NCBI GenBank assembly: GCA_963848295.1
Contig: CAWKDB010000010.1
Coordinates: 2,368,001 to 2,432,000, forward strand
DNA: 64,000 bases
Source of the DNA: an uncultured delta proteobacterium
GTDB lineage: Bacteria > Myxococcota_A > Polyangia > Haliangiales > Haliangiaceae
Reading direction: 5' to 3'
The notes under the pieces: generated by a model
The model's input: only the letters and a program-made list of their open reading frames with translations
What the model was told of the DNA's origin: nothing
Databases searched by the model: none
Made by a program: the position numbers and the translations under genes
In this document: one piece after another, positions 1 through 64,000 of the stretch
Layout: every line of letters begins with the position of its first letter
Numbering within the stretch: the first letter of the stretch is position 1

Positions 1-1
1 T

Positions 2-820
2 ATGGAGATCCTGCGAGATCCAGCCGTCCTCTTCGTCGAAGGTGTCGGTGTCGAACGGCGGGACCAGGCTCGGAGGATCGAACGGATCGTTCACGGTCGG
101 GCGGGTCGACGTGTAGATGTCGGTCGTGGCGCCGCGGTTCGATGCGAAGTAGACGGTAAGGCAGTCCTTCGACAAGAAGGTCGACTGCTCGTTCGAGGTC
201 GTGTTGAGCTCGGCCACCGCCGTGCCCAGCCCGCTCCCGAGCGTGCCCTGGAACAGGTCCTGATCGCCGGCCGCGGTCGCGCGACTGACCATGAACACGT
301 TGTTGTCGCAGACCGCGAGCCACTTCTCGTACTTCGTCGGATCATTGACCGATGTGACCGCGACCGGGACCCCCCAGGGGCTGCCGACGTCGGCGCGGGT
401 CGTCATGTAGATGTCGCCGTTGCGGCCGAAGTAGAGGATCTTGTCGTCGTAGGACAGGCGCGGGCTCTCTTCGGCCACGGTCGTGTTCACCGCCGCCACC
501 GCGACCGCGGGGCCCCACGGATCCTGCGCGGTCGCGCGCGTCAGCACGAAGATGTCGTTGCTATCGCCGGCCACCGACTTCTTGAAGTACAGCTCGGTCA
601 GCGTCGAGTTCAGCGTGCAGTCGTCCTCGTTGGTGGTCGACAGATCGGCGCCATCGACGAGCTGCGCCGCGCCCCACGGTCCGAGCGCATCCGGCATCTG
701 GGTATCGCGCGCGACATCGAGCGGGTTCGCGTCGGACGCGACCGAATCGCTCGGAGCACCGCCCAGCGACGCACCGCACGCGGCGAGCGCCATGGCCCCC
801 AGCGCGATCCGGCAGCGCAT
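2..820 (-). CDS. Lipoprotein with TolB/PD40-like beta-propeller repeats (3' end runs off the window)
   Basis: Manual translation, absent from the ORF track: MRCRIALGAMALAAC (lipobox), then repeats such as EESPRLSYDDKILYF and EQSTFLSKDCLTVYFASNR..DIY. No stop before base 1. TATCAT lies 5 nt upstream of the ATG. Confidence 0.75.
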   Translation of the reverse strand, partial: MRCRIALGAMALAACGASLGGAPSDSVASDANPLDVARDTQMPDALGPWGAAQLVDGADLSTTNEDDCTLNSTLTELYFKKSVAGDSNDIFVLTRATAQDPWGPAVAVAAVNTTVAEESPRLSYDDKILYFGRNGDIYMTTRADVGSPWGVPVAVTSVNDPTKYEKWLAVCDNNVFMVSRATAAGDQDLFQGTLGSGLGTAVAELNTTSNEQSTFLSKDCLTVYFASNRGATTDIYTSTRPTVNDPFDPPSLVPPFDTDTFDEEDGWISQDLH

Positions 821-1024
821 AACTAATGATAACCGCTGGCTCGCCAAAGTGGGCAGAAACTGCCGCGAACTCCTCGACGATCGAGGCGGGTCGGGCGATC
901 TGCCTCGACTGTGGTGCGGCCTTCACGGCGTCGGCGACCGTCGCGATGTGCACGGCTGCGTAACCTCTCGGCATTGTCGCTGGTACCGAGTTTGCTCATC
1001 ACCGCGATCCTAGGAGGATTGCAG

Positions 1025-1360
1025 ATGCAGCTTAAGAACGCGCTCGTCAGTCTGTTGTTCGCCGGTGTCGCGGCTGGAGCCGCCGGCTGTGTAGGCGAAG
1101 GTCAGGTCGCGGTTGCCGGCCCGACGGCGGAAGTCGAAGTCGATGCCGAACCACCACCGCCGCCGGCGGGGGAGATCGTCGTGTCGGCACCGCGGCCGGG
1201 GTTCGTGTGGATCGAAGGTCGCCACCGCTGGGTCGGTGGTCGTTGGGTGTGGGAGCGCGGTCGTTACGAGCGCGAACGCGCGGGCTATCACTACGTGCAA
1301 GCTCGCTACGAGATGCGCGGCCGACGCCGCGTGTGGATCGAAGGCGGCTGGCGGCGGTAG
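1025..1360 (+). CDS. YXWGXW-repeat lipoprotein
   Basis: AGGAGG RBS at ~1012-1017; signal peptide ending AAGC; PPPPP linker; PRPGFVWIEGRHRWVGGRWVWERG and VWIEGGW repeats. Confidence 0.85.
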   Translation: MQLKNALVSLLFAGVAAGAAGCVGEGQVAVAGPTAEVEVDAEPPPPPAGEIVVSAPRPGFVWIEGRHRWVGGRWVWERGRYERERAGYHYVQARYEMRGRRRVWIEGGWRR

Positions 1361-1371
1361 TCTGCGGGGCC

Positions 1372-2469
1372 TTGCATCGGCTCCTGGGATTCGTCGCGGC
1401 GCTCGTGTTGGCGGGCTGTAGCCGTAGCCCCGCGCCGCCAGCGCCGATCGCGATCGATCCCGCGACCGCTGCGACCTATCTGCGGACGTGCGCGCCGTGT
1501 CACGGCGCCGATGGGCACGGTTACGCGGCCGATCACGCGCCCTCGCTCGTGACCTCGACGTTTCTCGAGAGCGCGAGCGACGAGTTCCTGAAACGCTCGA
1601 TCGTCTACGGCCGGCCCGGGACGGCGATGGCAGCGTACGGCAAGGCGATGGGCGGCCCGCTGGACGACGCGAGCATCACCAAGCTCGTCGGGTGGCTGCG
1701 GGCGCATGGTCCGGCGGCGAAGGCGTTGGCCAGCGCGTCGAACACCGGCGATCCGGCTCGCGGTGCTCCGCTCTACGCGCAGCGCTGCCAGCCATGCCAC
1801 GGCGACCGCGACACGCGCGGCGAAGGCGTGCACCTCGCCAATACGAAGTTCTTGGCGCTCGCGTCGAATGCGTTCATCCGCTACGCGATCGTCAACGGCC
1901 GGCCCGGCACGAAGATGCTGCCGTTCGGCGCGACGCTGACCGGCGAGAACATCGACGACCTCGTCGCGTACATCCGGAAGTTCGCGGTGGCCAAGACGGT
2001 CGGCTCGCTGCCCCCTCCGACCGGGACCGAGCCGCTCGTGCTCAACCCGAAGGGGCCGCCGGCGGTGTTCGAGCTCAAAGAAGATCGCTACGTCGCGGCC
2101 GAACAAGTCGCGACCGCGCTCGCGCAGCACGCCCGGCTCGTCATCATCGACGCGCGTCCGGCGTCGGATTGGATGCGCGTCCACATCACCGGCGCGGTCT
2201 CGATCCCGTACCTCGACATGAAGCGGCTCGACGAGCTGACCAACGACGGCACGTGGATCGTCGCGTATTGCGCGTGCCCGCACCACCTGTCGGGCCTCGT
2301 CGTCGACGAGTTGCGCAAGCGCGGGTTCAAGCATGCGGTCGTGCTCGACGAAGGCATCCTCGAGTGGCATCGTCGTGGCTATCCGGTCGTCGCGGCACCC
2401 GGCGTCGAGCCACCGCCGAAACAGCTCCCACCTCCGCCGCCGCCGCCGCCGCCGGCACTTCGTCCGTAG
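1372..2469 (+). CDS. Di-heme c-type cytochrome fused to a rhodanese-like domain, lipoprotein
   Basis: LAGC lipobox; CAPCH and CQPCH heme motifs, each followed by GRPGTxM (Met axial ligand); C-terminal IIDAR..HITGAVSIP..IVAYCACPHH..LDEGILEW rhodanese signature. TTG start inferred. Confidence 0.85.
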   Translation: MHRLLGFVAALVLAGCSRSPAPPAPIAIDPATAATYLRTCAPCHGADGHGYAADHAPSLVTSTFLESASDEFLKRSIVYGRPGTAMAAYGKAMGGPLDDASITKLVGWLRAHGPAAKALASASNTGDPARGAPLYAQRCQPCHGDRDTRGEGVHLANTKFLALASNAFIRYAIVNGRPGTKMLPFGATLTGENIDDLVAYIRKFAVAKTVGSLPPPTGTEPLVLNPKGPPAVFELKEDRYVAAEQVATALAQHARLVIIDARPASDWMRVHITGAVSIPYLDMKRLDELTNDGTWIVAYCACPHHLSGLVVDELRKRGFKHAVVLDEGILEWHRRGYPVVAAPGVEPPPKQLPPPPPPPPPALRP

Positions 2470-2557
2470 CCCCGAGGCCAATCGAACGATCGGCTGTCTG
2501 CGCGGAGCGAAGGACGGCCGAACCCTCAGGCCGAGGGGGCCCCGTTTGCGGGACTAC
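2466..2557. repeat. GTAG...CTAC-bounded REP/REPIN-like intergenic element (longest copy)
   Basis: Left 29 nt match 34105-34133 (reverse complement) at 26/29; right 22 nt match 35501-35522 (reverse complement) at 19/22. The stop codons of both convergent genes lie within the GTAG ends. Confidence 0.6.
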
Positions 2558-3516
2558 GACGCCTTCGCCGCGAGAGCCTCTTCGGCGAGCTCGTCGAAGC
2601 TCATCCGCTGACTGCGCGCGAGCTCGGCCGGCGTGAACAAGAACTTCGCGGCGCGCGGATCGGCGCCCATCGCGCGCAGCAGCGCCGGGCCGAAGATCCG
2701 GCCGAGCACCGGCTGGTTGTAGAGCCACTGCATCGCGCGCATGAACCGCGAGAACGGCGTGCGCGCGACCGTCGGCTTGCGCGTGATCAGCTGGATCCGC
2801 TTGAACGCCTCCGCCATCCGCCGGCCCGACGGATCCGTGTGATCCATCGGCGCGACGAACACCTCCTGCAGGAACGGCTTGGCGTGCCACATCATCGTGA
2901 CCAGGGCACGGGCGCCCGACACGAGCTCGCGAGGCGATGGCAGCGGCCGAGCGCGAATCTCCGCGAGGTGCTCGTCGGACGAGTACAGCTCGGTCATGTG
3001 AAAGTCGACCGCGATGTGGCGGCTCTCGTCGCGGTTGATCAGGTGCATCGCCCGCCGGCTCATGTCGTCAGCGACGTAATCGTCGAGCGAGCGCAACAGG
3101 GCGACGTCGAGGATCAGCTCGCCCGACGTGATGTACGCGTTCGCGATCTCCGGCGAGGTCCGGCGCACGAGCGCCAGGAAGTGCGGCCGGAACCGCGTGA
3201 GCGAAGCGCTCTCGGCGTACGCGCGGTAGCGGTGCACGTCGTAGTGGTCGGCGAGCCGGGCCGCGACCGCGGAGTGACGCTTCTCGTCGGCGACGAACGT
3301 CGCGAAGATCTTAGCGAGCGTCGGATCGTTCGTCTTTTCGCGTTGCACCTCGAACAGCGCGCCGGCGAGGAGCTCGATGCCGGCCATGTCGGTGAAGTAC
3401 TGCACCACCGCCTGCTCTTTTTCCCGAGGCAGCTCGGGCGGCGGCAGGGACCAGTCGAGATCGTCGATCGACCACTGATCGCGGATGCACTTGTCGAGCA
3501 TGCGGCCCAGGTCCAT
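2554..3516 (-). CDS. Ferritin-like di-iron protein (AurF/diiron oxygenase-like)
   Basis: QWSIDDLDW N-terminus; E...DEKRH and E...DESRH paired di-iron motifs. Confidence 0.75.
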   Translation of the reverse strand: MDLGRMLDKCIRDQWSIDDLDWSLPPPELPREKEQAVVQYFTDMAGIELLAGALFEVQREKTNDPTLAKIFATFVADEKRHSAVAARLADHYDVHRYRAYAESASLTRFRPHFLALVRRTSPEIANAYITSGELILDVALLRSLDDYVADDMSRRAMHLINRDESRHIAVDFHMTELYSSDEHLAEIRARPLPSPRELVSGARALVTMMWHAKPFLQEVFVAPMDHTDPSGRRMAEAFKRIQLITRKPTVARTPFSRFMRAMQWLYNQPVLGRIFGPALLRAMGADPRAAKFLFTPAELARSQRMSFDELAEEALAAKAS

Positions 3517-3546
3517 GACCTCACCATTTTACTGCATACTCGACGC

Positions 3547-5025
3547 GTGAGACGCGCGGTCTTTGCGCTGGCGGGGCTTGCCTTCGCCGGCGCCTGCGGC
3601 AATGGCGGCACGCCCGACGGCGGCACGCTGGCCAAGATCAAGGCGCGCGGCGAGATCGTGTGGGCGGCGGACGTCCAGGGCGGCGAGCCGTACGTCTATG
3701 AAGATCCTGACAATCCGACCCAGGTCATCGGCTTCGAGGTCGACATCATGAACGCGATCGCGCGCCGGCTCGGCATCAAGGCGCGCACCGTTCAGTACAA
3801 CTGGTCGAACCTGGTGCCGTCGCTCGAGCGCGGCGACTACGACGTCGCGATGAACGGGCTCGAGGCGACCGGGGACCGGCGCGAGCGCATCTTGTTGTCG
3901 GACCCGTACTACGTCTACGCCGAGACGCTCACCGTTCGCAACGACGCGCCGTATCGCTCGATCTTCGAGCTCGCCGGCAAACGCGTCGGCACGCTGAACC
4001 AGACGTTCGCCCACGACATCTTGCGAATGATCCCGACGATCGAGCCGGTGCTCTACGAGGGCAACGACGAGCCGTACCGCGATCTCGAGGACAAGCGCAC
4101 CGACGCGGTGCTGCTCGACGACGTGATCGCGAATCGCTACGGCTGCACGCCGCAACACCCGATGCTGAAGTGCGTCCCGTACGACGTCGCGCGCGGCACC
4201 TACGTGATCGGCATCCGCAAGAGCGATCCCGAGCTCAAGGCGGCGATCGACGGCGCGTTACGAGCCATGAAAAACGATGGCGAGCTCGAGCGGATCTTGC
4301 GCAAGGCCAAGCTGTGGAACGCGCGCCAGACCGACGATGCCGAGGAGACGGTCGCGAACGTTCGGCCGCGCCACTTCGACTTCGATCAGCTCGAGCTGTT
4401 CGCGTCGGCCGCGGTCGTCACGCTCGGCCTGTCGCTCGCCGCGTTCTTGCTCGCCGTGCCGATCGGGATCGCGCTCGCGGTCGCGCGCGTCTACGGTGGG
4501 CGCTTCGCCGGCGCGCTCGCGCGGATCTACATCGAGCTGTTTCGCGGCACGCCGGTGCTGCTCCAGCTCTACGTCCTCTACTACGGCCTCGCGCCGTATT
4601 ACAGCCTCGGGCCGATCCAGGCCGCGATCTTGGGCCTCGGCCTCAACTACGGCGCGTACGAAGCCGAGGTCTATCGCGGCGCGCTGCTCGCGATCCCGCG
4701 CGGACAGACCGAAGCGGCCAAGGCGCTCGGCCTCGGGCCGCGCCAGATCTTGCGCCACGTGCTCGTGCCCCAGGCGCTGCGGCTCGCGCTGCCGCCGATG
4801 ACGAACGACTTCGTGTCCCTGCTCAAGGACAGCTCGCTGGTCAGCGTGATCACCGTGATCGAGCTGACCAAGCGGATGACGATCGCCTCGGTCGATCTGC
4901 GCGGCTGGCTCTTGCCCGGCCTCGCGTGCGCGGCGTTCTACCTGCTGCTGAGCCTGCCGCTGTCGGAGATCGCGCGGCGGCTCGAGAGGAGGTTGGCGCG
5001 TGATCAGCGTCCGCAAGCTCTCTAA
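3547..5025 (+). CDS. Polar amino-acid ABC transporter, substrate-binding domain fused to permease
   Basis: AGAC lipobox; SBP_bac_3 motifs (IGFEVDI, SLERGDYD); permease motifs ELFRGTPVLLQL, EAA loop (GQTEAAKALG) and LLKDSSL. Start reassigned to GTG 3547. Confidence 0.92.
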   Translation: MRRAVFALAGLAFAGACGNGGTPDGGTLAKIKARGEIVWAADVQGGEPYVYEDPDNPTQVIGFEVDIMNAIARRLGIKARTVQYNWSNLVPSLERGDYDVAMNGLEATGDRRERILLSDPYYVYAETLTVRNDAPYRSIFELAGKRVGTLNQTFAHDILRMIPTIEPVLYEGNDEPYRDLEDKRTDAVLLDDVIANRYGCTPQHPMLKCVPYDVARGTYVIGIRKSDPELKAAIDGALRAMKNDGELERILRKAKLWNARQTDDAEETVANVRPRHFDFDQLELFASAAVVTLGLSLAAFLLAVPIGIALAVARVYGGRFAGALARIYIELFRGTPVLLQLYVLYYGLAPYYSLGPIQAAILGLGLNYGAYEAEVYRGALLAIPRGQTEAAKALGLGPRQILRHVLVPQALRLALPPMTNDFVSLLKDSSLVSVITVIELTKRMTIASVDLRGWLLPGLACAAFYLLLSLPLSEIARRLERRLARDQRPQAL

Positions 5026-5743
5026 GGCGCACGGCGCGCGCAAGGTGCTGCACGAGCTGTCCGCCGACGTGAAGCCGGGCGAGACGATCGCGGTCGTCGG
5101 GCCATCGGGCGGCGGCAAGTCGACGCTGTTGCGCTGCATGAACTACCTCGAGGCGTTCGACGGTGGCTCGATCGAGATCGCCGGGGTCGAGCTGGTCCCG
5201 GACATGGGCCGCAAGCATCGCGAGCGCCTGCGCGTGCTGCGAACGCGGGTCGGCATGGTGTTCCAGCAGTTCAACCTGTTCCCGCACCTGTCGGCGATCG
5301 ACAACATCACGCTCGCGCCGCGGCTCGTCCGCAAGCTCGCCCCGCGGACCGCCGAGCTGCGCGCCGCCGAGCTGCTCGCCCGGGTCGGGCTCGAGGATCG
5401 CGCGCAGTCGTATCCGCACGAGCTGTCGGGCGGCCAACAACAGCGCGTCGCGATCGCGCGCGCGCTCGCCCAGGACCCCGACGTCATGATGTTCGACGAG
5501 CCGACGAGCGCGCTCGATCCGGAGATGCGCGACGAAGTGATGACCGTGATCCGCGACCTCGCGGCCGGCGGCATGACGATGCTCGTCGTGACCCACGAGA
5601 TGGCGTTCGCGCGCGATATCGCGTCGCGGATCTGGGTGATCGACCGAGGCACGATCGCCGAGGACGGCGCGCCCGCTCAGGTCATCAGCGAGCCGCAGAG
5701 CGCGGTCGCGCGCGACTTCTTCGGCCGGCTGAAACGGCACTGA
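5000..5743 (+). CDS. Polar amino-acid ABC transporter ATP-binding protein (GlnQ-like)
   Basis: GPSGGGKST, FQQFNLFPH, LSGGQQQRVAIARAL, FDEPTSALDPE, VTHEM. Confidence 0.95.
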   Translation: MISVRKLSKAHGARKVLHELSADVKPGETIAVVGPSGGGKSTLLRCMNYLEAFDGGSIEIAGVELVPDMGRKHRERLRVLRTRVGMVFQQFNLFPHLSAIDNITLAPRLVRKLAPRTAELRAAELLARVGLEDRAQSYPHELSGGQQQRVAIARALAQDPDVMMFDEPTSALDPEMRDEVMTVIRDLAAGGMTMLVVTHEMAFARDIASRIWVIDRGTIAEDGAPAQVISEPQSAVARDFFGRLKRH

Positions 5744-5746
5744 GCG

Positions 5747-5917
5747 CTAACGCGGCTTCGCCAGGATTCGGCACAGCTCGCTGATCGCGGCCATCTCGCG
5801 AAGTCGTGCCGCGACGCCGTTCGGCGTCATGTCGACCCCGCGCTGCATCGGAGAGGTCTCGACCGCGCTGCGTCTCGCGACCTCGAGCAGCCTCGCGCCG
5901 ACGGCTTCAGGTGTCAT
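5747..5917 (-). CDS. 56-aa small protein with internal tandem repeat, coupled to the nucleotidyltransferase
   Basis: Manual translation MTPEAVGARLLEVARRSAVETSPMQRGVDMTPNGVAARLREMAAISELCRILAKPR; start overlaps the 3' end of the upstream gene; below the ORF-track size cutoff. Confidence 0.6.
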   Translation of the reverse strand: MTPEAVGARLLEVARRSAVETSPMQRGVDMTPNGVAARLREMAAISELCRILAKPR

Positions 5918-6389
5918 CGCCACCATAGGCGACCTCCTGGAGTCGCTGGATATCGACGATGTCTTGCGGCCGCCCGGCGGCGAGCTTCGACGTGATCAGA
6001 CCCTCGCGAGACACGACCGAGAGCTCGCGAACAACCCCATCGGGCGACGCGAACGCGACGCGCGAGCGCGTCCGCCACGCCGAGTCGACGCTCCCCTCGG
6101 CATGGAGCACGTCGAGCATCAGGGTCCGGCCATCGGTCTCGACCTTGGTGAACCGTTGAATCGAGACCCCGCTCGCGAATGTCCTCGGCAGCGCGTCGAG
6201 CGTGAAGCCGCACGATCGCGCCACCTCGCGAAGGCGCGGAACGTCAGCGGCACGGGCGAGAACATCGATGTCCATCGTGGCGCGCGGCGCCCCGTGGATC
6301 GCGAGCGCGATACCGCCGCAGATCGCGTAGTCGATCGCGGCCGCATCGAGTGCGGTCGTCAGAGCCACGACTTCGCCGAACAGATCCAC
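5907..6389 (-). CDS. Minimal nucleotidyltransferase family protein
   Basis: YAICGGIALAIHGAPRATMDIDVL (GG..DxD Pol-beta-like motif); C-terminal K..AGRPQDIVDI. GTG 6389 is preceded by TAAGCT-N7. Confidence 0.85.
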   Translation of the reverse strand: MDLFGEVVALTTALDAAAIDYAICGGIALAIHGAPRATMDIDVLARAADVPRLREVARSCGFTLDALPRTFASGVSIQRFTKVETDGRTLMLDVLHAEGSVDSAWRTRSRVAFASPDGVVRELSVVSREGLITSKLAAGRPQDIVDIQRLQEVAYGGDDT

Positions 6390-6471
6390 GAGATTTAGCT
6401 TAGCGAAGCGCGAGCCACCCGAGATGACGTAACCCGCTTGACCGCCGTCGCGGTCGGGGTGAAAAGACCGC

Positions 6472-7665
6472 ATGACTCGCATCACCGCCGGCTGGATCCT
6501 CGCGTTCGCTGCCTGCGGCGGTGGCCATGCAACCAGCGACGCGCCGAACGGCGGTGACTCGCACGCGGTCGATGGCGCGACCGGCGATGCCGGCTGCGGC
6601 CGCGTTGCCGCGCCCGTCGATCGCGTCCGCCGGGTCGTGATCTCGCATCCGTACGACGCGGCGAGCGACGAAGCGAACGCGTGGGAGGTGCTCGACCTGT
6701 CGACCGCCGGCGTGCTGACCCGCCCGAACCGCACGTTCACGATGGGCCGCGCGACCGACGGCGTGATGGCGTTTACCCCGGACGGCGAGATCGGCGTCGT
6801 CGCGCAAGAGGACGGCTCGCTCGGGGTCGTCCAGCTCGCGAGCGACGGCACGCCTACGGTGATCGCCGCGGCGTTCACCGGCAGCTTCTATGCGACCGGG
6901 GTCGCGATGGCGCCGTCCGGAGATCGGGTGTACGTGCTCGACGGCAACACGCGCGACAACGGCGGCGGCATCTACGCGGTCGACATCGCGTGCGACGGCA
7001 GCGTCACCGACGCCGGGCTCGTCGCGGCCGCGAAGCTTCCCGGCGGGCTCGCGTTCGTGCCGGGGAGCGACCGAGCGGTGGTCGCTGCGAGCGACTTCCT
7101 GACCTCGACCGCCGGCGACAGCGCGCACCTCGTCACGCTCGGCGCCACGCCGACCTGGATCGGCGGCGCGAACGCATTCGGCGACGCCATGGCGATCATC
7201 GGCGGCACGACGCTGACCGCCGACGCGGGGCACTTCTTGATCGGCGACAATAGCCAGTTCTCGGGGATTCCGAATCGCGTCGCGGTGGTCTCGGTGAGCG
7301 CGGATGCGGTGGCTGCGGTGACCGTGATCGCGAACGTCGGCGACCCCGAGGCGATCGTCGCGTCGCCATTCGGTGATGTCGCGCTCGTCAGCGATGGGTT
7401 CGGCAACGCGTTCCACGTGCTCGATGTCGGCGGCGCCGGCTGGGAGCTGCGCGGTGACGTGACGTATGTCGGTGCGGCGCCACAGCTACCCGCGGGCGCG
7501 GTCGAGATCACGGCCGGAATGCTCGCCGGCACCGCGCTCGTCGCCGAGAACCTCGGCGTGCGGATCGCGACGTTCGGTCGAGACGGCTCGGTCACCGATC
7601 ACGGCGCGTTCGCGCTCGGCAGCGGCACCGAGAACATCACCGGCGCGATCGGCGTCACTCCGTGA
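6472..7665 (+). CDS. Beta-propeller (YncE/lactonase-like) lipoprotein
   Basis: FAAC lipobox; repeated AFTPDG / AMAPSGDRVYVLD / AFVPGSD / VASPFGD blades. Confidence 0.7.
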   Translation: MTRITAGWILAFAACGGGHATSDAPNGGDSHAVDGATGDAGCGRVAAPVDRVRRVVISHPYDAASDEANAWEVLDLSTAGVLTRPNRTFTMGRATDGVMAFTPDGEIGVVAQEDGSLGVVQLASDGTPTVIAAAFTGSFYATGVAMAPSGDRVYVLDGNTRDNGGGIYAVDIACDGSVTDAGLVAAAKLPGGLAFVPGSDRAVVAASDFLTSTAGDSAHLVTLGATPTWIGGANAFGDAMAIIGGTTLTADAGHFLIGDNSQFSGIPNRVAVVSVSADAVAAVTVIANVGDPEAIVASPFGDVALVSDGFGNAFHVLDVGGAGWELRGDVTYVGAAPQLPAGAVEITAGMLAGTALVAENLGVRIATFGRDGSVTDHGAFALGSGTENITGAIGVTP

Positions 7666-10070
7666 TCGTCAAGCCGCTGCGGGTCGCGCTGGGCGCAGCG
7701 GTCATCGCGGCGATCTTCGCCGCGGGCGCGCTCGCGGTGAACCCGGTGCCGCACGCGATCCTCGCCGCGGTCGGCGGCGGCACAGCGTTCGAGCGCGAGG
7801 GCGGTCTGCGCCTCGAGTGGCAGCCGCCGCCGGGCGGCGTCACCCGGCCGATCCTCTTGGGCAACAACGTCGCGGTGCACGATGGCGATCACCGCATCGT
7901 CATCGAGATTCCAGGCGTCGCGAAGGCCGATGTCGCCCACACCGCCGACATCGTGATGTCGGGCGGCATGCAGATGCGCCTCGAGCTCGAGACGAACGAC
8001 ATCGTCAAGCTCGCCGAGGCCGCGGGCATCACCAACAGCCACGGGCCCGTCACGTTCGAGCCCGAGACCTGGCTCCCCGAGACGAGCGACCAACAACATA
8101 CCGCCTACGCGCTCGTAGGGTCCGACCGCGCTTCGATCGAGGCGGTCGTGGCGAGCGCGCGCGCCGCGGGATGGCGTCAGCCGCCCGATGGCGAGCTCGT
8201 GCTCGAGCATTCCATCGGCGAGCACGATCGGAGCCGGTGGATCGCCCATCTGCTGTCGACCGAGGTCCTGGTCGACGACACGATGCTGGAGTCGGCGTCC
8301 ACCGGCTTCGACCCGCTGACCGATCGTCCGATCGTCATGCTCGAGTTCACGCGGGCCGGCGGCGAGCGATTTGGCGACGTCACCGAGCGCTTCTCCGGTC
8401 ACAAGTTCGCGATCGTCGTTGGCCGAGAGATCGTCTCGGACCCCGTGATCAACGGCCGGATCGGGGGCGGCCGCTGTTCGATCACGATGGGCGGCGGCCA
8501 TTCGATCGACGAGCTCGAGGCCGACGCCGATCGGCTCGTGCATGCGCTGTCCGCGGGCAGCTTGCCACCGGGCGGCACGCTCGTGTCCGCGAGCTACGTC
8601 GCGCCGACCCGCGGAGGTGCCGAGACGATCGGCGCGATCGCGACCGCGGCGCTGGCGGCGCTGATAGCGGCGCTGCTCGCCTGGTTCGCGGTAAAGCTCG
8701 CGCGGCCCGCGTGGGCACCGTTCGCGCCGCGGTCCGCAGGCGCGCGACCCTGGCTTCGCCTCGCGACGATGCTCGGCGTCGTGATCGTCGTCTACTTCGG
8801 CATCGACCTGACCTTGCCGATCGTGGACCGGCAGGAGCTGCTCCATCTTGTCTACGGTCCGGACCGCGACCCGTCGCTCGTCCGCGGGAGTCTATTCGCG
8901 CTGGGCGTGTTCCCGGTGATCACCGCAGCCATCGCGGTCGAGTTGCTCGTACTCGCCGTGCCGGCATGGCGCCCGCTACGCACGCGAAGCCCGCAAGACC
9001 GACGCCGGATCGCGTGGGCGATCGCGGCGGTCGCGATCGCGCTCGCGCTCGTCCAGGGTTACGCGCACGTCGACATGCTCCAGCAGCTCGGGTTCCGCGG
9101 CCCGACCCTGGTCGACCAGGGCTTGCTCGTGCGGATCGAGGGCGCGCTATCTCTCGCCGGAGGCACGATGATGATCGTGCTGCTCGCGGCGCTGATCGCG
9201 AGCTTCGGCCTCGGCAATGGCTACGCCGCGATCGTGGCGATCACGTGGGCGTTGCGCCTGGTGGCCATCGCTCGCACCTGCTCGCTCGACTCGCATCAAG
9301 TCGCGCTCGCGGTCGGCGCGCTCGTGACGATCGCTGCGCTCACCGCGACGTTCTTACGCTGGCGCATCGCCCGCGACCAGGAGGTTCCGCTCGCGCTGCC
9401 GAGCTCGGGCATGATCTCGATCTTCCCGGCGGGCGGGTTGTTCGCGGTGATCGGGATCGTGACCGGGCTCGACCTGTGGTCCCGCACGGTCGCGCGCGTC
9501 TACGACGCGACCTACGAGCTCACGTGGAGAGTGTCGGCGGTCGTGGTCATAGCGGTCGGGTTCGGCGCACTGTGGTCGCTGGCGTTCACCCGACCGGGCG
9601 CGCTCGCGAAGCTGGCCGGTCGCGCGAGCCTCGCTCCGCCGGCGTGGAGCAGCTGGTGGCGCGCCACGGCGCTGTCATGCGCCTGGCTGATCGCGATAGC
9701 CGCGATCATCATCGCGGTCGCGCGTTGGACGATCCCGCCGCTCGTGTTCGAGGGGCTGACGACCGTGATCGCGACGGCGACCGCGCTCGATCTCGTCGCC
9801 GATTGGCGCGGCCGGCGCGGGGCGATGGTGGCGGTGTGGTCGCTGCACGATGCGCAGCACGTCGAGCTCGCGCGCAGCGTGCTCGCGACCGGCGGCGTGC
9901 GCAGTCACGTCAGCGCGACGCACGTGCGCGCGTTGTTCGCGCTGTTCGGCCCGTGGGCGCCGATGACCGTGTACGTCGCGCGCGACGACGCGAAGCGAGC
10001 GACCGAGCTCCTGCTCGCGCTGTTCGACGACCGCCGGCCGCCGCCGAACGTCGAGCAGGCGTTCGCCTGA
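7662..10070 (+). CDS. Chimeric membrane protein: SecD/SecF P1-head domain + SecY-like TM region + DUF2007-like C-terminus
   Basis: RPIVMLEFTRAGGERFGDVTERFSGHKFAIVVGREIVSDPVINGRIGGG..ALSAGSLP (SecD P1 head); SLFALGVFPVITAAIAVELL, LALVQG, LAGGTMMIVLLAALIASFGLGNGYA (SecY TM2-TM5-like); VELARSVLATGGVRSHV..LFALFGP..TVYV (DUF2007-like). Confidence 0.75.
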   Translation: MIVKPLRVALGAAVIAAIFAAGALAVNPVPHAILAAVGGGTAFEREGGLRLEWQPPPGGVTRPILLGNNVAVHDGDHRIVIEIPGVAKADVAHTADIVMSGGMQMRLELETNDIVKLAEAAGITNSHGPVTFEPETWLPETSDQQHTAYALVGSDRASIEAVVASARAAGWRQPPDGELVLEHSIGEHDRSRWIAHLLSTEVLVDDTMLESASTGFDPLTDRPIVMLEFTRAGGERFGDVTERFSGHKFAIVVGREIVSDPVINGRIGGGRCSITMGGGHSIDELEADADRLVHALSAGSLPPGGTLVSASYVAPTRGGAETIGAIATAALAALIAALLAWFAVKLARPAWAPFAPRSAGARPWLRLATMLGVVIVVYFGIDLTLPIVDRQELLHLVYGPDRDPSLVRGSLFALGVFPVITAAIAVELLVLAVPAWRPLRTRSPQDRRRIAWAIAAVAIALALVQGYAHVDMLQQLGFRGPTLVDQGLLVRIEGALSLAGGTMMIVLLAALIASFGLGNGYAAIVAITWALRLVAIARTCSLDSHQVALAVGALVTIAALTATFLRWRIARDQEVPLALPSSGMISIFPAGGLFAVIGIVTGLDLWSRTVARVYDATYELTWRVSAVVVIAVGFGALWSLAFTRPGALAKLAGRASLAPPAWSSWWRATALSCAWLIAIAAIIIAVARWTIPPLVFEGLTTVIATATALDLVADWRGRRGAMVAVWSLHDAQHVELARSVLATGGVRSHVSATHVRALFALFGPWAPMTVYVARDDAKRATELLLALFDDRRPPPNVEQAFA

Positions 10071-10083
10071 GCTCCGCGGCGCG

Positions 10084-10782
10084 CTAGAACAGCTCGCCTT
10101 GCGGCTTCGCCGGTTCGACGACCGGCTCGATGCACCGCGGATCGTCGTGGTCGGCCTTGTTGACCCAGGTCGAGACCTGGTCGGCGTACCAATCGCCGAC
10201 CTCGGGGACCCCGAGCAGCGCGTGAGCGCCCGCCGCGTCGAGCGCGGGATCGAGCCATGCCGCGTACAGCGACGGCTCGAGCAGCACGGGCATCCGATCG
10301 TGGATCGGCGCGACGAGCGGATTCGCCGGCCCGGTCACGATCGAAAAGCTCGTCACGTCGCCCGCGCGCATCCAGATCCCGGCGAACGCGACGTGCCGGC
10401 CGCGCCGCGGATGAAAGTACATCGGCAGTGCGAGCTTGCCCGCGCGTCTCCACTCGAAGAACCCGTTCGCCGCGACGAGACAGCGCCGGCGCGCGAGCGC
10501 GTCGCGAAACATCGGCTTGGCATCGAGCGATTCGACGCGCGTGTTGATCATCAACGGCGGCTTCTTGCCGCTGCCCGGCTTCGCCCAGTGCGGCACGAGC
10601 CCCCACCGCATGAGCTCGAGCACGCGCGCGCCATCGCGCAGCGTCACCACCGGTGCCGGTTGCGTCGGCGCGACGTTGAACCGCGACTTCCACCACTCGC
10701 TCTCGGTCGCGCCCGGCGCGATCGCGGCTTCGAGGTCGGAGGCGACCTCGTCGGGACTCATCACGGTGTAGCGACCGCACAT
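10084..10782 (-). CDS. yedK: SOS response-associated peptidase (SRAP/YedK/HMCES abasic-site crosslink protein)
   Basis: MCGRY N-terminus (catalytic Cys2), FNVAPTQ, RWGLVP, RRCLVAANGFFEW, IHDRMPV. Confidence 0.93.
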   Translation of the reverse strand: MCGRYTVMSPDEVASDLEAAIAPGATESEWWKSRFNVAPTQPAPVVTLRDGARVLELMRWGLVPHWAKPGSGKKPPLMINTRVESLDAKPMFRDALARRRCLVAANGFFEWRRAGKLALPMYFHPRRGRHVAFAGIWMRAGDVTSFSIVTGPANPLVAPIHDRMPVLLEPSLYAAWLDPALDAAGAHALLGVPEVGDWYADQVSTWVNKADHDDPRCIEPVVEPAKPQGELF

Positions 10783-10827
10783 CGTCGGGCGAGACCGGGG
10801 CCTCGCATGCGCGCGATCGTACGCCGA

Positions 10828-11991
10828 TCAGCCGAGGCGGAGCACGCAGACCTGCAAGTAGCGGTCGCGCGGCTGAGCGACGAGCGTCGGATACTCCGGG
10901 GGCAAGCCGCCCTGCTCGAGGATCGCGGCCGGTCGGCCGGCGAGGCCCTTGTGCGCGAGCTTGCTCAGCGACGCGAGCTCGTGCGTGTTCGCCGCGAGCC
11001 ACAGCACGCCGCCGTCGGGGACGACCGCCGCCGCTTGCTTGATCAGCGCGGGATAATCGCGGTCGAGCGTCCACGGCTGGCCGCGCGCGGTCGAGAACGT
11101 CGGTGGATCGATGATGACGAGATCGTAGTGCTCGCGATCGCGTGCCGCGCGCGCGAGGTAGCGCACCGCATCGCCGGTCTCGAACCGCCACCGATCGCCG
11201 GTCAGGTTCGAGCGACCGAAGTTCGAGCGGGCCCACGCGGCGACGCCCGGCGACGTATCGACGCTCGTCACCGCCCGTGCTCCCGCTCGCGCGCACGCGA
11301 CGCTGAGCGCGCCGGTGTACGAAAACAGATTGAGCACGCGGCGTCCGCCGGCGAACCGCGCCAAGCCACGGCGCTGCTCGCGCATGTCGGTGAACAGGCC
11401 GGTGTTGAGCCCGCCCAGCGGATGGACCTCGAACGGCACGCCGTGCTCGGTCACGACGTACGCGTCGTCGGGCGAGCGACCGACGAGGTCTTGCGCGACC
11501 TCGGCCGCGCCGCCCCGCGCGCGCAGCTTGACGACCGCGCCGTCGAGCTTGGCGAATCCGACGATCGCCTCGGCGAGCTGGCGGCCGAGCGCGCGCAAGC
11601 CCTCGCCGTAGACGTAAACGATCGCGGTCTTGCCGAGCACGTCGCATGCGAAGCCCGGCACGCCATCGCCGGCTCCGTGGAGCAAGCGATACGCGTGATC
11701 GACGCCGGGCAAGTCGAGCTGGGTGCGCCAGGCGAGCGCGCGTTCGACGCGCAGCGCGAGCAAGGCTCCGCCGATCGCCGGCAAGCCGTCCGCGGGTACC
11801 GCGAGCACGCGCAACTTCGCGTTGCCGAGATCGGCGATCGCGAGGCCGAGCTCGTCGCCGTTGCCATCGACGAGCTGGACGTGCTCGCCATCGCCGAGCG
11901 CCGCGGCGCCGTCGAGGCGCGCGAGCTCGAGATCGCGCCCACCGCCGGCGAGAAACTGCGCCGCCGCGCCGGCGAGCGCGAGTGACTTCAT
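10828..11991 (-). CDS. Class I SAM-dependent rRNA methyltransferase (RlmI/RlmK-like)
   Basis: YRLLHGAGDGVPG, NTGLFTDMREQR, VLNLFSYTGA, YDLVIIDPPTF. Start ATG 11991 overlaps the upstream stop. Confidence 0.88.
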   Translation of the reverse strand: MKSLALAGAAAQFLAGGGRDLELARLDGAAALGDGEHVQLVDGNGDELGLAIADLGNAKLRVLAVPADGLPAIGGALLALRVERALAWRTQLDLPGVDHAYRLLHGAGDGVPGFACDVLGKTAIVYVYGEGLRALGRQLAEAIVGFAKLDGAVVKLRARGGAAEVAQDLVGRSPDDAYVVTEHGVPFEVHPLGGLNTGLFTDMREQRRGLARFAGGRRVLNLFSYTGALSVACARAGARAVTSVDTSPGVAAWARSNFGRSNLTGDRWRFETGDAVRYLARAARDREHYDLVIIDPPTFSTARGQPWTLDRDYPALIKQAAAVVPDGGVLWLAANTHELASLSKLAHKGLAGRPAAILEQGGLPPEYPTLVAQPRDRYLQVCVLRLG

Positions 11992-13331
11992 TGCGTCGGC
12001 GGGGTCGCGCTCGAGACGAGCAGCGACATGCCGTTGCCCACCCGCACCGAGCCCGGCGCGAGCGAGGTGAGCACGCTGCCCGTGGTGCGGAACGCGTTCG
12101 CGTCGGTCGCGACCGTGCCGCCATAGGCGGCGAGCGAGCCGGTCAGCGCCGGCGCGGCGCCCGGTAGGTACGCCGCGAGCCCCGACGGTAGCTGGGGCGG
12201 TGCGAGCGCGGTCTGCGTGGCGCCGGGCGCGAACGAGATGCCGACCTGCGTCGGGTTCCCGCCGGCGTTCGCGTACGACAGGCTCGCGTACATGCCGAGC
12301 ACCGGCGTGGTGTACGCGGTCCAACCTACCGCCGGCAGGCCATCGGCGGCCGGCGTGAGCGTGACACCGGTGATGAACGGCAGCGCGTCGGCCGTGAGGT
12401 TGATCGCGTCAGCCGGCAGATCGTTCGAGCCCTTGTAGATGCCGGTCGTCGCGGTCGCGTCCTGCGACTGCACGATCAGCGACTCGTGATAGCCGGTCCA
12501 CAGGACCTGCGGCTCGGGGAACGTGAACAGCGGCCCTTGCGGCACCGCGCCGCCCTGTACCGCATCCGGCACGAACTCGGCGTTGCCGTTGCGGTCGGTG
12601 ATCTGCGCCGTGATCATGCCCGCGGTCGCGGGTGGACTCGCGATGGTGATCGTCGCGGAGTCGAGCGTGGTGACGAACGCGTTCGCGGTGAACATGCCGG
12701 TCGTGTTCGCCGCCGGCGGCATCTGGGCGAGCAGCGTCGAGGTCGCGATCAGCGCGCCGGTCGTGTCGTACGCGGTCACGAGGATCGCGATGTCGCCGTT
12801 CGGGTCGAGGCAAGTGCTGTCGAGCGGCAGGTCGAACGCGGTCCCGATCGTGACAGCCACCGGGCCGCTCGCGCAGCCGGCGCTGCCCATGTACGTCACG
12901 CCGCCGGTGGTGGCGGCCGGCGGGGTGACGATCGCCGTGCCGTACGGGACGATCGCCGTGCCACTCGGGCCGATCAACAGATCGTCGTTGGCCTGCACGC
13001 CCATGATGATCGCGACGGTATCGGCGATCGCCGTGCCGGACTTCGGGATCGCCACCGCGACGCTGCCGCCGAGGGGCACCATCGCGGCCGCCTTGCCGCC
13101 GGCATCGGTCGTGACCATCGTGGTCGGTGTGCCACTGGCATCGGCGAACGACACCATCGCGTTCGCATTCGGTCCGGCGATGCCGCCGAGGTTCTGCACC
13201 GTGATGGTCACGGGGACCAACATGGCGTCGACCGGCGCGTCGGTGCCGCCATCGGGCCGGTTTTGGGCCGGTGGCGTCTTCCCGGCGCACCCGCACGCGA
13301 GACATACCCCGAGCAGTGTAGTCCGCTTCAT
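11988..13331 (-). CDS. Hypothetical acidic, Thr/Ala-rich lipoprotein
   Basis: Short signal with Cys (CLACGC); beta-rich composition; TACGCT-N7-ATG. Confidence 0.65.
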   Translation of the reverse strand: MKRTTLLGVCLACGCAGKTPPAQNRPDGGTDAPVDAMLVPVTITVQNLGGIAGPNANAMVSFADASGTPTTMVTTDAGGKAAAMVPLGGSVAVAIPKSGTAIADTVAIIMGVQANDDLLIGPSGTAIVPYGTAIVTPPAATTGGVTYMGSAGCASGPVAVTIGTAFDLPLDSTCLDPNGDIAILVTAYDTTGALIATSTLLAQMPPAANTTGMFTANAFVTTLDSATITIASPPATAGMITAQITDRNGNAEFVPDAVQGGAVPQGPLFTFPEPQVLWTGYHESLIVQSQDATATTGIYKGSNDLPADAINLTADALPFITGVTLTPAADGLPAVGWTAYTTPVLGMYASLSYANAGGNPTQVGISFAPGATQTALAPPQLPSGLAAYLPGAAPALTGSLAAYGGTVATDANAFRTTGSVLTSLAPGSVRVGNGMSLLVSSATPPTQ

Positions 13332-13368
13332 ACAGTAGAGCGTATCGCGGGCCGGGCCGGTTTGGTCG

Positions 13369-14706
13369 CTATTCGTCGCGCTTGCGCGGGCGTGCGATGC
13401 CGTACTCGTCGAGCCGATTGATCAGCGTGCGCCGCGAGATCCCGAGCAGCTCGGCCGCGCGGGTCTGATTGCCGGCGCACTTGTCGAGCGCCTCCAAGAT
13501 CCGTTGCTTCTCGAGCTCGGCGACGGTCGCGCGCACCTGGCTCGGCATGTCGGGCGCGAGCATCGACCCGGGCGGCGGTGTCATCGTCGGAGAGGTCCGC
13601 ATGCGGTGCGGCGGCCGCTGCGGCTGCTCGATCGCGAGGTGCTGGCGCTCGATCGTCGAGCCGGTCGCGAGCAACACGGCGCGCTCGCACGCGTTGCGCA
13701 GCTCGCGGATGTTGCCCGGCCACGTGTTCGACGCGAACCACGCCTTCGCGTCGTCGGCCAGCACGAACGAGCGCCCGAGCGGGCCGGCCGCGGCGGCGAC
13801 GAACTGCTCCGCGAGCGGCAGCACCTCGTCCTTGCGATCGCGCAGCGCGGGCAGTGCGAACGTCGCGCCGGCGACGCGGAAGTACAGATCGCGGCGGAAC
13901 CGACCGGCCTCGACCTCGGCGGCGAGATCCTTCGTCGACGACGAGATGAACCGGACATCGACCGGGCGCGCCGTCGTGGCACCGACCCGGCGGAGCGCGC
14001 CGTCTTCGAGCACGCGCAGCAGCTTGAGCTGGAGCGCTTGTGGCAGCTCCGAGACGTCGCGCAGGAACACGGTGCCGCCGTCGGCGTGCTCGATCGCGCC
14101 CGCCTTGTTCTGCGCCTCGATACCGAAGGTTTCAGCCTCGAGCTGAGCCTCGCTGATCGCCGCGCAGTTGATGCGCACGAACGGATGCGAGCGCCGCGGC
14201 GACATCTCGTGGATGCGCTCGGCGAACCGCTCCTTACCCGTGCCGTTCTCGCCGGTGATCAGCACCGACAACTTGCCCATCGCGATGCGCGATGCCGAAG
14301 CTTCGAGCGCCGCGATCTGAGACGCGTGTGGCGACGATTCGCGGCGCGAGCCGGTGCGCGTCTGCACCATCAACGTGACCGCGCCGACCAAGAACGGCAT
14401 GCCGACGCCGAGCCGGACGCGGTGGTTCGCCGCGATCCTCGCTCCATCGACATACGTACCGTTCGAGCTGCCGATGTCTTCGATCTCGACGTCGACGCCG
14501 AGCACCAGGTTCGCGTGATGGCGCGACACCGATCCGGAATCGATCGAGACGTCGCACGTCTGCGCGCGCCCCACGGTCAGCGTGCCGAGAGCGGGCAACG
14601 GCACGACCTGGAGCGATGCGCCATCGATGACGAGCAGCACCCGATCGCCAAACGGCGCCTGGCGATCGATCTGCTCGGTCGTAGCGCTGCGCTCGTCGTC
14701 GATCAC
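13369..14706 (-). CDS. FHA-domain sigma54-type (bEBP-like) AAA+ regulator with Fis HTH, degenerate
   Basis: FHA: VGR..VSRHHA..DIGSSNGTYVDG; Walker A GENGTGKE; RFRRDLYFRV; WPGNIRELRN; GNQTRAAELLGISRRTL. GAFTGA absent; Walker B reads FLRDV. Confidence 0.9.
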   Translation of the reverse strand: MIDDERSATTEQIDRQAPFGDRVLLVIDGASLQVVPLPALGTLTVGRAQTCDVSIDSGSVSRHHANLVLGVDVEIEDIGSSNGTYVDGARIAANHRVRLGVGMPFLVGAVTLMVQTRTGSRRESSPHASQIAALEASASRIAMGKLSVLITGENGTGKERFAERIHEMSPRRSHPFVRINCAAISEAQLEAETFGIEAQNKAGAIEHADGGTVFLRDVSELPQALQLKLLRVLEDGALRRVGATTARPVDVRFISSSTKDLAAEVEAGRFRRDLYFRVAGATFALPALRDRKDEVLPLAEQFVAAAAGPLGRSFVLADDAKAWFASNTWPGNIRELRNACERAVLLATGSTIERQHLAIEQPQRPPHRMRTSPTMTPPPGSMLAPDMPSQVRATVAELEKQRILEALDKCAGNQTRAAELLGISRRTLINRLDEYGIARPRKRDE

Positions 14707-14851
14707 GGGCGATAGCCTACGCGGTAGAAAGCCACGTGCGCAACGGGGGCGAACCGCCTCCGCCCTGACCGTGGACCAACGATCTCGCGCACAAGGACGC
14801 TTGCAAATTTGGCTGGCCAGGCGGCGGGCCCGCGGTGGTAGGTTCGCCGCG

Positions 14852-15760
14852 ATGACCGTTCAGAAATGGTTTCCGTTCGCCCTCCTCGGCGCGTTGGCGG
14901 TGGCGGCTTGCGGCCCCGCTGGCCGGGGCGGCCCCGACGGCGGTGGTGGCGGTGGCGGTGGTGGCGGTGGCGGCGGCGGCGGTGGGGACGGCGGCGACGG
15001 CTGCTCGGACTCGTCGAAGCTGGTCTACGTCGTCGACGTGAGCAACGAGCTCTCGAAGTTCGACCCGACGACCAAGACGTTCACCGACCTCGGGATGTTG
15101 TCGTGCGAGGACCCGCTGTTCGGCGGCACGCCGTTCTCGATGGGCGTCGATCGCGACACGAACGCGTGGGTCGTCTACAGCGACGGCGTGCTCTACAAGG
15201 TCGACATCTTGAACGGCCTGACCTGCACCCAGACGGCGTGGGGCTCGCCGGATAACCTCGACGAGTTCGGCATGGGCTTCTCGACCGACACCGCCGGCGG
15301 CTCGACCGACACGCTGTTCGTCTCGGGCGGCCCGGATCTCGAGACCGGCACGCCGCCGGCGACGACGACGCTCGCGAAGGTCGACCTCAGCACGTTCAGC
15401 GCGACGACGGTCGGCACGGTCGACGGCTCGCCCGAGCTCACCGGCACCGGATCGGCCGAGCTGTGGGGCTGGTTCCCCGATGCGAGCGCGCCGAAGATCG
15501 AGAAGCTCGACAAGACGAACGGCTCGGCGCTGACGACCTTCCAGTCGACCCTCAGCACGCTCGCCGGCACGCCGATGGACTGGGCCTTCGCGTTCTACGG
15601 CGGCGACTTCTGGGTATTCCTCGAGCGCGACACCGACGATGCGACGAAGGTCTATCAGGTCGACGGCACGAGCGGCATGATCACGAGCACGACGAACACC
15701 GGCTCGCGCTCGATCGTCGGCGCTGGCGTCTCGACCTGCGCTCCGATCGTCATCCAGTAG
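14852..15760 (+). CDS. Hypothetical lipoprotein with poly-Gly linker and probable beta-propeller
   Basis: VAAC lipobox; long Gly run; PFSMGVDR, FGMGF, PELTGTG, WAFAFYGGDFWVF, IVGAGVSTCAP. TAGGTT-N7-ATG. Confidence 0.75.
   Translation: MTVQKWFPFALLGALAVAACGPAGRGGPDGGGGGGGGGGGGGGGGDGGDGCSDSSKLVYVVDVSNELSKFDPTTKTFTDLGMLSCEDPLFGGTPFSMGVDRDTNAWVVYSDGVLYKVDILNGLTCTQTAWGSPDNLDEFGMGFSTDTAGGSTDTLFVSGGPDLETGTPPATTTLAKVDLSTFSATTVGTVDGSPELTGTGSAELWGWFPDASAPKIEKLDKTNGSALTTFQSTLSTLAGTPMDWAFAFYGGDFWVFLERDTDDATKVYQVDGTSGMITSTTNTGSRSIVGAGVSTCAPIVIQ
14938..14985 (+). repeat. GGY trinucleotide tract encoding poly-Gly
   Basis: ggcggtggtggcggtggcggtggtggcggtggcggcggcggcggtggg. Confidence 0.85.
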
Positions 15761-15790
15761 CGCGCGTGTCGTCTCGCGTCCGCGCCGTAA

Positions 15791-18064
15791 CTACGCGCGC
15801 AACGCGACCGCGCGCATCTGCTGTGCTTTGAGCACGACATACGCGGTCATGTTGACGATGTCCTCGACCGTGACCTCGTTTTGCAGCGCCGCACACGGCT
15901 TGCCGATCCCGAGCATGATCGGGCCGACCGCGCCGGCACCGCCGAGCACCTTGAGCGTTTGATACGCCGCGTTCGCCGCGGCGAGCGACCCGAACACCAG
16001 CGTGTTCGCCGGCCGGCTCAGCCGAGAGAATCCGAAATACTGCGCGCGCCGTTCGGGATCGAGCGCCATCTCGGGCTGCATCTCGCCGTCGATCTCGAGC
16101 TCCGGCCGGCGGCGGCGCACGAGCTCGAGCGCGTGCTGGATCTTCGCGACCTCCGGGTGATGGACCGAGCCGAAGTTCGAGTACGAGATCATCGCGATCC
16201 GAGGCGTGATGCCGAAGCCCTGCACCGCATCTGCCATCTGAAGCGTGATGTCGGCGAGCGTCTCGGCGTCGGGATCGATGTTGAATACGGTGTCGCCGAA
16301 GAACCGCACTGCGTTCTTCAGCACCATCAGGTACATCCCGACCGCGACCTTGCAGCCGGATTGCAGCCCGAAGATCTCGAGCGGCGGCCGCACGGTCTCG
16401 GGGTAGTTGAGCCGCAAGCCGGTGACCATGCCGTCGGCGTCACCGCGATCGACCATCAACGCGGCGTAGTAGTCGCTCTTCTGGAGCAGCGCTTGCGCCG
16501 CGAACGACGTCAGGCCTTTGCGTTGCCGCAGCTGGTAGAGCCGCTCGACGTAGGTCGGCTGGCTCTCGATCCGCGGATCGATGATCTCGGCACCGTGCTG
16601 GAGCAGATCCAGCGACAGCTCGTCGCACATCGCGGCGATCTCGTCTTTGCGGCCGAGCAGCACCGGCTTCGCGATGCCCTCGTCGACGATCTGCTGGACC
16701 GCGCGCAACAGCCGTGGATTCGCCGCGTGCGGGAACGCGATCCGCTTCGGCTCGCGCCGCGCCTCGCGCCCGATCGTGCGCATGATCGAGTACGCCGCAT
16801 TCGAGCCCTTCGACACGAGGGACTCGCGGTATTCTTCGATGTCGAATTTGACCCGAGCGACGCCGCTGTCCATCGCCGCCTTCGCGACCGCGGGCGCGAC
16901 CCACCACAGCACGCGCGGATCGAACGGCTTGGGGATGAAGTAGTCCGGCCCCATCTTGATCGCCTTGCCGCCGTACGCGCTGACCACGGCATCGGGCACC
17001 GGCTCGCGCGTCAGCTCGGACAGCGCGCGCGCCGCGGCGAGCTTCATCGCCTCGGACACCGCACTCGCGCGGCAATCGAGCGCACCGCGGAAGATGTACG
17101 GAAAGCCGAGCACGTTGTTGACCTGGTTCGGATAGTCCGACCGCCCGGTCGCGACGAGCGCATCGGGCCGCGCCGCGATCGCATCGGGATACGAGATCTC
17201 CGGATCGGGGTTCGCGAGCGCGAAGATGATCGGCCGCTCGGCCATCGTCTTGACCATGTCGGGCGTGCATACGCCGGCGACCGACAGGCCCATGAACATG
17301 TCTGCGCCCTTCATCACGTCGGCGAGCGTGCGCCGGCCGTCGTCGGGAATCGCGAACTTCAGCTTGTGGCGGTTGAGGTCGTTGCGGCCCGCGTGCACGA
17401 CGCCCTTCGTGTCGACGAGCACGACGTTTTCTTTCGAGACGCCGAGGCTGCAGAAGAAGTCGACGCACGCGATCGCCCCGGCGCCCGCGCCCGACACGAC
17501 GACCTTCAGCGTCGCGAGCGGCTTCTTCGCGAGCTCGGCCGCGTTGAGCAAACCCGCGCCGGAGATGATCGCGGTGCCGTGCTGATCGTCGTGGAACACC
17601 GGGATGCGCATCCGCTGGCGCAGCTTCTCTTCGATCTCGAAGCACGCCGGCGACGCGATGTCTTCGAGGTTGATCCCGCCGAACGTCGGCTCGAGCGCGG
17701 CCACGATGTCGACGAACTTGTCGATGTCTTTCTCGGCGATCTCGAGATCGAACACGTCGATGTCGGCGAACTTCTTGAACAGGCACGCCTTGCCTTCCAT
17801 CACCGGCTTGCCTGCCGCCGCGCCGATGTCGCCGAGCCCGAGCACCGCGGTGCCGTTCGAGATCACCGCGACGAGGTTGCCGCGTGCGGTGTACTCCCAG
17901 CTCTTCTCTTCGTTCGCTTCGATCTCGAGACACGGCTCGGCGACCCCGGGCGTATACGCGAGCGAGAGATCGATCTGACTGACCAACGGCTTGGTCGGGA
18001 CGACCTCGATCTTTCCCTTGCGCCCCCGGCGGTGGTACTCGAGCGCGTCATCCTTTCGACTCAT
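15791..18064 (-). CDS. maeB: NADP-dependent malic enzyme with C-terminal PTA-like domain
   Basis: [55 protein letters not shown], then PTA domain (IDGEMQ, ANTLVF, VGPIMLG). Confidence 0.96.
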
Positions 18065-18150
18065 GAGTGGAACGTAGACCCCCGAAGCATTCGAGGCAAA
18101 TCAGCGTCAGGAGCCAGCGTTCCTCTCGAGCACGTGGCAATGTCCGGGGC

Positions 18151-21090
18151 ATGTCGACCCGCTCTCTAGGTCTTGGTCTCGCGCTGCTGTTCGCGTGTGG
18201 CAGCTCGAAGCCGCAAGTCACGGTCCCAGCTCCTGTTCCGACGGCTCCAGATGTCGCCGTCGCGCCCCCTCGGGCGCCGGTCAACCCGGACGCCGCGCCG
18301 ATTCCGCTGTGGCCCGAGGTCAAGAAGGGGACGCTCCCGAACGGCCTCACGTACTACATCTTCAAGCACGGCAAGCCCGAGAAGCGCGCCCTGCTCTGGC
18401 TCGCGGTCGATGCGGGCTCGGTGCAAGAGGACAACGATCAGCGCGGCCTGGCGCACTTCGACGAGCACATGGCGTTCAACGGCACGAAGCGCTATCCGAA
18501 GAACGCGCTGATCTCGTACCTCGAGAAGATCGGCATGCGGTTCGGCGCCGATCTCAACGCGTACACGACGTGGGATCAGACGGTGTATCAGCTCGAGGTG
18601 CCGACCGACGATCCGCAGTACATCGCGGGTGGCCTCGACATCCTGCGCGACTGGGCCGGCGACGTCACGTACGACCCGAGCGAGGTCGGCGTGGCAGGCA
18701 AAGGCGACAAGGAGCGCGGCGTCGTGCTCGAAGAATGGCGGCTCGGTCGCGGCGCGAGCAAGCGGTTGTTCGACAAGCAAGCGAAGGTGCTGTTCGCCGG
18801 CTCGCGCTACGCCGATCGCATCACGATCGGCGATCCCGATATCATCAAGAACGCGCCGCGCGACACGCTCTATCGATTCTACAAGGACTGGTATCGGCCC
18901 GACCTGATGGCGGTGATCGCGGTCGGCGATTTCGATCCGGCGGAGATGGAAAAGCAGATCATCGCGCGGTTCTCGGATCTGAAGGCGCCGGCGCACGAGC
19001 GCACGCGGCCGATCGGCGGCTTTCCCAAGGGGACCGGCACGCGGGTGTCGATCGAGACCGACAAAGAGGCCAACGCGACGTCGGTGACCGTGGCCAACCT
19101 CGTGCCGCATCGCGAGGTGGCGAGCAAGCTCGACTATCGCCGGTTGCTGGCGGAGCGGCTGTACTCGATGATCCTCGACGAGCGGTTGCACACGATCGCC
19201 CGCAAGCCCGACGCGCCGTTCATTCGGGCCTTCGGCAGCGTGTCGCCGATGGTGCGCGATGTCGACGCGTTCGAGCGCGTCGCCGAGGTCAAGACCGGCA
19301 AGGTCGAAGACTCGCTGCGCGCGCTGTTCACCGAGGTGTTGCGGATCGAACGCAACGGCATCACCGCGGGCGAGCTCGAACGGGCGCGCACGAACATGGC
19401 GCGTAGCTACGAAGAGCTGGCCGACACCGAAGCGACGCGCGACAGCCGGCAATTCACCGACGAGATCACGCGCAACTTCTTCGTCCACGAGTTCATGGTC
19501 GGCAGCGCGGTCGAGCGCCAGATGGCCCTCGCGGTGATACCGACGATCACGGTCGACGACCTCGACGCCGTCGTCAAGACGTTCAGCGGCGCCGACAATC
19601 GCGTCGTGTTGATCTCCGGCCCGGACGGCCAGACGCTGCCGACGAAGGACCAAGTGCTCGCGATCATCAGCGACGTGTCGAAGGCGCAGATCCCGCAGTG
19701 GGAAGACAAACCGATCCCGAAGTCGCTGCTCGCGACGCTGCCGACCCCGGGCAAGATCGTCAAAGAGAAGAAGGTCGACGCGATCGGCGTCACCGAGTGG
19801 ACGCTGTCGAACGGCGCGCGCGTGATCGTCAAGCCGACCGACTTCGAGCGCGACTCGGTCGCGATCGTCGGGTTCTCGGCGGGCGGCGAGGCGACGATCT
19901 CGGACAAGGACTACCCGAGCGACAAGTTCGCCGACGACATCGTCGAGGTCAGCGGGCTCGGCACGTTCGACGCCGAGACGCTCGGCAAGATCCTGACCGG
20001 CAAGGAAGTGTACGCGCAGACCTCGATCGACCCGACCACCGAGTCGGTGTTCGCCGGGGGCTCGGCGCGCGATCTCGAGACCGCGATGCAGCTGGTCTAT
20101 CTGCGGATGACCGCGCCGCGGTCCGACCCCGAGGAATTCGCGGTGTGGCAGCACAATACCGCCGAGCGGATCACGAACCAGTTGCGCTCGCCCGAGGCGC
20201 GCTACCGGCGCGAGTCGGCAGCGGCGCTGTACAAGAACAACCTGCGTCACGTGGCGGCGGAGCCGGGTGACCTCGCGAAGGTCGACGCCGCGAAGGCGCT
20301 CGGGTTTTACGCGAAACAATTCGGCGATGCATCGAGCTTCACGTTCGTGATCGTCGGGGCGGTCGAGCTCGACAAGCTCAAGCCACTGGTCGAGACCTAC
20401 CTCGCGAGCCTGCCGGCGAAAGCTCACAAGGCCAGAGAGATCGACCTCGGCATCCGCAAGGTCGGCGGCGTCGTGAAGAAAGAATGGAAGCTCGGCGAGG
20501 AGCCGAAAGCGTCGGTCAGCATCGACTTCCACGGCGACGAGTCGTGGACGCGCGACAAGGAGCGCGACATGTTCATCCTCGGCCAGGTGCTGTCGATGCG
20601 CCTGCGCGACGTGCTGCGCGAGGACCTGGGCGGCGTCTACGGCGTGCGCGCGAGCGGCTCGCTGACGCGATCGCCGCATCAAGAGCGCAGCTTCGTGATC
20701 CAATTCGGTTGCGATCCAGCGCGGGTCGACGAGCTGACGAAGGCCGCATACGCGCAGATCGCCGAGATCGCGGCGAACGGCACGACGAAGCTGACCAAGG
20801 ACGGCGAGCCGGTCGACTACCTCGAGAAGGTCAAGCAGACGTACTTGCGAGCGCGCGAGACCGAGATGCGCAAGAACAGCTTCTGGGTCGGCTGGCTGGC
20901 CAAGGCCTACAAGTATGGCGACGATCCGACGCTGATCCTCGATCCGACCAAGGTGGTCGCGCGGATGACATCGAACAACGTCAAGGCCGCGGCCAAGCGC
21001 TTCCTCGATCTCAAGCAGACGTACACCGCGGTGCTGCTGCCAGCGAAGGACGCGCCGGCGGCCCCGGCTCCTGCGCCCGCGAACAAGTAG
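18151..21090 (+). CDS. pqqL: M16 family zinc protease (PqqL-like), lipoprotein
   Basis: LFAC lipobox; LPNGLTYY; GLAHFDEHMAFNGT (HxxEH); FYKDWYRPD; second half LSNGARV..LREDLGGVY. Confidence 0.9.
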   Translation: MSTRSLGLGLALLFACGSSKPQVTVPAPVPTAPDVAVAPPRAPVNPDAAPIPLWPEVKKGTLPNGLTYYIFKHGKPEKRALLWLAVDAGSVQEDNDQRGLAHFDEHMAFNGTKRYPKNALISYLEKIGMRFGADLNAYTTWDQTVYQLEVPTDDPQYIAGGLDILRDWAGDVTYDPSEVGVAGKGDKERGVVLEEWRLGRGASKRLFDKQAKVLFAGSRYADRITIGDPDIIKNAPRDTLYRFYKDWYRPDLMAVIAVGDFDPAEMEKQIIARFSDLKAPAHERTRPIGGFPKGTGTRVSIETDKEANATSVTVANLVPHREVASKLDYRRLLAERLYSMILDERLHTIARKPDAPFIRAFGSVSPMVRDVDAFERVAEVKTGKVEDSLRALFTEVLRIERNGITAGELERARTNMARSYEELADTEATRDSRQFTDEITRNFFVHEFMVGSAVERQMALAVIPTITVDDLDAVVKTFSGADNRVVLISGPDGQTLPTKDQVLAIISDVSKAQIPQWEDKPIPKSLLATLPTPGKIVKEKKVDAIGVTEWTLSNGARVIVKPTDFERDSVAIVGFSAGGEATISDKDYPSDKFADDIVEVSGLGTFDAETLGKILTGKEVYAQTSIDPTTESVFAGGSARDLETAMQLVYLRMTAPRSDPEEFAVWQHNTAERITNQLRSPEARYRRESAAALYKNNLRHVAAEPGDLAKVDAAKALGFYAKQFGDASSFTFVIVGAVELDKLKPLVETYLASLPAKAHKAREIDLGIRKVGGVVKKEWKLGEEPKASVSIDFHGDESWTRDKERDMFILGQVLSMRLRDVLREDLGGVYGVRASGSLTRSPHQERSFVIQFGCDPARVDELTKAAYAQIAEIAANGTTKLTKDGEPVDYLEKVKQTYLRARETEMRKNSFWVGWLAKAYKYGDDPTLILDPTKVVARMTSNNVKAAAKRFLDLKQTYTAVLLPAKDAPAAPAPAPANK

Positions 21091-22059
21091 TTAGCCGCGG
21101 CAGCTGCCGACCGCGACGAGCGCACCGTCGCTGTCGTCGTGCCGGCCTGCTTCGTCGTAGCGCCACGTGCCTTCGACCGGCGAGTCGCACTCCGCGCCGA
21201 CGACCTGGATCAGCTGGTAGCCGGTGCCGCGCTCGCGATCGGGCACGATCACGGCGTGACCGAGCAAGCTCTTGGTCCACGGGATGTACGCGAGCCGGCC
21301 GCCGCACCGCACCGGCGCGAATGCGTAGTAGCGCAGCTCGCTCTCTTGCACGACGAACATGTCGCCGGGCTTGACGACACACAGCGGCGTTCGCTTCGCG
21401 AGCTCGCGCGCAACCCACGCGTGTTCAGCCACGAGCGTCTCGTGCGCCGCCGGGTCCTCGGAGTCGTTCATCGCGGCGGTCGCGCGGTCGACGTCGCGCT
21501 TGCTCCACGCAGGGACCGGGGCGCCGCGATCGACGACGGTGACGTGGCTCGGCGGATCGTGTGGGGTGCCCAGCTCGTCGTTCTCGGTCAGGCCGTGGAC
21601 CACGGCGTGATGTCGGGCGATCACCGGCGCGGTCGCAGCCGCCGCGGTCGCCGCTGCCCGATCGCCGAAGTTGCCGATCACGACTGCGATGCCGCGCGGC
21701 GTGATGCCGAGGTCGTCGGTGTGGACGACGTACGGCAAGCCGAACGCGAGCTTGCCGTCGAGTGCCGCAACGATCGCGCGGGCCTCGCGCGCATCGGACA
21801 CGACGTACGCGACGACCGCATCCGGCCGATCGCAGTCGTAGCAAGTCACGTAGGGCTCCCAATACAGCCCGGCGGTCGCCTCGGGGCGAAGCGGCGGCGG
21901 CTCGGCCTGCTTGGCCGCTGCGGGCGGCGCGGCTGCGGGCGGCGGCGCGACGGCGGGCGGCGCCGGCGCGATCGCGATCGGCGCGACCGCGGTCACCGGC
22001 ATCGGTGGCGGCGCGCTGCCGCACGCAGCCGCCAAGGTCACGATGACGAAGCGATGCAT
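21091..22059 (-). CDS. Hypothetical lipoprotein
   Basis: LAAAC lipobox, Pro/Ala linker, several Cys (CYDC). Confidence 0.6.
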   Translation of the reverse strand: MHRFVIVTLAAACGSAPPPMPVTAVAPIAIAPAPPAVAPPPAAAPPAAAKQAEPPPLRPEATAGLYWEPYVTCYDCDRPDAVVAYVVSDAREARAIVAALDGKLAFGLPYVVHTDDLGITPRGIAVVIGNFGDRAAATAAAATAPVIARHHAVVHGLTENDELGTPHDPPSHVTVVDRGAPVPAWSKRDVDRATAAMNDSEDPAAHETLVAEHAWVARELAKRTPLCVVKPGDMFVVQESELRYYAFAPVRCGGRLAYIPWTKSLLGHAVIVPDRERGTGYQLIQVVGAECDSPVEGTWRYDEAGRHDDSDGALVAVGSCRG

Positions 22060-22100
22060 CTACCTTTCGGACGCGGCATGCCCACCGAGAGTCGCACGGC

Positions 22101-22712
22101 TCACGGCTTCGCGTAACTCGCGCGCAACGCCACGATCGCGTCGTTCGTCACCGCGCACTCGTCGGCGAGCCGGCACACCAGCTCGAGGTCGAGGGCCGGC
22201 ACGAGCTCGCTGCGTGCGCATAGCTCGTACCCGAGAGCTCCGAGCACGTAGACCGAGATCTCGTTGTAGCGCCACCGCCAGACCTCGCGGACTCCGAGTC
22301 GCCGATAGATCTCGAGCTTGTCGATCCCGCCGCTGGTCCACTCGACCTCGATCGCGAGACTCGGCCGGTCGGTCGTCTGATCGCGTCCGACGATGTAGCA
22401 CTCGTCCGATTCGGCTGCGGCCTGTTGCTCCTGATCCTTGAGTGTCCACTTGCCGTAGCCGGCGAACACGATGCCGTGATCGTACGCAAACGCTTCGAAC
22501 ATGCGGCTGATGAAATGGCTGAAGTGCTCGTGATCGCGCGACGTCGTCATCAGCTGCACCACTCCGTCGAGGTAGTGCATGCGCGGGATGGTCTTGGAGC
22601 GGAGCTCCAGGAGCTTCTCGTAGCCGTTCCAGTCGACACGCATCGTCACGATGCGGTCCGCGTGCGGCACGTACTCGCCGCGCGGCACGGGGGCATCGGT
22701 CGAGACGTTCAC
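22101..22712 (-). CDS. Uma2 family (PD-(D/E)xK-like) putative endonuclease
   Basis: WNGYEKLL..RMHYLDGVVQLM..HE..ESDECY..PSLAIEVE.TS..DKLEIYRRLGVREVW. GTG 22712 preferred because of TAGCAT-N7; ATG 22721 is the alternative. Confidence 0.9.
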   Translation of the reverse strand: MNVSTDAPVPRGEYVPHADRIVTMRVDWNGYEKLLELRSKTIPRMHYLDGVVQLMTTSRDHEHFSHFISRMFEAFAYDHGIVFAGYGKWTLKDQEQQAAAESDECYIVGRDQTTDRPSLAIEVEWTSGGIDKLEIYRRLGVREVWRWRYNEISVYVLGALGYELCARSELVPALDLELVCRLADECAVTNDAIVALRASYAKP

Positions 22713-22818
22713 TCCCTGCATGCTACCAGACGCAGCTGCAGCGAACGTGCCGTTTCAACTGCGCGAGATCGCAAACGCTCGTGTCCGCTTTGTCCAGCGC
22801 TGTCCGAAGCTCGGACGC

Positions 22819-23607
22819 TCAGCCGTCGATCAGGATCGTGGCGTCGAGCCGCGCGGCGAGCGCGAGCGAGCGCAAGAACGCCGCGAGCTGCTCGATATCG
22901 GCGTCGGGCTCGCTCGGCACGCTCGCCGCGGCGAGCACGCGGGACTTGCCCGGCTCGTCCTTGAGATCGATGAGGCTCGTGTCGTGCGGGATGACGCCGC
23001 AGAACAGCGCGAGCATCAAGCAATGAGTCGGCGCGAGGTTGCCGACCATGAACATCATCTGGAACAGCTGGTCGCTCGAGATCTCGATCACGCCGTCATC
23101 GCCCTGCCAGCGCACCCCGTACGGCGCGCGGCTCTCGAAGTACGTCGTGCCCGCCGCGCGCAGCTTCGCGGTCGGCACGCCGTCCCAGCCGAATTCCCCG
23201 AGGCCGCGGACGAGCAGCGCGCCCGCCGTGCAGCCCAGCGTGTCGGGCAGGCGGCCCATCAGCCAGGCCTCGACCCGCTCCGGAATCGGATAGCGGATCC
23301 GCCGGTGACACGCGAACTCGCGCGGCAGCTCGGCGGGGCACTGCGCACAACCCGAGGCGACCGCATCGAGCGGCGCCGATTCGTTCATCAGGTCTTGTAG
23401 CGTCACGCCCCGCGCGCTGTCGCCGTCGGGCTTGCGCACGGTGAGCTGGATTTCGATCTCGCCCGGCTCGCGCAGATCACCGTCCTCGCGCATGTGAGCG
23501 AGCATCGAGCGCGCGACGATGCGCGTCCGGTTGAGGGCGACCAGGCGATCGATGCCTAGCTCGCGCTGGGGCTCGCACTTCATGCCCAGGACGTAGTCGA
23601 TCGCCAT
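22819..23607 (-). CDS. Conserved-looking hypothetical protein with Cys motifs
   Basis: Globular composition; C..CAQCPA..FACHRRIRYPI; AGAGGA-like RBS before ATG 23607. Confidence 0.65.
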   Translation of the reverse strand: MAIDYVLGMKCEPQRELGIDRLVALNRTRIVARSMLAHMREDGDLREPGEIEIQLTVRKPDGDSARGVTLQDLMNESAPLDAVASGCAQCPAELPREFACHRRIRYPIPERVEAWLMGRLPDTLGCTAGALLVRGLGEFGWDGVPTAKLRAAGTTYFESRAPYGVRWQGDDGVIEISSDQLFQMMFMVGNLAPTHCLMLALFCGVIPHDTSLIDLKDEPGKSRVLAAASVPSEPDADIEQLAAFLRSLALAARLDATILIDG

Positions 23608-23686
23608 CGAACGTCCTCTTAGCAGACAGCTGTGACACTGCCTCACCCTTGTTTCCGCCGGCGATCGTCGGTAGAACCACGACTGC

Positions 23687-23760
<74 letters not shown>

Positions 23761-23771
23761 CGAGTTCGCGG

Positions 23772-24480
23772 ATGCCGAAGACGCTAGCGGAGATCGCGAT
23801 CGAGGCCAGCCTCGTCACGAAGGCCAACGCCGCGAAGGCCGGCCGGATGGCGGAAGCGCGCAAGCTGCCGCTCGTCGTCGTGCTGATCCGCGAGCTCGGC
23901 GTCGACGAGGTCGCTTTGATCGGCGCGCTGCGCAAGCAGACCCGCGTCCAGCTGCTCGATCCGGCCGAGGTCCAGATCGATCCCGATGCGCTCCGGCTCG
24001 TCGCAAAGCGACACCTGCGCTCGATTGCGCGTGCTGCCGATCTCGCTCTCGACCGACGGCGCGACCCGGACGCTGCGGCTCGCGATGGCCGATCCGACCG
24101 ACGAGTCCGCCGTCGCCGAGATCGAGGCGCTCGCGCGCTGCGAGATCGAGGTGTGTGCGCTGCCGCTGTCCGCGATCGACGAGCTCGTCGACAAGGGCTA
24201 TCGCCAGATCTCGACCGTCGTCGTCAATCGCTCCCGCCCGTTCGGCGACAACCTGTTCGTGACCGCCCGCACCCGGACGCCGACCCGGCCCGGCTCGAAC
24301 AACGAAGAGTCCGAGGTCTCGGTCACCGCGCAGATCCCGATGTCGATGCTGCAGCCGCCGGCCGGGGCGACCGACCTGGAGGCTCGGTTCGCAGCGTTGT
24401 GTCGCTTACTTGTTACCAAGGGACTGGTCTCGGAGGCCGAGCTGGTCGAAGCAATAGCGAAGGCGAAACCCGAGGCGTGA
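23772..24480 (+). CDS. GspE/PilB N-terminal (T2SSE_N/MshEN-like) domain protein, frameshifted at ~24005
   Basis: Frame 1 KTLAEIAIEASLV..IDPDALRLV joins frame 2 DTCARLRVLPI..LRLAMADPTD; the junction is at an AAA run. Confidence 0.75.
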
Positions 24481-24540
24481 TCCGGGTTTGCCGGTCGCGG
24501 CGCAGCTTTTCGTAATGCGCCTTTTCAAGGTTCGTGCGCT

Positions 24541-26967
24541 ATGCTCGACGGGTCGTCCGTTAAGCGACCTATGCCGCCACATGACATGAGCTCGGCTTCT
24601 TCGATCATCTGCACCGGTTGTCAGCACAGCTACGTCCACTCGGCGTTGTTCTGTCCGAATTGCGGCCGCCCCAAGGTTCGCGAGACGGCTGGCGACGCAC
24701 TGGTCGGCAAGTTGCTCGGCGAGCGGTTTCAGGTCCAGGAGCTGATCGGCCAGGGCGCATCCGGCACGATCTATCGCGCGGAGCACATCACGTTGCGCCG
24801 GCGCGTCGCGATCAAGGTGTTGCACACCGAGCTGTCGCGCGACGATCTCGCGGTCGAGCGGTTCCGCCGCGAGGCGACGACGGTCGCCGAGATCGACAAC
24901 GAGCACATCGTCGAGATCCACGACTTCGGTCGCACGAACGACGGCCGGCTCTATCTCGCGATGGAGCTGCTCGAAGGCGAGACGCTCGACGGCGTGCTCG
25001 CGCGCGAGCACCAACTGTCGGTCGAGCGCACCGCCGACATCTTGATCCAGGTCGGCGAGGCGCTGATGGAGGCGCACGCGATCGGCTACGTCCACCGGGA
25101 TCTGCGTCCGCGCAACATCTACCTCGCGGTCCGGCGCGGCAAAGCGAACTTCGTCAAGCTGCTCGACTTCGGCCTGTCGAAGCTCGTCGAGAGCGATTCA
25201 CAAGCCGCGTCGACCAGCCTCGGCATGACGTTCGGCGATCCGCGCTACATGTCGCCCGAGCAAGCGCGCGGCGATCGCATCGACCGGCGCGCCGATATCT
25301 ATCAGCTCGGCTGCATCGCGTACGAGATGCTCACCGGCTCGCCGCCATTCACCGGCAGCCGCGTGTTCGACATCCTGACCAAGCAGGTCACCGAGGTCCC
25401 CGCGCCGTTGCCGACCAAGCGCCCGGGCGTGCCGCTGTGGATGGAAGCCGCCGCCGCGAAGATGCTCGCGAAGGATCCGGAGAACCGGTTCGCGACGACG
25501 ACTCGCATGGTCGAGGCGCTGCGCCGCGGGCTCGAGACCGGCGAGGTGATGGAGGACGATATCGCTCGCCGGCGCGAGAGCATTCCGCCGCCATCGGTGT
25601 CGCGCGTGATGCAGCGGTTCGGCGTCTCGCAGGATCAGCCGATCCCGTCGAGCCCGGTGCCATCGCCGAACGCGCCGCCGCTGCCGGATGCCACTCCTGC
25701 GCCGACCCCCGCGCCTGCTGCCGCCGCCCCCGCGCCGAAACCGCAAGCGGTGGTCGTCGAGGAGGCCGAACCACGCAAGCGCACTGGCACCCCGCGCGTC
25801 GGCGTGCCGGTCGCTGCGGAGCCCGCGCCCGAAGTCGTGCAAGCGCCGGTCACGGGCTCGATCGAAGCGCCGGCCGGGCGGAGCAAGCGCTCGAGCTCGC
25901 ACGGCGATCCGATGGGCATCTCGCAGGTCTGGTACGAGGACGGGGATCGCGCGTCAGACGAAGCCGACGGCGGGACCAAGCCGGCGCGCGCGCGCAAGCC
26001 GACGTCCCCGAGCACCACCGATCTCAACTTCTACGAGGATGAACCGCGGCGCCGAGGTCACGGGCTGTTGCTCGTCGTCCTCGGCGCGTTCGCGCTCGGC
26101 GGCGTGATTGCATTCGCGGTGACCCGCGGCGGTGACAACCCGCCGAAGCAAGTGGCGGCGGCCGCGGCAACCGAGACCCCTGCGGTGATGGTCGACGCCG
26201 CTCCCAGCACGATCATCGGCGAGGCCGACGCCGCCGTCGTCGCCGAGGTGACTCCGCCGCCGGTCGCGAACCCGCCGCCGGTCGCGAACCCGCCGCCGGT
26301 CGCGAACCCGCCGCCGATCAAGGTGACCACCCCGGCGGTTGCGAATCCGCCGAAGGTCAAGACGCCCACGACGCACCAAGACCATCCGGCGAAGACCCCG
26401 AAGGACGTCGACCTCGGCAAGTATCTACCGCCGCTCACCGTGAATCCGCCGCCGCTGGTCACGCACACCGCCGTGACGGCACCGACCGTCGCGCCGCCCG
26501 CGCCGAAGCATCCGAGCGTGACCGGTGGCCCTGAAGATCCGTACGGCGCCGCGTCCGGCGGCGATCCCGGCGACGGCGCGTCCCCGGACAAGAAAGCCGA
26601 GTTCTACGCGAGCCTCGGCGCGCAACAGCTCGCCTCGCACGACATCGCGAACGCGGCCGCGAACTTCTTGAAGGCGTCCGAGCTCGACGGCAAGAACGCC
26701 GCCGCGTTCACCGGCATGGGCGAGATCGCTCTGAGCCAAGGCTTGTTCGGCGACGCCGTCACCCACCTGCGCAAAGCCGCTCGGCTCGCGCCGAAGAGCT
26801 CGCACATCTTCACGCTACTCGGCGAGGCGTACCTGAACAGCGGACAGAACGCGATCGCGGCCGAGAACTTCAAGAAGGCGCTGCAGCTCGATCCCGACAA
26901 CGCGCAAGCCCGCGACGGCTACAACGAGGCGTCGAGCCGCGTGCCGCCGCCCTCCGACGACAACTGA
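24541..26967 (+). CDS. Hanks-type protein kinase: zinc ribbon, kinase, TM, Pro-rich linker, TPR
   Basis: CTGC..CPNCG; GQGASG, VAIK, HRDLRPRN, DFG, YMSPEQ, DIYQLG; hydrophobic TM; C-terminal TPRs. The true start may be ATG 24571. Confidence 0.93.
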   Translation: MLDGSSVKRPMPPHDMSSASSIICTGCQHSYVHSALFCPNCGRPKVRETAGDALVGKLLGERFQVQELIGQGASGTIYRAEHITLRRRVAIKVLHTELSRDDLAVERFRREATTVAEIDNEHIVEIHDFGRTNDGRLYLAMELLEGETLDGVLAREHQLSVERTADILIQVGEALMEAHAIGYVHRDLRPRNIYLAVRRGKANFVKLLDFGLSKLVESDSQAASTSLGMTFGDPRYMSPEQARGDRIDRRADIYQLGCIAYEMLTGSPPFTGSRVFDILTKQVTEVPAPLPTKRPGVPLWMEAAAAKMLAKDPENRFATTTRMVEALRRGLETGEVMEDDIARRRESIPPPSVSRVMQRFGVSQDQPIPSSPVPSPNAPPLPDATPAPTPAPAAAAPAPKPQAVVVEEAEPRKRTGTPRVGVPVAAEPAPEVVQAPVTGSIEAPAGRSKRSSSHGDPMGISQVWYEDGDRASDEADGGTKPARARKPTSPSTTDLNFYEDEPRRRGHGLLLVVLGAFALGGVIAFAVTRGGDNPPKQVAAAAATETPAVMVDAAPSTIIGEADAAVVAEVTPPPVANPPPVANPPPVANPPPIKVTTPAVANPPKVKTPTTHQDHPAKTPKDVDLGKYLPPLTVNPPPLVTHTAVTAPTVAPPAPKHPSVTGGPEDPYGAASGGDPGDGASPDKKAEFYASLGAQQLASHDIANAAANFLKASELDGKNAAAFTGMGEIALSQGLFGDAVTHLRKAARLAPKSSHIFTLLGEAYLNSGQNAIAAENFKKALQLDPDNAQARDGYNEASSRVPPPSDDN
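26257..26316 (+). repeat. 18-bp tandem repeat encoding (PPVANP)x3
   Basis: ccgccggtcgcgaacccg repeated three times. Confidence 0.85.
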
Positions 26968-27234
26968 GCCGGCGAACCCGATTCGCCCGAATTTGAAGCT
27001 CAGCGCTTCTTGCCGCCCTTGGTTCGGCGCTCGGAGACTTCTTTGGTCGGGGCGATCCACGAGCTCGGCGTGCCGTGATTGGCGACACCGAGACGGAGGC
27101 GGCGGGTCGACGACGAGAGCGACAGCTTCGGAACTGCTTTCCCGAGGTGCATGATTCAGCCTAGGGGCGCCCGATCCGCGCGGGCAACTTCCTGAGCGCC
27201 GGGGAGATCTCTCCCGCGCTAGAGCTGTGAGAGG

Positions 27235-28386
27235 ATGGGGATCGTGGCGGCTGCGTTTCACGTGTACGTCGAGGGGGCGAGCGCACCGTCGCCGGGCGCG
27301 CTGCGCAAGCTGGCCGAGGCGATGGCGACGCGCTATGGGGTGCCGGCGGCCGATCTCGAGGCGCGGCTGTCGCGCGGCCGGTTCCGGGTCAAAGCGAACG
27401 TCGACCGCGCGACCGCCGACGAGCTGCTCCACGACCTCGAAGCGATCGGCGCGCGCGCCACGATCGAGGATGCGAGCGCCCCGACCCGGCCGAGTGGCCC
27501 GCTCGCGAGTCAACCGCCCCGGCCGACGACGCCACCGCCGACCACTCCGCGTCAGACGCTGCCACCCGCGACTCGCGGGGGACCGACCACACCGCCGGCC
27601 GGCACGCCGTATCAGAGTGGCCTATCGGCCGCGTTTTCGAGCGAGCCATCCGCCGCGGCGAGCCTCGGCGCGCTCGAACAGAACAGCGGCTCGTTCTCGC
27701 TCGCGTCGCTCGACGGCGTCGACTCGCCGGGCGGCTCCGCTGCGCCGAGCGAGGAAGTGCTCGCCGCGAGCTTCGGGCCGGCGCCGGCCCCCGCACCGCG
27801 GCCGGCCAAGCCGAGCGTGCGCCCGAAGGATGTCCCGGTCGACCTGTTCGCGCCGCCCGATGCCGAAGACGCGGTGATGAAGATGGAGCTGGCCGACGAC
27901 GAGCTCGCGCATCAAGCGCGCAAGAAGTCGACGATCCCGCCGCAGACCGAGCCGATCGCGCCGGCCGCGACGACGGGCACGCCGGCGATGCGCCGTTCGA
28001 ACCCGTCGATCCAACCGCCAACCCAGGCGATCGCACCGCGGGTGTCGTCCCGGCTCGGGCCGCTCGCCGATCCGCGTGCGCGGTTCGCCGCCGGCATCCT
28101 GCTGTCGATCCTCATCGGCTTCGTGCCGGCGCACCTCGTCGGTCGCTGGCGCGAGCACTCGGCGTATGGCGAGGTCGATCGCAAGGTGATCGCGGCGCAA
28201 GACCAGGCGGTAACGATCGAAGCGTGGCAAGCGCTCGATCAGCTGCGGGGCAGCGAGCTCGTCCGCAAGCAGAGCGATCAGCGCCAGATCGCGATCACCG
28301 CCCTACTCGTGTGGGCGTTGTTCGGCGGCGCGATCGGTTACGTGTGGTTCCGGCGCATCCGCTGGGACGAGCTCGAGGACGCGTAA
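27235..28386 (+). CDS. Hypothetical membrane protein with Pro-rich linker and two C-terminal TMs
   Basis: N-terminal small alpha/beta domain, low-complexity middle, two hydrophobic segments. Confidence 0.7.
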   Translation: MGIVAAAFHVYVEGASAPSPGALRKLAEAMATRYGVPAADLEARLSRGRFRVKANVDRATADELLHDLEAIGARATIEDASAPTRPSGPLASQPPRPTTPPPTTPRQTLPPATRGGPTTPPAGTPYQSGLSAAFSSEPSAAASLGALEQNSGSFSLASLDGVDSPGGSAAPSEEVLAASFGPAPAPAPRPAKPSVRPKDVPVDLFAPPDAEDAVMKMELADDELAHQARKKSTIPPQTEPIAPAATTGTPAMRRSNPSIQPPTQAIAPRVSSRLGPLADPRARFAAGILLSILIGFVPAHLVGRWREHSAYGEVDRKVIAAQDQAVTIEAWQALDQLRGSELVRKQSDQRQIAITALLVWALFGGAIGYVWFRRIRWDELEDA

Positions 28387-28432
28387 CTTACTGGTAACGC
28401 CGGAACGCCCGGTGCGGGGCTAGGGTCCCGCC

Positions 28433-28666
28433 ATGGCATCGAAGCGCTGTCCGACGTGTGGCCTCGTCAATCCGGCAACGGCGGATCGCTGCGATTGCGG
28501 ATGGTCGTTCGCGCGCCAGGAGTTGGGCGAGCCGCCGCGGATCGCGAAGCCCGGGGCGGCAGGCACGGAGTTTCTCAGCAAGGTCGGCATGCGGCTCGCC
28601 GTACGTGTAACCCTCGTCAGCATCGCCTTCGCGATCGCGTTCGCGATCAGTCGCTGCAGTCACTGA
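28433..28666 (+). CDS. Small zinc-ribbon membrane protein
   Basis: CPTCG..RCDCGW plus C-terminal TM; TAGGGT-N6-ATG. Confidence 0.65.
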   Translation: MASKRCPTCGLVNPATADRCDCGWSFARQELGEPPRIAKPGAAGTEFLSKVGMRLAVRVTLVSIAFAIAFAISRCSH

Positions 28667-28671
28667 CCGCG

Positions 28672-29598
28672 TCACTCGTCGTCGTCGTCTTCGACTTCGA
28701 TCACGCGCTTGCGGCGGGCGCGCGCGCGCTCGTCGGCGGCTTGTTCCTTCGCTGCGAGCACGGCTTTCTTGGCTTCGCGCTTCTTCGTCACCCGCCAGGC
28801 GAGCACGATCGAGAGGTTGTAGAGCACGATCATCGGCGTCGCCATCATGATCTGCGACACCGCATCGGGCGAGGGCGTGAGGATCGCGCCGATGATGAAC
28901 GCGAGGACGATGAACCAGCGGTTGAACTTCCACAGCCCGCGATGGGTGACCAGCCCGATCATCGCGAGGAAATAGATCAGCAGCGGGAGCTCGAACACCG
29001 CGCCGAACGCGATCATCATGTCGCGCGTCAGGTCGAGGTAGTCCTGCATCATGATCTGAGGGTGGAGCTCCACCGTCGTGTACGAGATCAAGAACCCGTA
29101 CAGGTTCGGCAGCACGAAGTAGAAGCAGAACAGCGCTCCGCCGACGAAGAAGATCGCCGAGAACACCGCGAACGACGTCGCGACCTTGCGTTCGCGCTTG
29201 TACAGACCGGGAGCGATGAACTTCCAGATCTGATAGAACATGAACGGGCACGACAAGAAGATGCCGGCCCACATGCCGATCGACATCGTGACCCAGAACG
29301 GCTCGGTCAATCGTTGGTACGCGAGCGCGGGCGAGCCTTGCTTGACGAGCTCGGGGTTGGCGTACCAGACGTTGAACAGCGGTTGCTTCAGCCAGTCGAA
29401 GATGTAGTCGGCGAAGTACCAGCACACGACGAACGCGATGCCGAAGATGATCGCCGCGTTGCGCACGCGATCGCGCAGCTCGATGAGGTGCGCGAGAAAC
29501 GGCATCCGGCCCTTCTCGAGCTCGGCCTCCTTTTGCTTCTCGGCGGCGATTTCGCGATCGAGGTCGTCGTCGTCGTCAGCCGGCGCCTGCTTAGCCAT
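28672..29598 (-). CDS. tatC: Twin-arginine translocase subunit TatC
   Basis: MPFLAHLIELRDR, YQIWKFIAPGLYKRERK, FELP, AILTPSPD. Confidence 0.96.
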   Translation of the reverse strand: MAKQAPADDDDDLDREIAAEKQKEAELEKGRMPFLAHLIELRDRVRNAAIIFGIAFVVCWYFADYIFDWLKQPLFNVWYANPELVKQGSPALAYQRLTEPFWVTMSIGMWAGIFLSCPFMFYQIWKFIAPGLYKRERKVATSFAVFSAIFFVGGALFCFYFVLPNLYGFLISYTTVELHPQIMMQDYLDLTRDMMIAFGAVFELPLLIYFLAMIGLVTHRGLWKFNRWFIVLAFIIGAILTPSPDAVSQIMMATPMIVLYNLSIVLAWRVTKKREAKKAVLAAKEQAADERARARRKRVIEVEDDDDE

Positions 29599-30151
29599 GC
29601 TTCGGCTCGACTACGTCAGCGGGCTCGGCGGTCTTCGCGACGGTACCGGCGACCGGGCGCACCATCGCGGCGAGCTCTTCGTGGTCATCGGGCTCGGACG
29701 TATCGCCTTCGCCAGCGGTCGCCGGCAGCGTGATCGCAGGCTTGGCTTCGCCACCCGGTTCCGGCGCGACGTCTTCAGGTGCGGCGTCTGCTTCCGGTGC
29801 GACGACCGGCGGATCGGCGAGTGCGAGCTCGGTCTGCGCGGAGATCGGCGGCTTCTCGGCGGCAGCCGGCGCGGGGCCGTCGCCTTCGATCTTGTTCGCG
29901 AGCTGCGGCGCGACCTTCTTCTTCGGCCTGGGCGGAGCTTCCTCGCCGCGCAGCGCGCTCTTGATGTCGCGGATCGCGCCGCCGACCCGCTCGTCGTTCT
30001 CGATCTGCTCCTGAAGCACGCGCGTTTGCTTCCTGATGTCGCGAATGCCCTTGCTGATCGTCTTGGCAGCTTCAGGCAGTTTGTCGGGCCCCAGGAAAAG
30101 GAGCGCGACAACCAAGATCACGAGGATCTCGCTGCCTCCAATGCCGAACAC
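29591..30151 (-). CDS. tatB: Twin-arginine translocase subunit TatB (TatA/B family)
   Basis: (V)FGIGGSEILVILVVALLFLGPDKLPEAAKTI; GTG start preceded by TGcTATGCT-N6. Confidence 0.9.
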   Translation of the reverse strand: MFGIGGSEILVILVVALLFLGPDKLPEAAKTISKGIRDIRKQTRVLQEQIENDERVGGAIRDIKSALRGEEAPPRPKKKVAPQLANKIEGDGPAPAAAEKPPISAQTELALADPPVVAPEADAAPEDVAPEPGGEAKPAITLPATAGEGDTSEPDDHEELAAMVRPVAGTVAKTAEPADVVEPKHG

Positions 30152-30231
30152 CTTCGCAGCATAGCATTGTCGTCGGGGGAAGCGGGTCTTCTCGCCGCGC
30201 TGTCTCGCGCGCAATCGGCGTGAATTACACC

Positions 30232-32392
30232 TTAAAACTCGCGCGTGGCGCGTCCGAAGTCATTCGGTACGGCGCTGGGCTGGCCGGCGACGTCGGTCGG
30301 CGCCGTGCCCTTGCGAAACCACAAGTCGAGACCGCCGGTGTGTGGCGCGGCGAGCAGGCCGGTCTCGCGATCGATCGTCGCGCGTTCGAGCCCGGGCGGC
30401 GGTGGCCCGAGCACCGGAACCTTGGGGCGATCGGCCTCGGCGGCGCGGATCGCGGTGAGCCACAGCGGCAGCGCCGCGTGCGCGCCTTCGCCTTCGCTCG
30501 CCGAGCTTCAGCTTCGGATCGTCGAAGCCGATCCACACCGCCGCGAGCGTTCGGCCGGTGAAGCCGATGAACCAGGCATCGGTGTTGTCGTTCGTCGTGC
30601 CGGTCTTGCCGGCGGCGGGGCGACCGAGCGTCGCGCCGGCCGCGGCGGCGGTGCCGCGCTCGACGACCGCGGACATCATGTCGACGAGTTGATACGCGGT
30701 GCGCGGATCGAGCCGCTGGCCGCCGTCGGCGCCGATCCGCTCGTCGGGCTCGCTGCCGGCGAGCGCGGCGAACCGATCGTAGCGCCGCGCCGGATCGATC
30801 CACGGATCCTCGGGCACCGCGCGATCGACGATCAACGCATCGCCCCGGCGCAGCCGGGTGACGAACCGCGGCGCGATCGCCCAGCCGTGCCGCGCGATCG
30901 TCGCGTACGCCCCTGCGAGCTCGATCGGCTTGACGCACGACGCGCCGAGCGCCATCGGACGCAAGTCGGTGAGCGCGGTCGTGATCCCGAGCCGGCGAGC
31001 GAGCGCGATGATCGGCGCGGCGCCGACGCGATCGAACACGTCGATCGCCGGCGCGTTGAGCGATGCGGCGAACGCATCGACGGCGAGCACGACGCCGCGG
31101 AACTTGCCGCTCGAGTGCGGCTTCCACGACGTGTTCGTCGCTTCGTCGTACTCGGTGACCGGAGCGTCGCGCAGCGCGGTGCCAGGCGTGATCGCACCCG
31201 CATCGAGTGCCGCGCCGTACACGATCGGCTTCCACGCCGAGCCGGGCTGGCGACATGCCTGCGTCACGCGATCGAACTTGTCGCCACCATGGCCCCACAC
31301 GAGCCCGCCGACGATCGCCTCGATGTAGCCGGTGTGGTGGTCCCACACGAGCAGACCGAGCTGAGGCAGCGTGTCGCCGTGGCGCCACTCCAGCGCGTGC
31401 ACCCGCGCCGCGTGAGCGAGCTGGCCGCCGAGCGCCGGCAGCGCCGCGGTCTCGATCGTGAGACCGCCGCGCGCGAGCTCCTCGGGCTTCTCGCGTGCGA
31501 CGAGCTGGCGCACGTACTCGGTGTACCAGGGCGTGATCGTGCCGTAGCTGCGATGGGGATGATGCAGCTCGATCGGAGCCGCGCTCGCGGTCGCGCGTTG
31601 CGCCTCGGTGATCAGACCTGCCCGTGCCATGCGGGCGAGGATCTCGTCGCGGCGAGCACGCGCGGCGTCGAGGTGATGAAATGGATCGAGCCGACCGGGC
31701 GCTTGGATCAAGCCCGCGAGCATCGCCGCTTCGGGCAGGTCGAGCTGCGCGAGCTCGCGATCGAAGTACGCGTGCGCGCCGGCGGCTATGCCGTACGCGC
31801 CCTCACCGAGGAACACGAAGTCGAGATAGGTCTCGAGCACATCGCGCTTGCTCCACTTGCGCTCGATCGCGCGCGCGAGCAACGCCTCTCGCACCTTGCG
31901 CCGAGCGGTGCGCGCGCTGCCGATCTCCGCCGGCAGCAAGTTGCGCGCGACTTGCTGGGTGATCGTCGACGCGCCCTCGACGACCCGGCCGGCGCGGTAG
32001 TTGATCCACGCGGCGCGCGCGATCGCCTGGTAGTCGACGCCGTGGTGCGCGAAGAACCGGACGTCCTCGGCGGCGAGCACCGCGGCGATCAGATCGCGCG
32101 GCACGTCGTCGAGCGGCACGAGCGTGCGATGGCCGATCACCGCGCCGTCGTGGAACGGCAGCTCCGCGAGGTGCGAGCCGTCGGCGGCGAGCACGAGCGT
32201 CGTCTGCGGCGCCTCGGCACGCCACACCGCGAGATCCGGCACCTCCGGTAGGTCGCGCGCCCACCGCCGCAGGGTCGTCGCGACGACGAGCAAGCCGACG
32301 ATCGGCACCGCGATCGCGAGCCAGATCACGGCGAGCACCGGCAGCCGCCACCACCAACCGCCGTCGCGGCGATTGGCGATCCGAACCTTCAC
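30232..32392 (-). CDS. Class A penicillin-binding protein (PBP1A family), frameshift near 30500
   Basis: TG motifs AEDVRFFAHHGVD, GASTITQQVARN, RKVRE; TP motifs RQPGSAWKP, SLN, GKTGTTND..DAWFIG; C-terminus GAHAALPLW continues in another frame to 30232. Confidence 0.92.
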
Positions 32393-33342
32393 GACGCCTC
32401 GAACAACGCCATCTGGCGCGGCGGGCCGAGCAAGCGCGCGCGACTGCCGACCGCAGCGACGATCGCCTCGGCACCGGCGCCGGTGACGTACACCTGCTTC
32501 GCGCGCGTGCTCGCGATCCACCCGAGCAGCTCGTCGCGGCCCGCCGAGAACGTCCACGCGAACGCCGCCGCGAAACCGCGCGAGCCGGCGAGCGCGCGGC
32601 CCGACACCAATGCGGTCACTGCATGCTCCGGCAGCTGGATCCGCTCGGCCGCGAGTTGGATCACCGCGGACCGGGCCCGACCGATCGGGGCGAGCTCGGG
32701 CACCGCGACGAGCTTGCGCGCGCGCGTCGCGGCGGCGACGGTCGCGCGCGACGCAGTGATCGCGATGTCCGCGGCCGCGAACCAACCGGCGAGCTCGAGT
32801 GCGTCGATCACATGGTCGACGACGAGCACCGGGCGCTTGCCGGCCGCGAGCTGGGCGCGCGCCCACGCGACGACCGCGCCTTCGACCGGCGCGAACCGCT
32901 GGACATCGCCGTACGGCGCGGCCACGACGACGACATCCGCCGCCCGAACATCCGCGTTCGCGCCGATCTCGCCGGCGTAGAGCACGGTGTGCGGTCCGGT
33001 GTCGACGGACAGCGCCGCGGCGCCGAGGCCTCGCCCCGACGGAATGAGCTCGAGCCGTAGCGTGCCGAGCGTGAATCGCTTGTTGAGCGGCGCCGACAGG
33101 TCGCCGCCCGCACCTCTGGCCGTCGCGATCCCGAGCAGCGCGAGCGTCGTCGGGGTCGCGATCAGCTGGCCGTGGCCGGTCCGGCCGACCCGATCGGCCG
33201 ACGAGGCAAAGCAGGCGTCTCGGCGGCGCCGGGCGTCACACCAGATCGGCGTGCCGGTAAGGTGCACGCCGTCGCGCCACGTCACCGCCGGGATCGCGGC
33301 CGCGCGCGCTCGTGCAGCGGCAGACGCACGCGGCGGAGGCAC
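32389..33342 (-). CDS. MBL/beta-CASP-like fold protein lacking metal ligands
   Basis: Resembles ligase-associated exonuclease scaffold (IATPTTLALL, LELIPSGRGLGAA, VLYAGE, AKQVYVT), but HxHxDH reads SSADRV. Confidence 0.6.
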   Translation of the reverse strand: MPPPRASAAARARAAAIPAVTWRDGVHLTGTPIWCDARRRRDACFASSADRVGRTGHGQLIATPTTLALLGIATARGAGGDLSAPLNKRFTLGTLRLELIPSGRGLGAAALSVDTGPHTVLYAGEIGANADVRAADVVVVAAPYGDVQRFAPVEGAVVAWARAQLAAGKRPVLVVDHVIDALELAGWFAAADIAITASRATVAAATRARKLVAVPELAPIGRARSAVIQLAAERIQLPEHAVTALVSGRALAGSRGFAAAFAWTFSAGRDELLGWIASTRAKQVYVTGAGAEAIVAAVGSRARLLGPPRQMALFEAS

Positions 33343-33422
33343 GCCTTCACGGTGGCACCCAGAAGCAGGTCTGGCAAGATTTCGAGCCCTTAGCCCTCTG
33401 GCCTCGTCGACGGTGGAGAGCG

Positions 33423-34055
33423 CTATTCGACCGTGGGCGGCGGCAGCCCGCCGGCTCGCAGCTGCTCTTCGAGCTCTTTCATGACCTCGAGCAGCTGCTC
33501 GCGTTGCGCGTCGTCGAGGTCGAACACGATGCCCATGCCGGGCGGCTCCTCGTCCGCGGCCAGGATCGTGTGCGAGACCTTGCCGACCAGCGACAGCGGC
33601 TGGGCCTTGCCCGGCACGGTGACCAGCATGTGGACCTGGGAGGTCTCGGGCAGCGGCTTGTCGGTGAACAAGAACACGCCTTCTTCGTTGATGTCCTTGG
33701 TGAACGTGTTCGCGGGCCCTTCGACGGCGCCGTACGTCACCGACAGCTTGATCGGCAGCCGGCGCTTCTCGCGCAGGTTGAGCAGCCCGCCGCGGATGAA
33801 CCCGTTGAGGTAGTTGATCTTGTCACGCTCGGTTCCGCCGAGGGCCACGACCATCCCCGACGGGTCCTGGCGATGGCCGACCACGGTCCCTCGCAAGGTC
33901 ACGAGCCAGCCACCCACGTCGAGGTCGATGCGCAGGTTCTCCCCATTCGGGAGCGGATCCTCAGCGGGCACGAACACGGTCCAATCGCGCGGATCGAAGA
34001 TCTTGATCCATTCGGAGTGGTTGTTCAGCCGTAGCTCGAGCCTGACCGGTCCCAC
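33423..34055 (-). CDS. PilZ domain protein (myxobacterial type)
   Basis: REKRRLP (RxxxR) and DINEEGVF (D/NxS/xxG); PPGMGIVF; degenerate N-terminal PilZ-like half. Confidence 0.85.
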   Translation of the reverse strand: MGPVRLELRLNNHSEWIKIFDPRDWTVFVPAEDPLPNGENLRIDLDVGGWLVTLRGTVVGHRQDPSGMVVALGGTERDKINYLNGFIRGGLLNLREKRRLPIKLSVTYGAVEGPANTFTKDINEEGVFLFTDKPLPETSQVHMLVTVPGKAQPLSLVGKVSHTILAADEEPPGMGIVFDLDDAQREQLLEVMKELEEQLRAGGLPPPTVE

Positions 34056-34104
34056 GCCCTCATCGTAAACCAGGTGGGCCCGTTCCGGGGGTCCGGTGAA
34101 CGGG

Positions 34105-34134
34105 AGCCGATCGATCGATCCGCCTCGGGGCTAC
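34105..34134 (-). repeat. Partial copy of the GTAG REP-like element
   Basis: gtagccccgaggcggatcgatcgatcggct versus gtagccccgaggccaatcgaacgatcggct at 2466. Confidence 0.6.
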
Positions 34135-35372
34135 TGAATGGCGACGCGCAGCGCGACCGGCTTCCCGGCGCGAACGACCTGGATCGCGAAGCCGTGGGCG
34201 GCGCCGGCGCGGGCGTAGAGACTCGCGGCGTCGTCGATCGTTCGCAGCGCGTGGCCGTCGACCGATGCGATCACGTCGCCGGCGCGCAGGCCCGCTTTCG
34301 CGAACAGCGAGGTCGGCGCGACCGAGTCGATCCGAACACCCGCCGGGGTGAACTCGCCGTGAAAGGCAGCGGCGAGCGTGGCGAAGTTGCCGAGCGCGGC
34401 CGTGACGTCGGTCTTGAGGAGCACGAGCGGAACGTCCGGAGCCGCTGCTACTGCCGGGGCCGTGACCGCAACCGTGACCGCAACCGGAGCCGTGACCGCA
34501 ACCGGGGCTGCGACCGCAACCGGGGCTGCGACCGCAACCGCTGCCGGGGCTGCGACCGCAACCGGGGCTGCGACCGCTGCCGGGGCCGCGACCGCAACCG
34601 CGACGGCCGCGACCGCTGCCGGGGCCGCGACCGCTGCCGGGGCCGCGACCGCAACCGGGGCCGCCGCCGGGCCCGGGACCGCTGCCGGGGCCGCGACCGC
34701 TGCCGGGGCCGCGACCGCTGCCGGGGCCGCGACCGCTGCCGGGGCCGCAACCGCAACCGGGGCCGCAACCGCCGCCGGGGCCGCGACCGCCGCCGGGGCG
34801 GCAACCGCGACCGCCGCCGGGGCCGCGACCGCCGCCGGGTCCGCGACCGCCGCCGCACCCGGTGCCTCCGCGACGCGCATGCCGTTCTCGCCCGCGGCGA
34901 TCGGGGCGGGCGCTTCGGCTGAACGAACGGCGCCCTCGCCGTAGGGATCAATAGGTTGCGCGTACGGATCGACGGGCTGCGCGCCGGTCGAATCAGCTCT
35001 TGCCGCCTTCGTCGGCCGCGCCGGTGCCGCCTCGTCGCCGTAACCGCGCGTCCGCCAGCGCTCGGGCGTCGAGAGCACCATCTGAACGCCGCCCTCGCCC
35101 GATAGGGTCACCGCATCGTCGTCGATCGCGGTCACGCGGAGGCCGTCGACCGCAGAGCCGACCTCGACCAGGACGTGGGTGTTGTGGTTGCGGTCGAACA
35201 GCAGGGCCTGGTTGGTATCTGCCATGATCCGAACGACGCGAAGCGGCGCGTGCGGCGCACGTACCTCCGGCTTGGCCTCGACGGGCGCATCCGCGGGCTT
35301 CGCATCGTCGGCACGGGCGACGCCAACACCGCCGACTAGGGCGACAAACAGTAGGGTGGGGAGCAGCCGCAT
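34131..35372 (-). CDS. Secreted PDZ-domain protein with long Ala/Val/Pro repeat linker (GspC-like architecture)
   Basis: Signal peptide (VARA/DD); GspC-HR-like N domain (ALLFD..VEVGSAVDGLRVTAIDDDAVTL); C-terminal PDZ GVRIDSV..AKAGLRAGDVIASVDG. Confidence 0.75.
   Translation of the reverse strand: MRLLPTLLFVALVGGVGVARADDAKPADAPVEAKPEVRAPHAPLRVVRIMADTNQALLFDRNHNTHVLVEVGSAVDGLRVTAIDDDAVTLSGEGGVQMVLSTPERWRTRGYGDEAAPARPTKAARADSTGAQPVDPYAQPIDPYGEGAVRSAEAPAPIAAGENGMRVAEAPGAAAVADPAAVAAPAAVAVAAPAAVAAPAAVAAPVAVAAPAAVAAPAAVAAPAAVAAPAAVPGPAAAPVAVAAPAAVAAPAAVAAVAVAVAAPAAVAAPVAVAAPAAVAVAAPVAVAAPVAVTAPVAVTVAVTAPAVAAAPDVPLVLLKTDVTAALGNFATLAAAFHGEFTPAGVRIDSVAPTSLFAKAGLRAGDVIASVDGHALRTIDDAASLYARAGAAHGFAIQVVRAGKPVALRVAIQ
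34441..34860. repeat. Degenerate 18/24-bp coding tandem repeat (AAPAAV / AAPVAV)
   Basis: Recurrent gccggggccgcgaccgct / ggggctgcgaccgcaacc units over ~420 bp. Confidence 0.9.
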
Positions 35373-35500
35373 TGCACGCGAACGTGCAAACGCCGATCCG
35401 GTCGGTTCGTCGACAAAGCCTCGAAACCACGCTGTCGGTTTCCGCCTCTGTATTCGCCGCTTCACACCGCGGCGCCGACGCTGTCGCGTCTCGGCCCGGC

Positions 35501-35537
35501 CCCGCAAGCGAGGGCCCCTCGGTCGGCCTCGGGGCTC
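35501..35537 (-). repeat. Internally deleted copy of the REP-like element
   Basis: agccccgaggcc joined almost directly to ccgaggggccctcgcttgcggg, immediately after the pspA stop. Confidence 0.55.
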
Positions 35538-36393
35538 AGGCCTTCTTGGCGTCTTTCTCGATCTCGGAAAGGTCGAGGTCTTCGAGCTCTTTCATATCCT
35601 CGGCGGTCAGCGACGGTCCGGTCGGCCCGGTGGCGTCCTTGGCCTCGGGCTTGTCATCCTTCGCCCCGACCCCGCCGGACGACAGCTGCTTCGCGCTGTC
35701 GCCTTTCGGGGCCTCGAGCAGGCCCATCTTGGCCTTCAGGTCGTTGAGCGCTTCGTCCTCGGCACCGCCGGGTCCGGCCTCGAGCGCCATGAACTTCGAC
35801 TCGAGCGTATCGCCCGACAGCTCGCCCGCGAGCTCGGCGCCAGCCTCGGCTTCGGCCTCCATCAGCTGGATGCGCTCGGCCATGCGGTCGAACGTGTCGA
35901 ACGCGCTGGTGTCGCCGAGGCCCTGCATCGTGTTCGCGATCTGCTGCTGCGCCTCCGCCCGCTTCTTGCGCGCGATCAGGATGTTCTTCTTGCGCTTCGC
36001 TTCCTCGATCTTGTTGTTCAGCAGGCGCAGGGCGTCTTTGAGCTTCTCGACCGCTTGCTTCTGCGAGATCCACTGTTGTTGGAACTGGGTGGCGATCGTC
36101 TCGTGCTCTTGCTTGCGCGAGAGCGCCTGACGCGCGAGGTTGTCGTCACCTGCGCGCACCGCAACCATCGCCTTACGCTCCCACTCCTTCGACTTGTCGG
36201 TCTCGGAGACGTACTGCTTTTGCAGCTTCTTCTCGTCGGCGATCGCGATCGCGACGGCCTTCTTCGCCTCGACCAGCTGCTGCTGCATCTCGAGCAGCAC
36301 TTGCCCGAGCATTTTCTCCGGATCCTCGGCCTTCGTGATGAGGTCGTTGATGTTCGACTTGATCAGCGTGCCCAGTCTGGAAAAGATACCCAT
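35536..36393 (-). CDS. pspA: PspA/IM30 family protein
   Basis: MGIFSRLGTLIKSNINDLITKAEDPEKML..WERKAMVAVRAGDDNLARQAL..FDRMAERI. Confidence 0.93.
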   Translation of the reverse strand: MGIFSRLGTLIKSNINDLITKAEDPEKMLGQVLLEMQQQLVEAKKAVAIAIADEKKLQKQYVSETDKSKEWERKAMVAVRAGDDNLARQALSRKQEHETIATQFQQQWISQKQAVEKLKDALRLLNNKIEEAKRKKNILIARKKRAEAQQQIANTMQGLGDTSAFDTFDRMAERIQLMEAEAEAGAELAGELSGDTLESKFMALEAGPGGAEDEALNDLKAKMGLLEAPKGDSAKQLSSGGVGAKDDKPEAKDATGPTGPSLTAEDMKELEDLDLSEIEKDAKKA

Positions 36394-36435
36394 GGCTTTG
36401 TCCGAGCGTACGAGATCAACGAGGCAGCCGCAACG

Positions 36436-37179
36436 ATGACTCCCCGCAGTCTTCCTCGCCACGTCGGCATCATCATGGACGGCAACGGCCGCTGGGCGCA
36501 GCTCCGCGGTCAGCCTCGACTCGAAGGCCATCGCGCCGGCGCGGAGAGCGTTCGCGACATCACGCGTGCCTCGCGCGAGCTCGGGCTCGAAGCGCTGACG
36601 CTGTACGCGTTTTCGTCGCAGAACTGGGCGCGACCCGCCTCCGAGGTCGCCGGCCTGATGCAGCTGCTGCACGACTTCCTGATCGACGAGCGCGCCGAGA
36701 TCCTCGACAACGGCATCCGGCTCGAAGCGCTCGGCGACATCGAGCGCTTGCCGCCGCTCGTGCGCGAGCCGCTCGACGAGCTGCGCGCCGCGTCGAAGCA
36801 TCACACGACGATGGTGCTCACGCTCGCGCTGTCGTACGGCGGGCGCGAGTCGATCGCGCGCGCGGCGCGCGCCGCTGCGGAGGATGTCGCCGCGGGCCGG
36901 CTCACCGCCGAGGCGCTCGATTGCACCACGCTCGGCGCGTATCTGCCGACCGCGCACCTGCCGGCGCTCGATCTGCTGATCCGCACGTCCGGCGAGCGGC
37001 GGATCTCGAACTTCATGCTGTGGGAGCTCGCGTACGCCGAGCTCGTGTTCGTCGACGTGCTGTGGCCGGAGTTTCGCCGCGAGCATCTGCGCAAGTGTCT
37101 CGACGAGTACGCGGCGCGCGAACGCCGCTACGGCCTGACGTCCGCGCAGCTCGCCAATCCGTCGGACGTCGAGAGCTGA
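36436..37179 (+). CDS. uppS: Undecaprenyl diphosphate synthase
   Basis: HVGIIMDGNGRWA, YAFSSQNW, LSYGGR, DLLIRTSGERRISNFMLW, RERRYG. Confidence 0.96.
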   Translation: MTPRSLPRHVGIIMDGNGRWAQLRGQPRLEGHRAGAESVRDITRASRELGLEALTLYAFSSQNWARPASEVAGLMQLLHDFLIDERAEILDNGIRLEALGDIERLPPLVREPLDELRAASKHHTTMVLTLALSYGGRESIARAARAAAEDVAAGRLTAEALDCTTLGAYLPTAHLPALDLLIRTSGERRISNFMLWELAYAELVFVDVLWPEFRREHLRKCLDEYAARERRYGLTSAQLANPSDVES

Positions 37180-37238
37180 ACGGCAATCGTCGCCGGGCGT
37201 TGCGTCTCGTGCCGTGCTCTGGTTAGCTGGGCGACGCC

Positions 37239-38099
37239 TTGGCCCTCGGTAATCTCGCGCAACGATTCCTGGTCGCGGTCGTCGCGGTCCCGATCCTGCT
37301 CGTCGTGCTGCACTACCACCGCGCCGAGCCGACCTGGGCGCTGATCTTCGCGGCCTCGCTGCTCGCGATGCGCGAGTTCTTCGCGATGACGTTGCCCGCC
37401 GAGGATCGCAAGCCGGCGCTCGCGCTCGGCGCGATCGCGTGCGCCGCGTTCTATTGGCTCGATCCACTCGCGCTCCAGGCGTACTCCGGGCTGCCGCACG
37501 CGCTCGAGCGCGTCTCGTTCGTCGGCGGCTCGCTCGCCGCGGCGCTCGCCGTGGTCGTGCCCGCGCTGTACTTCCTGTTCCGGTTCCGCGACATCCCGAG
37601 CGTCGCCGGTCGGATCAGCGCGACGATCACCGGCATCGTCTACGCCGGGTTCTTGCTGACGTACCTCGCGAAGCTCAAGCTCGTCGATCCGCGCCACGAC
37701 GCCGACACCGTCGTGCTCGTCTTGCTCGTCGCGTGGATCGCCGACACCGGCGGTTACTTCGCCGGCCGCTTCCTCGGCAAAGCGAAGCTGTACGAAGCGG
37801 TCAGCCCGAAGAAGACGTGGGCCGGCGCGTGGGGCGGCATCGCCGGCTCGATCCTCGGCGTCGCGGTGTTGAAGCTCGTGCACGCCGAGTGGCTGACCTG
37901 GGTCGACGTGCTCGCGATCGCGATCCCGGGCGGCATCCTCGGCCAGCTCGGCGATCTCGCCGAGTCGCTGATCAAGCGCTCGGTCGGCGTCAAAGACTCG
38001 GGCGCGCTGTTGCCCGGTCACGGCGGCATGCTCGACCGGATCGACGCGGTGCTGTTCATCGCGCCGTACGTCTACGGCTACTTGATCATCCGGGGATGA
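37239..38099 (+). CDS. cdsA: Phosphatidate cytidylyltransferase
   Basis: DTGGYFAGR..SPKKTW; GDLAESLIKRSVGVKDSG.LLPGHGGMLDRID. Confidence 0.96.
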   Translation: MALGNLAQRFLVAVVAVPILLVVLHYHRAEPTWALIFAASLLAMREFFAMTLPAEDRKPALALGAIACAAFYWLDPLALQAYSGLPHALERVSFVGGSLAAALAVVVPALYFLFRFRDIPSVAGRISATITGIVYAGFLLTYLAKLKLVDPRHDADTVVLVLLVAWIADTGGYFAGRFLGKAKLYEAVSPKKTWAGAWGGIAGSILGVAVLKLVHAEWLTWVDVLAIAIPGGILGQLGDLAESLIKRSVGVKDSGALLPGHGGMLDRIDAVLFIAPYVYGYLIIRG

Positions 38100-38181
38100 C
38101 GCTCGCGCTCGTGCGCCGGAACGATTCGGCGCGATCTGCGTTCACTGAAATATCGAGCCGAGGTCGTGCGTTCGTCCGCGC

Positions 38182-39321
38182 ATGCTGCCCGCGCTCCGTC
38201 CGATCGTGCACCGCGCGAGATGCCATCGCTCGCTCGCGGTTCCGCTGATCGCGACGAGTGCGGCGATCGCGATCGTGCTGGTCGGTGTTCGAGTGTTCGC
38301 GCTCGGCGAGCCGCGCGCTTCGCTCGCCGAGCCGCGCAACGTGATCGTCGTGGCGCCAGGCCACGATCGCGCGATCGTCGTGCCGATGCCGGTGCCGCTA
38401 GCCTTACCGACCGTCGCGGTTCGCGCCGCGTGCCCGACCGAGGTCGCCGTAGTCCGCCACGGTGACCCCGCGGGCCTCCCCGAGCCGATCGACCACGTGC
38501 GACCCGCGCCATCGAACGCGCAGTGGATCGCCGCCTGGAACGAACACAGCATCTTCGTCAGCACGAACGCGGGCGCGGCGTTCGCTCGAGTGCTCGACGG
38601 TCCCGGCGAGGTTCGAGACGTGGCCTTTGACTGCTACGGCCACGTGTTCGCGCTGCGCGGACAACAATTCGGCGTTCGCGCCGCCGGTCACGAGCTGTGG
38701 CGCGCGTTCGAGGCTCCCAACGCGTGGCTCGTCGGCGGCGGGCCCGACGCGATCGTCATCGGGCGCGCCGACACGGTCGACAATCCTCGGAACCGGATCT
38801 CGATCACGCCCGACCTGGGCGCGACCTGGCGTTACCTCGATCTCCGCGCCGACTTCGAAGGTGGGGCCGTGAGCGGACGGCAAGACGCCGTGGGGGTGAT
38901 CCGGGTCGCCGCCGCGATCCCCGACTGCATGGACGATATCCTCGACGCGATCACCGTGCGCGGCGATGCCGTGACCGAGGACTGGAAGGGCATCGCCGAA
39001 GGCGCTCGGTTCGCGCGCTACGGCGATCTCGAGGTCGCCGACGCCTCGCTGCGCCACACCGGCGCCGACCCGTGGCAGCCGATCGGAGGGCTGCCGCCGC
39101 CGAGCGATCCACCCGCGCAGGCGAGGCCGCTCGAAGGGCCGTATCCGGTGATGGCGAACGGCGCGCAGCTGTTCCGCATCGTGCGCGGCGTCGCGCGCGC
39201 GCTACCGGTCGAAGCCGTCGGCGAGGCGCAGGCGGTCGACGCGGCCGGCCGCGTCTGGTGCATCGACGGCGGCGTGCTCGCGCTCGCGCACAAGCCCGAT
39301 CTGAACGTCGACGGCGACTGA
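38182..39321 (+). CDS. Membrane-anchored hypothetical protein with Asp-box/BNR-like motifs
   Basis: N-terminal TM; VSTNAGAAF and ITPDLGATW motifs. Confidence 0.55.
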   Translation: MLPALRPIVHRARCHRSLAVPLIATSAAIAIVLVGVRVFALGEPRASLAEPRNVIVVAPGHDRAIVVPMPVPLALPTVAVRAACPTEVAVVRHGDPAGLPEPIDHVRPAPSNAQWIAAWNEHSIFVSTNAGAAFARVLDGPGEVRDVAFDCYGHVFALRGQQFGVRAAGHELWRAFEAPNAWLVGGGPDAIVIGRADTVDNPRNRISITPDLGATWRYLDLRADFEGGAVSGRQDAVGVIRVAAAIPDCMDDILDAITVRGDAVTEDWKGIAEGARFARYGDLEVADASLRHTGADPWQPIGGLPPPSDPPAQARPLEGPYPVMANGAQLFRIVRGVARALPVEAVGEAQAVDAAGRVWCIDGGVLALAHKPDLNVDGD

Positions 39322-39326
39322 CGCGC

Positions 39327-40244
39327 TCAGGCGGCGATCGCGTCGAGGAACGTCCGCGCGTGGGTCGCCCAGTCGCTGGCGGTGTCGAGCTCGAGGTAGC
39401 GCTCGAGGTGCTGCTTGGCCTGCGCGGTGCCGCCGACGTGCGCGAGCATGAGGCCGAGGTTGTAGTGCGCGTCCGCGAACTCGGGGAACGACGAGCACAC
39501 GCGGCGCAGCTCGGCGATCGCCAGGTCGGTATCGCCGAGGTCTTCGAGGAGGTTGGCGTAGTTGTAGCGAGCCTCGGGCTGCCCGGGATCGTGCTCGAGC
39601 GCGCGCTCGTAGAGCCGGCGCGCCTCGTCGAGCTCGCCCTGGCGATAGACCAGGTTGCCGAGGTTGGTCAGCGCGGCGGCCATGTTCGGCTCGAGCTCGA
39701 CCGCGAGCCGGAACAAGTGCTCGGCGGTCTGATGATCGCCGCGATCTTCGGCCGCGCACGCTTCGACGAAGTGGCGATATGCGGTCGTGCCGCCGTTCGC
39801 TTCGGTCGGCGAGTCCTCGATCGGCTGCGGCGCACTCGGGTCGACGCGCGGCATCGCGAGCACCTCGGCGACGTGCTCGCCGAAGCTCTTGACCGTGAAC
39901 GCCATCACGACCTGGCCGCCGATCGGCTCGAACGCGACGTCGTCGGCGAGCGCGACGATCGTGTTGCCGTCGCAACACACGCGGAGCTTGCTCGTCGGGT
40001 GCGTGTCGTCCGGCAACAGCTTGCGGAGCGCCTCCACGTTCTTGCGCGCCTTCTGCAGCGGCAGCCCGCCGGCGAGCAGGTCCTTCGCGGCCTTGACCGC
40101 GACGAGATCGCAGAACGTGTAGTAGAAGCGACCGCCCTTGCGCACGGTCGGGCCGACGAAGCCGACCTGCGTCCAGTAACGCAGCCGCGACTCCTGAACG
40201 GCGAGGATCCGGGCGACATCACGCAGCGAGTAGAGTTCGATCAT
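39327..40244 (-). CDS. MerR-type HTH + TPR protein
   Basis: YSLRDVARILAVQESRLRYW..YYTFCDL; TPRs ALTNLGNLVY, ARYNYANLL, AHYNLGLML. Start overlaps the upstream stop. Confidence 0.85.
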   Translation of the reverse strand: MIELYSLRDVARILAVQESRLRYWTQVGFVGPTVRKGGRFYYTFCDLVAVKAAKDLLAGGLPLQKARKNVEALRKLLPDDTHPTSKLRVCCDGNTIVALADDVAFEPIGGQVVMAFTVKSFGEHVAEVLAMPRVDPSAPQPIEDSPTEANGGTTAYRHFVEACAAEDRGDHQTAEHLFRLAVELEPNMAAALTNLGNLVYRQGELDEARRLYERALEHDPGQPEARYNYANLLEDLGDTDLAIAELRRVCSSFPEFADAHYNLGLMLAHVGGTAQAKQHLERYLELDTASDWATHARTFLDAIAA

Positions 40245-40705
40245 GGACGGCTCCGTTGGGCTAGACGCGCTTGGGCTTGCGCTTCGATGTTGAGGCTGAG
40301 GTGAAGCTCCGAGCCGACCGCCCGGCTCTCGAGATCGACGAGCGGCGAGGCGAGCTCGCAACCGGCCGTGCGCCGCGCCTCGGCGAGGCCGAACCGGCGT
40401 GCATGATCGCGGCAGCGCTCGTCGGCGGCGTACAGGAACGCGACGCGTTGCGCGGTCGAGGCATCGGGTGGATCCGAGATCTGCGCGGTCGTCCGTGCGA
40501 GATCGATCGTCAGCATCGTCGACCCGGCGTACATGCCGTGATCGACCTCGCCCTCCGACAGCACGCGAGCCGCGTCGTGCAGCAGCTCCAGCGCCGCCGG
40601 CGCGAGCCGGATCGTGACCTCGCGCTCGAACAGCGACACCCGGCGGGCCAGCGCCATCGGCTTGCGAGGGGGCTTTGCGGCGGGCGCGCGTCGGGGCTTT
40701 GCCAT
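40241..40705 (-). CDS. Hypothetical protein
   Basis: 154-aa ORF translationally coupled (ATGA) to the MerR-TPR gene. Confidence 0.65.
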   Translation of the reverse strand: MAKPRRAPAAKPPRKPMALARRVSLFEREVTIRLAPAALELLHDAARVLSEGEVDHGMYAGSTMLTIDLARTTAQISDPPDASTAQRVAFLYAADERCRDHARRFGLAEARRTAGCELASPLVDLESRAVGSELHLSLNIEAQAQARLAQRSRP

Positions 40706-40811
40706 GCGAGAAAAAATGGTAGCGGGCGGCTAGGTCGGATCGCCAATTTCCAGCCGTGCCCGGTCGCCTATACAGGTCCGACCGGGCGTGATAGGGCTTG
40801 AAGGGCCCGGT

Positions 40812-42347
<1,536 letters not shown>

Positions 42348-42420
42348 CCGGCGCGAAATGTCACTGCCGGGCGTGCGAAACCGTGCGACCGTTGGAGCAG
42401 TCGTGGCGTCTGAACAGAGG

Positions 42421-43776
42421 ATGCTGAACCGCTCGCTCGCCCTCGTTGCCTGCGCGTGGTGCGCGTGCGACGGCGCTGCCACCCCCGATCCCGCAGCCGC
42501 CGCGAAGGTCGCGATGGCTCCGGTCGTTCCGAGCGATGCTCCTCCGGCGTCGGTCGTCGCGAAGACGATCGCGGTGCAAGTCCGGCCGCCAAGGCCGTGG
42601 GAGGTCGATCTCACCGGCGTGGTCTACGACACCGCGCTCGACTGCGTGGCCAACCGGATCCACGACCTGTCGGACCCCGATCGCTACGCGGCGGTCGCGG
42701 CTTGTGGTGAGCCGTTCATCGTCAACGATGCCAAGCGCGTGATGAAAGATGCCGCCGCCAAGGCGATCTCGGAGCTCCGCGAGGGCACCGACGAGCAGAC
42801 CTCGCTCCATATCGGCACCGCGGTCGACGGCGAGTTCGTCTCGATCGTTTCGGCGCCGTCGCAGCTCGAGCTCGAGCCGTACCACGCGGGCGACCTCGAG
42901 ATCCGTGGACGGCTGGTCGCGGGTCGGACGCTATCCGCGAACGTGTCGACCGGCGCCGGCGTGACCGGCGAAAAGCTCGCGATGGTCGACGGCAAGTTCG
43001 CGTTCGACATCTCGCAGCGCGTCGATGCCGATGTCGAGCTGATCGGCGTCGACCCGACGGACAAGACCAACCTCGTGCTCGCTCGATTTCGGATCGGCGA
43101 AGGCAGCCCGTTGTTCGCGGTGCGCGGCACGTTGCTCGAACGCGCGAACGCCGCACGCGCCCACGTCGGCCTCGCACCGTTGCTGTCGTCGAGCACGCTC
43201 GGTAGCTGTGATTCGATCGCACCGCGGGTCAGCGGCGTCGACGTCACCGACATCGCGACCTGCCAGCAGATTCAATCGACGTGGTCCGAGGTGCTCTCGC
43301 GTCAGATCGCGTACAGCCCGTCGTTCCAGTCCGCGCTGCTCGTCAGGCGAGCCGCGGTGCTCGAGTACGGTGCGCGCGATGCCACGACCGTGTCGTACCG
43401 CCTGCTCAACCGGTTCGAGCAGCTGAGCCCGACCGCGCTGCACTCGCACGTGATGATGAAGCTGCACGATCGCTGGCCGTCGCTCGTCGAGCGCCCGGTT
43501 CCCCACGATGCCCTCGACATCGCGGCGCTCGCCGCCGGCAAGCCGCCGGTCGAGCTGAGCCCCACGCTCCAGGCGAAGCTGCACAAGGTCGGTAACACGT
43601 GGAGCTGGACGCACCACTCGTATGTCACCGTCGTCAGCGCGCGTGACCTGCAACAGACCGTGAACCTGATCGACCCCGATGACACGCCCGACGAGGTCGC
43701 GTTCTCGGCGCGGCAAGTCCGCGGCAGCGACGGTGCGATGTACCAGGTGATCGCGATCGCCCTGTCGCAGCCATAG
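42421..43776 (+). CDS. Hypothetical lipoprotein
   Basis: Signal with Cys (ACAWCAC); short CAP-like motif NAARAHVGLAPL. Confidence 0.55.
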   Translation: MLNRSLALVACAWCACDGAATPDPAAAAKVAMAPVVPSDAPPASVVAKTIAVQVRPPRPWEVDLTGVVYDTALDCVANRIHDLSDPDRYAAVAACGEPFIVNDAKRVMKDAAAKAISELREGTDEQTSLHIGTAVDGEFVSIVSAPSQLELEPYHAGDLEIRGRLVAGRTLSANVSTGAGVTGEKLAMVDGKFAFDISQRVDADVELIGVDPTDKTNLVLARFRIGEGSPLFAVRGTLLERANAARAHVGLAPLLSSSTLGSCDSIAPRVSGVDVTDIATCQQIQSTWSEVLSRQIAYSPSFQSALLVRRAAVLEYGARDATTVSYRLLNRFEQLSPTALHSHVMMKLHDRWPSLVERPVPHDALDIAALAAGKPPVELSPTLQAKLHKVGNTWSWTHHSYVTVVSARDLQQTVNLIDPDDTPDEVAFSARQVRGSDGAMYQVIAIALSQP

Positions 43777-43805
43777 CGAGCCCCGTTAACGGGTACCATC
43801 AGCGC

Positions 43806-44762
43806 GTGCGCGCTCTGTTCATCCTCGACCCGCTCGATCGCCTCGGACTCGCCGGCGATACGTCCTATGCGTTGATGCTCGAAGCCGCCGCGCGCGGCTG
43901 GGACGTGTGGACCTGCCAGGTCGAGCACCTCGGGCTGGTCGGCGACGATGCGGTCGTCGACGCGGTGCCGACGATCGTGACGCCTGCGACGACGGCCGCC
44001 GAGGCGTTTCAGGTCGAGGCGCGTGCGGCGCGGCGACTCGCCGACTTCGACGTCGTGCTGATGCGCAAGGATCCGCCGGTCGATGTCGCCTACCTGCACG
44101 CGACGTGGATCCTCGATCACGCGCGCGGCAAGACGTTGCTCGTCAACGATCCACGCGGTCTGCGCGAGCTCAACGAGCACCTCGCGGTGCTGCGGTTCCC
44201 GAACCTCACGCCGCCGACGATCGTGACCCGCTCGGCCGAGCGGTTGCGCGCGTTCCAGCGCGAGCAAGGCGGCGCGATCGTGGTCAAGCCGGTCGATGGC
44301 TACGGCGGGCTCGGGATCTTCGTCGTGCGCGACGGCGATCCGAACGCGAGCTCGATCCTCGAGACGTCGACCGATGCCGGGCGAAAGTGGACGATCGCCC
44401 AGCGGTTCTTGCCCGAGGTCGTGCAAGGCGACAAGCGGATCGTGCTCGTCGACGGCGAGCCGGTCGGCGCGGTGCTGCGCGTGCCGGCCGAGGCCGAAGC
44501 GCGAGGCAACTTGCATGTCGGTGGTCGCCCGGTGAAGTGCGCGATCGACGCGCGCGATCGCGAGATCATCGCGGCGGTCGCGCCGATGCTGCGCGACCAT
44601 GGCCAGATCCTCGTCGGGCTCGACGTGATCGGCGGCATGCTCACCGAGCTCAACATCACGTCGCCGACCGGGATCCGGCACATCGCGCGGCTCGAGGACC
44701 GCAACGTCGCGGCGCCGATCCTCGAGCGCTTCGAGCAGATGGCGCGTGCGTTGCGCGCTTAG
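43806..44762 (+). CDS. gshB: Glutathione synthetase
   Basis: FILDP..DTSYALMLEA; MRKDPPVD; VKPVDGYGGLGIF; GDKRI; RGNLHVGG; GLDVIGG.LTELNITSPTG. Confidence 0.95.
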   Translation: MRALFILDPLDRLGLAGDTSYALMLEAAARGWDVWTCQVEHLGLVGDDAVVDAVPTIVTPATTAAEAFQVEARAARRLADFDVVLMRKDPPVDVAYLHATWILDHARGKTLLVNDPRGLRELNEHLAVLRFPNLTPPTIVTRSAERLRAFQREQGGAIVVKPVDGYGGLGIFVVRDGDPNASSILETSTDAGRKWTIAQRFLPEVVQGDKRIVLVDGEPVGAVLRVPAEAEARGNLHVGGRPVKCAIDARDREIIAAVAPMLRDHGQILVGLDVIGGMLTELNITSPTGIRHIARLEDRNVAAPILERFEQMARALRA

Positions 44763-45501
44763 CCTCGCGGCCTGCGCGGTCGTCGCCGCGTGCACGCCGG
44801 CGCCGCACATCTCGATCCCGCGCTCGGCCGGGATCCAGATCGGCACGGTCACGCTCGGGCTGTCGAACGTCCACGTGATCTTCGGCGACCATCCGGTCCT
44901 CGTCGACACCGGCTCGCCCGGCGAGTACTACGAGCTCGAGCGTGGGCTCGCGAAGCTCGGGGTCAAGCTCGACGACGTGCGCTGCGCGGTCGTCACCCAC
45001 GGCCACGCCGATCACGCCGGCGGCGCGCGAGCGTTGCAGCAGCGCGGCATCAAGATCATCGCGGGCGACGGCGATCTATGGCGAGAGATCGCCGGCGTGC
45101 ACGGTCATCTGAAGGCGACGAGCTTGTTCGCGGTCTTGCTCGAGGCGGTGATCCCGAGTCACTACGAGCCGTTCTGGCCCGACGTCCGCGTGCACGACCG
45201 CTACGACCTGCGGGCGTGCGGCGTCGACGGTGAGGTCGTGGTCGCGCCCGGCCACACCGCGGGCTCGGTCGTCGTGCTCGTCGCGGGCGGCACGATCGCG
45301 CTGGTCGGCGACTTGTTTCGCGGCGGCGCGCTCGCCGGTTACGTCCATCCCGGCGAGCCGAAAGACCACTTCTACCAGGACGATCTCGCGATGGCGCACG
45401 CGCGCATTCGCTGGTTGCTCGCGCGAGGCGTGCAGTGGTTCGTGCTCGGCCACGGCGGGCCGTGCAAGCGCGCCGATGTCGAGCGCGTGTTCGGCCATTG
45501 A
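44746..45501 (+). CDS. MBL-fold metallo-hydrolase, probable lipoprotein
   Basis: LVDTG, THGHADHAGG, PGHTAGS, VGD, GHG; N-terminal VAAC. Confidence 0.85.
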   Translation: MRCALSLAACAVVAACTPAPHISIPRSAGIQIGTVTLGLSNVHVIFGDHPVLVDTGSPGEYYELERGLAKLGVKLDDVRCAVVTHGHADHAGGARALQQRGIKIIAGDGDLWREIAGVHGHLKATSLFAVLLEAVIPSHYEPFWPDVRVHDRYDLRACGVDGEVVVAPGHTAGSVVVLVAGGTIALVGDLFRGGALAGYVHPGEPKDHFYQDDLAMAHARIRWLLARGVQWFVLGHGGPCKRADVERVFGH

Positions 45502-45608
45502 CGGACAGATCCGGACACGCGCCGGACATCCGGACGCACGAGCGCGATCTCTCGCCGGGTTAGCCGCGGCATCGATCGTGCTGTTGCTCCCGAACGAGAG
45601 GAGCTAAC

Positions 45609-45980
45609 GTGGACGACGACAACGCTATGGATGCGCCGGTCACCCGCAGAGAATTCCGAGAAGGCATCGCCGAGGTGCGAACCGAGGTCGCCGAGGTGCG
45701 AACCGAGCTGAAGGGCGACATCGCCGAGCTCCGAACCGAGCTGAAGAGCGACATGGCAGCGCTCCGAACCGAGCTGAAGAGCGACAACGCAGCGCTCGCA
45801 ACCGAGCTCCGGCGCGTCGTCGGAGAGGAGATCGCGCATCAGTTCAAGCTGATCCAGGAGAGCTTCAGCTTCCAGTTTCGCGCGATCGACGACCAGTACA
45901 CCGACTTACCGACTCGCGTCACGCGACTCGAGCAAGCGGTGTTTCCAGTGAAGCCGACGCGGGCGCGGCGCAAGAGCTAG
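45609..45980 (+). CDS. Small coiled-coil repeat protein
   Basis: GAGGAG RBS; 7- and 11-residue repeats (AEVRTEV; ELKxDxAxLRT). Confidence 0.7.
   Translation: MDDDNAMDAPVTRREFREGIAEVRTEVAEVRTELKGDIAELRTELKSDMAALRTELKSDNAALATELRRVVGEEIAHQFKLIQESFSFQFRAIDDQYTDLPTRVTRLEQAVFPVKPTRARRKS
45667..45809 (+). repeat. 21-bp x2 and 33-bp x3 coding tandem repeats
   Basis: cgaaccgagctgaagRgcgaca... recurs with a 33-bp period. Confidence 0.85.
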
Positions 45981-48094
45981 CGACCGACGACGCACAGGAT
46001 GTCGGTGCCGGCGTCGACGCACGCGTCGGCCGCGCCGTCGCCGTCGAGATCGCCGAGCCACAACGCGGTCGCGGTCGTGCCGGCCGGAAACACCGCGAGC
46101 GTCGCGGCGAGCGGCCCGAAGCCGCGGCCCGTGCTGCGCGCGCAGGTGACGCCGCCGGTGACGATCGAGCACAGATCCGCGCGACCATCGCCATCGATGT
46201 CGGCGACCGCGCTCGTGATCGCGTCGGCCGGCGCCGGATCGGGCGGCGCCCCCATGCCTCCGTCCGCGTCGGCGTTCGAGTAACCCCACGGCTCGCCATC
46301 GGTCGTCAGGCTCGTCTCGGCGGCGACGCTGCACGCCACGCCGTCCGCCGTCACCGCGCACCAATCGGCATCGCCGTCGCCGTCGAGCTCGGCCGGGAAT
46401 CCGATCGTCGCCGCCATCGGCCAGGTCGATTGCACGGTCGTCGCGGTCGGGGTCGCGCACACCTCGCCTTCGGTCGCGAGCCCGCAGATCGCGGGCACTC
46501 CGGCGATCGCGACGATCGCGAGGGATGCGGACGTCGCGGCTTGCACGTCATTATCGGCGAACGCCGAGCTCCACCGGGTCGCCGCGAACCCGCTCGCCGC
46601 GGTCGCGCACAGGAGGCCCATCGTGTCGCGGCCGCACGCATCGGTCAGGCCATCGCCGTCGACGTCGCCGAGCACGAGGCTGTCGGGATCGATCGCGAGC
46701 GGAGAGATCGCGGCGTCGATCCGGGTCGCCGCGGCGAAGCCTCCGGTGCCGTCGCCGGGTGCACAGCGCAGCGCGCCGCCGTCGATCGCGCACAGGTCGG
46801 CCTTGCCGTCGCCGGTGAGGTCTCCGATCCGGACCGCGCGACCGGTCGCGGTGAGCCCGAGCGCGGCGCGCGGCGTCGCCTTTGCGATCGGCGAGATGCT
46901 CCACGTCGGCGCGCCGTCTTGGCCGCACAGCACGGCGTGGGCGTGGCCGCCGCCGGTGCCGAGGCAATCGAGGTGGGCGTAGTCCATGCCGGTCTGCGGG
47001 TACGGCGGGATGCCGACCCAGATATGGCCTTCGTCGTCGAGGCGAAAGCTCTGCTCCGGCCCGCCGTGGCACGTGCCTGCGACGAGCTCGCCGGTCGGCA
47101 GCGCCTCGAGACAGCGCGTATCGACCTTCAGCGCGCCGCCCGGCACGAACGTCCACACCGGCGCGGTCGCGCAGTCGCCCATCAAGATCCCGCCGTCTTG
47201 GGTCGCCGACGCGCACATGCCACCGGTCGCGAGCTGGCCGGTCGCGCTGCGCCGAAATCCGAGCGCGTAACGGCGATGCATCCAGATGACGTGCGACTTG
47301 TCGATCGTCGTGCACGCTTGACTACATGCCGCGCAGCCCGTCGCGCACGCTTCGTAGTGCGACAGCACCGGGAACACGTAGTCGTAGATCGGGTCGATCT
47401 TGTCGGCGACATCATCGTCGATGTTGTAGCCGCGATACGAGATCAGATCGGCCGTACTGCCGGTCGCCGAGGCGGCGAGCACCGCGAGCGCGCCGACGAT
47501 CATATGGTCGGTGTGATCGTAGCCGTGCGTCCCCGCGACCTCGAGCGTGTGGATCGTCGTCGGATCGGTCGTCGTCATGATCTCGGACAGCACCGAGATC
47601 AGCCCGGCCTGATCGTAGCTCGCCTTGCGATCGGCCACCGTGTCCGCGCTCGTGATGTCGCCTTCCCACAACTTGAGCAGGCTGTGATCGTATTCCCCGT
47701 GGATCCCGCCATCGGGGTACGCGAGGAATACGAGCGACACGTTCGCGGCTGCGAGCCGGCAGTGTTGCGCGACGTGATCGGCGATCGTGATCCAGCCGCA
47801 TTGCCATGCGTCGTACGGCTGATTCGCCGCGGCGCCGTAGGCGTAGCGCAGCGCGCGATAGCGGCGGTTGGCGTTCGACGTGCCACCGGTGCCGTTGCCC
47901 GCCGTGACGTAGACCGTGGTCACGCCTTGACCGCCGCGTACCGCTTCGACGAGGTCCGGCTGCATGAAGAGCAGGTCATCGTCTTCGTGGGCGACGATCA
48001 CGAGGTCGCGGCTCGGCGCGAGCGGCTCGCCGAGCGGCAGATCATTGTCACCGCAAGCGGCCACCGCGATCAGTGCGAGCAAGAAGGTGCGCAC
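45977..48094 (-). CDS. Lipoprotein: PIG-L family deacetylase + ricin-B-like lectin + FG-GAP/VCBS repeats
   Basis: VAAC lipobox; IVAHEDDDLLF, VYVTAG, DHTDH; Cys-rich ricin-like region; repeated GDLTGDGKADLC / GDVDGDGLTDAC / DIDGDGRADLC. Confidence 0.85.
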   Translation of the reverse strand: MRTFLLALIAVAACGDNDLPLGEPLAPSRDLVIVAHEDDDLLFMQPDLVEAVRGGQGVTTVYVTAGNGTGGTSNANRRYRALRYAYGAAANQPYDAWQCGWITIADHVAQHCRLAAANVSLVFLAYPDGGIHGEYDHSLLKLWEGDITSADTVADRKASYDQAGLISVLSEIMTTTDPTTIHTLEVAGTHGYDHTDHMIVGALAVLAASATGSTADLISYRGYNIDDDVADKIDPIYDYVFPVLSHYEACATGCAACSQACTTIDKSHVIWMHRRYALGFRRSATGQLATGGMCASATQDGGILMGDCATAPVWTFVPGGALKVDTRCLEALPTGELVAGTCHGGPEQSFRLDDEGHIWVGIPPYPQTGMDYAHLDCLGTGGGHAHAVLCGQDGAPTWSISPIAKATPRAALGLTATGRAVRIGDLTGDGKADLCAIDGGALRCAPGDGTGGFAAATRIDAAISPLAIDPDSLVLGDVDGDGLTDACGRDTMGLLCATAASGFAATRWSSAFADNDVQAATSASLAIVAIAGVPAICGLATEGEVCATPTATTVQSTWPMAATIGFPAELDGDGDADWCAVTADGVACSVAAETSLTTDGEPWGYSNADADGGMGAPPDPAPADAITSAVADIDGDGRADLCSIVTGGVTCARSTGRGFGPLAATLAVFPAGTTATALWLGDLDGDGAADACVDAGTDILCVVGR

Positions 48095-48188
48095 CGGCGC
48101 ATGCTCGTCGGTCGGCGCGCCGCGAGCAAGGGTCAAGTCGCCTCACCGCGACATTGCCGGCGACCGAACCCCCGTGGTAACCGGGGAC

Positions 48189-50924
48189 GTGCGCTGGTTC
48201 CGCTCGCACCCCGCGGCGCAACTGGCCGTCGGCGCACTCGCCGTCGCGCTCGCATTTCCGTCGACCGCGGCGGGAGAATGCGCGCTCGTGGTGCTCGCCG
48301 GCTCGCTCGGCGTGCTCGCGGCGACATTCTGGCCCAAGGCTCGCGGCTACCTCGAACAACCGCCCGCGCTCGCGACCGCGCTCGTCCTGCTGATCATCGC
48401 GGCCGCGGGCCTGACCACGTTCTGGGACGCGATGACGACCTCGCCGGCGTGGCTGCTCGGCGACTGGGGACCGCAACACGCCGTGCTCGCGCACATCATG
48501 CCGTCGCTGCCCGGCCTCCACGTGCCGGTGTGGGATCACGCGGTCGCGACCGGCGATCCGCCGCTCGACCTGTATCCGGCGCTGACCTATCTCGTCACCG
48601 GTCACCTCGCGCTCGCGCTCGGGCTCGAGCACGATCTGCCGCAAGCGATGATGATCGTCGCGGTCGTCGTCCACCTCGCGCTCGCGCTGCTGACCGCATT
48701 GCTCGCGATGCGCTTCGCACCCAAGCCGATCGCGCTCGTGCTCGGCATGCTGTTCATGGTCGACGCCGGCGCGATCTCGCACGGCGGAACGGTCGGCCTG
48801 TTCAAGTACGCGATCCTGCACAGCGCGCTCGCGCAGGTGTTCACGCTGATCGCGACGCTCGGCATCCTCGCGGCCTTGACCCGGCCGCGGCTCGGCGCGT
48901 CGGTCGCGATCTGGGTCGGCACCGCGCTCGCGACGGCCACCCACCCGTCGGCGTTGATCGCCGCGGCGGTGTGCATCGTCGGGTTGCTCGCGGTCGCGCT
49001 GCTCGCGTCGGATGTGCCGGCGCGCCGCGCGTTCGTCGCGATCGGCCACGTCGTGCTCGGCGTCGCGCTCGCGGCCTCGGTGTGGCTGCCCGAGGGCGAA
49101 CGGTTATTGGCATACGGCCAACACTTCTCGAACCAGCTGTTCACCGGCAGGGAGGTGCTGGAGACCGTGATGACGACCGCGTTCCCGATCACGTCGTACT
49201 CCGCCGTGATCTACGCGGGCTACCTCGGCACGCTCGCCGGGGTGGTCTCGCGCAAGGCCGAGGTCGTGTTCATCTCGGTCGTCGCGCTCGCGCTCGTGAT
49301 CGGCCTGTGCGACGCGCCGTACGCGGCGCTCGGCCTGTTCCCCGGCATGACCGTCGCCAGGCTCGGCGCGATCCGGTTGATGCTCGTCGCGCGACCATTC
49401 CTCTACGCTGCCGCGGCGTACGTGCTCGCGGTGCTCTACCGGCGCGCGAGAGAGGCGTGGCGCGACGCACCGCCGCGACACAGGACGGCGGTCGCGGCCC
49501 TGCTCGGGGTCGTCGCCGCCGGGCTCGTGCGGATCGGACCGAGCTATTGGCAAGAAGAAGGCGACCGCGCCTCCAACGATGCGCACTGGGTCGCGCCGGA
49601 TTCCGCCAGCTACGACGCGCTCGCGACCTGGGCCCGAGCGCGCGTTCGCGATATCGGCCCCGGCAGCTATGCGCGCGCGATGTTCGAGACCGACTCGCAC
49701 GAGCCGCTGCACCTCACCGCGACGACCGGCTTGCCGACGCTGCATCTCGGCGCGTTGCCCGACTTGCTGCTGCGCGAGCGGATCAGCGACGCGTCGCCGG
49801 CCAGCCTCGCTCGGTTCGACATCAAGTGGTCGATCGCGGAGGGCAAGTCGCCGGAGCTCGGCGATCCCGACACCGAGACCACGGTCGGCGATTTCCACAT
49901 TCGCGAGATCAAGGCGTGGGACGGCAAGTTCGCGCGGATCGAGGCCGGCGAAGGCCGCGTTGTCGTGACTCGGCTCGACGACACCGAGGTCGATGTCGAG
50001 GTCACCGCGACCGCGCCCGTGCTCGTCGCGCTCGGCACCGGCTACTACCCGCGCTGGCGCGCGACGCATGCGGGCGGGGGGGACGAGCCGGTCTACGCGT
50101 GGCCGGCGATCGAGGGCGGCCCGACCCACGTCGTGGCGGCGTGGCTCGCTCCGGGCAAGACGACGTTCACGTGCGACGGCCCGCTGCCGTCGGATGGCGA
50201 CGGCCGGTTCGTGTCGCTCGCCGCGATGCTGCTCGCCGCGGCGGCGATCATCGTATGGTCGCGCCGGCGCTGGCGCATGCGCGCGCTGCTGCGGATCGTC
50301 GCGCTGCGCCGTCGCGTGAAGTATGCCTCGCCGTGGATCGTGAGGCTCGCGGCGCCGGTCGCGATCGGCCTGCTCGCGATTCGCGGCTGCTGGAGCGCGC
50401 GCGCACCGGAGTCCGCGATCCTCGTCGGCTCGGGGCTGCGCAGCGACGCGACCGTCGAGGCGCGGCTCGGCGCCGGCGAATGGGAGCCGTGCGAGCACTC
50501 GCCGACCCGCGGCGACTTCCGCTGCACCGGGCTCGTCACGGTCAGCGACGGGACGGCGAACCTCGCGAACGATGCGGCGCCGAGCTGGCCGTTCACGACG
50601 CCGGCGATCGTCGCCACCCGCGAGACCGAAGGGGTCGAGATCCGGATCTCGATGACGGTGCGGCTCGCCGGCCGCTACTGGGCCGCGGCCTCCGCGGATA
50701 CCGACCTCAGCTTCGATGGCGAGGTCGATCACGTGCAAGCGACCGCGCTGATCGATCTCGACGACAAGGACCACGACGTCGTGATCACCGGCGTCGTGCC
50801 GTCGGACCCGCTGCGCATCACGGTCGTCGCCGACACCGCGATCCAGCCCGATCGCGCGTTCCTGGTCAGGCCGCCGCCGGTGCCTCCGGCCGCGGTCAGC
50901 GCGCTGGTCTCGCCCGCTCGGTGA
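48189..50924 (+). CDS. Large polytopic membrane protein, GT-C/YfhO-like
   Basis: Many TMs; early loop GDWGPQH..W....ATGDPPLDLYP typical of GT-C fold; periplasmic GYYPRWRA YfhO-like motif. Confidence 0.6.
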   Translation: MRWFRSHPAAQLAVGALAVALAFPSTAAGECALVVLAGSLGVLAATFWPKARGYLEQPPALATALVLLIIAAAGLTTFWDAMTTSPAWLLGDWGPQHAVLAHIMPSLPGLHVPVWDHAVATGDPPLDLYPALTYLVTGHLALALGLEHDLPQAMMIVAVVVHLALALLTALLAMRFAPKPIALVLGMLFMVDAGAISHGGTVGLFKYAILHSALAQVFTLIATLGILAALTRPRLGASVAIWVGTALATATHPSALIAAAVCIVGLLAVALLASDVPARRAFVAIGHVVLGVALAASVWLPEGERLLAYGQHFSNQLFTGREVLETVMTTAFPITSYSAVIYAGYLGTLAGVVSRKAEVVFISVVALALVIGLCDAPYAALGLFPGMTVARLGAIRLMLVARPFLYAAAAYVLAVLYRRAREAWRDAPPRHRTAVAALLGVVAAGLVRIGPSYWQEEGDRASNDAHWVAPDSASYDALATWARARVRDIGPGSYARAMFETDSHEPLHLTATTGLPTLHLGALPDLLLRERISDASPASLARFDIKWSIAEGKSPELGDPDTETTVGDFHIREIKAWDGKFARIEAGEGRVVVTRLDDTEVDVEVTATAPVLVALGTGYYPRWRATHAGGGDEPVYAWPAIEGGPTHVVAAWLAPGKTTFTCDGPLPSDGDGRFVSLAAMLLAAAAIIVWSRRRWRMRALLRIVALRRRVKYASPWIVRLAAPVAIGLLAIRGCWSARAPESAILVGSGLRSDATVEARLGAGEWEPCEHSPTRGDFRCTGLVTVSDGTANLANDAAPSWPFTTPAIVATRETEGVEIRISMTVRLAGRYWAAASADTDLSFDGEVDHVQATALIDLDDKDHDVVITGVVPSDPLRITVVADTAIQPDRAFLVRPPPVPPAAVSALVSPAR

Positions 50925-51843
50925 GCTGCAACACGCCGCCGACCGCGCCGCTGACGAGGTGCGCGAGCCACAGCGCGAGCGACGCGGCGAGGGCGTCGCC
51001 TTCGGGCATCGCGAACAAGCTCGCGCCGAGCGAGATGTACACGGCTTCGCGCGCACCCGCGCCACCGACGGTGATCGGCAGAAACGTCGTCGCGGCGGCG
51101 AGCGGCACGATCAGCAGCGAGCCACCGAGATCGACGCGCGGATCGATCGCGTGCAGCAACACGTAGCCGGCGAGCGCGACGAGCGCCTGGGTCGCGACCG
51201 ACAGCAGCGTCGCGATCGCGAACGCCCCCGTGTCGCCGAGCTCGGGCACGCGCTCGAGGATCGTGCGCACGCGACCGGCCGCGAGCTTGCGTGCGATCGC
51301 GCGCGCGAACGGCAACGCGAGCACGAGCGCGACCGAGCCGGCGATGCCGACGCCGCTCCACAGCCATAGCGAGCCGGCGTCGATCGCGCCGCCTGCGAGA
51401 CCCAAGCCGATCGCGAGCAGCAGGAACACGCCGAACAGCCCGAGCGCGCGCTCGACGAACACGACCGCGAGCGCGCCGGTGGCGCCGTGCTCGCCGAAAG
51501 CATCGCGCGTGACGACGCCGCGCACGACGTCGCCCGCGACCGCGCCGGGCAAGTAGTTGTTGTAGAAGAACGCGATGAAGTAGAGCTTCGTGCAGCGCGC
51601 CAGGCTCGGCCGCGACTCGGCGCCGTACGCGCGCAGCAACACGCGCCAGCGCACCGCGCCGCACACGACGTTGAGCGCGATCAGGCCGCACGCGATCGCG
51701 ATCGTCGCGAGCGACAGCCGCTGCGCCGCGAGCTTCGCCTCGGCGAAGCTCACGCGATGGACGATGTACGCGACGCCCGCGCCGGTACCGAGCCACCTCG
51801 CGATCCAGCCGTAGCGTTGCCAGGCGGTGCGCGGCTCAGTCAT
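50896..51843 (-). CDS. Lysylphosphatidylglycerol synthase TM-domain / UPF0104 flippase-like protein
   Basis: RWRVLL, FYNNYLPGAVAGDVVR, VERALG, LPITVGGAGARE. Confidence 0.88.
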   Translation of the reverse strand: MTEPRTAWQRYGWIARWLGTGAGVAYIVHRVSFAEAKLAAQRLSLATIAIACGLIALNVVCGAVRWRVLLRAYGAESRPSLARCTKLYFIAFFYNNYLPGAVAGDVVRGVVTRDAFGEHGATGALAVVFVERALGLFGVFLLLAIGLGLAGGAIDAGSLWLWSGVGIAGSVALVLALPFARAIARKLAAGRVRTILERVPELGDTGAFAIATLLSVATQALVALAGYVLLHAIDPRVDLGGSLLIVPLAAATTFLPITVGGAGAREAVYISLGASLFAMPEGDALAASLALWLAHLVSGAVGGVLQLTERARPAR

Positions 51844-53869
51844 CGCGCCACCGGATCGAGCGCAGCGCGAACTGGGACACCGGGCGATCGAGCTCGGTAT
51901 CGGGCCCGAACGCTATGAACGCGACGACGAGCCCCGGGTGGCGCTGCGCGACCGCGAACCGCAAGCGCGCGCCGTGCGCGGTATCGGCGGCGGCGACGAG
52001 CCGGAGATGCTCGAGCTCGACCGCGACGCGCACCGCGTTCCAGTTGGTGCTCGCGGGCCCTTCGACCTCGAGCTCGACGTACGCGGGATCGCGCAGGTAG
52101 AACAGCGTCGCCGGAGGCACCGCGCCGGTGTCGTGATCCCAGCCGAAGCCGTTGCCGTAGAGCAGCGGCTCGGAGGCAAACCGATCGACGACCGCGAGGC
52201 GCGGATCGGTGCGCACGGTCGGCCCGAGCGCGCAGGTCGGCGGATCGGACCAGCACTCCGTCGGCTCGTCCGGCTCGCCGGCGATCTGCTCGCGCACGAA
52301 CTCGAACCTGCGCTCGACGCGCGTCGCGGTGACGACGATATCGCCGGCGACCGGCGGCGCATCGCACGAGATCCGCGCGCCGTCCGCGTCGCTGCACAAC
52401 GCGAAGCTCGGCTCGCCGTCGTCGATCAGACGCGCGGTCGCGAGCTCGAACCGATCGTAGTGGTTCGGCAGCGGATGCTCGTGCGCGGTCGGGCGCGATA
52501 CCGCGTAGGTGCGCTCGGCCGCGACCGCGCGCCCGAGCGGCGCGGACAGCTTGCCCGGGCGCGTGATCTTGCTCGTGACGATCGCCAGTGCCCAGCCGGC
52601 CGCGAGGACCGCGAACCCGCCGCGAGGTCGATGCAGCGCGACCGCGCGCCAGAGGATCACGAGCAGCGCCGCGATCGCCGGCGCGAAGTCGAGCTGGTAG
52701 CGCGACGTGAGGCTCGGCGAGTGCAAGTAGAACGCGAACAACGGCAGCGCGCCGAGCACCGCCCACGCGGACAACACGCGCGCGACGCGATCGCCATCGC
52801 GCCTCAACCACGCAAGCACGCCGAGCAGCCCGCCGGCGAGGATCAGCGGCAGGTACGGCCACGAGTACGTCGTGAAGTAGTACTCGCGCCAGCGCGGCTC
52901 GTCCGCCTGGCCGACGTGGAGGTCGCGCTGATAGAACTTGTTCGCCGCGGCCGGCTGATAGCGCAGCTCCGGCCGGCCGAACATGCTGCCGACCAGCTCC
53001 TCGGTCGCGGCGACGACGCCGACGCGCTCGAACGGATAGCTGAACCGCGTCGCCACGATGTTCCCCGGCAGCGCCTCGACGTTGAGGCGATGACCGAACT
53101 CGGTGCCGCGGCCGAACCGCGCCGCGTTCGTCGCGTACAACGCCGCGCCTCCCACCGCGAACAACGCGCCGCCGAGTGCGATCATCGCGATCACCTGCGT
53201 GCGCCGCCGTTCGCGCCGCGCATAGATCGCGCTCATCACGATCACCGCCGCGAGGCCGTAGAACCACACCGTCGGTCGGATCAACCCGGTCAACCCCGCG
53301 AACGTCGCGAGCCCCGCGAACTGCCGCCCGGTCGGCGCGCGGGCAAACGCGAGCACGCCGGCGAGCAGCATCACCGCCGCGCCGTACGCGTACACATCGG
53401 CTTCTTCGTAGACCCCAAGCCGACAGCGCAACATCGTGACGACGCCGGGCAGCAGCGCGACGATCACCACCGCGCCGATCTGCATCCACCGCGACTCGAG
53501 ATCGCGCGGCTCGAACGCGCGGATCACCGCGTAGAACATCAGCGCGAGCCACGCCGCGAGCGCGATGCGGTCCGGAAAGGGCGCGATGCCAACGAGCCGG
53601 CCGAGCGCCTCGAACGGCAGCTGCCACAGCGCGACCCCGAGTCCCCACACTTGCTCGACGCCGCTCTGCGTCCACGCGAGATCGTGGAACAGCCCGTCGG
53701 GCGTCTTCGACAGCGCGAACCGGCCCGACATCAGCGCATCGGTTTGCGCGCGATAATACGGATGCGCCGCATACCAGCCGTGCAGCGTGATCTGCCGGCA
53801 GATCGCGAGCAGCGCGATGGCGAGCAGCGCGGCGATGCCGAAGCTGCGGAGCCGATTTGCGCTACCCAC
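51836..53869 (-). CDS. Polytopic membrane protein, putative GT-C glycosyltransferase
   Basis: ~10 TMs with YYRAQTDALMSG and VYEE loops, SRYQLDF, then a soluble C-terminal domain. Confidence 0.55.
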   Translation of the reverse strand: MGSANRLRSFGIAALLAIALLAICRQITLHGWYAAHPYYRAQTDALMSGRFALSKTPDGLFHDLAWTQSGVEQVWGLGVALWQLPFEALGRLVGIAPFPDRIALAAWLALMFYAVIRAFEPRDLESRWMQIGAVVIVALLPGVVTMLRCRLGVYEEADVYAYGAAVMLLAGVLAFARAPTGRQFAGLATFAGLTGLIRPTVWFYGLAAVIVMSAIYARRERRRTQVIAMIALGGALFAVGGAALYATNAARFGRGTEFGHRLNVEALPGNIVATRFSYPFERVGVVAATEELVGSMFGRPELRYQPAAANKFYQRDLHVGQADEPRWREYYFTTYSWPYLPLILAGGLLGVLAWLRRDGDRVARVLSAWAVLGALPLFAFYLHSPSLTSRYQLDFAPAIAALLVILWRAVALHRPRGGFAVLAAGWALAIVTSKITRPGKLSAPLGRAVAAERTYAVSRPTAHEHPLPNHYDRFELATARLIDDGEPSFALCSDADGARISCDAPPVAGDIVVTATRVERRFEFVREQIAGEPDEPTECWSDPPTCALGPTVRTDPRLAVVDRFASEPLLYGNGFGWDHDTGAVPPATLFYLRDPAYVELEVEGPASTNWNAVRVAVELEHLRLVAAADTAHGARLRFAVAQRHPGLVVAFIAFGPDTELDRPVSQFALRSIRWRDD

Positions 53870-53912
53870 TCCCGTTGTATGGCACAGACGGTCGCGCGCC
53901 GTCGCGCCGTCG

Positions 53913-55025
53913 TTACGCGAACGCGCGAGCCGCGGCGATCACCGCGCTCTGCTCGTCGTCGGTGAGATCGGCGTACAGCGGCAAGCGGACCAGCTCGTCG
54001 GCGACCCGCTCGGTCACCGGGCACTGGCCGGCGCGCCCGCCGTGCGCGAGCCCCATCGGCGACAGGTGCAGCGGCTGATAGTGAAACACCGTCTGCACGC
54101 CGCTCGCCTTCATGTGATCGATGAACGCGGCGCGGCGCGCGGCTGGCACGAGCAGATAGAACATGTGAAACGCCTGATCACAGTGCGCGGGCACGATCGG
54201 TAGGCGGACGTCGCTGCTGCGCGCAGCCCAGTCCGCGAGCTCGGCCGCATAGCGCTTCCAGATCCGCGCGCGGTGGCCCTGGATCTCGGCGCGAGCCTCG
54301 AGCTGACCGAGCAGCAGCGCGCCGAGGATATCGGACAGCACGTAGCTCGAGCCGATGTCGACCCACGTGTACTTGTCGATCTGACCGCGGAAGAACCGGC
54401 TGCGGTTCGTGCCCTTCTCGCGCAGGATCTCGGCGCGCTCGACGAACCGCGCGTCGTTGACCACGAGCGCCCCGCCCTCGCCGCACGTGAAGTTCTTCGT
54501 ATCGTGAAAGCTCTGCGTCGCGAGCGCGCCGAACGAACCGAGCGGCTTGCCGCGATAGCGTGCGAACAAGCCGTGCGCGTTGTCCTCGATCACGACCGCG
54601 CTGCCGGCGCGCGCGCAGATCGCGTGCATCTCGCAGCCGACGCCCGCGTAATGCACCGGCACGATCGCCTTCGTGCGCGGCGAGATCGGCAGCTGGTTCT
54701 CGTCGAGGTTCAGCGTGTCGGGCCGGATGTCCGCGAAGATCGGCCGAGCGCCGCGCAGCACGAACGCGTTCACCGTCGACACGAACGTGAACGCCGGCAC
54801 GATCACCTCGTCGCCGGGCTGCAGCTCGAGCAACAGCGCCGACATCTCGAGCGCATGCGTGCACGATGTGGTGAGCAGCGCGCGCGGGGCGCCGAGCTCG
54901 CGCTCGATCAGCTGCTCGGCGCGCCGGCCGAACGGCCCATCGCCGCCGAGCCGACGACTCGCAAACGCCTCGCGGATGTTCGCGAAGCCGCTCTCGAGCA
55001 GTGCCGGACGCGTGAACGGAATCAT
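53913..55025 (-). CDS. wecE: dTDP-4-amino-4,6-dideoxygalactose transaminase (DegT/DnrJ family)
   Basis: LLTTSCTHALEM, VPVHYAGVGC, IEDNAH, SFHDTKNFTCGEGGA, REKGTNRSRFFRGQIDKYTWVDIGSSY. Confidence 0.92.
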   Translation of the reverse strand: MIPFTRPALLESGFANIREAFASRRLGGDGPFGRRAEQLIERELGAPRALLTTSCTHALEMSALLLELQPGDEVIVPAFTFVSTVNAFVLRGARPIFADIRPDTLNLDENQLPISPRTKAIVPVHYAGVGCEMHAICARAGSAVVIEDNAHGLFARYRGKPLGSFGALATQSFHDTKNFTCGEGGALVVNDARFVERAEILREKGTNRSRFFRGQIDKYTWVDIGSSYVLSDILGALLLGQLEARAEIQGHRARIWKRYAAELADWAARSSDVRLPIVPAHCDQAFHMFYLLVPAARRAAFIDHMKASGVQTVFHYQPLHLSPMGLAHGGRAGQCPVTERVADELVRLPLYADLTDDEQSAVIAAARAFA

Positions 55026-55897
55026 CACGCCAGCTCGCGCGACAGCGTCAGCAGGTATTGCCCGTACTCGGTCTTGTCGAGCGCGGTCCCCGCGGCGCGT
55101 AGCCGCGCGAGGTCGATGAAGCCCTTGCGAAACGCGATCTCCTCGAGACAGCCGATCTTCAGGCCCTGGCGCGCCTCGACCGTCTGGATGAAGTTGCTCG
55201 CCTGCAGCATCGCGTCGGGCGAGCCGGTGTCGAGCCACGCCGTGCCGCGGCCGAACAGCGACAGCGACAGCGTGCCGTCCGCGAGATATGCGCGGTTGAC
55301 GTCGGTGATCTCGAGCTCGCCGCGCGGCGACGGCTTCAGCGCCTTCGCGATCCCGATCACGCGATTGTCGTAGAAATACAGGCCGGGCACCGCGTAGTGC
55401 GACTTCGGCTTCGCCGGCTTCTCTTCGAGCGACACCACCTTGCCGGCGGCGTCGTACTCGACCACGCCATACTGCGTCGGGTCCTTGACGTAGTAGCCGA
55501 AGATCCGCGCGCCGGACTCCAGCTTCGCGGCCTTGCGCAGCTCGGCGGTCACCGTCTCGCCGTAGAACAAGTTGTCGCCGAGGATCAGGCACACTGGATC
55601 GCGGCCGATGAACTCCGCGCCGACGATGAACGCATCGGCGAGCCCGCGCGGCGCGGTCTGTTCTTTGTAGGTGAGCCGGATGCCGAAGTCGCTGCCGTCG
55701 CCGAGCGTCGCCTCGAAGGCGGGCCGATCGCGCGGCGTGCAGATCAACAGGATGTCTTGAATCCCCGCGAGCATCAGCGTGCTCAGCGGGTAGTAGATCA
55801 TCGGCTTGTCGTAGACCGCGAGCAGCTGCTTGCTCACCCCGCGAGTCATCGGATAGAGGCGCGTGCCAGCCCCTCCTGCGAGGACGATTCCCTTCAT
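55025..55897 (-). CDS. rfbA: Glucose-1-phosphate thymidylyltransferase
   Basis: [54 protein letters not shown]. Confidence 0.97.
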
Positions 55898-55953
55898 CGC
55901 CGGCGACCATAACAGAATCCGGACAGCTCCCAGATCTGTTATACGGTTCGCGA

Positions 55954-56939
55954 ATGACGAGAGCGCGGCTCGTGCTCGCCGCGAAGATCGCCGTCGCGGT
56001 GGTCCTGATCGCGTGGCTCGTCCAGTCGGGGACTCTCGATTTCGGCGCGCTGGAGATCTTCTATCACCGACCGGAGCTGCTCGGCGCGAGCCTCGCGATG
56101 TTCGCGTTCACCGTGACGCTCGGCGCGCTCCGTTGGCGACTCTTGCTTCGCATGGCGGATGTCCACCTCAGCGTCGGCCGCGCACTCCAGCTGATGCTGA
56201 CCGGGCATGTTCTTCAATGTCGCGCTGCCCGGGAACATCGGCGGTGACGTCATCCGGTCGGTCTACGTCGCTCGCGACGCGCCGCGTGAACGACGACCGG
56301 CCATCTACGTGATCGGGCTGCTCGATCGCTTACTCGCGCTCGTCGGCCTCGATCGCGGTGGCTTGCGTGCTCACGCTCGCCCGAGGCCATGCCGTGTGGG
56401 ACATCACCGCAGCTTCGGGACTTGGCGATGGCGGTGCTCGTCCTGACTGCGGCTACGTTCGGCGGGCCGATCCTGCTGATCGTGGTCGTGCGACGACTCG
56501 GGTCGCGGCTCGACGGCAGGGCCCAAGGCACGTCTCGGATCGCGAAGCTGTTCGGTCAGCTCGTCGCGGCCACCGGCTGATCGCGGCGAATCCGAAGGCG
56601 CTCGTCGGCGCGTTCGGCCTCGCGGTCTGCATCCACCTCGCCGGGATCATCCTGTTCGCGGTGCTCGCGACCGCGATCACGGGTCAGGACATCGCCGTCT
56701 CGACCCTCGCGAGCGTGTATCCGCTCGGGATGCTGACCCTCGTATTGCCGATCTCGTACGCCGGGTTCGGCGTCGGCCACGTCGCATTCGATCAGCTGTT
56801 CACGCTCGTCGGGCTGACCGGCGGGGCGACGGTGCTGAACGCCTATTTGATCAGCCAGGTCGTGCCGTGCCTGTTCGGCGTGATCCCGTACCTGACGCTG
56901 CGGCGCCAGGCCGCGCCGATCGATGAAGCTGAGGTCTAA
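55954..56939 (+). CDS. Second UPF0104/LPG-synthase-TM flippase-like protein, about four frameshifts (error or pseudogene)
   Basis: [27 protein letters not shown] and [12 protein letters not shown] are spread over different frames with junctions near 56205, 56350, 56405 and 56575. Confidence 0.75.
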
Positions 56940-57981
56940 CCCGACGCCGTGTGCTTGCGCGGCTCGGACGGCTCTTTCACGACGCGAGGCGTGACGACCG
57001 TCGCGCTGCGACCGCGCAAGCTCGGCTCGTCGAACGCACGCAGCTCGCCATAGGTCTCACGCACGACAAACAGCGGGCGTTGCTGCACCTCCGCGAGGAT
57101 GCGTCCGATGTAGAGGCTCGCTACTCCGGTGACCGCGATCTGGACGCCGCCGAGGAACACGATCGCGACGAACGTCGACGGTAGCCAGGGAGGATCGATC
57201 GGCCGAACCACTTCTGTAGCATCAAGCCGACCGCGAGCACCATACCGACGCTCGCGACGAGCATGCCGAACTTGACCGCGAGGCGAAGCGGAAAGTCCGA
57301 GAACGAGATGACCGACGAGTAGGCCATCCGCAGGCGGCGGCGAAAGTTGTAGCTCGACTTGCCGGCCTTGCGTGGTTGCTGCTCGATCGGCACGCGCGTG
57401 TAGCGCAGGCCCAGCCAGCCCTCGAGCCCGGGGATGTAGCGGCTCTTCTCGGTCAGCGCGTTGTACATGTCGACTGCACGTCGGGTCATGATCCGCATCG
57501 TCGTGGCGTTGATCGGAATCTGATGACCGGTGAGTCGATTCATCACCACGGTGAACAGATACGAGGTGATTCGCGTGTGGAACCGGACCGGCCGCCCATG
57601 ATGCTCGCCACCGACGATGTCGTAGTCGCCTTGCTTCAACGCGTCGAGTAGGCTCGGGAGGAACCGGGGCGGCTCCTCCATATCGACGTTCAACGTACCG
57701 ACGTAGTCTCCGCTCGCCGCGCGGTAACCGGCGGACGTCGCGATGTGCTGTCCGAAGTTGCGACTGAGTAGCACGCACTTCGCAAAGGGGAATTCATCGC
57801 AGGTCTTCTTGAGCAGCTCGGGCGAGTCGTTGCGGCTGCCGTCGTCTACGAAGATGACCTCGAGGTCTTGCGCGAGCTCGTCATGGCCGAGGTAAGCTCG
57901 GAACGTCTTCGCCATCTCGACGCAAAAATCACGGGCGAGCGCGCCGTCGTTGTAGATCGGGATGACGAACGAATACAGCAT
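56936..57981 (-). CDS. Polyprenol-phosphate GT2 glycosyltransferase (ArnC/GtrB-like), frameshift near 57180
   Basis: SFVIPIYND, FVDDGSRN, LSRNFGQHIA, KSSY, FSDFPLR; last TM and YIGRILAEVQQRPLFVVRE are in another frame. Confidence 0.88.
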
Positions 57982-58232
57982 CAGTCGGCCGCCAGGGCGG
58001 TGACGGAGGCTGCTTGTTCCGGGTCGGCCACGGCGATCACAGCCTCGTCTTATCGGCTTTTCTCGACATGTTCAACCGCCCGGATCGAGGGCTGCCTTCC
58101 GCGTCACGGTGTGACGGCCGCTGCGTGGCCAATGTCGCGGAACAACGGGCAAGATCGACGAGAAGATCGTCGACCGGCATGACAACGAGCGCGGAGCTTT
58201 GTATGGTCCACGCGCTCGAGCGCCGATGGACG

Positions 58233-59768
58233 ATGCAGATCAACGTCGTTGAATACTTGGAACGCGGAGCGCTGGCGGCCTACCCGCACAAGACCGCGAT
58301 CATCGATGGCGCGAATCGCTATACGTTTTCCGACATCGAGCGCTACGCCAAGCGCTGCGCCTCGCTGCTGATCAAACGCAGCCCGCGAACGAGCGTGCCG
58401 ATCGCGGTGTACTTGCCCAAGAGCGCGGCCACGGTCTTTGCCGATCTCGGGATCATCTATAGCGGCAACGTCTATTCGAACTTGGATGTGAAGTCCCCGG
58501 CTCAGCGGGTCAAGAACATCCTCGGCAACCTCGAGCCCGCGCTAGTCATCACCTCGCAGGCGCTGCTCGCCTCCGTGGTCGCGCTCGGAGTCGCGCCGGA
58601 CGACGTGTTGCTCGTCGATCAGATCTTCGACGACGCGAGTACGATCGACTCTGCGGCGATCACCGCGCGGCTCGAGGCAGTGATCGACACCGATCCGCTG
58701 TGCATCATCAACACCTCGGGCTCGACCGGTGTGCCCAAGGGCGTCGTGATGCATCACCGCAGCATCATCGACTTCATGGATTGGGTGATGGCTCGCCTCG
58801 GGCTCGACGGCACCGAAGTGATCGGCAGCTTGTCGCCGTTCTACTTCGACATCTACACGCTCGAGCTCTATCTCTCGCTAGCGAAGGGCTCGACACTCGT
58901 CATAATCCCAGACGAGCTGCCGATCTTCCCCGCGAAGCTCGTCGCGTACCTCGCGGAGATGGCGATCAGCTTCATCTTCTGGGTGCCGACCATCATGGTC
59001 AACATCGCGAACCTAGGGCTGCTCGACAGCGTCGACCTTGCGAAGCTGAACAAGATCTTCTTCGCGGGAGAGGTGTTCCCGACCAAGCACCTCAACATCT
59101 GGCGGCGTCGGCTTCCGCAGGCGCTGTTCGTCAACCTCTACGGCCCGATCGAGATCTCGGTCGACTGCACGTATTTCATCGTCGACCGCGAGCTGCGCGA
59201 TGACGAGCCGCTGCCGATCGGCGTTCCCTGCCGCAACACCGACATCTTGATCCTCGACGACAGTAACCAGCGCGCCAAGGACGGCGAGCCCGGCGAGCTG
59301 TGCGTGCGTGGCAGCTCGCTCGCGCTCGGTTACTGGAACGATCCCGAGAAGACCGCGAAGGCGTTCGTCCAGAATCCGCTGAACAAGCACTATCCAGAGT
59401 TGATCTATCGCACCGGCGATCTCGTCTCACGCAACGATCGCGGCGAGATCCTGTTCCTCGGCCGCAAGGACTTCCAGATCAAGCACCTGGGCTACCGGAT
59501 CGAGCTCGGCGAGATCGAGCACTTGGTCGCGAGCATCGGCCTGGTCGACAACGCGTGCGTGCTCTATCACCGCGAGCGCAAGGAGATCACGCTGTTCTTC
59601 GAGGCGAAGCAGCAGGTCCAGCCGTCCGCGATCCGTCAAGGACTCGCCGCGGTCCTTCCGAAGTACATGCTGCCGACCGTCTTCCATCAGATGGAAGCCT
59701 TGCCGCGCAATCCGAACGGCAAGATCGATCGCCAGGGGCTGTCGACGTTGCTGGAGAAGCAGCCGTGA
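58233..59768 (+). CDS. Stand-alone amino-acid adenylation enzyme (DltA-like)
   Basis: NTSGSTGVPKG, PFYFD, NLYGPIE, YRTGD, GYRIELGEIE, LPKYMLP, NGKIDR. Confidence 0.92.
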   Translation: MQINVVEYLERGALAAYPHKTAIIDGANRYTFSDIERYAKRCASLLIKRSPRTSVPIAVYLPKSAATVFADLGIIYSGNVYSNLDVKSPAQRVKNILGNLEPALVITSQALLASVVALGVAPDDVLLVDQIFDDASTIDSAAITARLEAVIDTDPLCIINTSGSTGVPKGVVMHHRSIIDFMDWVMARLGLDGTEVIGSLSPFYFDIYTLELYLSLAKGSTLVIIPDELPIFPAKLVAYLAEMAISFIFWVPTIMVNIANLGLLDSVDLAKLNKIFFAGEVFPTKHLNIWRRRLPQALFVNLYGPIEISVDCTYFIVDRELRDDEPLPIGVPCRNTDILILDDSNQRAKDGEPGELCVRGSSLALGYWNDPEKTAKAFVQNPLNKHYPELIYRTGDLVSRNDRGEILFLGRKDFQIKHLGYRIELGEIEHLVASIGLVDNACVLYHRERKEITLFFEAKQQVQPSAIRQGLAAVLPKYMLPTVFHQMEALPRNPNGKIDRQGLSTLLEKQP

Positions 59769-60577
59769 ACCAGCTCTCGACCATCGACGCAGTCTACGAG
59801 CAAGTGGAGCAGGCGAAGCGACAGGGGCCGCTCGTGACGAACTTTTATCCCGCGCGCGACAAGCTGCAGCGCTCGATCGACCGACGCGAGTTGTTCTCGG
59901 TGACCGCGGGCGACGTATTGTTCGTAATGCGCCGGGATCGTGACTTCTTTCACCTGGCTTACGTAGCAAGCAAAGGCGCGGATCTGAGTGCAGCAGTGCA
60001 CGAGCTGTTCGAGAGCTTTCGCGAGACCGTGACCGTCGATCTGATCGGCAAGCGCGAGCAGGTCGACGAGATCGCCGAGCTGTTCACGCAGACCGGATTT
60101 CGCGATCATTGCGTGTTGAATCGGATGACGAAGCTCGCGGAGCCATCCTCGCCCTCGCCGGCGCCTGACCCGGAGGTCGTCTACGCCAACGGCGATGACG
60201 GTGTGGCGCTCGCCCGCATGCTCGAGGGCGAGCTCGACCGTTTTACCGAGCAGATCCCCGACGCCGACGAGATGACGCGAGCTGCGACCGATCGCAAGAT
60301 CATGGTCATCCGGTCGGGCGCCACTATCGCTGGCTTGCTGTTTTTCGAGGCCACCGGGCAGTCTTCGCTGCTACGCCACTGGGTGGTCGACCCGGCCCAC
60401 CGCGATCAGCGCGTCGGTGCCCGGCTGATCCGGCGCTACTTCGCCGAGTGCACAGACGTGCGGCGGTTCCTGCTGTGGGTCATCTCCGACAACGACAACG
60501 CGATCGATCGATACGTGCACTACGGCTATCAGCGAGACGGGTTGATCGATCAGGTCTTGATAAGGCGGGCGTCATGA
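59765..60577 (+). CDS. GNAT family N-acyltransferase
   Basis: GTGA overlap with the upstream stop; VDPAHRDQRVGARL (motif A); NDNAIDRYVHYGY. Confidence 0.85.
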   Translation: MNQLSTIDAVYEQVEQAKRQGPLVTNFYPARDKLQRSIDRRELFSVTAGDVLFVMRRDRDFFHLAYVASKGADLSAAVHELFESFRETVTVDLIGKREQVDEIAELFTQTGFRDHCVLNRMTKLAEPSSPSPAPDPEVVYANGDDGVALARMLEGELDRFTEQIPDADEMTRAATDRKIMVIRSGATIAGLLFFEATGQSSLLRHWVVDPAHRDQRVGARLIRRYFAECTDVRRFLLWVISDNDNAIDRYVHYGYQRDGLIDQVLIRRAS

Positions 60578-60804
60578 GTTCTGTCATCGAGGTACTCAAA
60601 GGGATCCGTCCGGAGTTCGACTTCGCAACGTCGGAGGACTTCATCGCCGACGGCATGCTCGATTCGTTCGACGTGATCACGCTGATCAGCGAGCTCGACA
60701 AGCGCTACAGCATCTCGATCCTCGGCACCGACATCCTGCCGGAGAACATCAGGAGCGTCGCGGCGATCACGGCCCTCTTGAAGAAGTACGGGATCGAGCC
60801 GTGA
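60574..60804 (+). CDS. Acyl/aminoacyl carrier protein 1
   Basis: 76 aa, acidic, GMLDSFDVI phosphopantetheine site; ATGA coupling. Confidence 0.9.
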   Translation: MSSVIEVLKGIRPEFDFATSEDFIADGMLDSFDVITLISELDKRYSISILGTDILPENIRSVAAITALLKKYGIEP

Positions 60805-61865
60805 ACTTCAGCTTCGCAGGCAAGCGCATCGCCGGCGTCCTCACCGTGCTGCCGGCCAACGAGCGCAGCTTCATGGAGGACATGAAGGATTTCGATTTCC
60901 CGGAAGAGAAGTCGCTCAAGCTGAAGAAGGTGATGGGCTACGACAAGCACCGGATCGTGACCGACGGCACGTGCGTCTCGGACCTCGCGGTGCACGGCTT
61001 CCACCACTTGTTCAACAAGGGCGTGGTCAAGCCCGATGAAATCGATGCGCTCGTCGTCGTGACTCAGTCTCCCGACTACTACATGCCGGCGACCAGCAAC
61101 GTCATCCAGGGCAGGCTGAACCTCAAGCACGACATGCTCTGCCTCGACATCAGCCAGGGCTGTGCCGGCTTCGTCGTCGGCCTGATGCAGGCGTTCATGA
61201 TGTTGGAGCAAGCGTCGATCAACAAGGTCGCGCTCGTCAACGCCGACGTGCTGAGTCGCAAGGTCTCTCGCAAAGACAAGAACAGCTTTCCGCTGATCGG
61301 CGACGCGGCGTGCATCACGATTGTCGAGAAGACCGACGACCGGCGACCGATCCACGCAAATCTGAAGATGGACGGCACGCACCACGAAGTGCTGATCATC
61401 CCGGCCGGCGGGTTTCGGATGCCGTCGAGCCCCGAGACCGCGGTGGTCGAAGATGTCGGCGACAACAACTTCCGCGCCAAAGACAACCTGACGATGAACG
61501 GCACGGCGGTGTTCAACTTCGTCCAGGTCGAAGTCCCGCCGATGATCGAGTCGCTGTTGAAGCAAGCGGAGCTGACAGTCGCCCAGGTCGACTACTTCAT
61601 GTTCCACCAGCCGAACAAGTTCATGCTCGGCAAGCTCGCCGACCGGATCGGCGTCAGCCGTGACAAAGTGCCGAGCAACATCGTCGAGAACTTCGGTAAC
61701 GCGAGCGGTGCGACGATCCCCACGAACATCACGTTCAACCTGGCTCAGCCGCTGCTGAACGGCACGCTCGAGCTGTGCTTTGCCGGCTTCGGGGTCGGCC
61801 TGACCTGGGCATCGCTCGTGATGCCGGTCGGCCCGTTGGCATTTTGCGAGATGATCGACTACTGA
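60801..61865 (+). CDS. 3-oxoacyl-ACP synthase III (FabH-like)
   Basis: DISQGCAGF (Cys), FHQPN (His), GNASGATIP (Asn), GFGVGLTW. Confidence 0.92.
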   Translation: MNFSFAGKRIAGVLTVLPANERSFMEDMKDFDFPEEKSLKLKKVMGYDKHRIVTDGTCVSDLAVHGFHHLFNKGVVKPDEIDALVVVTQSPDYYMPATSNVIQGRLNLKHDMLCLDISQGCAGFVVGLMQAFMMLEQASINKVALVNADVLSRKVSRKDKNSFPLIGDAACITIVEKTDDRRPIHANLKMDGTHHEVLIIPAGGFRMPSSPETAVVEDVGDNNFRAKDNLTMNGTAVFNFVQVEVPPMIESLLKQAELTVAQVDYFMFHQPNKFMLGKLADRIGVSRDKVPSNIVENFGNASGATIPTNITFNLAQPLLNGTLELCFAGFGVGLTWASLVMPVGPLAFCEMIDY

Positions 61866-61872
61866 GGAGGCC

Positions 61873-62100
61873 ATGTTGTTGGATTGATTTTACGAACGGC
61901 TCGCTGCGGTGGTCGAAGAAGACACGGTCGGGCCCGACGACGTGCTCGCCGACTTCGAGCAATGGGACTCGCTGACCGCGTTGGGCGTCGTCTCGATGAT
62001 TGACGACAACTACCGAGTCAACGTCTCCGCGGAGGAGCTCGCCGGCGCTCGCACCGCCGGCGCCCTCGAGGCGCTAGTCGCGGCGAAGCAGAAGCAGTAG
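61873..62100 (+). CDS. Acyl carrier protein 2 (in-frame TGA at codon 5)
   Basis: GAGGAGG RBS, ATG 61873, MLLD*FYERLAAVVEED..QWDSLTALG. Confidence 0.8.
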
Positions 62101-62109
62101 AGACACGGC

Positions 62110-62832
62110 ATGCAAACGTATACGCTGCTCACCGGTGCCTCCTCGGGCATCGGCGCAGCCATCGCCAAGCGCTTGGGCGGCGAGTGCGCGCTCATCCTCG
62201 GCGGGCGTGACGCCGACAAGCTTCGCGCGCTTGCAGGCCATGACGATCGGCACCTGGTGTGGCCATACGATCTGCGCGATGTCGACGGGATCCACGCGTC
62301 GCTCATCGGCCTGCTCGAACCACATCAGGCGACGGTCGATCGCTTCGTCCACTGCGCTGGTGTCGTAAAGGTGATGCCGGCGCGCATGATGGAGCCCGCA
62401 GTCGTGCAGGAGACGATGAACGTGAACGTGCTTTCCGCGATCCAGATCTTGCGCACGTTGCTCAAGAAGGCGAACCACGGCGCCCTCACCAACGTGCTGT
62501 TCATCTCGAGTACGTACAGCATCCGGGGCGTCAAGGGCCAGGCGCTCTACTCCGCGAGCAAGGGCGCCCTCGACGCGATGATGCAGTCGCTCGCGGTCGA
62601 GCTCGCGCCGACCGTCCGCGTGAACTCGATCTTGCCGGGTGGAGTCAGGACGCCGATGTCCAAGCACGCGTTCGAGGACCCGCAGACCTTGGAGAAGATG
62701 AAGAAAGAATATCTGCTGCGGTTCGGCGAGGTCGACGATGTCGTGAACATGGTCGAGTTCATGCTCTCCGACAAAGCCAGCTGGATCACCGGACAGAAGA
62801 TGGTCGTTGACGGTGGGCAGACCGCACACTAG
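62110..62832 (+). CDS. SDR family oxidoreductase (FabG-like)
   Basis: TGASSGIG, HCAG, YSASKGA, RVNSILPG, WITGQKMVVDGG. Confidence 0.92.
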   Translation: MQTYTLLTGASSGIGAAIAKRLGGECALILGGRDADKLRALAGHDDRHLVWPYDLRDVDGIHASLIGLLEPHQATVDRFVHCAGVVKVMPARMMEPAVVQETMNVNVLSAIQILRTLLKKANHGALTNVLFISSTYSIRGVKGQALYSASKGALDAMMQSLAVELAPTVRVNSILPGGVRTPMSKHAFEDPQTLEKMKKEYLLRFGEVDDVVNMVEFMLSDKASWITGQKMVVDGGQTAH

Positions 62833-62846
62833 GACAGGGCATTGCG

Positions 62847-63682
62847 ATGAAGGACACCATCTTATTTAGGTCACGCAATGAAGTGACCACCTCGGATCTG
62901 CTGCGTTGTCTGGAGTCGGTGGGCGCCGGCGATTGTCGCCGTGCTCTACGTCCACTCCGAAATGTCGTTCGGGAAACCCAATCCCGAGCTTGGTAAGACG
63001 GGGCTGCTTCAAGCGGTGCTCGACACGCTGCTCGAGCTCGGCGTGCCCACGCTGTGCGTTCCGACCTTCACGTTCAGCTTCTGCAACGGCGTCGCCTACG
63101 ACGTGAACCAGTCGCGTTCGAAGATGGGTGTGCTCAACGAGTACATTCGCCGGCTTCCGAACGCGAAGCGTTCGATGAATCCGCTGATGTCGTCCGCCGC
63201 GATCGGGGCTGACCTCGGCGTCGTCACGGATCTAGGCATCACTCGATCGGTGCCGGCTGCACGTTCGACAAGCTCCATGCGGCGAAGAACGCGCGGTTCT
63301 TGTTCCTCGGCGTCGGCGCGGCGAAATGCTTCACCTATACGCACTACGTCGAAGAGCGGTTGCGCGTGCCGTACCGCTACAGCCGCGATTTCACCGGGAC
63401 GATCACCGACGGCGCTCGCCAGTACGAGGATACGTACAAGCTCTACGTTCGCTACAACGGCGTCCAGCCCGAATCGACGACGAAGTTCGAGGACTTCATG
63501 GTGCACGAGGGCCTGATGAAGAAGGTCGCGTGCGGCGACAACTTCATCTCGAGCGTCTCGGAGCCTCTCGCGTACGACACGATCGCTGGCAAGATCGGCG
63601 AAGACGCCAACTACTTCCTCGCGGTCCCGCTCCGGTCGAGCGCGACACCCGCTTCGAGGTTCACGACATGGTGGCGTTGTAG
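62847..63682 (+). CDS. AAC(3)/YokD family N-acyltransferase, about three frameshifts
   Basis: LYVHS, CVPTFTFSF, SKMGVLNEYIR, RSMNPLMS, FLFLGV, FTYTHYVEE..VPYRY across frames (junctions ~62935, ~63237, ~63628). Confidence 0.82.
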
Positions 63683-63692
63683 AGCCACGGCC

Positions 63693-64000
63693 ATGGAGAT
63701 CACGAAGCACGACATCGACAGCAAAGTGCTCGGTCGCCCGATCCTCGAGCTGCGCGGGCCGCTCGACGGCGATTTCGCGCACGTCGAGAGCGAGTACGTG
63801 CGAACGCACAAGCCGTTCTACGTCGTGTACAAAGCCCCGATCGAGGACATCGCCGCGATCCAGAAACTGGAGGATCATGGCTTTCGTTTCGTCGAGACGC
63901 AGCTGCGCCTGACGTTCCGGTTGCGCGGCCACTTCGATACGTCGAAGGCACCCTACGTGTTCGAGCGCGTGACCACCGAAGACCAGTTGCGCGACGTCCT
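63693..64000 (+). CDS. WecD-like GNAT acyltransferase, N-terminal part (truncated by the window)
   Basis: Manual translation MEITKHDIDSKVLGRPI..DIAAIQKLEDHGFRFVETQLRL; open to the window end. Confidence 0.6.
   Translation, partial: MEITKHDIDSKVLGRPILELRGPLDGDFAHVESEYVRTHKPFYVVYKAPIEDIAAIQKLEDHGFRFVETQLRLTFRLRGHFDTSKAPYVFERVTTEDQLRDV

Follow-up and report, generated by a model that had tools for sequence, protein, structure and literature searches.

In the 64,000-nucleotide stretch of DNA analysed here (the window), an ORF at positions 7662..10070 of the forward strand encodes a protein of 802 aa with 12 predicted membrane segments, in which a SecD-type TM1-P1-TM2 unit, a degenerate ten-helix SecY paralog (hereafter SecY*) and a DUF2007-like tail follow one another. 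It can be observed that the ORF translates without a stop, as the sequence-only reading had it, and every sequence motif quoted there was found. The GC content by codon position was 0.71/0.52/0.90, and dN/dS was 0.26 in one pair of sequences, with values of 0.05-0.36 in the individual segments, all of them indicating purifying selection. A promoter and terminator scan found none. In the contigs of sequencing run X1 the gene is covered in pieces, with the P1-SecY junction spanned by none of them. The chance that we are dealing with an artefact or a decaying duplicate, that is, with misjoined contigs or a pseudogene, is close to negligible. Other indel-like breaks occur in the source genome, such as a secA lying in three frames, and frameshifts are present in a few relatives (L162, L163, L194); against this, the order P1-SecY-tail was recovered in 125 distinct full-length proteins (126 of 157 rows, minus one duplicate of the query), intact SecY* ORFs were found in many genomes, the dN/dS is low and the family-specific residues are fixed at 92-99%. 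These independent copies refute the misjoin.

Immediately upstream lies a lipoprotein-like gene (6472..7665, forward strand, 397 aa), which overlaps the start of the 802-aa ORF by GTGA, as had been noted. Its product matched nothing in Pfam, NCBIfam or PADLOC, and the term "beta-propeller" is a label from the initial reading of the sequence. The suggestion that this lipoprotein is a client or partner receives weak backing: of the distinct P1-first genes, 64 have 300 nt or more of DNA before their start, and in five of these the lipoprotein lies directly upstream with the stop/start overlap kept, some of the five lipoproteins being only about 35% identical to the 6472-7665 product, whereas across genomes the lipoprotein and the SecY* gene show no co-occurrence (odds ratio 1.18, p 0.71). 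The adjacency is not limited to one close relative, as three more distant cases were seen. The lipoprotein-bearing loci with sufficient flanks share one common syntenic block, other loci of which have no lipoprotein. As it precedes only five of 64 genes, it is no general partner of SecY*; it is a lineage-limited neighbour. The wider flanks were heterogeneous, with 87 flanking proteins taken from 62 clusters, among which no steady substrate or partner gene was found, and a neighbouring ABC transporter belongs to one syntenic block only. None of six proteins matched the PADLOC defence models at E<=0.01.

The first hydrophobic segment (7683..7739, forward strand, aa 8-26, by family-average hydropathy) would correspond by its position to SecD TM1, and the second (8637..8693, forward strand, aa 326-344), which aligned to SecD TM2, would return the chain to the cytoplasm. 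Between them lies a periplasmic SecD P1 domain (7791..8597, forward strand, aa ~44-312) with a shortened base and a head, carrying the insertion of the lineage's SecD (W.PE..D..H motif). The head (8244..8567, forward strand, aa 195-302) matched Pfam PF22599 with 62.6 bits against a cut-off of 27, which confirms the head-like domain recognised earlier, although the protein contains the whole P1 with its flanking helices and not the head alone. TIGR01129 (SecD) matched at aa 70-339, and hhalign to the genome's own SecD gave a probability of 100; by homology, a SecD P1 comprising base and head is present between TM1 and TM2. The likeness to SecD/SecDF (PF22599, TIGR01129) covers P1, its flanking helices and the insertion, but the TM3-TM6 core is missing and no secF stands alongside. 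As had been claimed, the SecDF proton core is absent: the TM4 Asp motif occurred in 0 of 127 family rows as against 13 of 14 SecDs, and a 174-position SecD-core profile gave no match to the family rows at domain E<0.01. The fused SecD part would therefore be without a proton-driven motor.

SecY* was observed in three arrangements, in which P1 stands first, stands last or is missing. In the P1 tree, two separate lineages, fused in opposite orders, each have their P1 beside the local SecD (100/97; 95/89), and one clade of fused P1, implying a single origin, was rejected (AU p=0.0002); judged from these phylogenies, SecD P1 is a domain captured at least twice independently by SecY*. A P1 hit was missing in 14 of 171 members, some of which are truncated, and the scatter of P1-less members on the SecY* tree (a quick tree with long branches, the root and ancestral order being outside its reach) indicates that P1 is dispensable. 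Because the P1 head is the substrate-binding part of SecD, according to PMC7793623, its repeated capture suggests polypeptide handling at the periplasmic face. An alignment of SecD "TLPG" to the end of SecY* TM1, considered as a crossover point, is taken to be a coincidence, the same TM1 being shared by P1-less and P1-last forms.

SecY* itself (TM1-TM10; 8751..9803, forward strand, aa ~364-714) shares 24% identity with the housekeeping SecY of the same genome. Only an N-terminal half of SecY with further divergent TMs had been proposed; those TMs exist, but they are SecY TM6-TM10, and the half-length view is ruled out by alignments of the SecY* family profile over E. coli SecY 21-421 (E 1.5e-37) and over 348 columns of the housekeeping SecY profile (probability 99.85). 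Ten hydrophobic segments were found at aa 367-712 and PF00344 matched at aa 410-640 (64.9 bits, cut-off 32.2); on profile evidence SecY* is a complete SecY fold, with TM1-TM10 homologous to the SecY helices. The 802-aa protein scored 61 bits with TIGR00967 (housekeeping SecY) against a cut-off of 253.6, while the family profile gave 145-169 bits for the lineage's SecYs and some 132 for the native E. coli protein.

Like housekeeping SecY (PF00344, TIGR00967), SecY* has ten helices in order, with the TM2b G-x-x-P, TM3 Gln, TM5 G-x-G-N-G, TM7 G-x-x-P, TM8 Pro and TM10 Asp; unlike it, a single and universal spc gene, SecY* is encoded outside spc, is patchy and fast-evolving, and is fused to P1 and the tail. 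The canonical secY was located in the spc operon (G000 C11:523248-521917), flanked by an rplO-like gene and map, yajC-secD-secF form a separate locus, and housekeeping secY, secD, secE and secA all lie away from the 802-aa gene, which supports the earlier view of a repurposed, non-housekeeping translocon part outside spc. Neither a second SecA nor a second SecE was found in the source genome, which is 85% complete and has one secA locus; of the 41 genus genomes, none showed two secE and 23 showed one. As a second, divergent, non-universal SecY copy, SecY* resembles the accessory SecY2 of the SecA2/SecY2 system, but its genome is without a second secA, the genes for secA2, asp and substrates are absent among the annotated flanks, the NF009082 score is 20.5 against a cut-off of 353, and SecY* has fused domains. 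Some of the SecY2 features are described in 10.1101/202358.

Residues and lengths were compared between 171 SecY* relatives and 21 housekeeping SecYs, with E. coli residue numbers hand-counted from the profile alignment. The alignment runs over the full length of SecY and is broken cleanly at three places, the plug and loops 6/7 and 8/9, each about 11-18 residues shorter in the family than in housekeeping SecY. The plug region (8817..8891, forward strand, aa 386-410) has 23 residues between anchors against 34, leaving E. coli SecY 58-67 without a counterpart, and the family median is 20, with the canonical length reached by 1 of 171. The remnants of loop 6/7 (C4; 9357..9410, forward strand, aa 566-583) and loop 8/9 (C5; 9594..9662, forward strand, aa 645-667) hold 17 and 21 residues, equal to the family medians, as against 35 and 32. 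The GIRPG motif (E. coli R357) is absent from the latter; both it and R[RK][IV]P[VI].Y were present in 21/21 housekeeping SecYs and in 0/171 SecY*. Loops 6/7 and 8/9 are the ribosome- and SecA-binding sites of SecY according to PMC8082313 and PMC6028853. Since ribosome gating persisted in a double mutant that carried R357E (PMC3689939), the loss of R357 alone is no proof of lost ribosome binding. Plug-deleted SecY is tolerated and a pseudo-plug can form, as stated in 10.1101/2020.12.20.422553 and PMC6028853, and SecY* may likewise form a pseudo-plug despite its shortened plug.

Residues that mark the family lie in TM2b and in loop C2 (8940..9002, forward strand), namely E427, P434, R437, R440 and R447, with E427 standing where 21/21 housekeeping SecYs have Gln (E. 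coli Q93). At the start of TM5, G-L-G-N-G-Y (9207..9224, forward strand) places Y521 at E. coli I187, one of the six positions of the aliphatic pore ring. Position 187 is aromatic in 110 of 125 SecY* proteins not chosen by this motif and Ser in 17/21 local housekeeping SecYs; ring positions 82, 86, 191 and 408 are mostly I/L/V, and ring residue I278 is lost, being variable and mostly small (A 22%, S 18%, G 11%). Channel-core residues are kept (G81 99%, P84 95%, Q131 89%, G182 98%, N185 89%, G186 99%, P276 86%, D415 92%). Conservation is highest in the N-half (TM2b-TM5) and poor in the C-half, which together with the variable I278 leaves a working gated pore in SecY* in some doubt. In the same 15 genomes, mean identity was 32% for SecY* and 81% for housekeeping SecY, a looser constraint than one would expect of a transport machine.

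SecY* could also conduct nothing and act as a regulator or decoy: bound to SecE, SecG, SecF, YajC or YidC, it would adjust or buffer the activity of the housekeeping translocon. We regard this as improbable, for it leaves the fixed new residues and the strong tail constraint unexplained, and the C4 segment E. coli E238-G240, a SecE contact, is altered or shifted in the SecY* alignments. In its favour, the fold is kept while the motor sites are lost, the one secE per genome would need sharing, and in the absence of SecE, FtsH breaks SecY down (PMC8082313).

The DUF2007-like cytoplasmic tail (9825..10031, forward strand, aa ~722-790), with conserved H729, L741, R756 and P767, is the most constrained part of the protein (dN/dS 0.05). 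Its proposed DUF2007 affinity finds support at family level, where 19 of 28 SecY* tail segments matched at E<=0.5 (best E 3e-9), but the protein's own PF09413 match (aa 722-784, 13.3 bits, E 0.094) is under the cut-off of 25.7, which L051 alone exceeds as a full protein. A PDB search with the tail profile gave no match (best E 1.1), and searching the ESM Atlas with only the tail yielded nothing usable. Compared with DUF2007 proteins (PF09413), the tail is fused directly behind TM10 and has an R.L..FFGP..P signature. A covariation analysis by MI-APC on 275 rows (effective number 184) yielded mostly lineage-driven pairs; A522-V755, E427-R447, D710-L758 and G518-D714 are compatible with a tail near TM5/TM10 and are not counted as evidence.

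A second, fast-changing SecY with lost plug and motor loops and gained domains suggests a channel put to new use, as far as sequence can tell. SecY* may, with a probability that we set a little below even, have left protein export to become a receptor or inward peptide channel, the DUF2007-like domain replacing the motors and P1 serving as a periplasmic ligand module. In the receptor form, which we consider rather unlikely though a serious candidate, no protein would move: P1 or the open periplasmic funnel would bind unfolded envelope polypeptides or peptides, the halves would shift, and the tail would signal to a cytoplasmic partner. Both motor loops are lost and a tail is gained, which resembles a family with the Pfam description "putative prokaryotic signal transducing protein" and is the part under strongest constraint; conservation lies mainly on the cytoplasmic side (E427, R437, R440, R447, D710, R756), the periplasmic domain varies or decays (the first copy in L052), and some P1-less members (L051, L190, L191) start with CxxC..CxxC. 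Against it, the DUF2007 label is no more than a guess, the 802-aa protein is under the cut-off, the pore-core residues are kept, and no steady sigma factor, kinase or regulator neighbour was seen among the 87 flanking proteins, which include three sigma-70 region-4 genes and a few two-component genes. On these raw counts, which have no background rate, a sigma-factor linkage is unsupported.

The inward form is one that we doubt. Here P1 would catch periplasmic peptides or misfolded chains, which would enter the cytoplasm by way of the plug-less pore, to be taken up or disposed of, and the tail would deliver them to a protease or chaperone. This form would accord with the missing plug, the periplasmic seal, with export motors unable to dock and with a P1 that would be periplasmic in both orders. 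Two named cultured hosts of the P1-less form are Polyangium sp. 6x1 and Bradymonas sediminis, and myxobacteria and Bradymonas are protein-feeding predators; however, no ATPase or protease gene is linked among the 87 flanking proteins, the ABC transporter is confined to one syntenic block, and the direction of transport is unreadable from sequence.

The explanation that we tentatively favour, while giving it somewhat less than an even chance, is that SecY* would work without a motor, as an accessory channel or insertase whose gate is the tail and whose P1 is a passive trap. The tail would bend back to cover the cytoplasmic funnel, packing on E427 and the Arg-rich C2 loop, and would take over from SecA or the ribosome the roles of gate and substrate receptor, while the aromatic residue at pore-ring position 187 would seal the membrane together with a short pseudo-plug. 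The polypeptides that pass, or exit by the lateral gate, might be a narrow group, either short or bound to the membrane beforehand, and P1 would bind them periplasmically as a passive ratchet; P1-less forms could borrow SecDF or free P1 lipoproteins, and the single housekeeping SecE is probably borrowed. With neither a SecA/ribosome site nor a SecDF proton path, the driving force is not identifiable, which argues against this channel reading, as do the dispensable P1, the loose identity among the SecY* proteins and the want of a substrate or partner gene that accompanies them. The comparison with YidC/Oxa1 insertases is one of analogy only, in an ungated, plug-less, motor-less membrane core: searches of Pfam, NCBIfam and PDB with SecY* returned no YidC, and the core is a whole SecY. 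The halves of SecY are reported to be similar to Oxa1-family proteins in 10.1101/2020.12.20.422553.

In SecY*, a natural deletion experiment appears to have removed the plug, the ribosome/SecA loops and the SecDF proton core while the fold stays under selection. Few proteins are as conserved as SecY/Sec61, and the SecY paralogs known to us (SecY2, plastid SCY2, yeast Ssh1) still work with a motor. The family allows tests of what a motor-less SecY channel is capable of and of P1 alone as a ratchet or chaperone; its sealing without a plug bears on the proposed plug-less proto-SecY, and its tail offers a handle on DUF2007. No description of the family was found in the literature searched. The 12 pattern matches in viral contigs included no SecY* relative, and SecY* was patchy, occurring in at least 56 of 121 genomes of the taxonomic family and in 8 families of the phylum. 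The hosts of SecY* are soil bacteria.

The open reading frame at window 7662-10070 (+) runs for 802 codons in a single frame when translated, with coding-type GC at the three codon positions (0.71/0.52/0.90), and its start overlaps the upstream 397-aa lipoprotein-like gene (6472-7665, +) through GTGA, as the sequence-only reading had observed. The SecDF P1-head and SecY likenesses which that reading had recognized were borne out by Pfam above the cut-offs (aa 195-302, 62.6 bits; aa 410-640, 64.9 bits), and its DUF2007-like tail was placed at aa 722-784 with a weak 13.3 bits, below the cut-off. NCBIfam matches to secD (aa 70-339) and secY (aa 407-538) both fell far below equivalog cut-offs. By sequence comparison the protein belongs to the SecY fold, and it qualifies neither as a housekeeping SecY nor as a SecD or a member of the SecA2/SecY2 system. 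It represents a real SecY paralog family, apparently undescribed so far; no description was found in the titles and abstract openings searched, though supplements and subscription journals may hold a mention, and no mention of SecY was met in PMC3924187.

The family was collected by searching representatives clustered at 50% identity with a profile and keeping the best 150 matches, and 157 records were examined for architecture. The order P1-SecY-tail (P1-first), earlier noticed in the window, is shared by 126 records, or 125 distinct proteins, as one row duplicates the window's fusion; five records display SecY-tail-P1 (P1-last), 15 show SecY-tail without a P1 match, some of them truncated, and 11 are partial. 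Members are labelled 'hypothetical protein' or SecY in the source databases, and the close relatives lie in records titled Kofleriaceae, Haliangiales or Myxococcota. With fragments counted, at least 56 of the 121 genomes of the window's family, including two unpublished ones (G372 and G377), carry a member. The tail profile matched at least 41 of 401 phylum genomes at E<=0.001 (11 candidates scored per genome), and a SecY N-terminal-half match precedes the tail in 20 of the 30 best tail loci, with eight families represented. Similar SecY+DUF2007 clusters from Myxococcota and Acidobacteriota in the ESM Atlas serve as a lead only. That the fusion is an artefact is extremely improbable. Tandem copies were also noticed (L052:1541-3826 and 3834-6272, +; L152; G337 C120), the first L052 copy having a periplasmic region without a P1 match, where P1 has apparently decayed or been replaced. 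Three P1-less members (L051:4701-6323, L190, L191) carry an N-terminal CxxC...CxxC zinc-ribbon-like motif.

At E 1.5e-37 the 127-row family profile covers residues 21-421 of E. coli SecY, and the alignment, numbered by hand, is interrupted at 58-67, about 246-260 and 351-361; a profile-profile comparison gave a probability of 99.85 over 348 columns against 20 SecY sequences, 19 housekeeping and one divergent. The latter, from Streptacidiphilus melanogenes (L055:4773-6050, +), has a shortened plug region, retains GIRPG and lies in a non-spc-looking context. Family-average hydropathy revealed 12 segments, two flanking P1 and ten within the SecY portion; therefore the 'further divergent TMs' that had been placed after a SecY N-terminal half are SecY TM6-TM10. 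When 171 family segments with both a TM1 start and a tail (from 198 before duplicate removal) were aligned together with 21 housekeeping SecYs, the median plug span was 20 residues versus 34, loop 6/7 was 17 versus 35 and loop 8/9 was 21 versus 32, whereas the remaining spans differed by just 0-4 residues. SecA and ribosome binding are assigned to these two loops in PMC8082313 and PMC6028853. GIRPG occurs in 0/171 family segments versus 21/21 housekeeping SecYs, but the loss of GIRPG and R357 should not be over-read, given that ribosome gating persisted with R357E in a double mutant, according to PMC3689939. A tandem second secY inside the spc operon of a Stellaceae record (L054:6330-7844, +; also L179, L180) has likewise lost GIRPG, with loop 6/7 altered, and is best taken as a secY duplicate that has independently moved away from binding the motors; L054 was retrieved by its GNGY pattern, so its GNGY likeness to the family is selected.

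Equivalents of G81, P84, Q131, G182-G186, P276 and D415 are kept at 86-99%, and E427, R437, R440, R447, P580 and R756 are near-fixed new residues common to all three architectures. Among 125 proteins retrieved without selecting for the G-L-G-N-G-Y motif, 110 have an aromatic residue at pore-ring position 187, and position 278 is not conserved in the family. In housekeeping SecYs of the lineage (L091-L110 and G000 C11:521917-523248), the I187 position is Ser in 17/21. Between the fusion and a close relative in L057, dN/dS was 0.26 over the whole gene, with 0.36 for P1 and 0.05 for the tail (one pair). As far as such comparisons reach, members keep a complete SecY that lacks the plug and the motor loops, their cytoplasmic tail is under constraint, and P1, where present, comes without its motor. 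At the cytoplasmic funnel the tail would substitute for SecA or the ribosome, the aromatic residue of the ring together with a pseudo-plug would seal the pore, and P1, whose head is called SecD's substrate-binding part in PMC7793623, may trap chains on the outer face. The tentative proposal, at somewhat less than even chances, is an accessory channel or insertase that works independently of a motor, and this reading is weakest on driving force, substrate and structure. Mean identity within the same 15 genomes is 81% for housekeeping SecY and 32% for the paralog. It is quite conceivable, if short of probable, that the paralog has left protein export altogether; a transceptor is a doubtful reading of the same plug-less SecY with its P1, and an inward channel an unlikely one.

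The window's genome (G000) also has, in the spc operon, the canonical secY whose presence elsewhere the sequence-only reading had wanted confirmed, together with yajC-secD-secF, one secE and one secA locus. That sole secA (C2:1287134-~1290300, +) is split over three reading frames by two indels, probably assembly errors. Neither a Sec component nor a steady partner was found among 87 heterogeneous proteins flanking family members, drawn from 62 clusters. That the paralog is a decoy or regulator of the main translocon is very unlikely.

The SecD-derived part proved wider than the P1 head previously seen, comprising P1 with its flanking helices. The proton-conducting core, already judged unrecognizable, is absent from the family, the TM4 Asp motif being found in 0/127 family rows versus 13/14 SecDs. 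In a tree built from 35 of 53 P1 rows (the 18 omitted were rows on long branches, P1-first rows that are divergent, and three SecDs), the five P1-last domains, four from genomes of family f3, are sister to f3 SecD (support 100/97), and the core P1-first group including the window's fusion joins SecD of the window's family and a free P1 lipoprotein of G000 (95/89). A single clade of all 22 fused P1 domains was rejected (AU p 0.0002, under a constraint chosen post hoc from a preceding quick tree). On this tree P1 was acquired more than once; conversion of the fused P1 by the local secD would leave the same pattern, and under capture and conversion alike, separate lineages have formed or renewed the P1-SecY pairing, with both domain orders represented. 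Each fusion includes a helix that would put P1 in the periplasm. The SecY-part tree leaves the ancestral domain order unsettled. A 423-aa P1-less member (L039:3998-5269, +; L066:1519-2790, -) occupies the ABC-ATPase...SRAP site of the window's fusion, which suggests that P1 was lost at that locus. G000 harbors two free P1 lipoprotein-like genes without a membrane core (C10:3700621-3702069, +, which clusters with the P1-first fusions, and C2:~1126290-1127000, +; L088, L090), and additional short P1-head ORFs are present in other genomes of the family.

The upstream lipoprotein had been proposed as client or partner. Its gene occurs in 45 of the 121 family genomes and does not co-occur with the paralog (both, paralog only, lipoprotein only, neither: 22/34/23/42; odds ratio 1.18, p 0.71, kin being non-independent); where both exist, they are adjacent in 3 genomes, apart in 18 and divided by a contig end in 1 (G377 included). 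It lies directly upstream of 5/64 distinct P1-first genes with sufficient upstream DNA (G000, G382, G409, L153, L162). All five loci retain the stop/start overlap though their fusions are 33-73% identical; the conserved Pro-stop ending CCG TGA is in itself enough to yield a GTGA. A general client is unsupported, and there may be a lineage-limited link. A divergent nucleotidyltransferase gene is present at all five loci as well; neither it nor the lipoprotein gene occurs at other loci of the same ABC...SRAP block. In the window the nucleotidyltransferase gene (5907-6878, -; Pfam DUF6036 29.2 bits, AbiEii-type 24.9 bits) runs divergent from the lipoprotein, its true start probably lying downstream of the listed one. 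Convergent on the fusion are a SRAP gene (10084-10782, -; Pfam) and a methyltransferase-like gene (10828-12324, -; read by eye), which mark the syntenic block in several relatives.
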